Shown here: in pieces, positions 1 to 44,062 of the stretch | Position numbering within the stretch: the stretch's first letter is position 1 | Layout of the letters: the number at the start of each line of letters is the position of its first letter | NCBI GenBank assembly: GCA_023515795.1 | Contig: JALGPX010000101.1 | Location: 1-44,062, forward strand | Source of the DNA: Amoeboaphelidium occidentale | Lineage: Eukaryota | Reading direction: 5' to 3' | Length of the DNA: 44,062 nucleotides | Notes under the pieces: model-generated | The model's input: the letters and a program-made list of their open reading frames with translations, nothing else | Told to the model about the DNA's origin: nothing | Databases searched by the model: none | Translations under genes and position numbers: made by a program

Positions 1-615
1 TGGCACATTGTGGTTCTGCTGCTTCTCAGAAGAATACGATCTTGTGCAGGTTTCAACAGGTGTAGCATATTCGATGTAAATGGATCTGGTCTTCTTGTTT
101 TTTTTGGCGCCCATGGTGAACACGCTGTCTTGAAATGACCATCCTCCCAGATGTGGCCTTTTCTAGGTTTTTGGATGTGGTTTCTTGATCTAACTTACTC
201 ATTCAATGGTGGTTTGTTGTCTGGTCTTGGTTTACTTTCAGGATATTTGTTTTGTATTTTGTTCAAGGTGCATTACCGGATTTGTGGTGCTTGGTTCATA
301 TGTACCAGTTTCTAACGTGGTCTTTTTGGTTTTTTTCAAGGGAACATATAGTCTTGGAGAGATTGTCCAGCCAGCGTGGTTCTGTTGCTTTCATTGCTGA
401 TACGCCACTCTTCACCCCAACTCCATGTGGTTTCTTGTGCTCAAAGATTATTTTCCATGTGAGTTTGTTGTTTGGTTTATCTCATTAATACGAAGATTAA
501 GTCTCGTTTGGTTTGGGACACCCTAAAGACCGACATCTATGGTTTCTTGGCTTCGTGCTTGCATTAGAAGTGTCAATTATACGAAATCAATGGTGGTTTG
601 GTTAGTTCTAAAAAA

Positions 616-1587
616 AGGGTGGTTTTATTCATATCGACACAATGTGGTTTCTTGTGCAAAGACAAGTTAGTTCGAACTGGTTTTGTTGCTGGATCGTTTT
701 TTGTTTATAGGTTCATCGAGTCCCGGGATGTGGGAGGTTTTTCTACTCATAGTTATGGTTTTTTATGTTTCATATGTCATGGCGCCATTTCATTGTTTAA
801 TACAGATAGGAAAGCTTATGTTTAATGTGGTTCTTCTTTTGTCTTGTTTAGTAAATAGAAGTCTCTTTATTCCCTAAACTTTACCAAACGCTTTCACGAT
901 CGACTAAAATTTGTAATATTTCGTCAAACTGGTTCATTTGAGAAGGACNAAGGGTGGTTTTATTCATATCGACACAATGTGGTTTCTTGTGTACAGACAA
1001 GTTAGTTCGAACTGGTTTTGTTGCTGGATCGTTTTTTGTTTATAGGTTCATCGAGTCCCGGGATGTGGGAGGTTTTTCTACTCATAGTTATGGTTTTTTA
1101 TGTTTCATATGTCATGGCGCCATTTCATTGTTTAATACAGATAGGAAAGCTTATGTTTAATGTGGTTCTTCTTTTGTCTTGTTTAGTAAATAGAAGTCTC
1201 TTTATTCCCTAAACTTTACCAAACGCTTTCACGATCGACTAAAATTTGTAATNAAGGGTGGTTTTATTCATATCGACACAATGTGGTTTCTTGTGCACAG
1301 ACAAGTTAGTTCGAACTGGTTTTGTTGCTGGATCGTTTTTTGTTTATAGGTTCATCGAGTCCCGGGATGTGGGAGGTTATTCTACTCATAGTTATGGTTT
1401 TTTATGTTTCATACGGCATGGCGCCATTTCATTGTTTAATACAGATAGCAAAGCTTATGTTTAATGTGGTTCTTCTTTTGTCTTGTTTAGTAAATAGAAG
1501 TCTCTTTATTCCCTAAACTTTACCAAACGCTTTCACGATCGACTAAAATTTGTAATATTTCGTCAAACTGGTTCATTTGAGAAGGAC
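616..1587. repeat. Three near-identical ~300-330 bp copies separated by single Ns; probably an overlapping-contig or haplotype artefact
   Basis: Copies start AAGGGTGGTTTTATTCATATCGAC at ~616, 950 and 1254. Ns lie at 949 and 1253. Only a few SNPs separate the copies. Confidence 0.85.
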
Positions 1588-1735
1588 ATCAAAAAACAAT
1601 TACGAATGAACAAATACTAGGAACCAAATTCTAAAAAAACCGTTGGCTCAATGATCTCTTTGTGACATTTCTGTCCAATCAGAATCGATTTTGTCGGGAT
1701 TTGGAAACAGCGACTCAACTCTTCATATCATCAAA

Positions 1736-2689
1736 ATGAATCAAGCACAAAATAGGCAAGAGAATGTTGCTAGGCCTGAAGCCGGGGCAGGTAATCCGGA
1801 TGATATTTGGATACTCAGGGAAGGCGCGGCAAGAGCAGAAAAATTCCGTTTGTCAACGCTTCCTGCAGACTTTGACGACGTTGCGGGCTTCATTCGTCAT
1901 ATTAAGAATCACTACAGTGTTGCCTTTGCATCCGTAGAAGCGGACGAAATTGTAATCATTGACAAGGTTGGGGNTTCTGTCCAATCAGAATCGATTTTGT
2001 CGGGATTTGGAAACAGCGACTCAACTCTTCATATCCTCAAAATGAATCCAGCACAAAATAGGCAAGAGAATTTTGCTTTGCCTGAAGCTACAGGAGGAAA
2101 TCCAGATGAGATTTGGATACTGAGAGAGGGCGCGGCTGGCGCAGAAAAATTCCGTTTGTCAACGCTTCCTGCAGACTTTGACGACGTTGCGGGCTTCCGT
2201 CGTCATATTAAGAATCACTACAGTGTTGCCTTTGCATCCGTAGAAGCGGACGAAATTGTAATCATTGACAAGGTTGGGGGTGCTGCTTTGCCTGGGTCCA
2301 TGAAAGTCAGAGATTTGGCTGGAAACAGCGAAGAAAACCCATACCCGGTCAAGGTCAAAGGTTCGTCTTCTTCAGATATATTCTCACTGATATTCAAGGT
2401 AACTAATTCTTTGTGGAAGTCTAATTGAAAGGCGATACGACCGAGGCAATTCACAGGTTTGTTTTCTTTTGGGTCTGGTTCCTCTTCATCCTCGGATGTA
2501 AGTTCTGGGCCCTCGAAAGAGCCAAAGGGAATGGTGAAATCATCTTCGCCATTGTCCCGACCTTTTCCGCAGACCTACACGCACTCCAACAAGCAATCCA
2601 GAAAGAATGGTTCAGACGTAGATGGAAGGGACTTAAGGCGGCGGTTGGTCGCTGTTTCAGAGTTCAAAGATGAAATGTATACTGCATAA
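1736..2689 (+). CDS. Short Crinkler (CRN)-like protein: ubiquitin-like N-terminal domain plus Ser-rich tail; the N-terminal exon is duplicated across the N at 1974
   Basis: IWILREG..AEKF...DDVAGF..HIK.....ADEIVI....LPGS..V..LAGNSEENPYPVKV matches the fungal CRN N-terminal pattern. ATGs at 1736 (copy A) and 2042 (copy B). A predicted intron at 2399-2431 (GTAACT..GAAAG) joins in frame to ORF 2459-2689. Confidence 0.6.
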
Positions 2690-3160
2690 TAACTAAATAG
2701 AAGCATTTTTCGTTTTATTCTCTGTAAACGGGTCAGACTCTGATAAGCAGACGAGCCATTGATCATCAAAGGTGCAAGAACTGTCATTCCCCCTTAATAA
2801 AGACTAGCATATTGAGAATAAAGCCTGTTACCGAACTTAGAATACAAAGAGTCTACTCGAGTGCTTGAGTACAAACTTGGGCAAATTAGTCATACTCCGA
2901 CCCTGGCGAAGCCAGGGGCTCCCGCGNAGGCGGCGGTTGGTCGGTGTTTCAGAGGTCAAAGATGAAATGTATACTGCATAATAACTAAATAGAAGCATTT
3001 TTCGTGTTATTCTCTGTAAACGGGTCAGACTCTGATAAGCAGACGAGCCATTGATCATCGAAGGTGCAAGAACTGTCATTCCCCCTTAATAAAGACTAGC
3101 ATATTGAGAATAAAGCCTGTTACCGAACTTAGAATACAAAGAGTCTACTCGAGGGCTTGA
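2637..3160. repeat. Duplicated ~230 bp block (2637-2868 vs 2928-3160) either side of the N at 2927, with different right flanks
   Basis: Direct sequence identity with a few SNPs. The copies diverge after GCTTGA. Confidence 0.8.
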
Positions 3161-3212
3161 CTGTAAAGGTATCGGCCCAATCATTTCATCTTTTCATTAT
3201 CATTGCGACGAA

Positions 3213-5144
3213 ATGTCAATTAACATCGCGCTAAGTAAAGTATTTCCGCTATTGGGGAATTATTCGTGGAGGGATAATTTGATTGCGGATATTTTGGCGT
3301 CTTTGACTCTTTTATCAGTTGTCTTGCCTCAAGCTATCGCTTATGGATCACTTACTGGATTGCCCTCAGAGTTTGGTCTTTACACATCGATTGCGCCTGT
3401 TCTTGTATATTCGTTACTTTGCTCGAGTAGACACGTGGTCGTGGGGACATTCGCATTGACTTCTCTGATAATTAGATCTTCCGTAGACACGATACAGGAC
3501 GAATACGGTCACGAACTCTCGATGGATGATCGGATATCTGTTACATTGCTTCTCTCTGCTTTAAGTGGCCTGTTTCAAATGTTCTTTGGGGGTATCAGGG
3601 CTGCTGGAATAATGTCAAAGTATCTTCTGCCTGATTCTTTGATAAGCGGAATGAGTGCAGCAGCCGGTTTTGCTATCGCGAAATCACAATGGTCTGCATT
3701 CTTTGGGATGAAGATACCAGCCTTTCGATACCTCTCTTTCGTGCGCTCAATAGCTTATGTCGTGAGCAATTTCTCACTAATTGATTACAAGTCTGTGATT
3801 ATTGCTTTGGTAGTTTTGCTTACAGCTTTGGTGATAAAGCAAATTAATAAGAAGAAGGGTTGGCTTGTTCCTGATATTTTAATTGGAGTTATAATTGGTA
3901 CTATTCTTACTATTTGGGTAAAAGTTCCTACAATAGGTTACATTCCTCCTGGTATTCCTTCTCCGTATGTTCCGAAATTATCGTCAGAAGTCGATGCTTC
4001 CAGGGTCTTTAGTCTCACGATATATCCCGCTATCAAGCTTGGTCTTGTTAATGGTGTGATATCTATGGCGCTAGTACTTTTATATGCAAAGAAATATGAT
4101 TACAGTTCTGAGATAAAGATGAACAGAGAAATGTTTGTACTTGGTCTCTCCACTGTTGTCAGTATCTTTATCGGCAGGTCTTACGCTTCATGTGGTAGCT
4201 TAAGCAGAACTGCTCTTCTGACGGATGCTGGTTCTAAAAGTCAGTGGGCAAATATTATGACTGCGCTTCTTGTATTGATTTCACTGTTGTTATTAACGCC
4301 TATACTTTCTTTGATTCCAATTTCTGCACTAGCTGCTGTTGTTATTCTTGCCGTTCGAACACTCATAAGCAACATTTCTGATGGCATCAAATATATCAAG
4401 AATGCAAGACAGAAAGCTGTGGATGATTTAGATAAGGAGTGGATTAATCAAACAATTAATGCTTTCGTTTGGTGGATTACTTTCATTATCGTTTTTGCAG
4501 TTGAAATTGATATTGGAATGGCAGCTGGTATTCTGGTTTGTGTATTGATAAGTTTAAGTCGATCAATACCGAGATTAGATGAAGTTGTGTTGTTTAATTC
4601 ACAAGAACACTCTGATACATTGATATATGCTACGCTGATTCCAAACAATATCTTTAAAAGCACTATTGGAAGGAAACCAGAAGATTGCGGTGTTGGTAGG
4701 TTCAGCTCAAACAAGTCTTCGTCTCAGGTTTTAAAGGAATCGATTGTTTCTCCAAAGAGACATGATATTTTAAAAATTGTTCGACTAGAATGCTTTGAAG
4801 TGTTATCAACTTGGTGTCTTAAACGACTTGTATCTAAAGAAGCTGGTAGATTATCAGAAGATTGTCAGTATTTGATTGTGGATGTTTCATTCTACAGGAA
4901 AATAAGTCACAAACAATTGCTTTCAATTTCAGCTGCAGAAACTAGAGTTGATGTTTTCTTTGTTGTTCATTCTCTATCTTCTTTCGCAGAAACGTCGACA
5001 GAAGACTTTTTGATTGTCGACAAGGAATCAATTCTCTTTACCAGTATTTTCGACGCTGTTGCTCACTGCGAAAGATTGAAATCGCCTTCTCAAAGACAAT
5101 CACCTCTACCATCTTTCAGTGCTGCACTAACTATTAAACAATAG
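3213..5144 (+). CDS. SLC26/SulP-family anion (sulfate/bicarbonate) transporter with a degenerate C-terminal STAS region
   Basis: DILASLT..SVVLPQAIAYGSL, GLYTS, SSRHVVVGTFA, NREM, GSLSRT motifs and many hydrophobic helices. Confidence 0.9.
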   Translation: MSINIALSKVFPLLGNYSWRDNLIADILASLTLLSVVLPQAIAYGSLTGLPSEFGLYTSIAPVLVYSLLCSSRHVVVGTFALTSLIIRSSVDTIQDEYGHELSMDDRISVTLLLSALSGLFQMFFGGIRAAGIMSKYLLPDSLISGMSAAAGFAIAKSQWSAFFGMKIPAFRYLSFVRSIAYVVSNFSLIDYKSVIIALVVLLTALVIKQINKKKGWLVPDILIGVIIGTILTIWVKVPTIGYIPPGIPSPYVPKLSSEVDASRVFSLTIYPAIKLGLVNGVISMALVLLYAKKYDYSSEIKMNREMFVLGLSTVVSIFIGRSYASCGSLSRTALLTDAGSKSQWANIMTALLVLISLLLLTPILSLIPISALAAVVILAVRTLISNISDGIKYIKNARQKAVDDLDKEWINQTINAFVWWITFIIVFAVEIDIGMAAGILVCVLISLSRSIPRLDEVVLFNSQEHSDTLIYATLIPNNIFKSTIGRKPEDCGVGRFSSNKSSSQVLKESIVSPKRHDILKIVRLECFEVLSTWCLKRLVSKEAGRLSEDCQYLIVDVSFYRKISHKQLLSISAAETRVDVFFVVHSLSSFAETSTEDFLIVDKESILFTSIFDAVAHCERLKSPSQRQSPLPSFSAALTIKQ

Positions 5145-5166
5145 ACCATTAATCACCTCTTTATTT

Positions 5167-6460
5167 CTAGAATCTTCTTCTCTTGCCGCGACCTCTTCCT
5201 CTGCCTCTGTGGCCACCCTTTCTCTTATTTGCACCTTGCTTTAATCGTTCTTGCAATGCCTTGATTTGTGCTTCTTCCTCTTCTCCTTCCAAAACACAGA
5301 TTTCCCATTTGGCACCTTCTTGTGGACATGTTTCCTTTAACGAATTAATAATATCTTCAGGAACAGTCGAACCAAAACGGACTAAACCAACCAAAGGACT
5401 TTCTTCAGACAATGGAAACTGAACATTCTTGCAGTCTGCTGACTTTTCTTTGAAGAATGTGGTTAAAGCTTTGAAATCAAGTTCAGGTGCTTGTTCAAAT
5501 GTGAACTTCAAGAAGCAACCCTTAGAGATTTCAAATGGCAACTCAGATTCTTTGGAATCCTCAGAAGCCTCAGGAGCAGAGGCTTTGTAGAAAGCCTTTT
5601 CCTTATCACCAGAAACAACTGAAGCAGTGAAATTAACACCCTCGACAGTATTGTTTTCCTTCTGTTCATTCAACTGTTCTACAACACTCGCAGCAATAGC
5701 ATCTTCGAATTGAACAATGAATGAGTTCTCTTCTTCTGCCTTCTTCAATTCTTTAACAGAGCTGAAGCCTTGCATGATTTCCTTCAATTTTTCTTCCGCG
5801 CCCTCTGGCAAAGCAGCGACAAACTGAACAGCAACGAGACATCCAGACAAGTAATCAACTTCGATCTTCTTCTTTTCCTTCTTTGCAGCCTTTTTGTCTT
5901 CAATATTCTTAATAACGTCTGCCTTCTTAACGAACTGCAATGGGAACTCTTGATACTTTATCTCCTGTGCGATAATTTCTTCCATCTTTTCGACAGATTT
6001 GAACTCAACCCACGCGGTACCGCTGAACTGACCATTAAGTCTCTTCTGACGTACCAAAACAGGTTTTGCGATCGTATTGAAGAACGCGAGCAATTCATCC
6101 AAAGTGCATTCCAATGGGAATCCGTTAACTTGGCAGGTCTTCTTGTCGTGCTCAGCTTGATCAGATGGAACGAACGGCACTTTACGGCTGATACCTCCTT
6201 CGGTGACATTCAACAATTCAGAATCTTTCAATGCTTCCTTCAAATCATCCATGTTCTCAGTCAAAGCTTTTACGCGATTGAAAGTTGCCAAAACATCCAG
6301 AGGCACGACTAAACGCGTCAATTGATATTAGCCGTAATCACTTACTTCCGCTCTCATTCGCTGAGATCTTCTTGCGCATGAATTCATCACGAACTAAGTT
6401 TGCATCGCTGAAGTAGAATTCCAACTGATTTTTGATCTTGAGTGCCTTTTCTTGATCCAT
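5167..6460 (-). CDS. LHP1: La autoantigen / Lhp1-like RNA-binding protein (La motif, RRMs, RG-rich tail)
   Basis: Exon 1 (6460-6346) encodes KIKNQLEFYFSDANLVRDEFM. Intron 6345-6309 (GTAAGT..TTTAG). Exon 2 encodes VPLDVLATFNRVK, RNP1-like FSGTAWVEF and a C-terminal RGRGRG. Confidence 0.88.
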
Positions 6461-6513
6461 CTTTGAAAAAAAACGGAAAATTGGAGTGCGACTATTAGCT
6501 GGTCTATTCTGTT

Positions 6514-7854
6514 TCATTCGTGCTCTTCCAGGAACTCGGCAATGTGATCCCAGCAACGCTCTTTAGCACATTTGCCCCAAAGGAATTCAACATGTTCATA
6601 GCCTTCTATCTCTAGCTGTTTCACTGATAGTTTGTGCTTTTTAAGGAGTGTTTTAGCATCAACTAGAAAATCTTTTGTACCCCATACCATAAAGACATTC
6701 ATTTCTTTCAGATAGTCAAGAGATATCTGTTGATCATTCTTATCGACCAGACAGCCTTTCCGTGCAGACCGCATCCAATGCTTTATAACGTGAGTAGAAG
6801 TCGGTCTCGGAGTAAATCTAAAACATGCGTGCTTAAACTTTTTATCCCACAGACAATCGCTCCAATTGAATAGAAAGGAAAACATCAAGTAGCCCATACG
6901 GGAGAATAACCAAATCGGAATAGTGTGATGAACAAGAGTCATAATCGGTATGAACTCTTGCGTGCCAAATATGAACTCAAACCAATGCTCTTCTAGCTCA
7001 ACTAGTAGTCGCATTGGCCAGCCGAATGTACCTAAATACGCGGAGGGCGCCAAAGCAGTGAAACTCTTGATCTTTTTGCGCAAGTCTGGATTATTGAAAC
7101 CGATGAATGCTTGTGCATTTCCTTGTGAGTGACCAATGTAGTGTAAAGAATCTGATCCCGTTGTTAGGCACACGTGATCGATAATCGCAGGCAGATCGTA
7201 AGAGGCAAGATCATGGATATCAAAGTTCCAATTCTTCTTCTTATTAGAGTCTTGCTTTCCTTTGTTACCGTGCAGTTTATCATTTGAAAGATAAGTTGTA
7301 GTCTTATCAATAGGCAATCCTCGTGAATTACCAAGCCATACGTCATAGCCAAGATCGACCAAAAGGTAAGCTAAACTTCGGCGTCCTGTCGAAACATAAA
7401 CTCCCGATGATTGTAACAGGCCATGCATCAGCAGAACCGGATGTTTTCTATAAGCTGTAACATTTGGTGATGTAATCCTGTGCAGCAACAGTTGGTGTCC
7501 ATCTGATGTCCAGACTATTGAGTCCTCTACGTCATAATTCTGGCGCTTGACATAATCATGCACAGCAAAGGAATCATGATAAGGCTCATCTTCCAATAGA
7601 TAATCATCTTCCTCGTGCGTGACATCATCTGCCACAATAACGATATCGTCAGAGTTCATTGTGCTTTTTGTGGTTGATTTCAATCCCTTTTGGTTCCTAT
7701 CAGAGGTCCCAAACCATGTCATATTCGTCATGGCCCATGAAACCAACGCATGTAAAACCAGCGCAGTGAGCACAATTGTTGATACGAAATGAGATATCGC
7801 CTGTCTTACGAGCAAAGGCAGTCTGAAATACGTTGCTTTAAGTATCGATTTCAT
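6514..7854 (-). CDS. Alpha/beta-hydrolase acid lipase / steryl ester hydrolase (LIPA/TGL1/YEH family)
   Basis: TSDGHQLLLHRI, VLLMHGLLQSS, GYDVWLGNSRG, YDLPAIID, nucleophile motif GHSQG, catalytic His region YEHVEFLW and an N-terminal hydrophobic segment. Confidence 0.92.
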   Translation of the reverse strand: MKSILKATYFRLPLLVRQAISHFVSTIVLTALVLHALVSWAMTNMTWFGTSDRNQKGLKSTTKSTMNSDDIVIVADDVTHEEDDYLLEDEPYHDSFAVHDYVKRQNYDVEDSIVWTSDGHQLLLHRITSPNVTAYRKHPVLLMHGLLQSSGVYVSTGRRSLAYLLVDLGYDVWLGNSRGLPIDKTTTYLSNDKLHGNKGKQDSNKKKNWNFDIHDLASYDLPAIIDHVCLTTGSDSLHYIGHSQGNAQAFIGFNNPDLRKKIKSFTALAPSAYLGTFGWPMRLLVELEEHWFEFIFGTQEFIPIMTLVHHTIPIWLFSRMGYLMFSFLFNWSDCLWDKKFKHACFRFTPRPTSTHVIKHWMRSARKGCLVDKNDQQISLDYLKEMNVFMVWGTKDFLVDAKTLLKKHKLSVKQLEIEGYEHVEFLWGKCAKERCWDHIAEFLEEHE

Positions 7855-8022
7855 ACTGCAGAATATTAGAGGTGATGGCAGAACGTTCTAAGCAAGGCAA
7901 TGGCCGAATCACCTGATAAATATCAAATTCGGGCAAGCTACAAGGGAAAGTCGGAGCATGAAACCTGTCGAACGCGCTAACGAAGAACGTTTGAAACTTG
8001 TTCTTTCTCTTTCAGTGATAAG

Positions 8023-9192
8023 ATGCTAAGGATTCTGTTTAAGAAAAGATCGTTGGCAACTTCAAGTGCGCCACTTAAGAAGACTCCTCTGTATGATTTA
8101 CATTTGAAGCATCAGGGCAAAATGGTTGACTTTGCTGGTTGGCTTATGCCTCTGCAGTATCCTTCGCTTTCAATCATAAACTCTGTTAAGCACACTCGTG
8201 AAAAGGCTTCCGTATTCGATGTTTCTCACATGCTTCAGTTCAATTTGAAAGGAAAAGATTCACTGAAGTTCTTTGAGTCACTCTGTGTAGCAGATTTGCA
8301 TCAGTTGAAGCCTGAAGAATCTGTTTTAAGTGTTTTAGTTAATGGCAATGGTGGCATTGTTGATGATATGATTGTAAATAAGAAGACAAATGAGTTGCTA
8401 TACGTTGTTAGTAATGCGGGTTGTGCTGAGAAGGATTTGAAGTTCATTCGTGGGGCTTTGGCTAAATTCAAAGGAGACGTTCGCTTGGATATCATCGAAA
8501 ACACTGCATTATTGGCTATTCAAGGACCATTAGCAGCTCCTGTTTTAAAAAAACTGTCTGGAGAGAATCTGAGCTCATTTGCATTTATGACTACACGCCG
8601 CATGAAAGTTGGTGGTATCGATGTTCATGTTTCAAGATCTGGTTATACAGGAGAAGATGGTTTTGAAATTCAGGTTGGGTCAAAGCATAGTGCCAAATTC
8701 GCAGAGATGCTTTTGAATGAAGAAGGAGTTGAATGGGCTGGTTTAGGTGCACGTGATACGCTTCGTCTTGAAGCTGGAATGTGCTTGTATGGGCATGATT
8801 TGGACGAAGAAACGACACCAGTTGAAGCAGGTCTTACTTGGACCATTGGTAAAAGAAGAAGAGCAGAAGGTGGTTTTAATGGTTCTGAGTTTGTTTTGCC
8901 TCAATTGGCTAAAGGTGCAAAGTTGCCAAAACGTCGAATTGGATTAATTGTTGAAGGTGCTCCTGCTAGAGAAGGAGCTTTGATATACGCTGAAGATGGC
9001 GCTTTATTGGGTAAAGTCACTAGTGGATGTCCTTCTCCAAACTTGGGAAAGAATGTTGCAATGGGTTATGTCAAAGGAGACGGTTCTTGGCATAAGTCTG
9101 GAACGAAATTGAAAGTCGAAGTAAGAAAGAAGATGCAGGACGCTGTAGTTACCAAGATGCCATTTGTTGAAACAAAATATCATAAAGTTTGA
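8023..9192 (+). CDS. GCV1: Mitochondrial aminomethyltransferase (glycine cleavage T protein)
   Basis: KTPLYDLH, FAGWLMPLQY, FDVSHM, SRSGYTGEDGFEI, GLGARDTLRLEAGMCLYG and a basic presequence. Confidence 0.97.
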   Translation: MLRILFKKRSLATSSAPLKKTPLYDLHLKHQGKMVDFAGWLMPLQYPSLSIINSVKHTREKASVFDVSHMLQFNLKGKDSLKFFESLCVADLHQLKPEESVLSVLVNGNGGIVDDMIVNKKTNELLYVVSNAGCAEKDLKFIRGALAKFKGDVRLDIIENTALLAIQGPLAAPVLKKLSGENLSSFAFMTTRRMKVGGIDVHVSRSGYTGEDGFEIQVGSKHSAKFAEMLLNEEGVEWAGLGARDTLRLEAGMCLYGHDLDEETTPVEAGLTWTIGKRRRAEGGFNGSEFVLPQLAKGAKLPKRRIGLIVEGAPAREGALIYAEDGALLGKVTSGCPSPNLGKNVAMGYVKGDGSWHKSGTKLKVEVRKKMQDAVVTKMPFVETKYHKV

Positions 9193-9291
9193 ATAAATGG
9201 GGAGTTATTCTACGCGAGAGGGTTTCTAGGTGAAGTGTGATGCTCTTCGAATCAAATTGCGCCGTTCTTGTTTCACTACAATCTTTTCGAA

Positions 9292-9762
9292 ATGAATACG
9301 GAATATCACTACCAACAGCTGGATAAAGACCAAAAAGTTCACGAAAGATCATCCCTAGTCACATGCCTTCGTAGCAAATACACAAACTGGATCTTAATCA
9401 TCTTATTGGCACTTGTAACAGTCGGAATGTTCTTGCCTTCGACCCATTTGCGAGATTCTGATGTTGCGCACACTCGTAAGAATGAAGCATACCGAGCAAA
9501 TGACGGAATTCAGTCGTTCATTGTTACTTTGAATGATGGTGCAGAGGAAAAAGACATTGATAAGGCCATAACAAGGATTGCAAGCCAACTTCCTGATTTC
9601 AGATTGACCCAGAGGTTCAGCACTGTGCTTAAAGGCTTCGCTTTCACTGTACCATACAGCTTAGGAGCAAGAGCTATGACTGTCGCTAAGGAAGATCGAC
9701 TAATTGAAAGTATTGAAGAGGATCAACCTATGTACGCCTTGAATGATGATAAACTCAAGTAA
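9292..9762 (+). CDS. Stand-alone peptidase inhibitor I9 (subtilisin-propeptide-like) domain with an N-terminal transmembrane anchor
   Basis: SFIVTLND...FSTVLKGFAFTV...IESIEEDQPM resembles the I9 consensus. WILIILLALVTVGMFL is a likely TM helix. No protease domain follows. Confidence 0.7.
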   Translation: MNTEYHYQQLDKDQKVHERSSLVTCLRSKYTNWILIILLALVTVGMFLPSTHLRDSDVAHTRKNEAYRANDGIQSFIVTLNDGAEEKDIDKAITRIASQLPDFRLTQRFSTVLKGFAFTVPYSLGARAMTVAKEDRLIESIEEDQPMYALNDDKLK

Positions 9763-9794
9763 CTTCAATAAATATTTCGTTTGTGATATCAACC

Positions 9795-11990
9795 ATGCCT
9801 ACAGAACATTTAGAACCTTTGAGCATCAAACCAGCAGAAGAGACCCAGAAGAAGGAACATCAGACGTTTCACTTCAAGAGGAGACATTTGAGTCTTAATT
9901 GGAAGCTTCTGTCAGCGGTAGACATTGACAAAATCATGAAGAAGGTAAGTTTCAATTACATTCTACTGGATATTTTCTATCTCAGGGTGATACTGCAATA
10001 CTTCAAGAGGTCCTGGAGAACATTACTTTCTGTGATATTGATAGTGAAGGTATATTCATGATCATCACTGCAGCGATCTCATTTGTAAAGAATTCGATGT
10101 TGATAGAAACTTTCTGAAGCTGTTTCAACTTGCCCAACTGATAATTGAATATCTCTTGTATACTCAGGAATATGTGCTTGGAAAGAAACATACAACAGAT
10201 GTCACTCTGAAGGAGATGGAGCAAAAGAACAAAAGCTCAAGCGATCAGGTTGTAATTTTGCAAAAGGAGGTTGAAAGCCTTGTAAAGGAGAACAGGCAAC
10301 TGAAAAAGACTATTAATGCGTATCAGTTATGGTCTAAAATTCCAGGTGGAATCGGATCCCAACCTGTTGCGACCTCATATCATCGATGCCGATACTGTTC
10401 GAAAGTGTTCAACAGCGATTACTATCTGGATTCCCATTTGGTTAGAAGGCATCCTGATAAACCAAACTACGCTGCAGATGGGCAAAATGTTGCTCCTATG
10501 AATGCAGACCAGTCTCGCGGTCAAAGTACTCAAGTTGATGGAAACTTGATTGACAAGATCACAGAAACCATTGAACGATTCTCGTCTAAAGTAATGGAAA
10601 CAGAAAGAAAGCTGCGAGAAGATATGGAGCAGAAGTTGAAGTTGGAGTTATCAAAGAAAGAAAAGCAGATCGAAGACGCTTATCGTTCAGATCGCCTTGA
10701 ACACGAAAAGGAGTTACAAGATCTCAAAACTCTTATGGTACAGCAATTAGAAGATGAAAGAAAGTTACTCAGAGAAGAACGGTTGGCATTCGAGGAGTTG
10801 AGAAAGACTCAAATGAAGAAATCAAATGTCGGTCAGATGGAAGATGATTTCGGCAATGATAATCAAGATGGCTTGAAAGAAGTCGAAACAAAGTACGAAG
10901 ATTTAGTCAAATCTCTACACAAGAAGTTTGAAACTGAATTGGGCAACTTAAATGACAAGATCAGCGCCATGGCAATGCGAGACGATTCAAGGCAGTTACG
11001 CCAAATAGGCACTTCGCTTGATAAAGTCAGTCAGTCAGATAGAGAACTTCATTTGAACAACAAAGGAATCAGATCTCAATTAAAATCTGAACCTCTGATT
11101 ACAGATACACCACAATCATTATTCAGGTCAAGTCGAAATCTTACCAACGCTGGTTGGGACAAGTATGATCAAGTATTGAAAGAATTCAAACACTCTCCTA
11201 TATCAGATAAGCCTGAAATCAAGACAATTTATGACCACACTGAAGAAGCAGTAATAAGCAACAAGAAGGAGATGCTGCAATCGTTTGAAGCTCTTTGCGA
11301 GAATAAGGGCATTACGTTAGAGACCATGAAGTCCAGTGATCAAACCCAGAAGGTAAATGAACAAATAGCTGCGAATAGGAAGCAATTAGAATCAAAGAAC
11401 TCGAACCACAAAAGAATGAGGGAAGCAATTGAAAAAGAATTGGAAACAATTTATCAAAGCAAATTCAAATTTAGACCCTTCAACGAGCTTGGTGCATCAA
11501 GTAATGTTGCTCCATCAATCCCTCTACCTGACAAGCAAGCCTTCTTCAGCAAGCATAATCGCCAAAAGAGCGACTTTTCCTCGATGAACAGCGTTGCTTG
11601 GAGTGAATATCAAGATTCTGCAGACTCTGATGGAACAAATGATGATGAATTTACGGATACAGTTAGCTACATGAGCTTGGATAGAGCGAGATCACCTTCT
11701 GGGACAATGAAGTCGCCATCAAAGAGAGGTTCTTTAGCAAGACCAACTTCTGCGAAAACAAAATCACCATCCTCAATTGATGCTTTGAATGTTACTGAAG
11801 AGTTTGATATAAGCGATATATCAGATGACAATGATGTTTCTGTCTCAAGCAATAATCGTGGCAACAGTAGCAAGAAGTCTAATCGCAAAGGTAATCATTT
11901 ATGATGCGTTTCAACTAACAATTAGGAGTTGCTTCCATTGACCGTATCAACAAATTAGATGTAAGTGATATTGAAACTGAAGAAATTTAA
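9795..11990 (+). CDS. DZIP1: DZIP1/Iguana-like ciliary basal-body zinc-finger protein
   Basis: The spliced N-terminus FHFKRR..LNWKLLSAVDIDKI / GDTAILQEVLENITFCDI / FLKLFQLAQLIIEYLL is the Dzip-like N domain. C2H2 finger CRYCSKVFNSDYYLDSHLVRRH and coiled coil follow. Introns 9945-9985, 10050-10090 and 11891-11925. Confidence 0.88.
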
Positions 11991-12077
11991 TAGAAAGTTG
12001 TTGTTCGTTCGAATTGTGTGTTGAATCGGAATGTCTCGATCGCTCAATCTCGCCTTCTTCGAAAAGTGCTTAGCGAC

Positions 12078-14889
12078 ATGAATCCACAAGGGTAACAGAA
12101 TCCCCCTTCATTTAAACCAACTCATCTTTTAAGAGATAATCAAGTGACATCGCCGAAAGGTCATCAGAAGAGGAGACAGATTTATCCTCAACAGGCTGCT
12201 TACGGAACTACAGTCTCTCCGCCATCAGCTGGCCCTGGACCATTTCCACCACAGCCTCAGCCCCAAGCACAACCGCAACAGTTTTATAATCAACAGCAGA
12301 TGCCTCCTATCCAGAACTTACAGCTGCAGACCTCCCCAATGATGCAGCAACCAATTCAGCAGAATGGACCCATGCCGAATCAGTTTAATCAATTTGGACC
12401 TGCGCAGCCTCCACCACAACCGCAGCAGCAGCAGTTCCAAGGACAGCCTTTTGTCCCTCCGCCTGGTGCTCCAATGCAAGCTCCGCAGCAGCAGCAATAC
12501 GGTTACAGTGGAATGAATCAACAGTTTCAGCATAATGTTAACTTGCTTGGAATGCCCACTGATACTGAACTGCTAAATACTTCAGCTAACGAGTTGGCTT
12601 TAAATGATACAATTTACGGGGGCGCATTTAAGAATGTTGTTCATTGTCCTCCTTCGCTACAAAGATCAACGCTGAAAGTCATTCCACAATCCTACGCAAC
12701 ACTCAACAAGGCAAAGTTACCATTTGGTCTACTGCTGAACCCATTTAAGCCTCTATCCGAAGATGAAGTTATTCCTGTTGTGGGTAGCACGGACAGGAAA
12801 GACTTTAATCAGCCAGTTTATGCTGCTGGAGGTATTTGCAGGTGCAGAAGATGTCGCGCATACATTAATCCTTATATTGAGTACGTTGATACCACTCATT
12901 GGCGTTGTAATGTTTGTTACTTGGTAAACGAAATACCTACACATTTTGACTTTGATACACAGACGCAACAATATGTGGATCGATCATTAAGACCAGAGTT
13001 ATCGTATGCTTGCGTGGAGTACATTGCAACGAATGAGTATATGGTACGAGCACCTGTTCCTGCTGTGTATATCTTTGTGTTGGATGTCAGTTACTCTAGT
13101 GTTAGCACTGGAGTTGTAGATTCATTTTGTCAGAGTCTTCTAAACTCTTTGGATTACATTCCTGATGATGAAGGGCGAGTAAGAGTTGCATTCATCACTG
13201 CAGATTCGAGTGTGCATTTCTTTCATTTGAGTCCAGATTCTGAAGAGCCAGTGGAATACGTTGTTAGTGATCTGGAAGACATTTTTCTGCCAATGCCTAG
13301 CGATCTGATGGTTATCCTTAATGATTCTCGCAAACAGATTGAAACTCTTCTTCAGAGTCTTCCTAACATATACAAGAATACCACAGATAATCAGTCTGCA
13401 GTTGGAGCTGCTCTGCAAGCTGCTTTTAAGATGGCAGGCCCTATTGGAGGAAAAGTGATATTATTGTCTGCAACTATGCCATCTCTTGGGCCAGGGCAAT
13501 TGAAACAACGAGAAGATAACAAGCTTTTTGGAACAGCACAAGAAAATACATTGCTACAGCCGCAATCATCATTCTTCAAGTCTTTCGCTATTGATTGTTC
13601 AAGGAGCCAAGTTTGTGTTGACATGTTTCTATTCGGAAATGCCTACATGGACCTGACTACTTTAACAGGAGCATCTCGTTTTACTGGGGGATCTGTGTAC
13701 TACTATCCTGGATTCAATTCAAGCAGAGTTGAGGATTCATTGAAATTTTCTGATGAATTTGGAACTTTTATTAGTCAAGGAGTTGGACTGGAAGCAGTCT
13801 TGAGAGTAAGAGCATCGAAAGGAGTAAGAAGTGATGCATTCCATGGAAACTTCTTTGTACGAAGTTCTGATCTTCTTGCATTACCAAATGTAAACCCTTT
13901 CAATTCTTATGGATTCCAAATGACTATTGATGAAACATTACAAGGTCCTTACTGCGTATTCCAGTCAGCACTGTTGTACACAACTCATTTCGGAGAGCGT
14001 AGAATCAGAGTCATTACAAGCGCGCAACCTGTTAGTGATGATCTTGGTTTAATTTACAGAAATGTAGATCAAGTAGCATTGGCATCTATGCTAAGTAAAA
14101 TGGCTGTGGAAAGAGCTTTAACTGCTAAACTGGAAGATGCAAGAGAAGCTGTAGTGAACAAGATCCTTGACATCTTTACAGTATACAAGCAAACTGCATT
14201 GTCACAGGGTGCTCAGACTGGATTAGTTATTTGCGAGAATCTAAAGCTCTTTGTTGTTCTATGTTTGGGTCTTATCAAGAATGAAGCAATTAAAGGAGGA
14301 AGCAATACTCCAAGTGATATACGAACACATGCGATGTCTCTTGTTCGAACAATGCCTCCAGAACTCTGCTCTTTGGTTTTGTACCCTAATCTGTACGAAA
14401 TGCATAACATTCCTCCAGAGGTTGGATTAGATTCTGAGGATGGAATATTGTTACCTCCAAGTATTCCATTGTCCTCCGAGCGTTTCGTAAGACATGGAGT
14501 CTACTTGATGGACGCTGGAACACATCTATTAATCTGGGTTAGCCGTGAAGTCCATCCTCAACTAGTCAAAGATCTATTCGATAGACAATATGAAGATTTA
14601 CCCGCTGGAAAGGTAACCAATTCTATTCCAACTTCTAACTTTATTCTAGATTGAATTGCCTGTAACGGATAAATTGATCAATATCAAATTCAGAAATATT
14701 GTTTCAAAGCTTCGTGATCTTCATGCAAGAAAGCACTTGTATCCATCATTATATTTGGTTCGAGAGGAAGGCGGATCTCCTCAATTGAAGATCATGTTCC
14801 TATCCCATCTGATCGAAGATAGACATGATTTTGGTCCAAGTTACGCTCAGTTCCTAAACGAAATCCGCGAGAAGGTGAATAAAAGCTAA
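12078..14889 (+). CDS. SEC24: COPII coat subunit Sec24
   Basis: P/Q-rich N-terminus, zinc finger RCRRCRAYINP..WRCNVC, YIFVLDVS trunk, EAVLRVRAS, GERRIRV, LIEDR. Introns 12092-12133 and 14613-14649. Confidence 0.95.
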
Positions 14890-14918
14890 AGAGAGTTCAT
14901 CTTAAATGAAGAATTTAT

Positions 14919-15604
14919 TTATTTCTGTTTGCCAAAGTAATTCAATGACTCTTTTGGATTTGCCTTCATTGAATCCGGCTTGTCAACGGCCCAATCTGCA
15001 GTGCAAACTTCTCCGTGCTCTGCGGTATACTGAAACGCTTTCAATAATCTGAACGCCTCATCGACACTTCTGCCAACCGGTAAATCGTTAACGCTGATGT
15101 GCCTTACGACGCCCTGTGGATCAATCAACACATTTGCACGTAAAGCAACACCCTTCTCCTCCAACAGAACACCGTAATCCTTAGCGATGGTCTTCTTCAA
15201 ATCTGCAATCAATGGAATATCCAACTTTCCTTCTGTCGGCTTCAGACCGCCCTGACTCTGTGGAAGACTTGCCCAGTGATAGTGAACATACTCAGAATCG
15301 ATGGAACAACCCAAAACTTCACAACCTGCTTCTTTAAATTGCGCATACTTTTTGTTAAACGCCAAAATCTCAGTTGGGCAGGTGAAGGTGAAGTCCATTG
15401 GATAGAAGAAGAGCAGACAGTATTTGCCTGAAGTACAAGAGAAAGTTAATCGTTAAGGAAATGTTTATGCGAACCTTTGTAATCACTCAACTTGACTTGC
15501 TTAAATTCTCCGTTGACTAAAGCGGTGGCAGAAAACGGTGGCGCGGGTTTTGTGACTTGGGCTGCTCTTGCTACGGCTGATGAGGAAAAGAATCTTCTGA
15601 ACAT
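14919..15604 (-). CDS. Typical 2-Cys peroxiredoxin (AhpC/Prx1 subfamily) with a probable mitochondrial presequence
   Basis: Exon 1 [24 protein letters not shown]. Intron 15474-15428. [15 protein letters not shown] (peroxidatic Cys), VGRSVDE and HGEVC (resolving Cys). Confidence 0.93.
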
Positions 15605-15625
15605 TTGTAAGAAACGACCTTGTAA

Positions 15626-16795
15626 ATGACTACGAACAACGCTGTAGAGGAGGATAATACGAAATTTGATGTTTTAATTCGTGGCACTGGTCTGCAAGGA
15701 AGTCTGCTTTCGGCTGCTCTGGCTCTGAGTGGCGTTTCTGTGTTGCATGTTGACGAGCATTATGGTGGCGATCATGCTGGCGTCCAAGCTAAAGATTTTA
15801 TATCGTTCCTACAGAGCAACAGGGCAAAGTACAAAGTTTTAGAATACAAAGATTTAAAGGCCCCTGTTCAATTGGAATTACGACCTAATCTGCTGTATGC
15901 AAAGTCAGATATCGTTCAATTATTGATCGATTCTACGGTATCGCGCTATTTAGACTTCAAATTGGCACTTAATGGTTACGTTATTTGTGAAGGTTCTGAA
16001 GGTTCCGATGCGCTGGTCAAGATCCCTCTGTCTAAAGAAGATATCTTTATGGATAATTCGATATCATTGAAAGAGAAACGACTTTTAATGAAGGCAATTA
16101 CAGACAGGAATTTCGATGGTTTGCCGGAAAAGTGGCAGAATGTAGTGAAGTATGGCATGCCTAATTTGGAACTGTTTGTTTCAAGTATCGGAAAATATGG
16201 TAAAACTCCGTTTCTGTGGACATGTTACGGAACTGGTGAATTGTGTCAAGCATTTTGTCGTTTATCAGCTGTTTATGGTTCAGTTTTTATAATTGGACAA
16301 GATATTCCCTCCGAGTACAGTTATAATCTTACTGTGTCTGAATTGGGACGAGATTCTGGGCATGTTTCAAAGATGCTTTATAAGGGAGTTTATGTAACGA
16401 AATGCGATGGTGATCTTGTGGAGTGGTATGCTTTCAATGATGTCTTCGGAATAAGAGTTGTGCAGAATGGGTACTCTGTTCTGTATTTGAATAGTAACCA
16501 TGAGTTTGATATTAAAACAATCGGCAAAAAGCTTGAAGGAATTTCGAGCAAAGAACAAGAACAGCTCGAAGAGGGCTACTTGTATTATTCTGAGAATATC
16601 AGAAGTCATAGTAGCGACGAAGGATCTTATGTATTTGATGATTTAGATTTTGATTTGGGAGAATTAAATGGTTTAATTGAGTCTGTAAAGAGTCTATATT
16701 CAAAAATTATGACAGTCCTTGGAAAGGAACTAGACTTTATGCCAAAACTCTTGGACCCAGAACTCGAAGCAGAGCTAAGAAACTTCACAATATAA
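15626..16795 (+). CDS. Rab escort protein / Rab GDI family (MRS6/CHM-like), compact
   Basis: [46 protein letters not shown]...[29 protein letters not shown]. Confidence 0.88.
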
Positions 16796-16808
16796 TTTTT
16801 AGCCATGT

Positions 16809-17780
16809 TTACAACTTTTTCAGCAGGCAGTAAAACATTGGTCCATGTTGAGACTTGTCTGGAAGGATTAAAATGCCAAATTCAGTTTCATCCCCGATTG
16901 TGCACTGTCGCTTGATAACAGCCAACTTATCAGTTCCCAACTTTTTCAATGCTTTCCTGATTACACCATCATTCTCTTGCTCTGATAATGCACATGTTGA
17001 GTACAGAATCTGTCCGCCCTTCTTTAGAACTTTGAAAGCTTCAAGAACCAACTTCAACTGCTTCTCGGCCATTTTCTTCGGTTTACTTGCACTCCAATTA
17101 TCTTTGAAGGTTCCTGGTTTCGCAATCATTTGCTGAACACAATGCCTATCTGAACTACACGGAGCATCAACAAGGACACGATCGAAATACGATAGTTTCA
17201 AGGCTCTTTTGCTATACTCTGTTCCATCATGCCCGGTGACTACAACATGCTTCAGCACATCAGATGGCAAGTAGTCCTGCACGACTCTTTGTAGCCGTTT
17301 TCTTCTATCCTGTTGATACTCATTGCATACCAACTGTGCACCATCACCAGGAGCCATCGTAGCAAACAATTTAAAAGCCATAACCAGAGACTTTCCACCA
17401 GGAGCAGCGCAAAGATCCAAAACTTTGTCGCCCTTTTGCACATTCAGAGCTTCAGCAGCAATAACAGACGCGGCATCTAAAGCATACCATTCTTTTAAAG
17501 AATCTTTACTAAGTTCTAATGACTCTTCTTGTTCTTTCAGAGGTATCATACATTTACTCTGTGCCAATGACAGCTGACCATATTCTCCCTCGCTAAATGA
17601 TGATATTCCCTCATAGAATGGATTTATAAGGTAACAATGCCGTGTAGGTTCTTTGAACGCGTTAATTATATGTGTCCATCGTTCTTTGAATGTTCCAGAA
17701 TGCATATCACAGAATTGCTCCCACTGTTTCTGATCTTTAGCGTGAACCTTCAAAACTTCTTCAGCACCCTCCATGATCAT
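16809..17780 (-). CDS. RsmB/NOP2-family RNA m5C methyltransferase, NSUN3/NSUN4-like
   Basis: LDAASV, VLDLCAAPGGKS, FDRVLVDAPCSSDRH, YSTCALS..END and GPMFYC. Confidence 0.88.
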   Translation of the reverse strand: MIMEGAEEVLKVHAKDQKQWEQFCDMHSGTFKERWTHIINAFKEPTRHCYLINPFYEGISSFSEGEYGQLSLAQSKCMIPLKEQEESLELSKDSLKEWYALDAASVIAAEALNVQKGDKVLDLCAAPGGKSLVMAFKLFATMAPGDGAQLVCNEYQQDRRKRLQRVVQDYLPSDVLKHVVVTGHDGTEYSKRALKLSYFDRVLVDAPCSSDRHCVQQMIAKPGTFKDNWSASKPKKMAEKQLKLVLEAFKVLKKGGQILYSTCALSEQENDGVIRKALKKLGTDKLAVIKRQCTIGDETEFGILILPDKSQHGPMFYCLLKKL

Positions 17781-17898
17781 TTACAAGAAACAGTCAGTGA
17801 AGAATTACGCAGCTATAATCATCCTGCCTGAACTTTAATTTTAAAGTTTGATCTACAGGTGAAACACTATCCTTAACTTTATCAAAAGTATTTATAGA

Positions 17899-19708
17899 AT
17901 GATCAAACTGCGCCACCTTCTTAGCAAAAGCACGAGCAAACTCAAATTCTCTATTGCAAATCCCGTAAACAAAAAAGTTAATTCGGCGCTCATTTTCGGA
18001 ACGACGTTATCTTTTGGCGCTTATCATTTCTTAACGATGGATTCCGTAAAAGCGGCTGATCACATAAACTTCTCGGACGCAGACAACTTATTCAAAGACA
18101 GAAAGACTTGGGACCTCTTCAAATCGCTCGTGGTGTTCCAGCTCTGTCAGTACGACGCTGTTGTGGAGACCTCTCCTGTTCTGCTGAAGTTGGCCTCTAA
18201 GTTCTTTATCACGAGATACATTTCGAACTTTTTAGTAAAGAAGACGTTCTTTTGGCAGTTTTGTGGAGGTGAAGATGAAAAGGAAGTTGCGCCTGTTATT
18301 TTGGATTTATCTGCGCATGGGATCGATTCTATTTTGGACTTGTCGGTCGAGTCTGACCAGGATGCAGATTACACAAAGGATGTAATGGAGCAGATCAAGG
18401 CTTGCATCAAAGCAGCTGCAACGGATGCAAATAATTCTGCTGCTGTTAAAGTCACTGCCTTAGGTTCCACGAAGTCTCTGTTGAATGCTTCTGGTATGAT
18501 GGAGTACCAATGGGATTTGTTTCAGAGCCGCCAAGTCGATGGCGTCATCGATCAGCCGCAGTTTGCAGATCTCATGTCAAAGATGCCTGGTGTTTCATCT
18601 GACACTGACATTTCTGGTTTGTTCAAGAAGGCTGATGTTAAGGGCACCGGAAAAATTACATGGCCTCAGTTTATTGCAGCAGTTAATATTGAAACAACGC
18701 CTTCATTATTCGTTGGCACGGTACCACTTGAAAAACTATCTCAGAAGGAACGTATTTCTGTTTCGGGCAAGTACATTCCCATCTTGAAGCAGGATGATAT
18801 CAAAGAGTTTGGTTTGTTTTCTTCCCGTCTGAAGGAATTATGTGATTATGCTAGTGGTTTGAATGTTTCTCTAATGTTCGATGCAGAGCAGTCTTACTTT
18901 CAATACGCCATCAGTTACATTTCCATGAAAATGATGGCTCAGTACAATAAGTCTGGTCGTGTTTTACTTTANGAAGCAGGATGATATCAAAGAGTTTGGT
19001 TTGTTTTCTTCCCGTCTGAAGGAATTATGTGATTATGCTAGTGGTTTGAACGTGTCTGTAATGTTGGATGCAGAGCAGTCTTACTTTCAATACGCCATCA
19101 GTTACATTTCCATGAAAATGATGGCTCAGTACAATAAGTCTGGTCGTGTTTTACTTTACAACACTTATCAGTTGTACTTGAAAGATTCATTGAAACATTT
19201 ACAATTTGACTATGAAAGAAGCCAGCAGGAGGGTTTCAAGTTTGGTGCTAAACTTGTTCGTGGTGCTTACATGGTATTGGAAAGAAAGAGAGCAAAGGTT
19301 TTGAACGTTCGTGATCCTATTCATGAAAACAAGAACAATACTGACAAGAGTTATTCTGAGGGTTTGCATTACATTATACCAAAAGATAATGTTAAAATCG
19401 TTGTGGCGACACATAACAGAACGTCAATTAATGAAGCGATTTCCATTAGCAAAGGAGGTTCACACATAATGTTTGCTCAATTATACGGAATGTATGATTA
19501 CTTGACCTACAAATTGGCAGATGAAGGATACAAAGTTGCGAAATACATACCGTATGGTCCAGTTGAAGATGTTATCCCTTACTTGATAAGAAGAGCTCAG
19601 GAGAACAAGTCCGTATTGAAATCAAAGGGTGACATTGATGATTTAACATTGATCAAGAAGGAATTAAAACGCCGCTTCTTCCGTAGAAAAGTTGAGCACA
19701 AGGAATAA
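17899..19708 (+). CDS. PUT1: Proline dehydrogenase with an EF-hand-like insertion; apparently split by an assembly duplication at N18972
   Basis: KKTFFWQFCGGED, VKVTALG, DAEQSYFQ, YNTYQLYLKD, KLVRGAYM, VATHN, FAQLYGM, KYIPYGP..VIPYLIRRAQEN. Segment ~18785-18970 is repeated at 18973-19158. Confidence 0.93.
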
Positions 19709-19740
19709 TTACATCAAAATACATAAAAGCATTATAGTCT

Positions 19741-20978
19741 TCATTTATTTTCCAACTTCTGCTCCAGTTCCTTCAATGATTGTTCCTTCATCAAAAGCTC
19801 TCTTCTTCTCTGCTCAAGATCCTTTTGAATCTTTAATTCCATTTCCCTCAATTTCTCTTCTTCCTTCTTCAATAATTCTTCCTTCAACCAAACTTGCTTA
19901 ACAACATCTGCAGCTGAGATGTCCTGATTTGTGGATGCAGAAGCAGAAGTTGCAGATTCAACAATCTTCTTCTCTTCCAAAGACAACTTGAAAGTTCTGT
20001 AATCTTCATAAAGAAACTCTTGCATTTGCGATTTAAGTTCTTGTAAATGAGAAGTGAACAGAGTGAATCTCAATCTTGCGAAATCACAATGTTTCACATT
20101 ATCAACTTCCACAATCCCATGAGACAACTCTCTGCCCCTGACCTTCCTGCCATTCAAATCATAAACACCATCAGCGGTAACAACTGCAAAAGGCAATAAT
20201 TCCCTCAGCTCTGCATTTTCTTGCTTAACTTCTTCTGGATCTTCTTCATCATCATTCGGAAACTGGTAGTATCTGATACCCTTCAGACTCTGCTTGATAC
20301 GCTTCTTGAACAGCTGCAACTCTTCTCTGGTCAAAGAATCACTCTTACCAATCACCGGGATAACATTTACAGACGTCGCCAACTCCTTCATCAGCAGCAG
20401 ATCTGTCTCTTTCAAGTTGTGCCCTGTCGGCTGGATAAAGTAAAGTAAGCAATCCACTCTAATTGAAACAATTAAAATCTTCCTTATAGAAAAAGTATCA
20501 CCGATTATCAATGAATTTTGGATTTCTTTTAATTCTGCTCTCTTCCAACAGAACTTCATCAAACTGGGCGTGAATGTAACTGAGAATTTCCTGAAACTGA
20601 GCGATGTTGTTTAGCGCATCGCCAAAGCCTTGAAACCATTAAGCCTGTGACGCAGCTATTCCTTACCAGGAGTATCCAAAACAGTCAAATTGATCTTTAC
20701 GCCGTCCTCATCCAATTCCGTTTGGTACGGAGTAATTTTCATTGTCTTTTGTATTTCCTGTCCTTCCTGTGGAGGGATGACTTCCTTCTCGCAGAGGGTG
20801 TTTATGAATGAAGATTTGCCCAGGCCAGATTTGCCTTTAAAGTGTTAATCAACTTTCAACAGCTTCGTACCTGCGACCATCACATTGAATTGCACACCCT
20901 TTTTTATATTCTTTCTTCTAAGCTGGTGCGACTATGGGCAGTTATAAGCGAAGGTTCTAGGTTAAGGGGGTTTACCAT
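19741..20978 (-). CDS. CDC11: Septin, Cdc11/AspA-like
   Basis: An ATG micro-exon at 20978, then SHQLRRKNIKKGVQFNVMVA / GKSGLGKSSFINTL / DTPGFGD / RVDCLLYFIQPTGH, NVIPVIGKSD, HCDF and a C-terminal coiled coil. Four short introns. Confidence 0.85.
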
Positions 20979-21085
20979 TTGGGCGTTGTTGGCAAAGTTG
21001 TTTCAGTTTCAGTTGTTTCGCTTGTCGGAAAGAATTAGAGAACGCCAGAGAGCTCGTTACAATAAATCTATTTCAAATATATAAA

Positions 21086-24000
21086 CTAATCGTCTACCAA
21101 GTTTATCACGTTATCGTTTACTGCTCTAGGTTGAGGCCTTGGAGGAGTTGCTGAGGATGATCTGATCAGATTTGGTATTGTGTCCGTGCTAGCATGATCT
21201 TTCTTATTGAACGCAGGTGTATAAGGACTAGATGGAACTCTAGGAATATGAGAGCCTTGTTTCGGCTGGTGATTATCGTTAGGTCGTTCCGGAGACGTCT
21301 TGCTTGCTTCAACTTTCTGCATTTTCGGTATGTGGCTGTCCGCAATAGGATGATGCGTTTTCAGATGCTTTCTCAAATCGCTTAACTTTAAATTTAATAT
21401 TGCTTTTTTTCGAGATGCATTTGCATCAAGCTCAGACTTCCGTTTTGTTGCCTCACTCGCTTCAGGGTTTGGTCCAGATGCAGTACCATTCTTCTGGCCT
21501 TCAAAGGGGATTCTGACGAGTTTGTAATTCTTTGGAAAGTCAACAAAATGATAAAGCTCGCAGTGAGATTGCAGTTTCCTAATGCAACTTTCCGTTGATA
21601 AAGAATTAACTCTGATATTGCAACCAGATACCAGACACTGCATCCTAAATATCGAACGTCCGTCCGAGCTAAGGAGCTCCTGTACTCGTATTTCTCGTTC
21701 TTTTACTTTCTTCTTCTGCTCATCTTTTACAATAACATCGTCTTGCTTGTGTTCAGACAAGTGTACATGAATATCCTGTGCTGCATTACCACCCGCTCTA
21801 AATTCTCCACAACCATTGTAAGGACATAAAATGACACTATCTGTATTATTCAATCCAGAAATAAGACGTTCAGGAGCTTTCTGGCCAGAGTGTGAATATC
21901 TGAAATGTTGCAGTAGAGTCTGAAGACAAATTGCAATCGAGCATCCGGTAAAACTCTCCTTGCAGCCAGCAGCCACACATCTTAGATTGATATTTGATTT
22001 TGAAACATCCACAAACTGCCCTTTTGGCGCATTTAATCTGTAATTCGGAGTTGGGCTTGGACTTGGAGTTGCAGATGGCACCGCAGTCGATTCAGCTTTT
22101 TTGGGTGCTTCCATTGGTGCATGTTCAGGTTCTTGTTTTGCAGTGCTGGTTTTTCTTTTAGTCGGTCCTCCGTAAGCATTTTTCCAAACATTCACAAAGT
22201 GATGGTTCAAATTATCCACCGATACATCATTATGCTTCTCATTGTAATGGACAAGTAACATAAATCGGAAATTTTTGGTAGGAGTAAAGTTACTCGAACA
22301 TCTAGGCTCAGGACAGCAAATCAAGTTGTACTTCTGGATAAACGCGTTTGGAAGAGAATGATTCTTGTGAGCGCGAGGAAAATGCGACCTTGTTCCGTTT
22401 AAATTTTTGCCCACGAAACCGCAACCTTGGAACGGACATGGGCAAGGTTGATCTTCGTTTTCAGCATTCAATGCGTCTTCAGTCTTATCATCAGGTTTCA
22501 CTTCCTCCTTTTTGCTTTCTTCAGACTGTTTTTTGATCGAATTCAAGTTACTTTCTCCGGGATGGCGAGCTTTGAGGGATTCGTCTGTCCTAGGAAAATC
22601 CATAAACGCCTTCCTGGTTAGCTCCTGAAGTTTGCGTAATTCAGATTTGACATACATATCGTCCGGCTGATTCATTTCTGGCTTTTCCTCGTTGCTGTGA
22701 CAGTTCATGAGATGAGTATTGTAAACACTCTCAAAATTGTGCGATCTCATGAAAAGAGCTTTACAGCCTGGCTTGCGACATTTTCTCAAACCATATTCTC
22801 TGAGTGTAAATGAAGAAAAGTACTCTGTGGCATGGACGTCTTTCAAGTGCATCAAGAAAGACCTGCTTCCTTTTCCTTTGAAACTACAACCTTCTGCAGG
22901 GCAATTTCGTTTAATTTCATCGGAGACAGCATAAGCCTTATCATTTGTTTTTGATGCACGCTTTTTCTTGCGAAGTTCTTCTTCTTTCAGGATCGGTTCC
23001 CTCGCTAACTTTCTTGCCAACTTTTTGCAGCCCAAAACTGCATCCTCTGAATCTCTTCCTGAATGATCGTTTCGATAATGGGTCATGATGTTGCTTACAT
23101 TGCTTTCCGAAGCAATAAATAATTTCGCACAGTCTAGTTCTGGACAACCATAAAACCCATGGGACGTAAGAAAGGTTATTGAGACCTTTTTGTTTGGATG
23201 GAACTTCTTAAAATGCGCTCTCATATTTGTGTCTGTAAGATCTTTCCGATTGCAANNNNNNNNNNNNNNNNNGCAATAAATAATTTCGCACAGTCTAGTT
23301 CTGGACAACCATAAAACCCATGGGACGTAAGAAAGGTTTTTGAGACCTTTTTGTTTGGATGGAACTTCTTAAAATGCGCTCTCATATTTGTGTCTGTAAG
23401 ATCTTTCCGATTGCAATCATCAAACGGACAACAACTTTTAGACTTTTTCTCTTGTGTTTCCTCCAACTTTTCTTCCTCTTTCTTTTCAATATCTGTGCCG
23501 GTATTTTCGGTAGTTTCATGTGATTTCATATGTGTTATCATCAGCGCCATTCCATCTTTAGTATTTCTAAACACATCGCAACCAGCTATTGGGCAAACAG
23601 TTATTTCGTATCTTTTGCAAAAATCGATGAAAGCGGGATTCTCTTTGTAACCAGGATGCCAGCGACTAAAATGATTTTTAACATACCGAGTGAAAGATGA
23701 CGATATTTCAAACTCGTGCTCGCATAGCGGACATTTAGCCGTTTCCGTCGATGAGATATCATCACCAATTAATTTTTCAATATAATCAGTACTATCGGTA
23801 TCCGTGTCATCGTCATCGAAAGTAGAATCGGAACTATCACCATCATCGAAGTCTAATTCTCCGTCAATCTTCATTTCATCCTCGGCTTTATCAACCTTAT
23901 TATCGAGAACCGTGGAATTTGAGGTGGAAACATTTTCAACAGCACCAGCACGATCTTGACTTTGAACATTTATCGTAGCTGCCTTAACCTCTTGAGGGCG

Positions 24001-24615
24001 ACCTGCTTCAGTGATTTCCTTCTTATCGACCTCTTCGGTCTTTAACTCAGGTCCATCTTTAACAAAATCCTTGACATCGACCGCATTCTTTACTTCTTTA
24101 GCTTCCTTAGCTTCAACACTCTCCGTTGGTTTTAGATCTTTCGGATCGGAGACAGTTCCTTGCCCATCAACATTTGATCCAGAAATTTGGTAAGGCGTAT
24201 TGAAAAAAGTCTCCGACTGACTATAAAATGAGAGCTTAGGCCTTTCCAAAGACTTTTCAGTAGCGCTTATCACTCCAAAGTCATTACACGCCAACAACTG
24301 CAATGTGCCATAACGCAATCTTGTTGCTCCTCGTTCAGGATTCCGGCTAAACACTTTGAACACGTTAAACACATTCTGTTTCTGGAAATCTGGTGGAATA
24401 TTTTCTTTGGCGGATGCGGTAGAACTGGGATGTTCTCCATATGAGTGATTGCAAGACTTCCACTCGCTATCCTTTCGGTGCGATAAATTCCTTTCAGGTA
24501 AAGCAGTCACCGAGACAACTGGTTCAGCTAAGATCAGTCCATGAGACAAAAGCATGTGCATAGATAACGTTTCCCTGCTCTCAAAGGCTGTCGAACAACT
24601 CGCGCAGAATTCCAT
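21086..24615 (-). CDS. Large (~1,100 aa) multi-C2H2 zinc-finger protein with about 12 atypical fingers; interrupted by an assembly gap and duplication at 23256-23272
   Basis: Repeated CPxxGC..HxxxxH units (CPLC, CPIAGC, CPFDDC, CPELDC, CPAEGC, CRKPGC, CPFQGC, CPEPRC, CVAAGC, CPYNGC, CLVSGC). Sequences either side of the gap overlap. Confidence 0.8.
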
Positions 24616-25002
24616 TACGATTCAAAAAAGATCCAAGCCACATCAAGAACAAGTTTCATTTGATAATTACAGAATTTATTGAAAATCTAGTTTNNNNNNN
24701 NNNNNNNNNNNNNNTTTGGCTGATGCGGTAGAACTGGGATGTTCTCCATATGAGTGATTGCAAGACTTCGACTCGCTATCCTTTCGCTGCGATAAATTCC
24801 TTTCAGGTAAAGCAGTCACCGAGACAACTGGTTCAGCTAAGATCAGTCCATGAGACAAAAGCATGTGCATTGATAACGTTTCCCTGCTCTCAAAGGCTGT
24901 CGAACAACTCGCGCAGAATTCCATTTCGATTCAAAAAAGATCCAAGCCACATCAAGAACAAGTTTCATTTGATAATTACAGAATTTATTGAAAATCTAGT
25001 TT
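24406..25002. repeat. Duplicated ~290 bp block (5' end of the zinc-finger gene) either side of gap 24694-24714
   Basis: 24406-24693 and 24715-25002 are nearly identical with scattered SNPs. This explains ORF 24676-24924. Confidence 0.85.
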
Positions 25003-26426
25003 TGATCATTACTTTGCGGTAACGCTTGAAATGTTGATTTTGAGCATCGTCGCGCATCAGCTGCATACAACAATACAGTACAGAAAGAGATTGCGCTTGT
25101 GATTGCGAATAATGCAACAGGACCATAATATCCATAAAGAAATCCACCAAATAACCCACCAACAGATGATCCAAATCCTGTAAGGAATGCGCTCATAAGA
25201 CCCTGAGATGTCGCTTGTAAATGTGAAGGTGCTGATGCGGAGATTTGAACAGCTGAAGAGTGAAACGTTGCGAATATCATCCCATGCAGTACTTCAATAA
25301 ATACATCTATCCAAGGAGAAAGTTTTAAAGCCATCATTAAAGTGTAGAGCAAAGTTCTAAAGGTCATGATCGACATTGACAATATCAGCATGTAACGATA
25401 TCCGATAATTCTTTCATTATCTGTAGGTGTATCCGAAGTATAAGGTACCAGCCATTTAAGCAGTACTTTACTTATGCTACCGCTCCAGTAAAAGAATGGA
25501 ATCTCCAGCATTGCCCGAGAAAGTGAAGAGAATCCAAATAAAGAAGCTGGAGCATTCAAGTGTTCTGTGAGCATAAGATAACAAAAGTTGTTGATAATGC
25601 TGAGATTAAGACCTTGTACAAATACGAATGCCCAAAAGTACGGAAGATATCCTGTTTGTTCAGAAGACGCAATCAAGGTTCTGATGCTTTCAAGAACTGT
25701 AAGCTTCTCTGGTACCACTTCTTTTGATCCTATTTCTGTCTGTTTAACAACATTCAAATCTATCACTTCTTCTTCTAGCAATCGTTCCTTTTGTGTTTTA
25801 CCTTTTACAAGTCTGTAAATTTCTGGAACCAGGAGATACACCGCGAATAGAAGCATGATACAAGAATAAGCATAGAATATTGCTGATAGTCCAATCTTTT
25901 TTCGATGCAAGAATCCATCATCTGAGTTATTTAGAGATCTCAGGAGAGCTGAAACTAAAACACCAGCAAACGCATATGAAACAGACGCAAACACGCGCTG
26001 TCTTCCATATAGTGTCTGCTTATCCAACTGACTGCTGGTGGTTTTCAGAATTGTCAATACAACAGCATCAAGCATTGATATAAATGGAGAGAAGAATACT
26101 GCAAATGCAATTACCAGGCATATCGCCAAAGGGAACAATAAGTCCTGATCTCTATACTTCATCAATTGAGGAAACATCAATGCGACTATAGCACTTGTAA
26201 GAGATGTAAAAGCAAGAATGAGCTTGTGGATTTTGTAGCGATCAGCCAGATAAGTCCATGTAGGCGCCATCAAAAACGTTGTGATGGGAAGCACTGCTGT
26301 TAGAACACCAATTTCAGTTGAACCAATACCTAATGATCTGTAGTACATTGATAAGAATGGCATAATACAGCCACATGCCAAAAAGCCAAGCGAAAAGTAA
26401 ATCTTTGGCTGTATTAGACGTTTCAT
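24996..26426 (-). CDS. Major facilitator superfamily transporter (MFS_1_like / MFSD6-type)
   Basis: PFLSMYYRSLG.....IG, PTWTYLADRY, YGRQRVFASV, EIPFFYWS, EVLHG, ATSQGL..GFGSSVGGLFGG and about 12 TM segments. ATG at 26426 is the likely start. Confidence 0.9.
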   Translation of the reverse strand: MKRLIQPKIYFSLGFLACGCIMPFLSMYYRSLGIGSTEIGVLTAVLPITTFLMAPTWTYLADRYKIHKLILAFTSLTSAIVALMFPQLMKYRDQDLLFPLAICLVIAFAVFFSPFISMLDAVVLTILKTTSSQLDKQTLYGRQRVFASVSYAFAGVLVSALLRSLNNSDDGFLHRKKIGLSAIFYAYSCIMLLFAVYLLVPEIYRLVKGKTQKERLLEEEVIDLNVVKQTEIGSKEVVPEKLTVLESIRTLIASSEQTGYLPYFWAFVFVQGLNLSIINNFCYLMLTEHLNAPASLFGFSSLSRAMLEIPFFYWSGSISKVLLKWLVPYTSDTPTDNERIIGYRYMLILSMSIMTFRTLLYTLMMALKLSPWIDVFIEVLHGMIFATFHSSAVQISASAPSHLQATSQGLMSAFLTGFGSSVGGLFGGFLYGYYGPVALFAITSAISFCTVLLYAADARRCSKSTFQALPQSNDQN

Positions 26427-26709
26427 TCTTACAAAAGCGATATACACGCCAATGCTGCAAGCTTCATCAAGGTTCGAATCCCTTGATTGGACAAATGAAT
26501 GCATGACCTTCTAGCTCAGTGTATTCAACAAGTGATACAGGCTCCACGAGATACTGAAGTGGAGCATTAGCTGATTTTAATGCATTTACCTCTAAAATAT
26601 CGCGCTAGTCTTCTGTTATTTAACAGTCAAGTGGGCTCGAATTGGAACCCTTCCTAACAAAATACCAAACACTTTGAACCACGTCTTCCTTTTCTGTTTC
26701 AATAAAATC

Positions 26710-27297
26710 ATGAAATCTAAACCAGCAGCATCGGCAGAGACTATTCTCATCTGGGTTAGATACAGAGACGATTCTCCAGTGTGGTTTACAATGCCGGTCT
26801 CAAGCAATGTAAACGATCTGCTGGATTATGTTATCTTGAATCCTTATATTGGCTTCGACGGATATAAAGGCCCAATTAAAATATATGAGAATGAACGTGG
26901 AGATAAATTAGAACCATGGCTAAAAGTGTCCTCCATCAGATCCACGACTTGGTTGACTCCATTAGTAGTTAAAATACCAGATGATTGTAAGGTAAGGCGC
27001 GCTACTGTCGTAATAACTGATTTCTTAGATTTCCGTTATGCACGTGTGACCTTTTTTGATGTAGATATGCCGTGGTCCTTATGGCTATATAATTCGGTAT
27101 CATCCTTTGCCCAAACAACCAAGCCGGTAGTTGGGAATAGTGGCGGCTCACGTTCTAGTTCCACACATACTACCGTAAATAGTACCTTATTACATAAAGA
27201 TGATAATAATCAGCATGGGACTAGGAGTATTTCAAAGACCGGTTATGGCACCGTGGAATTACGGAACAGGCTCCGGAAGGCGAAAGATCAAGATTAG
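26710..27297 (+). CDS. Second short Crinkler-like protein (N-terminal ubiquitin-like domain plus S/T-rich tail); may contain a short intron near 26990-27030
   Basis: IWVRYRD..PV......NVNDLLD........I.IY....KLEP...VSSI.STT..TPLVVK resembles the fungal CRN N domain. Confidence 0.55.
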   Translation: MKSKPAASAETILIWVRYRDDSPVWFTMPVSSNVNDLLDYVILNPYIGFDGYKGPIKIYENERGDKLEPWLKVSSIRSTTWLTPLVVKIPDDCKVRRATVVITDFLDFRYARVTFFDVDMPWSLWLYNSVSSFAQTTKPVVGNSGGSRSSSTHTTVNSTLLHKDDNNQHGTRSISKTGYGTVELRNRLRKAKDQD

Positions 27298-27411
27298 CAC
27301 TGAATACAGGGAGAATCATGATAAGTAAATCTCATGAATTAATGCAGGTTTAAGGCTTTCGGGCTGAAGCAAAACTGATTGTTGAAACAAGTCCCTGGGA
27401 GTTTCAAACAA

Positions 27412-28708
27412 ATGATTCTAGAACTTCAAGATTTGCCTGTGGAAATATTAAGGCATATAGCTCTCAACCTGGAATGGTTCAATTTGAGTTTCTTGATACA
27501 AGCGCTACCAAATGGCTCTGAGGTATTTGATGCTGTCTTCAAGAGTAAATTCTACAGCGAAAATTATTCGGACAACGCAGTATGGGCAGCAAACATTGCG
27601 GGAGAAGAAGATGAAAATCTTTACAAGCTGCTTCTTGCTGACGAGAAAAATCTATCGAATTGGGTCAAATCGCAAGCTTTATGTATGGAATTGGATTTGG
27701 ACGATGTCCGATTTGGTTTAGACTATGATCCTTCCATGTGCATTCCAGTGGACGAAGCTCGTGATATTTGTTATGCTCCTATTGGTATTGCAGTTGATCT
27801 TGTTAATGAGTTCATACCGTGTGCTGCTTTGTTAGTTTATCAGTTTCATCATACACATACCTTCCCGGAGTACAAAAGGTTCCTTTTTGATTTGGACAAA
27901 GTGATGACGCAAAATGCGGCTCGTATGGGCCTCTATTGGCCCATTGGTGCCAGGGTTTTTGTAGAGCTTATGGTCTTGAATTGCAGGGACGAGAAAACTG
28001 CCGCTCCTAACCTCGTGGCGTTGTATTGCACTATGAGCGATTTGGATTTTTTGCAATTGAGCCGTTAGTTCTTCACATGATTACCTTACCGATGCAAGAT
28101 TATGAAGAGGCTTTCCCCAGTTTCTATGAAAGGTTGTTCGAGGAGAATGTATATGACTTGTGCCTAAATGACATTTGTGAGGCTATTACACAGAATTGTC
28201 CGGGCCATGCTCAAGATACTCTCGCAAAAATGGAATTGCTTTTAAGCACCTTGAAACAGACGCGTCTTTTGGAGCAGGTACTTTCTTGGCTAATAATATT
28301 GAAAGTGATGTGGGAATTGTTTGTGAGTGGCTTAATGATCGTTTCAAGACCATTGATAAGATCAAATGGATACAAGCATTGTTGGATATTGAAGACTGGA
28401 ACCTGGATAATGCTCGCACGAACTCAAGAACACAAGCAGTTATTGATTTGTTTACAGACAATGAAATACCCTTATGGCCTTTGTTTGATGATTTCATTTC
28501 GCCTCATAATAACAGCGATAAGAGTATTGGTATTTTGGTAGCCTTGCTGAAAGCTGTAATTTTTAACGGCGAGAAAACAAAAGTCGAAGTTGAAGAGTTG
28601 TTACTAGAGTTTATGCGGAAGAACTCAGAATATGAAACGGTTATTAAAAGGGTTCGGAGGCGTTTGTCTGAGCCTGCTCAAGATGATATGGAACATGATG
28701 ACTTGTGA
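27412..28708 (+). pseudogene. F-box-like protein spread over three frames (two -1 shifts at homopolymer runs)
   Basis: N-terminal LQDLPVEILRHIALNL is F-box-like. Frames switch near the T-run at ~28047-28052 and the A-run at ~28226-28230. Confidence 0.5.
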
Positions 28709-29253
28709 ATAAATTAGATCAAATGTTGGAGTTGAAAAACGAGCCTTTATTAACCGCGATTTGCTGATCAATTTCCGCGAAAAACTTGTTTGAAACCGCG
28801 ACCCGTGACACCTCGCAAGTACAAAAGGAACAACCACGAGAATGAAAAGGAACATAAACCCAACTTTGCTGGCTTGTTTCAAGAAAGGAGACGAGCCAGA
28901 TTTGGGGCGTGCATTGAAAGGCATCTATAAAACCCTGTCCCAAGAGATCCACGCACCAACTATCAAAGTTGGTTCAGGAATGTATGAGGTTCCTCTGCTT
29001 CCGAATTTATCGGAAAACGATACCTGCATTCTTGAGAAGCTGGCTACGGAGGGGCTAGGATGGAAGAAGGTTAAGTTTGTTCGGCTTATCGATGAAGATG
29101 AAGGGAGAGTTCTTTGAAGACGGCACATTATGCAAAAATAGAATCGAATAAATGGTTGCTAATTCATTTAAAGGCCATTTATTTCGGACTCGAGAGCCAA
29201 TACAATATGCACCTGCCGCTTGAGCCAACTCTTTGTATGAAATTATTGCCAAA

Positions 29254-31560
29254 TTAAGCAACGACTACTCCTCTTCTCTCAGGAACTATAACAAATAGCA
29301 CAATTCGATCTGAAGTGCCATCATGAGGCAAACCTTTGATCCAATTCAATTCAGCATTCACAACCATGTTCTCTGAATCGAACACAGGCTCCATAAGGAA
29401 GAACGCAGGCACGGGCTCAAGATTATCTAGATTAGAGGCATACTCTCTGAAGTCATTTTCCGTGAAACAACTTTTTTGCAATCCTTTGGTCAACACAATG
29501 TGAATTGAATAATCTTTAGGCACGCGCTCAAGAATAGTTTTCATGGCAGCAGGATCTGCACAGCCGCTACAATCCTTTGCCTCACCACTAAAAACCTTGT
29601 CGTCAGAAGAAAAATCGGTGCGATCCGCCATCAAAGTCCTCTTACACGTTGCCAACAACACACCAGACTGATTACATGCCTTCATAAAGTCGCCATCAAG
29701 TTCCTGGTTTGGAGCAAGTAGAAATGGAATTATTCTCTCATTGCAAGCAGTTAAAGGTTGTCCGGTTAATTGTCCAGGACCGGCAGTAGCGTCATTTCCC
29801 GAATACAATTCATACGCCAGCTGTGGTAAAAATTCCTGAAACCCAATCCCAGCCACTCCATTCATATGTGACGAATGGATAATCGTACTGACCATGCATG
29901 CTTCCAGGAAATTCCCATCGTTGCTTTTTTGCTGAATATTTTTAAGCTTAATGCATTTCTCTTTCACTTTTGCACTTAATTGAACCTCATTCATCAAGTT
30001 CATGTACGGGCGCCTTTCAATCTCATCCATGATGTCCACAAAAATTCCCGATCTGTTTTTGGTGCCGATCATCGTCAAATGCAACAGCAAATCCTCATCT
30101 GGTGTCGGAAATAATGCCACCGGGACCCAGGCCATTGTTTCATCTTGTAGATTTTTATATACCAAGTATCCTCGAAAAGGGGCGAGTTCCAACACATCTA
30201 TCTCAGTATACAAGTTGGCATAGTGTCTGTCAATGAGACTACTTTCCTGCGCCAAATCGGCCAACGCATAGGAACAATTCAGAGTCAGCATAAGCTGTCC
30301 TCGTTGGGAGTCGGCCGTTGAGCCTATTTCTATCCAGTCAACAAATTTATCATGCAAGTAATCGAGCATGTTGTCCAGATAAGGCACAAAACCACCTGAG
30401 GGCCCATGTCGCAGGAGATAGTCAACTGCCTCTACGGCAAACAAAGGCCTAGAATTAAGAATCATATCCTTGATCAAACCGAATTCCCCGTCGAGCTGAT
30501 AATTCAACGAATCAAATCCACAACTTTGCTCAGTAACTTTAGTTGCCTTCGTAAAGATCCTGGCCCATTTCTGTGATTTACCTCGGCTTATCGTACTTTG
30601 CTCAACTATATCAGTGGCCGAAGTATTTGCGCCCATAAGAAGAGGATTCAAACCTACTGCACTAAAACAATTACGAATGAATTGTAATTGTGTCGGACTC
30701 TTATCACCGGCGGTATTGTACTCGTCAATAATGATAACAGGCTTGTTATACTTATTATTAATCCAACGCTGAGCAACTTTATCAGCCATCTCAGGCACAA
30801 TGAGCCACATTCCTTGCGGAGCGCCGTCATCCAATAATTTCCTCATAAACCCAAACACATATAAAGGTCGAATTCTCAGAGCTTCAGGGTCAAGTTGATC
30901 ATCCCTCAAATTTTGCAAGTCAGCTTCCACGCAGTCATGAAACAATTCAGTGATTTTGTTGTAAAAGTTATAAATCGATTGCGTGGTTCCGTTAAACCGC
31001 TGTCCAAGCAAGTAAACAACTTTTCTCTTTCCTTCATAGCATTTCATAAGATTGTGCGCCATTTGTGTTTTTCCCATGCCGGAGGATAAACCATAAAATA
31101 TGATTTCTTCTTCGTTCGTTTCGATTACATCTTCAATTAGCTGTACTAATTCTTTAGTCGCAGGATCATCCTTCAAACATTCAGCTCTTGCAAGATATTC
31201 ATTACGAACTGCTGCGTATGCCATGCTGGGAATCATGAGGCCCGAAATAGCAGGAGCACGATAAGGCTGAACATTCTGCCGCGATGGCTGGATTGTCGGA
31301 GGAGTCAGCGTGCGAATTTCCAGAGCCAAGCCGCCCTTCTCGATCTTCTTGTAATATTCTTCAGGAAGCGCTCTTAAATCAGCCATTGTAGCAATTTGCT
31401 CATCTGAATGAGGCTTGTACAGCTGAATTGCAGCAGGAGGTGCGGGAATGAGGTCACCAAAGTCGGCTTTGATTGCCCTTCGTAATTCGCTGATGACTTC
31501 CATCTCATCTGTTCTGATTTCGAAAGGTAACTGGCCATAGACAACGTTAAGGAACGGCAT
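29254..31560 (-). CDS. Crinkler/RHS-type effector: N-terminal header, P-loop NTPase and C-terminal restriction-endonuclease-fold domain
   Basis: Header FLNVVY....EI.......ELRRAIKADF....PAAIQLY. Walker A GLSSGMGKT, Walker B VIIIDE. PD-(D/E)xK-like DRTDF...FSGEAKD. Confidence 0.72.
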   Translation of the reverse strand: MPFLNVVYGQLPFEIRTDEMEVISELRRAIKADFGDLIPAPPAAIQLYKPHSDEQIATMADLRALPEEYYKKIEKGGLALEIRTLTPPTIQPSRQNVQPYRAPAISGLMIPSMAYAAVRNEYLARAECLKDDPATKELVQLIEDVIETNEEEIIFYGLSSGMGKTQMAHNLMKCYEGKRKVVYLLGQRFNGTTQSIYNFYNKITELFHDCVEADLQNLRDDQLDPEALRIRPLYVFGFMRKLLDDGAPQGMWLIVPEMADKVAQRWINNKYNKPVIIIDEYNTAGDKSPTQLQFIRNCFSAVGLNPLLMGANTSATDIVEQSTISRGKSQKWARIFTKATKVTEQSCGFDSLNYQLDGEFGLIKDMILNSRPLFAVEAVDYLLRHGPSGGFVPYLDNMLDYLHDKFVDWIEIGSTADSQRGQLMLTLNCSYALADLAQESSLIDRHYANLYTEIDVLELAPFRGYLVYKNLQDETMAWVPVALFPTPDEDLLLHLTMIGTKNRSGIFVDIMDEIERRPYMNLMNEVQLSAKVKEKCIKLKNIQQKSNDGNFLEACMVSTIIHSSHMNGVAGIGFQEFLPQLAYELYSGNDATAGPGQLTGQPLTACNERIIPFLLAPNQELDGDFMKACNQSGVLLATCKRTLMADRTDFSSDDKVFSGEAKDCSGCADPAAMKTILERVPKDYSIHIVLTKGLQKSCFTENDFREYASNLDNLEPVPAFFLMEPVFDSENMVVNAELNWIKGLPHDGTSDRIVLFVIVPERRGVVVA

Positions 31561-31966
31561 TATAAGTGACTTTTCTAAGGAAGAATTTCAGCGTGGTGAC
31601 TCATGCTTCAAAAGTGATCCAACAAGTAGAAAACATTTTTGAGTCACAATAGCTTGCGATGATCTCCCTTGCAAGTTCGATGTGAAGTCGCAGTTGAATG
31701 AGATCGACCTGTCTGTTTCAGGTAGCGTCTCAATTGATAGCTGCCTTCTTTGATCTTTTGGTGTTTCATGATAAGCGCAATTATGATAGTGACTGCTTCA
31801 TTGATCAGATCGCCTTAGTGATTAAGCTCCTACTTTAACCGTAATTTAGAATGCATTTCATTACGTTTCTGCGTGTGAACTTGTCCATCAAGCTTTTGCA
31901 GTTTCCTGATTGCGACAAGCCACGAGGCGCTTTTGTTTCTTAAGGCGTTCCCCTATTACAGCGATT

Positions 31967-33529
31967 ATGGACGATTATTTTCAGTGCTGCCCTGAGGAAG
32001 ACTGCGATTTTGTAGCGCGTGGTCAGGGCGCCAAGAAGAAGGTTCGCCTGCATTTCAGTAGAGTGCACAAGAACAAAACGATTCCTAATGATTTATTACT
32101 TCACTCTGAGAATGCTATGGAGTGTCCCTTCGAAGGGTGCACCGTGAAAATGTGTGGCCTCAACAAAATTGCTAATCTTCGGAATCACTACGAAACTGTT
32201 CATGCTGGACATGAATTACCGCAAATATTAAGAAGGGTCCGGCCACAGAAGAGTACTGCTGATGTTGATCCATTGGAAAGACTTTGGAAGGGTTGTGTTC
32301 CTGTTCCGGAAGCTAAATTGAAGAAGATTCCTGTTTTATCAAGAAAAGTAAGGCTGTCACAAGAGGAGGACGAGGATGATGATAAGAATTCTGATATTGA
32401 AACCGCGATTTTGGAACGGAAGCCACGTAGAGGCGTTTTGGGTTTGGGTGCATTAGTTACAAAGAGCGCAAGTGATAAAGAGAATGGTGTCAAGTCTTCA
32501 TCATCCTCTAGCTCAGAGATTTCATTCGAAGATGACGAGAATGAAAGTGACTCCAGTGATAACAGCGTTTTGGTTGAATTCGCAAAAGGAGGGCTGCCAC
32601 AGGCACAATGGAAACAGGATTTAAAGAGTAATTCCTCTGAGGACGATGATGAAGATACGGAGTTGAAGCCGGCTGCTCCGTTTCAGCCAGAATCGAAAGT
32701 AAGCGAGACATTTTTTATTGAAGATACCGATGAAGAGCAGGCAGATTCTGGTGCATCTATAGTTTACTCTGGATCAGATGCCGATTTAGCTCCTTATGAA
32801 AGTGAAATGGAATTCTTTGATTCCTTGTTTAAAGATAAAACGCCAAAGAAGCGAAAGAATCAAAATACTAAAGCGCGAAAGAATGGCAATAGTAGGAAGA
32901 AGAAGTTGTCGAAAGATCTTGATGATATGATACCAGAGACTCCAGTGGTACAGACCACTACAGTTATTTATTTACCAGATAGTCCTAAAGAAACTCCAAA
33001 GCATGAGAAGCCCTGTTATCTTTCAGAATCGAGCAACACTGATGAAGAGCAAATTGAAAAGAAACCGCTCATACAGCTGAACAGAAGAAAATTGAAGCGA
33101 CCAAATTTAAAGAACTTTGATGGATCGTTTGGAGATGATTCAAAGCATGAAACAGATGGCTTAGTTCAAACAAAGATTGGAAACTTCTTTTCTCCTGTAA
33201 AGCCTCCAAGTGAAGAGCAGTCAAAAAGGCTTTCAAGTAGAAGAGATTCTTTGCTGGGAACTGATGCACCAGAAACTCCAACAAAGAAACTTGATACTGA
33301 GTCTTCATTTAAACAGCAACAGAACACCTCCTTAACAGAAGCTGAACTTCAAAAGGAGGAAATCATACCAAAAATCAAGGCTAAGTCTATGTCGTGGCGG
33401 GCTTACACGAAATCGAACACTACAAGCAATAACGTAAAAGTGGTTGGCGAGATTAGTCTTTTATCAGATTATGAAGAGAATTTTCATGAGAATACTACTG
33501 GGAGTGAAATCATAGTGCTATCCGACTAA
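31967..33529 (+). CDS. Paired atypical C2H2 zinc-finger protein with a long acidic/Ser-rich disordered tail
   Basis: CCPEEDC..HFSRVH..CPFEGC..HYETVH at the N-terminus and NLS-like PKKRK / RKKK. Confidence 0.75.
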   Translation: MDDYFQCCPEEDCDFVARGQGAKKKVRLHFSRVHKNKTIPNDLLLHSENAMECPFEGCTVKMCGLNKIANLRNHYETVHAGHELPQILRRVRPQKSTADVDPLERLWKGCVPVPEAKLKKIPVLSRKVRLSQEEDEDDDKNSDIETAILERKPRRGVLGLGALVTKSASDKENGVKSSSSSSSEISFEDDENESDSSDNSVLVEFAKGGLPQAQWKQDLKSNSSEDDDEDTELKPAAPFQPESKVSETFFIEDTDEEQADSGASIVYSGSDADLAPYESEMEFFDSLFKDKTPKKRKNQNTKARKNGNSRKKKLSKDLDDMIPETPVVQTTTVIYLPDSPKETPKHEKPCYLSESSNTDEEQIEKKPLIQLNRRKLKRPNLKNFDGSFGDDSKHETDGLVQTKIGNFFSPVKPPSEEQSKRLSSRRDSLLGTDAPETPTKKLDTESSFKQQQNTSLTEAELQKEEIIPKIKAKSMSWRAYTKSNTTSNNVKVVGEISLLSDYEENFHENTTGSEIIVLSD

Positions 33530-33615
33530 TTCTGAATTTCGCATGTCACGCTTAGACTTCATGATGGAGGATAATTTGGAGCTGGAACTTTAGTTTTTAT
33601 TGTATTTCAAAATTT

Positions 33616-34170
33616 TCATAAATCATACTCTTTAGCTCCATGTGTCAAGAGTATCTTTTCGCTTATGAGTTGTTTGATGGTTGCGTCTGGCTCCCATGAA
33701 GGCGAAGACTTTACGTGATATTTTTGCTTTGAAACAATAGATCGGAATATGCGCAAGTTACATTCCCGCACATTTAATAAAGATCTGCACCTTTTAAGAG
33801 CAGATATTTGATCTCTTTTAGTTGCATCGAGACCAGAGTCGTCACTATCAGAGCTCGGCAAGTTGTAATCAAGTGATCTCGGTATTGACGACCTCTTATG
33901 CCTGTTTCTGTAGTGCAAAGCCATAATGTGCGATGATTTATAGCTTTTGCAAATAAAGAAATGACACAATTTATTTGGGCATTGTAATAGATCGTGCTTT
34001 TTAGCATACTTTGCATCAATTCTTTGGTTATCGTGTGTCTGAGCAATGTGCTCTGTAAGGCGTGCGGCTCTATCATTGAACGGCACTGAATGATCGCATG
34101 TTTCAAAAGGACATTTTATAGTTCGTGGTGCATATGTACTACAACTTCCGAGTAGTAGTAGAGATGACAT
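33616..34170 (-). CDS. Small paired atypical C2H2 zinc-finger protein
   Basis: CPFETC..HIAQTH..KKHDLLQCPNKLC..HYRNRH. Confidence 0.7.
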   Translation of the reverse strand: MSSLLLLGSCSTYAPRTIKCPFETCDHSVPFNDRAARLTEHIAQTHDNQRIDAKYAKKHDLLQCPNKLCHFFICKSYKSSHIMALHYRNRHKRSSIPRSLDYNLPSSDSDDSGLDATKRDQISALKRCRSLLNVRECNLRIFRSIVSKQKYHVKSSPSWEPDATIKQLISEKILLTHGAKEYDL

Positions 34171-34396
34171 GATTGCACTTTGATCAAACAACAAAATGAG
34201 AACCCAAAGTTGAAACGAACCCAAAGAACCTAAAACGTAGAATATTTATTACAAATCGACTTCAGAGTCAAGTGAGATACTTTTTCTTGCAATCTTGCTT
34301 TTTTTCATGTCGGACATGTCGTTCCTGCACTCTTCATTAGTTTCAACATTCTGATCATAGTTATCCGCGATAAGAAAAGCCTATAAAATAAGTCAC

Positions 34397-36063
34397 TCAA
34401 ATTAAAGCTCTTACTGTTTTCCTTTTCTTTTTCGGTATAACAACCTTGACTTCGGATTGACAATACATTGCTACCTTTTCTGTGTCTTTCATCAAGAAAG
34501 GATCAAGAGGTGCATCAGTATGAACAGTTAACCAATGATCTCTTAGATTGTACCAGCCTTTTTTACCGGTTCTGATATGATTACAGTTTGGATAAGGGCA
34601 TTTGAGAATAGCATTTGTGTTGCGTAATCCAGATGTTTGTTCCAGGACCACGACAGGAGCATCATTTGGTTTTATAGGTTTCAGAACCATGTTGTGAGCA
34701 GCAGGATCTGTATTTTCTTTTGGCCAATAAAATGCATTTGGCAGCTTGGTTTGCTCTCCATTATCATCGTCGATTAGAGCTGGAACTGTTATAGGCGAGA
34801 TGTTAGCGCTGGAATTGTTGCTGCTATTCCTTGACGATGCTTCAGTTGATTCATCCAGCTCTTCATCGTTCCTTTTCATAATAAAATTCGAGAAATTGCT
34901 GTTAATATTCGAGCCGAAGCGATCAGGTACTTTTGATATAATATTTAAAGTTGAATGATTGCTTTTAACTTGCTGGTTTACAGTTTGTGTTTTTGCTGTA
35001 ACCTCATCTTTCTTAGTAGAATTGGAACAACTTGCCTGTGCGAGCTTTATGTAGTGATTGATATCCAGTTGTGGATGATGAAGAGCAATATGAGTCTTCA
35101 GCGTGTGGAACTTTCCAACACCTGAAGCGCTTGAATTACAACCAGGAACAGGGCAAACAACTAGATCATACTTCTTGATAAACTCCTCAGGAAAAGACAA
35201 ACCCTTGTGAACTTTTGTGAAATGTATACGAACATTCATATCAACCTTCGACTTGTACTTGCAACCTTTAATAGGGCAGCAAACCATTTGTGGTTCTTCC
35301 GTTTGTGCTTTAGATTCAACTATTGTTTCAACTAATGATACATCTTCTCTATCTTCAGATCTTCTTGAGGAAGCATTTCGTCTAGGTTTCAATTTACGCC
35401 GACCTTTCTTTTCTGATGGCATGTAATCTTCATCGTTGCTTGGCTCATAATCAGATGCAGGACTTTCGTAACCACTGCGTGCCACTGTTCCAGGAACTGC
35501 CGTTTCATTTCGATTCAATGCAGGTACATGATCTTCTAGTGGTCGCGACTGTGTTAGGTCTTCTTTATGTGCACCTAAACAGGAAATTAGAAATCAACAA
35601 ACAACTCCTGAAACAAACCTCCAGAATGAGCACTTAAGTCTTGAGCATAATAATTCAGCCGGTGTTTCTGTAAGAAATCCATCGATAGTCGTGGATAGTT
35701 TGGATGCACAGCTGAGAAATGATTTAAAGCTGTCTGGACATCCTGAGCATCACATCGAAATGAGCAACCAGCAACAGGACAAGAGATCTCTCTGTCTTTT
35801 AAAACACCGCCACTGCAACCAACAGGTTGACCCGGATACATCAGTTGGCGAGCATGTCTGTATTCTTGTGGAAGAGCATTATGTGGTTGATACTGTCCAG
35901 CGGTCGGAGGTGCAAAAGGAAGTTCTAATTGTGCAACATTGTGTAACAAGTGTAAATTGTTCATCGGTAGGTATGAGGGATGTACAGGATAGTTGAAGGG
36001 GTAGTACATGGGCTTGCCTTGGGCCTTGATGTGTTCATATCCTTGATACTGACCTTGTTTCAT
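34397..36063 (-). CDS. Four-finger atypical C2H2 zinc-finger protein with a P/Q/Y-rich N-terminus
   Basis: ORFs 36063-35587 and 35518-34397 join in frame through a predicted intron at 35618-35575 (GTTTGT..TTTAG). Fingers CPVAGC, CPIKGC, CPVPGC and CPYPNC. NLS-like PKKKRK. A further 3' exon is possible. Confidence 0.75.
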
Positions 36064-36231
36064 GGTTGCGTAGAAATTCTAACAAGCGCGGTTGGTTGTT
36101 GTGAACATTGACGATCATTCAATAGAGCATCATTTCGATCTCTGGAGGTTCAACTAAAGATTAAGGGAATATCAGGCTTCATAAAGCGTACTAAAAGGTT
36201 CAACGTTTTATTAAAGATATGAAGCATATGA

Positions 36232-37902
36232 TTATGGCCGCATAGATGCACCTTCTAGCACTTTTAGAGATCCTTTTGCTATGGAACCAAAACCACCTAC
36301 TCTGCTCTTTTCATACTCCTCTAGAATCAGTTCAACACGGACTTTTGCAGCATCTTGCCGGAGTTTGCTTAAATAATCTTGTCTCAAATAGAGAAGAATC
36401 TTTTCTGCTTGTTGACCATATCTTTGTAACCAAGTGCTTCCAGAAACTTTTAAAAATGTTTCTATCAAACTAGATGATATCTTTCGTGGTTTTAAATTCA
36501 ACAACTTAGCGAAAACACTCCATAATAAAGATGTATCAAGACAATTCTCACAATCAAAATCTTTCATATCAATTGACAGCAAACAAACGTACAGAGCAAA
36601 CATACCACACATTCGCTCAGTGTACCGATCTTCAGACTCGACTGATCCACTCATCTGTTTGTAACCCATTTTTACTCTGTACTGATCATCAGTTTCACCT
36701 TTGATTCTTTTTGCGAATATTGGAACAACATACATACACTTCTTAACAAGTCTTCCAGTGATGCATTTCTGCAATACATCATAGGCATCCTGCCCTATTT
36801 TCTGTTTGCACTGGACCAGAAGCAAAACAACAAGTTTCGCAAGAGGGCAAGACTTTGCCAAATTCACAGAAACTTCACTTTCAGCTTGACTTGCAACAAT
36901 CTTCCCTATCGTATTGCAAACATAAAGATACAACAGGTCTTTTGATAAATTGTATGCTTTCTGCAAAATATCAACCAACTCGTTACTGAAATTAACAATG
37001 TGTTGTTTGGAATGAGTTACAGCGCCCAACTTCTGCTGAAAAGGCATTCTGTAACGCATAGCTTCCATGTACATTTCTTTGTTTGCTTTCACTTTCGCGG
37101 TAACGTTCTCTTTCATAGACTTCACATACTGCACCAGTGGTAAATAATTCTGTTCATAATCGGCATAGTCTCCGTATAGTTGTACCTCAGAAGCTTGAGA
37201 CACAGTCGGAGTATTAAGAACAGGAGATTCCACTGGTTTAAGAAGTGCTGCTTCTTCCTTCTTTTTACGCTCAGCTTCTTCTTTAGCCTTTTGTTCCTCC
37301 TGCTTTTTCCTTAACACTTCCTGTTCTTTCTGTTGCTTCACCATTTCCTCCTTCTTTAGCCGCTCTGCTTCGAGTGCCTCCTTTTCTTTCCGTTCCCGTT
37401 CTTCTTTTTCTTTTATCAAGCGTTCTTTTTCTAAGCGCTCATCGTTCAGCTTTTTAATGGTCGCCAACTGCTGCTGCTCCTTCCGATCAAATTCCTGTTC
37501 GATGTGCCTCCTCAGTTCCTCTTCCTTCCGTTTCAGCTCAGCGAGAATTCGTTTATCCGGAGAAACTCCAGCAGATCTACTCAGCGGCGCTGAACTTTTT
37601 GATGCATAAGCAGATGATCCCAACATCATTTCGATATCATCCTTTGATATTAGCGGTTCTTTAGCTCTGGATACATTTAAGCGTCTCGGAATCGCAGGCA
37701 TAGAAAGTCTTTTGCTTTCCCTTCCACCAGGGGTAGACTTTGCAGGACTTTCTTTAGTCTTTGCTAGAATCCTCTCCAGTTCCCTATTCATCGACTTTAG
37801 CTCCAACGGAAGCACGGAAGGTGTTTTTATTCTAAATGTCTTCTGATGCTCTACAGCGTCGATATCATCATAATCATCAACTTCCGGCAGCGTTATCTTC
37901 AT
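36232..37902 (-). CDS. GLE1: mRNA export factor Gle1
   Basis: Charged coiled-coil N-half. The C-terminal domain has QAESEV, KKCMYVVP, YRVKMGY...ESEDRYTERMCGMFALY and FLKVSG..L.RYGQQ..KIL. Confidence 0.88.
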   Translation of the reverse strand: MKITLPEVDDYDDIDAVEHQKTFRIKTPSVLPLELKSMNRELERILAKTKESPAKSTPGGRESKRLSMPAIPRRLNVSRAKEPLISKDDIEMMLGSSAYASKSSAPLSRSAGVSPDKRILAELKRKEEELRRHIEQEFDRKEQQQLATIKKLNDERLEKERLIKEKEERERKEKEALEAERLKKEEMVKQQKEQEVLRKKQEEQKAKEEAERKKKEEAALLKPVESPVLNTPTVSQASEVQLYGDYADYEQNYLPLVQYVKSMKENVTAKVKANKEMYMEAMRYRMPFQQKLGAVTHSKQHIVNFSNELVDILQKAYNLSKDLLYLYVCNTIGKIVASQAESEVSVNLAKSCPLAKLVVLLLVQCKQKIGQDAYDVLQKCITGRLVKKCMYVVPIFAKRIKGETDDQYRVKMGYKQMSGSVESEDRYTERMCGMFALYVCLLSIDMKDFDCENCLDTSLLWSVFAKLLNLKPRKISSSLIETFLKVSGSTWLQRYGQQAEKILLYLRQDYLSKLRQDAAKVRVELILEEYEKSRVGGFGSIAKGSLKVLEGASMRP

Positions 37903-37966
37903 TGTAGTATCAAAGACGAAGATGGACAATTCCTGAAAACAAAATTTAATTCTATTAAGTTGACCT

Positions 37967-38404
37967 TCACAAATCCAGACAGTGTCTCATTGAACCAGCT
38001 ACGATAGTCGAGTGTCTCTTCTCTCTTGTCGTTCTTGAAGGTGTAACAGTGATTGTTGACTTGACGCCAACGATTGAGTGCTGATAAGTTTCAAGAACAT
38101 TCTTAACGAGCATTTGGTTCAGCTGTTCCCAGTACGTATTATCCTTTTCATGTTCTTTGAGAAGATCAATAAGCATCTGCTTAATATCCAAATAGTTGAC
38201 CATTTCCTCTGGTTCAATTGAGGGCTTGTAAACATAAGTGAAGTCCAAGTCTAACAGCTGCCCGTGTTCCTGAACGTATGATTTGATCTTTGGGACAGCA
38301 AAAGATAAAACATTACAAGCAGGACGATCAGCAGCGTGAACCATGCTGATGAATGCGATCATGTAAAGTACGATCGTAGCGGAGATCATTCTCAAGGAAT
38401 TCAT
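37967..38404 (-). CDS. Small secreted protein of unknown function, possibly T-fold (FolB-like) and bacterial-like
   Basis: Signal peptide ending VHA-A, intronless. YVYK....NYLDI...I..L......YWEQLN..L...L......V...V.P....R.S pattern. Confidence 0.55.
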   Translation of the reverse strand: MNSLRMISATIVLYMIAFISMVHAADRPACNVLSFAVPKIKSYVQEHGQLLDLDFTYVYKPSIEPEEMVNYLDIKQMLIDLLKEHEKDNTYWEQLNQMLVKNVLETYQHSIVGVKSTITVTPSRTTREKRHSTIVAGSMRHCLDL

Positions 38405-38622
38405 TAGTGGGCTAAACTAAACAACAATAATAGCAGCAGGAGATTTTATGTGAAAAATGCGTTAAATGTGTGCAAGGAGCGACTAAAGTCTGAGCTCAGG
38501 GGTATCATTCCGATCAGGTTCACGCTGCATTACCTGAAGATAAAGCAACAAGAAGCTGTTGCAGTTTTCACAAGATCATAATTGCGCCTCTCTTAGAAAG
38601 ACTACAACGCCCTCGATCTTAA

Positions 38623-39499
<877 letters not shown>

Positions 39500-39550
39500 G
39501 TTGACCTTTATGGTAAAGATAGTAATGAATTTATTATGATTAGTTTTTTA

Positions 39551-40366
39551 CTAAATACGTCCGCTATCTGTTTCATCGTCGCTGTCCAAGTGCTTGTAGG
39601 GACCTGTGAACTTTGAAGTTGACGCTTTTGGTTGAGCCTGTTGCCTTTTAAGGTTCATTGGTTGGCGTATTATAATCTGTCTCTTATTCTGGCTGCGTTT
39701 CATAAATGCCAAGCTGGGACTGGAAGATAATTCCATGTCATTTGACTCGCTGCGAAGATCATCATCGTCACCAACAACTTCACCGATAACATCCTCATGT
39801 GAAGTAAGACTGGCAACAGCAGAATCTTCATCGCTCTCATCTGAAATCTCGTGTTTTACCTTCACAGCCTTCAAGTAAGTTAAGCTTTCTGTGAAGCGAA
39901 AGGGTTTACCTTCTTTGCTCGCTTAAGCACACGACCATATGAGGGCATTTCTTTATCAGGATGCTTTAAATTGTAGCTAAAAACATTAAAATGCTCTCAG
40001 TAATGTGAAAGGTTACTGTGTCTTCATGTGGTTGAATCTGTTCTTTCCTGATCTCTTAATAGGACATCCTGGTTCTTGGCAATAGATAACATCATCATAC
40101 TTGGATAAGCGAGGTTCGAGTTCTTTCTCGGTAGGTTCAGGTTCTGACTTGTGATTTTGAGCGTAATGTGATAAGATTAATGGCCTGGCTTCTTCTCCAG
40201 TCTTGCGGAAGGTGCACCTTGGAGATGGGCAGTAAATGTATAGGATTGATGCTAATTTCTTCGAGTGGGCGTCCAAGTCGTGTGGTTGTCTTTTTCTCCC
40301 ACTCCCTGGCTCTGCTGATTCTCCGTTCTCTGGGAGGTTTGGGAGGGTATCTGCTGAGTTAACCAT
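39551..40366 (-). CDS. Paired atypical C2H2 zinc-finger protein with an acidic tail (three exons)
   Basis: CPSPRC..HYAQNH..CQEPGC..HMKTH/YNLKHP is completed across a GTAACC..TTTAG intron near 40018-39977. A second intron near 39909-39870 joins ORF 39551-39874. Confidence 0.7.
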
Positions 40367-40515
40367 ATTGAGGCGTATGATCTTTTGAATTGAATCAGGA
40401 CGTTGGCGGCGCGAAGGTCGACAATTGGAAATCCAAACTGATAGAGTTTCAGCTAGGAAACTAACATCAGCTCATCTTTTAATACATATTTATTGATCAT
40501 TTTTACTTGAATTCT

Positions 40516-43500
40516 TTAAATCAAATAGTTCATTTCAGATATTTCATAGGTATTGTTGCCTTCATTCGGTACAGGAGCAATAAATGGGACAAGTGCATCT
40601 TGTGAGCTCCAGTAAATGGAGTTAAACATTCTCCAATAGCATTCGCGTACTTTACGTGCTGGATGAAACAAGCCTTGAATAACATACAATGCAATGATTC
40701 CACCACCAAGTGCAACTCTTAAACCTTCAATCGCGTCATTAAAAGCCAAATGAATGTGTGCTGTTGTTTCAAAGATATTAGGCCAGACAAAGTTTAATAA
40801 GTGATGAAGAACATCCTCACGATCTGCAGCAAAGCAACCAAGAGCTAAATGTTTGATTGCGGAACATGAAGTCTGTCTATGAACCAAATCTCGATCCATC
40901 AGTGCATCTTCAAGCAGAGGTGCAATCGCATATACATAATCTTTACAAACATCGCCAACATACTCAAAAGTAAAAGCCAAAGCTTTTAAAACACCATTCT
41001 GTACATTCAGTTCTGGAGTGCGATATTCATTCATCAAAGCAGGCAATACAGTGAATGGTGAACAACTTTCTGCAACAATAGCAATGGCGATAGTGGTACA
41101 TAGACGGAGCTGTCTTTCTTGGACTTTGAGGTTATTCAATAAGGTCACAAGAACATCTTGAGGGCCGATGGCTTTGGAAATGTGTCCAAAAGTTAAAATA
41201 GCAGCTCTGCGGATAGACTTTCGAGGAGCTTTCAATGTTTCCAAAAGCTCAAAACAAATACGCATCCATTCTCGAGCAGACACATGCTCATGACCTCTCT
41301 CAGCAATTTTACCAACCAAGTCGATAGAATGTTCCTGCACTTTTTCGTGCCTATTCTTCAGAATTGGTGTTAATCTTGGAAGCAAGTCCTTAATTGGTGG
41401 TTCCATCTTTTGCATTCCTACAGTGTAAACAACACCTTTCAGTCCAACCAAAATTGAAGCCAAGACTTCAGGGTATTCTTCTCCAAGATTCTCATAAAGT
41501 ACTTTACCAAAGTTAATCAAGACAGCTTCTTGGTCACAATCAATTAGGACTGGAGCTAGTCTGCCAATTAATTCTGCGGCTTCTTGTCTTATTCTGGAAC
41601 TTTTGTTATTCAATCTCCACAGAAGCAGCGCACAAATATTCTCCAAGTATGGCAACATTCTTGAGCCAATACTGCCAAAGATTGTGCCAATAGCATCCAA
41701 CTGATTGCGATAGTCGTCCGACTGAATGTTTTCAAAAACATAGATTAAGCCGTCAACCATTAATTCTTCTAAACGACGATCATTCTTCAAATCCGCAACA
41801 CCCATATCACCAATGATGACATGTAGACAATCCAGTGACATTTTCCTAAAGCTTTCTTGCTCATCTTTCAAAATTGGCACCAAGTATGAAATTATTCTAC
41901 GCGAACCAACTCTTTTTGCCAAGTACCAAGTCGTCTCAACAACTTGTTTGTAATTTCTACGATCCACTGCCATGCGACGAATCCAAAAGTTATCGAAATA
42001 CGGCCTGACCATATCTTCAATAACATGATTTTCAATCCCTTGAGTTTGAGTAATTTGCTTCACAACTTTCAAGACAATCTTCTTCATTTCATCATCAGGT
42101 GAAGCAAATTCTCTCATTACAACAGGAATAATTCTCTTACTATATGCTGAAGCGAATTCCATATCCATCAAAGGTATAATCATTCCGATAGCTTTCAAAA
42201 ATGCTGCCAACGCTTTTCCTCTCATTTTCCTGACACCTTCATACAACGGTTTTAAAATTCCTTCAAACGATTCGAAGCCATAAGGATAAGAACTTTCAGC
42301 CAACGAACTGAGAGCTAAGGCAGTCATTATTCTAACTTTTTGATTATCATCCTCAAGACCAACTTTGATTGCATCAACCAATTGGCTAAGATAAGGAAGT
42401 ATACCACAACCCAGCAGAATACTGATCTGTTGCACAATCTTTACACCAGTATGACGTGCCTGCCATGATTTCTTACTTTTACATACAGCGCGGATAAAAT
42501 GAATGACTGAATCAACTCCTAAAGCGGATGCTACAACAGAAAATGCACGAGCTGTGGTATTTCTCACAAACTCATCAACATGATCAATATCAGGGCGCAT
42601 TACAGACACCATCGTAGCCAAACCGACAGCCTTACTCAAGTTACTAATGATTTCTCTGCCTTCGATTCTAGCGTAGTAATCTTCGTCAACCAACATTGGC
42701 TCGAACACAACCAGTATCTTGTGCACATAGGGATTAACTTCAGTCTGCAATTTGAATATCATCCTGTCAGCAACTTTAACCAACAAATGACGTTCCTTTG
42801 CGTCTAAGTGCGGAGACATAAGCAAAGGCAAAAGCGCATCAAAGATCATCTTGGCCCCGAACTCCTGAGCTTTGTCAGTCAATAATTTCAAAGACTGTTT
42901 TCTTATCGCAGGCATACCATTCTTAATACGCAACAGTAAACGCAATAACTTTCTTTCCTTCAATTCCTCCAAAGTCATGGAATCTTCATCCTTCTCGTTA
43001 TTCAACAGCTTAGCAAAGAATTGAACATCTTCCGGTTTAAACAGAGGCAAAGATTCATCACCGCCACCCAAGTTCGGAACCAAAGCCGTGCCAGCCTCAG
43101 CGGATGCCGCAATGTAAAACTCTGAGCCTTCCTTTTCCTCAGCCTTATATTCCTTCGCCTTAAAAACAGGTTTATAATCAGCTGGCGGTTCAACGATGAC
43201 GTAACCTTCTTGTGGAAGCATGGCGTCCAATTCTTCATCCGTCAAGTAACGATTCCTCCATTCCATTTCCCTTTCGATCGGCGTTTTCGATGTGACGGAG
43301 GATGCCAACGAAGGGGCAACGGATGCGCCGTCCTCAGCCGTTTCCATTGCGCTTTCTTCTCCTGCGTCGCCCTTCTTATCCCATCGTGAGGTGCGTTCCT
43401 TTCTTTTTAATTCTTCCAATTCCCTCCCGATCTGCGCTTCCTTGACGTACTCTGCGTAGGATGCATTGCGGTCAGGCGATAAAACTCTTTTGTCTCTGTA

Positions 43501-43590
43501 CGTTGAGACTTCTTTTCTATTTCTGTCCGGTTCCTCGTCTCCCGGTTGGAGCGGAGGTTGTAATTGCTTGTGAAGATCCCACCTGGACAT
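40516..43590 (-). CDS. SF3B1: U2 snRNP splicing factor SF3B1 (Hsh155)
   Basis: SRWD ULM motifs, [19 protein letters not shown] repeats [44 protein letters not shown] and NVQNGVLK. First ATG at 43590. Confidence 0.97.
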
Positions 43591-43608
43591 TTGCAATTGT
43601 GATTGAGC

Positions 43609-43755
43609 AAACTCAGATTGTTGAGTTTAAGTAATCAGCACTTTTGTGCTACGTTATTCAGCACTAGACTGAAAAACGCGGAATTCCAATTACTCAACTC
43701 GGTATATGTAACAAACGCTATAAAATAGCAATGTACTCCGTAAGACCCTCCGCAA
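43609..43755 (-). ncRNA. Putative omegaRNA scaffold / element 3' end of the Fanzor
   Basis: Lies immediately 3' of the nuclease stop and contains at least five stems: AAACTCA/TGAGTTT, AGCAC/GTGCT, CGTT-TTCAG/CTGAA-AACG, GCTAT/ATAGC, and a 12-bp stem 43623-35/43689-700. The G-U pairs form only on the minus strand. Confidence 0.6.
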
Positions 43756-43972
43756 TTAAGCATTGGTTGAGCTACAAAATTTGTATGATCTTGAGAATTT
43801 TTCTGGTCTGACTCCATTGGATGCATTCACTGAGATGAAAACTTCTCTGATGTTCACTGCAGCATTGACATCTCTGTTCCAAAAGATGTTGCAGTTATCA
43901 CATCGTTTCACGTGCCACATTCCCCTCTTTGGTAACGGTTCCTTGCATTTACAACAAAGCATGCTTGTTCTG
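43756..43972 (-). mobile_element. C-terminal part of a eukaryotic TnpB-family (Fanzor, Fanzor1-like) RNA-guided nuclease; truncated by N43973 and the window edge
   Basis: RTSMLCCKC (TS-xx-CxxC), RCDNC and WNRDVNAAVNI (RuvC-III), plus a C-terminal RPEKFSR motif. Confidence 0.82.
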
Positions 43973-43973
43973 N

Positions 43974-44062
43974 AAACTCAGATTGTTGAGTTTAAGTAAT
44001 CAGCACTTTTGTGCTACGTTATTCAGCACTAGAATGAAAAACGCGGAATTCCAATCACTCAA
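43974..44062. repeat. Second copy of 43609-43697 (two SNPs) after N43973
   Basis: Direct identity starting AAACTCAGATTGTTGAG. Confidence 0.85.

Follow-up and report, generated by a model that had tools for sequence, protein, structure and literature searches.

The right end of a Fanzor element stands immediately above the start codon of SF3B1 at the end of a contig from Amoeboaphelidium occidentale (JALGPX010000101.1), and this arrangement raises the question of where the element stops, what its RNA guide would recognise and how an essential gene is still expressed from beneath it. The window analysed here is the complete 44,062-nt record, which is gene-dense with short introns; SF3B1 is its last minus-strand gene, and the record ends within a multicopy repeat at an N overlap (Table 1). 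Our best explanation, to which we assign a probability of about 0.7, is that a multicopy Fanzor1 right end lies at 43623, 32 nt above an intact SF3B1 ATG, at a site that is empty elsewhere, and that its guide would be derived from the flank. Within this account the boundary, the other copies, the empty allele and the intact SF3B1 frame are direct observations.

Table 1. Features at the junction between the Fanzor element and SF3B1, in window coordinates
Feature	Position	Strand	Basis or remark
SF3B1 coding sequence	40516..43590	minus	single ORF, 1024 aa, intact
Host stretch between element and SF3B1 ATG, 32 nt	43591..43622	minus	same stretch carried by the empty allele
16-nt host motif	43600..43615	minus	15/16 kept in the diverged X6 allele; 2-nt spacing shift relative to the ATG
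AACAAT, target motif or possible target-site duplication	43617..43622	minus	CAAT recurs at right junctions of other copies
Predicted guide	43602..43622	minus	from SpuFz1 scaffold and guide sizes and Fanzor1 TSD absorption
Right end of the element, with the predicted 78-nt omegaRNA scaffold	43623..43700	minus	fold energy; end common to other copies
Predicted alternative hairpin, element 3' end paired with host flank	43600..43637	minus	competes with the closing stem; would hide the guide
Fanzor1 ORF end, last 71 codons and stop	43756..43971	minus	PF07282; intact zinc finger and RuvC-III aspartate
Single N and 89-nt duplicate of 43609-43697	43973..44062	strandless	assembly overlap at record end

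The Fanzor fragment and its relatives

An earlier note on this DNA had placed a Fanzor right end against SF3B1, and the PF07282 C-terminus at 43971-43756 bears this out. The 71 codons in the window encode a CxxC...CxxC zinc finger and an NRD motif with the RuvC-III aspartate. The closest relatives of this fragment (4 among 8 candidates; three named A. occidentale) are 94-97% identical to it, and five members of the family are already listed in Table S2 of PMC10711439, where a Fanzor HMM retrieved them. An alternative RuvC-II glutamate precedes the zinc finger by six residues in 4/4 relatives (EFRTSMLC); the corresponding codon of the window lies just beyond the N and so outside the visible copy. 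RuvC-I reads DPN in the relatives, with the catalytic D and the P present and the G absent, and D311 is invariant in 58/58 aligned relatives; the published Fanzor1 motif is 'near exclusively' DPG. The WED-domain TDG motif is found in the fuller gene calls P0003 and P0125 and is absent from the shorter P0002 and P0004.

A profile of 58 sequences recovered SpuFz1, GtFz1 and PpFz1 at E values of 1e-55 to 1e-43, against 5e-13 for Fanzor2. The predicted structure of P0003 (pLDDT 85.5) gave Fanzor1 chains in the first 7 places of the fold comparison, the best being SpuFz1 with a TM score of 0.62-0.65. We class the window element on its sequence as a Fanzor1, nearer to that group than to either Fanzor2 or TnpB. 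Four relatives are partial or look interrupted, one with a C-to-Y change in the zinc finger. The end of the ORF is nearly identical among copies and intact in the window, the rest of the ORF lying outside the record; a 152-nt stretch of it is identical in a contig of sequencing run X1 at ~11 times unique depth, which serves as a rough guide to copy number.

Several observations concern Fanzors more widely. The 1366-aa relative P0126 seems to combine two Fanzor1 ORFs in a single protein call, the ORFs being separated by a repeated stretch, and runs X1, X3 and X7 contain a second, more diverged Fanzor family that matches only the zinc-finger/RuvC-III stretch (window 43847-43893). A main-text literature search found nothing pairing Fanzor with Amoeboaphelidium or an aphelid; the supplements of Fanzor papers do name many other Fanzors for Amoeboaphelidium (38 and 112 mentions). 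A scan of viral sequences returned no Fanzor relative, seven short viral pattern matches of at most 26 nt alike being taken as chance, and the prokaryote genomes scanned gave 0 matches. A metagenome scan with SF3B1 as query found relatives only 53-62% identical, none of which carried the element end.

Element boundary, other copies and the empty allele

The boundary was mapped on contigs of 6 sequencing runs (X1, X2, X3, X6, X7 and X8) out of 16 listed. In X1, the element end is common to contigs of 295 to 29,667 nt, which then continue into at least 6 different flanks, leaving the window at 43623 or 43624, and a 32-nt contig at about twice unique depth leaves it at 43617. Junctions of other copies in X2, X3, X6 and X7 fall at 43617, 43621, 43623, 43625 and 43629, so that departure points are mostly 43623 and lie within 43617-43625 with the one exception at 43629. 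Empty-allele contigs from three studies (X2, X6 and X7) follow the SF3B1 side to 43622 and then pass into an identical 30-nt sequence unlike the window. Because other copies mostly depart at 43623 and alignment of the empty allele reaches 43622, the end of the element lies at 43623, 32 nt above the SF3B1 ATG. The earlier note had put this end at 43609, which is 14 nt off; the empty-site allele that it had proposed to look for is present in the contigs.

Over the 6 runs the empty allele was found in 3, the filled allele in 1 (X1), and 2 (X3 and X8) were uninformative. The filled junction in X1 is carried by a 12.5-kb contig at unique depth that extends only 25 nt onto the element side, under our bar of 31 nt, and X1 may be the source of the window itself. 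No empty-allele contig was seen among the 6 records of X1, and there may thus be nothing left to cut in that run. X1 is also without cover at 43728-43799 and X8 is without cover throughout, neither gap counting as evidence, and the SF3B1 contig of X3 halts at 43593. The strains bearing empty alleles are ~2.5-3% diverged, and their alleles show 3 differences from the window, individually unplaced, whose position within ~30 nt of 43622 is deduced; these may spoil matching by a guide. The Fanzor insertion at this site appears to be recent and strain-specific. The locus provides filled and empty alleles that occur naturally in related strains of a single small eukaryote, the right end being mapped and the guide predicted.

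Two X3 contigs deserve separate mention. The 3122-nt contig, which by arithmetic runs from ~40472 to 43593 without a loose end, covers just SF3B1 and looks transcript-like; as a single run whose kind is not on record, X3 lies under the threshold for even a weak hint, and the contig is given no weight here. The second, of 2.5 kb, starts within the final 56 nt of another copy of the element and continues into the flank of that copy. Should X3 consist of RNA, transcripts may run across element ends.

The right junctions follow a pattern of a conserved AAAC, 0-4 variable bases and then CAAT in 5/6 single-contig junctions (the window, X1 43624, X6 43623, X7 43623 and X7 43625), the exception being X2 43629. 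Against a background of 0.031 per junction, CAAT at 4/5 junctions besides the window has a probability of ~5e-6, a count that leaves out X3 43617 (unread), 5 loose ends, the 32-nt X1 contig (AACAA and a base other than T) and 4 consensus rows that each combine 2-4 contigs, of which two agree with the pattern, one departs from it and one is unread over the motif. The sites counted are not all independent, since some flanks recur between runs. As the empty allele remains aligned to 43622, the CAAT-bearing motif is likely to be host target sequence, and it may represent a duplication or a one-sided target.

This ragged end and the CAAT offer a lead to the transposon that carries the window element. 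Variation of 0-4 nt in the right junction is a poor fit to the fixed end of a TIR/DDE carrier of the Mariner, Sola2 or MuDR types, the left end lying outside the record, and no transposase domain was found in the 16 related proteins scanned. In the Fanzor1 elements MCi-2 and MCi-5 of Mucor circinelloides (Bao and Jurka 2013, PMC3627910), a fixed AT-rich motif opens the right flank as CAAT does here, the TSD patterns being ATAATT plus 5-6 free bases for MCi-2 and ATTTAT for MCi-5; their fuzzy end is the 5' end and TSDs flank both sides, whereas the window element is seen from the right side only, with CAAT at a variable distance. Variable-length duplications are described for the Helitron2-type Fanzor1 elements CRe-1/2/3 and for Replitron-1 of Chlamydomonas reinhardtii (PMC3627910, PMC10288648). 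In Replitron-1 the right end is fuzzy and a duplication with the target motif comes after it (PMC10288648), a resemblance to the window in junction pattern only, with other motifs; unlike these carriers, the window element has no HUH or helicase gene in view.

The predicted omegaRNA and its guide

The 78 nt at 43700-43623 fold at -27.7 kcal/mol (z -5.2), and 0/1000 shuffles were as stable. In the predicted closing stem 43700-43688 is paired with 43636-43623, internal hairpins being enclosed, and the stem ends on the boundary derived from the copies, which share this structured non-coding right end and then enter variable flank. Covariation gave no support to the scaffold, with 5/10 copy variants keeping the predicted pairing against 37% expected by chance, and the element right end had no match in Rfam above the gathering score. 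The closest known counterpart is SpuFz1, the best profile and fold match to the window family, whose Spu-1 element in Spizellomyces punctatus is likewise multicopy and carries a scaffold of ~75 nt after its stop codon, up to the point where the element stops. Spu-1 is bounded by 30-nt inverted repeats, terminates at a fixed point and uses a CATA TAM, whereas the right end of the window element varies by 0-4 nt and leads into CAAT, and its left end is outside the record.

In SpuFz1 a 75-nt scaffold is extended by 14-15 nt of guide that the variable 3' flank supplies (Saito et al. 2023, PMC10432273). On this model, the guide of the window element would be 43622-43608 if begun after the closing stem, or 43616-43602 if AACAAT joins the scaffold. 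In either case it would consist of adjacent host DNA, at about -32 to -12 from the ATG, and would match the empty allele. The earlier note had proposed as guide the last 18 nt before the ATG, which do sit at 43608-43591 as it had them; those guide coordinates are wrong because the boundary is 43623 and not 43609. Its argument that a 3' flank guide from the SF3B1 side would fit the empty allele is of the right kind; by analogy with known systems, however, such a match is ordinary rather than special to the SF3B1 site, because the published rule covers every Fanzor insertion.

The choice between the two registers depends on the role of CAAT. Should AACAAT be a target-site duplication absorbed into the scaffold, with CAAT as the TAM, the guide would be 43616-43602. 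The CAAT at 5/6 right junctions agrees with this, as do the published inclusion of the TSD in Fanzor1 scaffolds and the published Fanzor1 TAMs, which are AT-rich and 4-5 nt long (PMC13565253). A TAM and full target at the filled right junction would nevertheless lead the filled allele to cut itself, and the 0-4 nt linker variation, seen at right junctions only, would move the guide register, so that we consider this arrangement doubtful. GCAA precedes the insertion site in the empty allele, and we lean slightly towards a guide that begins at 43622, its TAM lying upstream, rather than towards CAAT as TAM, because a CAAT TAM with a guide from 43616 would make filled alleles self-cut.

In the mechanism that we favour, the element would prefer sites where CAAT lies 0-2 nt into the right flank, and it would join them with a slightly ragged end. 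Its right end would yield the 78-nt omegaRNA scaffold and a ~15-nt guide from adjacent host DNA, and a Fanzor1 protein from this or another copy would load the RNA and cut the element-free site, a target expected after excision or in a heterozygous cell. Repair would then copy the element back, as shown for bacterial TnpB. In TnpB homing by IS200/IS605 and IS607 elements a right-flank guide matches the element-free allele, as predicted here (PMC13565253), and by analogy a flank-derived guide matching the empty allele could favour retention or spread of the element (PMC10432273, PMC10711439, PMC13565253). In the passages of PMC13565253 consulted, empty-site cleavage with restoration is listed for TnpB and IscB only and nuclease activity alone for Fanzors; the present pair of alleles allows asking at a real site whether Fanzors cut and restore.

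Whether the guide would work at this particular site is less assured. The last hairpin of the earlier note is longer than it had described, with predicted arms at 43637-43622 (the scaffold 3' strand) and 43615-43600, and the 3' arm is host sequence. The closing stem forms with a probability of 0.99 when no flank is present; adding the guide lowers this to 0.55-0.75 and the full leader to 0.38-0.50, in which last context the alternative hairpin is the lowest-energy fold. Only 4/545 control flanks pair equally strongly and 6/545 leave the guide as little unpaired, a rarity of ~1% that is overstated and serves as a hint only because the hairpin was chosen after the fact. As the guide can pair with its own scaffold, folding suggests that it is probably weak at the SF3B1 site.

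These folds are one reason to consider that the element is a tolerated passenger, its copy decayed or its guide folded away, with no cutting or homing here. The pairing of the guide with the scaffold 3' strand and the accompanying fall in closing-stem probability are expected on this account, as are the interrupted-looking relatives and the lack of an empty contig in X1. However, the lowest-energy fold of the scaffold with 15-21 nt of flank retains the closing stem, the end of the ORF is intact and differs little between copies, protein could be supplied in trans, and the post hoc choice of the hairpin weakens the control comparison. We rate the passenger account at somewhat below even odds. 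The locus goes a little beyond known systems in three respects: its pair of filled and empty alleles, the ragged junction with CAAT of a carrier as yet unclassified, and a guide that is predicted to be self-silencing.

SF3B1 expression and the end of the record

The SF3B1 start codon, which the earlier note had set at 43590 on the minus strand, opens a 1024-aa ORF and coincides with the database gene call, likewise of 1024 aa. This ATG is sound because the gene call agrees, the N-terminus is like that of several relatives, and a diverged X6 allele matches the coding side to 43590 and diverges at once beyond it. An upstream SF3B1 coding exon, an alternative raised in the earlier note, was rejected because relatives such as P0007, P0013, P0015 and P0036 start at a similar point and the X6 allele alters the upstream spacing by 2 nt; the SF3B1 relatives P0050 and P0022 carry ~100 more N-terminal residues.

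The claim that the insertion leaves no ordinary promoter proved overstated. The 16-nt motif retained by the diverged X6 allele occurs once in the window, is non-coding and host-derived, and still stands below the insertion at -26 to -11; its conservation makes it a likely core promoter or leader element. Promoters here also appear small because head-to-head ORF pairs in the window are only 118, 168, 205, 239 and 406 nt apart, as judged from ORF-based starts. Even so, 32 nt is short for an SF3B1 promoter, and native upstream sequence has been displaced by the element. In the favoured account SF3B1 would most likely still start from the host bases below the insertion, with or without element transcription, and more upstream promoter sequence would have been pushed away. 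The proximity to SF3B1 shows that very little host sequence may suffice for an essential gene in this compact genome, and by itself it implies no new mechanism.

As a side observation, the 10-mer TGCGACAAGC is found at 31911-31920 (+), 56 nt above the ORF at 31967, and again in the empty allele ~35-44 nt above the SF3B1 ATG, just past the insertion point. It could be a promoter motif pushed away by the element; one match in 44 kb is within chance.

A different possibility is that SF3B1 has come to depend on transcription of the element, with a Fanzor or omegaRNA transcript reading through the 32 host bases into the frame. The two share an orientation with only those host bases left between them, the native upstream sequence is displaced, and no ATG intervenes between 43762 and the SF3B1 ATG, a short frame from 43763 stopping at 43635. 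Stable structure of 78 nt in a leader would hinder scanning by the ribosome, which weighs against such a transcript, as does the persistence of the conserved host motif at -26 to -11, and we regard dependence on read-through as unlikely. A more elaborate version, in which the element sits in the SF3B1 core promoter, has cut off the upstream motif and now supplies transcription, while one RNA serves as omegaRNA or leader with the guide-scaffold hairpin as a switch and loss of the element harms the host, seems decidedly less probable still. Among the literature matches listed, none described a Fanzor in a host promoter.

Artefact offers another explanation, since the record ends in a multicopy repeat at an N overlap and the X1 contig, uncovered at 43728-43799, bridges the junction by just 25 nt; the junction could then be an assembly mis-join. 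Yet the 12.5-kb X1 contig was assembled separately and has the same junction at unique depth with no alternative upstream contig, the AAAC-linker-CAAT form is that of other copies, and the break point coincides with that of the empty allele, which together make a mis-join very improbable.

Barely credible is an element that ends at 43609 with the last 18 nt as guide, or one spliced from the 5' UTR: a duplicate does start at 43609 and X1 has CAG at 43601-43599 where the window has CAC, but 43609-43622 is present in empty alleles and missing from other copies, the element end has no AG (the sole AG of the window's 32 host bases sits in GAG), and the two intron-like stretches in the window, read by eye, are ~36 and 47 nt, far below the length of a Fanzor element. 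The removal by splicing suggested in the earlier note thus has no support. The difference at position 43599 in X1 places its CAG 8 nt above the ATG, and the diverged X6 allele likewise has CAG, 7 nt above its ATG; a 3' splice site of a short leader intron is possible, as is chance.

The second copy of 89 nt does begin, at 43974, with the equivalent of 43609, as the earlier note observed, and takes in 14 nt of host flank, but it does not mark the element boundary. Near-identical duplicates of 89-334 nt flank 8/8 N runs in the window, and for this reason the duplicate at 43974 is read as an assembly overlap with an arbitrary start. Other N joins have produced false tandem duplications at 615-1587, 1669-2285, 2636-3160, 18786-19158, 23112-23416 and 24406-25002, and one N-join duplication breaks a proline dehydrogenase gene into ORFs 17899-18984 and 19061-19708. 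Variants at 43661 and 43669, one in an X1 contig and one in the window duplicate, each break one scaffold pair and together would restore it, which suggests that the assembled element copies are mosaics. The Fanzor1 ORF end in the window may similarly be a mosaic of several copies.

What the first reader, a model, noticed from the sequence alone, without database searches (positions are those of the whole stretch)
43756..43972. Eukaryotic TnpB/Fanzor RNA-guided nuclease C-terminus hidden in a 68-aa ORF
Seen: the minus strand reads RTSMLCCKC-x13-RCDNC-NIF-WNRDVNAAVNI-x12-RPEKFSR-stop. Known: TS-xx-CxxC...CxxC..RDxNAAxNI is the zinc ribbon and RuvC-III signature of TnpB/Cas12f/Fanzor, and WNRD plus a terminal RPxxFxR is typical of eukaryotic Fanzor1. 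The catalytic Asp of RuvC-III is intact. Inference: this zoosporic-fungus-like genome carries an OMEGA-type programmable nuclease, and the rest of the ORF should lie beyond the N or the window edge.
Basis: partly seen in the sequence, partly recalled or inferred. Interest (0 to 1): 0.9.

Follow-up and report, generated by a model that had tools for sequence, protein, structure and literature searches.

The report
Fanzor1 transposon end beside essential gene
This is the tail end of a mobile Fanzor1 element (a known kind of eukaryotic RNA-guided DNA-cutting gene, already listed for this fungus relative), inserted 32 bases in front of an essential splicing gene here but absent from that spot in four other populations, and it carries a predicted guide RNA that would target the empty version of the site.

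Summary
The motif is real and is Fanzor1. The 71 codons at 43759-43971 (minus) are 94-97% identical to the C-termini of longer proteins, three named Amoeboaphelidium occidentale, which carry RuvC-I Asp and the alternative Glu. Profiles and a fold model rank Fanzor1 structures first. One relative, KAI3660383.1, is already in the Fanzor tables of Saito 2023 (as FZ1) and Yoon 2023. Corrections: ten more codons follow RPEKFSR, and the DNA after the N is a restart duplicate of 43609-43697, not the rest of the gene. Added here: the element's right end is at 43623, 32 bp upstream of the SF3B1 start codon. The site is empty in 4 of 7 runs laid. The terminal 83 nt fold strongly (z -4.6) as a candidate omegaRNA scaffold, whose predicted guide matches the empty allele. 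The junction has no TA, unlike Spu-1; it reads TT|TT, as for Helitron2. Whether this copy is full length or active is not shown. Known kind, modest interest.

The parts
43756..43971 (-). 3' end of a Fanzor1 ORF: C4 zinc finger (TNB), RuvC-III WNRD (Asp at 43872-43870), RPxxFxR tail, TAA at 43758-43756; cut off 5' by an assembly gap
43623..43755 (-). Non-coding right end of the element, 133 bp from the stop codon to the insertion junction at 43622|43623
   Evidence: Different flanks join at 43617-43625 in 6 of the 7 runs laid (X1, X2, X3, X6, X7, X10); empty allele diverges after 43622
43623..43700 (-). Predicted omegaRNA scaffold core: basal stem closing at the element end, with two inner hairpins
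   Evidence: -27.7 kcal/mol, z -4.61, 0 of 200 shuffles for 43623-43705; plus strand z -3.94; lowest z of 22 sliding windows. Expression not shown
43716..43730 (-). Possible first stem-loop (6 bp) of the omegaRNA; weak
   Evidence: Appears in folds; on its own z -1.59, 18 of 200 shuffles as good. Fanzor1 omegaRNAs have a 7-bp SL1 (PMC11423790)
43608..43622 (-). Predicted 14-15 nt guide: host DNA just outside the right end, identical in position to the sequence beside the junction in the empty allele
   Evidence: By analogy with SpuFz1 (PMC10432273 section 7); junction; not tested
40516..43590 (-). Host SF3B1 (U2 snRNP) gene, one 1024-codon frame, same strand as Fanzor; ATG 32 bp from the element end
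   Evidence: PF08920 E 7e-17 plus HEAT repeats; distance and absence of an upstream ATG in 43591-43755
43973..44062 (.). Assembly gap (N) and restart duplicate of 43609-43697 (14 nt of flank plus 75 nt of element end, 2 differences)

Best explanation
The stretch is the 3' end of one copy of a multicopy Fanzor1 element, inserted 32 bp upstream of SF3B1, whose right end likely encodes a guide RNA that would direct the family's nuclease to cut the empty allele of this site and so likely help the element persist. Shown: Fanzor1 family membership, the right-end junction at 43622|43623, other insertion sites, and an empty allele in other populations. Inferred from SpuFz1 and TnpB: (1) the last ~80-115 nt are transcribed with ~15 nt of flank as an omegaRNA; (2) Fanzor protein from this or another copy binds it; (3) the complex cuts DNA in which an A-rich motif (the empty allele reads ...GCAA just 5' of the guide match) precedes the guide match, which is true of the empty allele but not of the filled one; (4) repair from the filled allele restores or spreads the element. 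Movement to new sites needs a transposase in trans, which I did not find; a Helitron2-type enzyme is the leading guess (about 35%). Odds: Fanzor1 family 0.97; right end is an omegaRNA template 0.85; family still has an active nuclease 0.7; this copy is full length about 0.5.
For: 94-97% identity to P0001-P0004. D311, G451, E486 and D521 of P0003 are invariant in 14 of 14 aligned relatives and match the Fanzor signature (PMC10530073; PMC10711439). Profile of closest relatives: SpuFz1 3.6e-24, GtFz1 2.9e-20, PpFz1 5.3e-13, other TnpB-family entries 4.5e-5 or weaker. Model of P0003: Foldseek top hit SpuFz1, E 1.3e-14, TM 0.56; Z 15.2, rmsd 4.4, 382 aligned. Listed as FZ1 in Saito 2023. ORF contig depth 1118 against 104 for the SF3B1 contig in X1. 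Empty site in X3, X6, X7, X10, each with 31 or more letters on both sides. Fold z -4.61 ending at the junction; variants at 43690 and 43691 give G-U pairs on the minus strand, and 4 of 5 positions of one loop vary.
Against: No RNA or activity data. No stored protein is a clearly whole, intact ORF: P0003 has Tyr for the third zinc Cys and lacks the N-terminus, P0002 and P0004 have internal gaps, P0005 and P0006 break off; 3 of 6 family proteins match the full motif. The plus strand folds nearly as well (z -3.94), so a DNA hairpin signal is not excluded. No compensatory double change was seen; variants at 43661, 43669, 43672, 43675 and 43696 break predicted pairs. At this site the predicted guide competes with the terminal pairs of the stem (pair probability falls from 0.86-1.0 to 0.27-0.49 with a 14-15 nt guide). 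No run showed both alleles, so homing has not been seen. The family-only profile gives only weak PDB hits (PpFz1 0.002); the model has mean pLDDT 60. X1's contig passes the filled junction by 25 nt, short of the tool's 31-letter rule.
Confidence: 0.65

Rival explanations
1. A dead or 5'-truncated remnant: the copy is Fanzor1-derived but makes no working nuclease or guide, and the folded end is a DNA signal for a rolling-circle (Helitron2-type) transposase rather than an RNA.
For: The empty site reads TT|TT on the plus strand; HLE2 elements insert between T and T (PMC11417382) and Fanzor1-carrying Helitron2 copies are often 5'-truncated (PMC3627910). In 5 of 11 listed right-end junction rows the match extends over TT. 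Plus-strand fold z -3.94. Several family proteins are broken.
Against: The fragment has all four Cys, the Asp and no stop in 71 codons. G-U-compatible variants favour the minus-strand RNA. The two roles do not exclude each other. 3 of the 11 rows lack TT near the junction; rows share loci and are not independent. No transposase domain in 14 long relatives.
Confidence: 0.22
2. Co-option: the element's right end now supplies the promoter or 5' leader of SF3B1 in strains that carry it, so the insertion is kept by selection on the host gene.
For: Junction 32 bp from the ATG, same strand, no upstream ATG in the element end. SF3B1 contigs in X2 and X4 (two studies, kind not on record) stop at 43593/43594 without loose ends where DNA runs go on, a weak hint that the native transcript starts about 29 bp inside the junction.
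Against: Four populations lack the insertion, so it is not needed by the species. A 29-bp core promoter may suffice. X2 and X4 are not known to be RNA. No transcript data for a filled strain.
Confidence: 0.07
3. Assembly chimera: a repeat end was wrongly joined to the SF3B1 upstream region.
For: The assembly has duplicates at 8 of 8 gaps; four runs show other DNA after 43622.
Against: The junction is present in both copies in the window and in a 12.5-kb contig of X1 assembled separately (25 nt past the junction; X1 may be the same strain). The break falls at the same place as the family's other junctions.
Confidence: 0.04
4. Not Fanzor1: a Fanzor2, a bacterial TnpB contaminant or an unrelated zinc ribbon.
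For: The 71-aa piece alone hits TnpB and Fanzor2 entries weakly and no Fanzor1 entry (best E 0.09).
Against: Full-length relatives rank Fanzor1 first by profile and fold. No relative in viral contigs; only two 16-residue matches in prokaryote genomes. It abuts a eukaryotic gene.
Confidence: 0.02

Closest known systems
A. occidentale KAI3660383.1 (MP638_005397, P0003) and its family; FZ1 node357 in Saito 2023 supplementary file 3, also in Yoon 2023 Table S2
   Same: 94% identical over the whole fragment; same family; KAI3661712.1 is a further listed member.
   Different: Listed as protein rows only. I found no description of its ends, omegaRNA, TAM or activity (searches: 0 papers each). P0003 has Tyr at the third zinc Cys; the window copy keeps Cys.
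SpuFz1 / Spu-1 element of Spizellomyces punctatus (PDB 8GKH)
   Same: Best structural and profile match; DPN, alternative Glu, WNRD and RPxxFSR motifs; structured non-coding end between stop codon and junction; no transposase seen with the gene.
   Different: About 20% identity. Spu-1 has 30-33 nt terminal inverted repeats and putative TA duplications with TAM CATA; here the empty site has no TA. Stop-to-end distance is 133 bp against about 80. P0002 and P0005 have an N-terminal CxxC-GH-C knuckle-like motif.
CRe-1/2/3 Fanzor1 elements of Chlamydomonas (non-autonomous Helitron2)
   Same: Fanzor1 cargo; T-rich insertion sites (PMC3627910); hairpins near the end.
   Different: Left end, asymmetric inverted repeats and RepHel partner could not be tested here. 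The T-rich flank lies at the end downstream of the ORF, on the opposite strand.
ISDra2 TnpB (IS200/IS605) and Fanzor2
   Same: Shared zinc finger and RuvC-III; the cut-and-copy role is borrowed from TnpB (PMC10432273 discussion).
   Different: Much weaker matches (Z 10.4-10.6 over 174-187 residues); the family is about 730 alignment columns long with a Fanzor1-type N-terminal half.

Membership tests
Fanzor1 | C-terminal motif D-x(125-275)-[TS][TS]xx-C4 zinc finger-x(5-50)-RD (Bao and Jurka) | tested here: met
   Zinc finger and RD in the window; full motif in P0001, P0002, P0004; not in P0003, P0005, P0006
Fanzor1 | Rearranged RuvC-II: Gly/Pro at the canonical Glu site and an alternative Glu six residues before the zinc finger | tested here: met
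   G451 and E486 of P0003, invariant in 14 of 14. Met for the family; this copy is cut two codons after the Glu
Fanzor1 | RuvC-I DP(G/N) aspartate | tested here: met
   GIDPN in P0001-P0005; SpuFz1 has DPN. Not visible in the window copy
Fanzor1 | Closer to Fanzor1 than to Fanzor2/TnpB/Cas12f over the whole length | tested here: met
   published tree label FZ1. My own tree had no reference Fanzors and does not test this
Fanzor1 | Lies in a eukaryotic mobile element | tested here: met
   Several insertion flanks and an empty allele; eukaryotic neighbours
Fanzor1 | omegaRNA transcribed from the right end with a variable 3' guide | tested here: inconclusive
   Strong predicted fold ending at the junction; no Rfam family; no RNA reads
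Fanzor1 | RNA-guided, TAM-dependent DNA cleavage | not testable with these tools
   Needs an RNP assay
Spu-1 / Mariner-type carrier | TA target-site duplication | tested here: not met
   Empty junction reads TT|TT (plus) with no TA in 4 of 4 runs
Helitron2 (HLE2) carrier | Insertion between T and T | tested here: inconclusive
   True of this site; TT adjoins in 5 of 11 junction rows, is 1-2 bases off in 3, absent in 3
Helitron2 (HLE2) carrier | [quoted passage not shown] | not testable with these tools
   Left end not in the window; no genome held; no locus found

The most novel reading that the evidence does not exclude
A natural, still-polymorphic RNA-guided gene drive at an essential eukaryotic gene: a Helitron2-like Fanzor1 element sits in the core promoter of SF3B1, its guide targets the empty allele found in wild populations, and the host gene now depends on or tolerates transcription from the element's end. 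Filled and empty strains of one culturable species would make the open question of what Fanzors do in vivo directly testable.
Probability: 0.12. Interest if true: 0.75.

Novelty: already known. Interest (0 to 1): 0.33.

Why it matters
The nuclease family is catalogued, so the gene itself is no surprise. The useful additions are the element's right-end boundary, a candidate omegaRNA, a TAM prediction taken from a real empty site, and a filled/empty polymorphism next to an essential gene. The biological role of Fanzors was stated as unknown in Saito 2023 (discussion); a site with both alleles in nature is where homing could be tested. A Fanzor1 with an A-rich TAM would also be one more candidate editor.

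Tried and rejected
Reading through the N: the plus-2 frame has stops and the DNA is a duplicate. Other copies in the window: none by tblastn or blastn. Whole genome: not held. Cluster membership could not be looked up. JGI metagenome contigs: 43 pattern matches, 0 confirmed; right-end DNA pattern, 0 matches. Viral contigs: 0. Prokaryote genomes: 2 of 21 candidates passed, both 16-residue matches that I treat as chance. Fused forms of 978-2790 aa: 0 of 1888 candidates (weak, since KAI3661712.1 of 1479 aa is listed). Transposase domains in 14 long relatives: none at E 1e-4. Rfam: 6 matches, all far below gathering scores. My first guess for the RNA, 43690-43830, does not fold (z +1.65); 43706-43790 neither (z -0.75). 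Bacterial promoter scan: nothing, and not suited to a eukaryote. My early idea that the post-N copy is the empty haplotype was dropped: it holds 75 nt of the element end. The lack of X1 cover at 43726-43791 is not used (records are filtered). P0006 was left out of the tree because it is fused to an unrelated domain. No complex prediction was run.

Full report
Observation. The minus strand at 43971-43756 encodes 71 residues and a TAA. It holds a C4 zinc finger, WNRD and RPEKFSR, followed by ten more codons. Pfam PF07282 passes its cut-off (30.8 against 26.3 bits), and the motif pattern arose 0 times in 200 shuffled windows. On its own the piece gives only weak PDB hits (best E 0.09).

The gap. 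The N at 43973 is followed by a 97.8% copy of 43609-43697. All 8 N gaps of the window are followed by a copy of DNA that lies before them; in 6 of the other 7 the copy runs up to the gap. The sequence after the N therefore restarts the same locus. If the scaffold continues, the rest of the gene could follow about 275 bp past the window edge; I could not see this, as no genome is held. Whether this copy is whole is open.

The family. A search of longer proteins gave 4 hits among 8 candidates, 94-97% identical, three labelled Amoeboaphelidium occidentale; a second search added two more from that species and seven distant proteins. They carry GIDPN (RuvC-I), Gly at the canonical RuvC-II position, DEFRTS with the Glu six residues before the first Cys, and WNRD. 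This is the rearranged site described for Fanzors (PMC10530073, passages; PMC10711439, passages). D311, G451, E486 and D521 of P0003 are invariant in 14 of 14 aligned relatives (14 chosen from the top of 150 listed, 949 hits in all). That profile ranks SpuFz1, GtFz1 and PpFz1 first (3.6e-24, 2.9e-20, 5.3e-13; next 4.5e-5); an earlier profile with more distant members gave 2.5e-74 for SpuFz1, while the near-identical family alone gave only 0.002 for PpFz1. A model of P0003 (mean pLDDT 60) matches SpuFz1 best (E 1.3e-14, TM 0.56; Z 15.2, rmsd 4.4, 382 residues). Against an intact family: only 3 of 6 family proteins match the full motif, and none is plainly whole.

Already catalogued. The first 400 residues shown for KAI3660383.1 (558 aa) match P0003; it is labelled FZ1 in supplementary file 3 of Saito 2023 (PMC10432273; 38 Amoeboaphelidium rows, 37 seen) and is in Table S2 of Yoon 2023. 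The supplements of Jiang 2023 gave no hit. Full-text searches for Fanzor with Amoeboaphelidium or aphelid, and for the species with genome and transposable, gave 0 papers each; the library holds open-licence papers only.

The element and its site. I laid 7 of 22 listed runs. In X1 the contig over the ORF has depth 1118 against 104 for the SF3B1 contig, in line with a repeat of about ten copies (depth is no exact copy number). Contigs with unrelated flanks join at 43617-43625 in six runs, which sets the right end at about 43623. In X3, X6, X7 and X10 the SF3B1 upstream region runs on after 43622 into the same other sequence: an empty allele. X1 passes the filled junction by 25 nt (below the 31-letter rule; it may be the window's own strain). 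X2 and X4 stop at 43593/43594, before the junction. No run showed both alleles. The junction is 32 bp upstream of the SF3B1 ATG, on the same strand, and the element end adds no ATG. The empty site reads TT|TT on the plus strand and has no TA, which differs from Spu-1 (PMC3627910, passages). Of 11 listed junction rows, 5 extend over TT, 3 have TT one or two bases off and 3 lack it; 5 loose-end rows were not shown and rows share loci. HLE2 elements insert between T and T (PMC11417382, passages) and carry Fanzor1 in Chlamydomonas, so Helitron2 is a lead; the left end is needed to test it.

Candidate omegaRNA. The stretch 43623-43705 (bounds taken from an X1 contig, after a first window failed) folds on the Fanzor strand at -27.7 kcal/mol, z -4.61, 0 of 200 shuffles; the plus strand gives z -3.94. 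It is the lowest of 22 sliding windows. The basal stem closes on the last base of the element, so a guide would start in host DNA, as for SpuFz1 (75-nt scaffold plus 14-15 nt, section 7). A 6-bp hairpin at 43716-43730 may be the first stem-loop described for Fanzor1 RNAs (PMC11423790, passages), but is weak alone (z -1.59); the linker 43704-43712 varies and has indels. Of 13 variable places in 43623-43700, 5 are in loops, 2 keep pairing as G-U on the minus strand only, 1 is in a 2-bp helix and 5 break predicted pairs; none is compensatory (read by hand on the fold; variants near contig ends are not listed). By eye it shares CCGAG and CTAGTGC with the SpuFz1 RNA; no statistic was run. Rfam has no match. 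At this site the flank is a 12-of-16 inverted match to the element end, so the guide competes with the terminal pairs and may work poorly.

Mechanism. Shown: family, end, other sites, empty allele. Inferred: an omegaRNA with a guide from 43622 downward; binding by Fanzor made here or in trans; cutting where an A-rich motif precedes the guide match, as in the empty allele (...GCAA) but not the filled one; repair from the filled copy. This follows the TnpB model, which Saito 2023 offers for Fanzors as a possibility (discussion). It also needs filled and empty alleles to meet in one cell, which I have not seen. No transposase was found.

Verdict. It is a copy of a catalogued Fanzor1 family: already known as a protein, with undescribed ends as far as my searches reach. 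Interest 0.33. The boldest reading, a live RNA-guided drive at the promoter of an essential gene, has about 12% odds.

Noticed in passing
window 43600-43615 and 43622-43637: The host flank is a 12-of-16 inverted match to the element's last bases and is present in the empty allele too; the predicted guide can therefore pair with the scaffold's 3' strand. Chance, relic of an older opposite end, or target likeness.
   Followed up: partly
window N positions 949, 1253, 1974, 2927, 18972, 23256-23272, 24694-24714, 43973: Every gap is followed by a 92-99% duplicate of upstream DNA. Apparent tandem repeats and split genes at these places (for example 1655-2428 and the proline dehydrogenase-like gene at 17863-19708) are probably assembly artefacts.
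   Followed up: partly
window 43593-43594: SF3B1 contigs of X2 and X4 (two studies, kind not on record) stop 3-4 bases upstream of the ATG, and their Fanzor contigs stop at 43720 and 43736: a weak hint of transcript ends and of Fanzor expression.
   Followed up: no
runs X3 and X7 at window 43629-43684: A contig matches only the inner 56 bp of the right end with unrelated DNA on both sides: a captured or truncated piece shared by two populations.
   Followed up: no
window 21086-24621, 31910-36078, 40013-40471: Several ORFs with repeated CPxxxC...H...H zinc-finger-like units, a possible lineage-specific expansion; label from reading the sequence, not from a search.
   Followed up: no
window 29254-31587 (minus): A 777-codon ORF with a P-loop (GLSSGMGKT) and an N-terminus that recalls Crinkler-like proteins of early-diverging fungi (recalled resemblance).
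   Followed up: no
P0006: A family member breaks inside the zinc finger and runs into a PF08320 domain: a gene-model merge or an insertion next to a host gene.
   Followed up: no
PMC10432273 supplementary file 3, rows 630 and 1392-1445: Amoeboaphelidium holds many distinct Fanzor families (38 rows); several long entries begin with a region that looks like an XPG/FEN-type nuclease (recalled resemblance).
   Followed up: no
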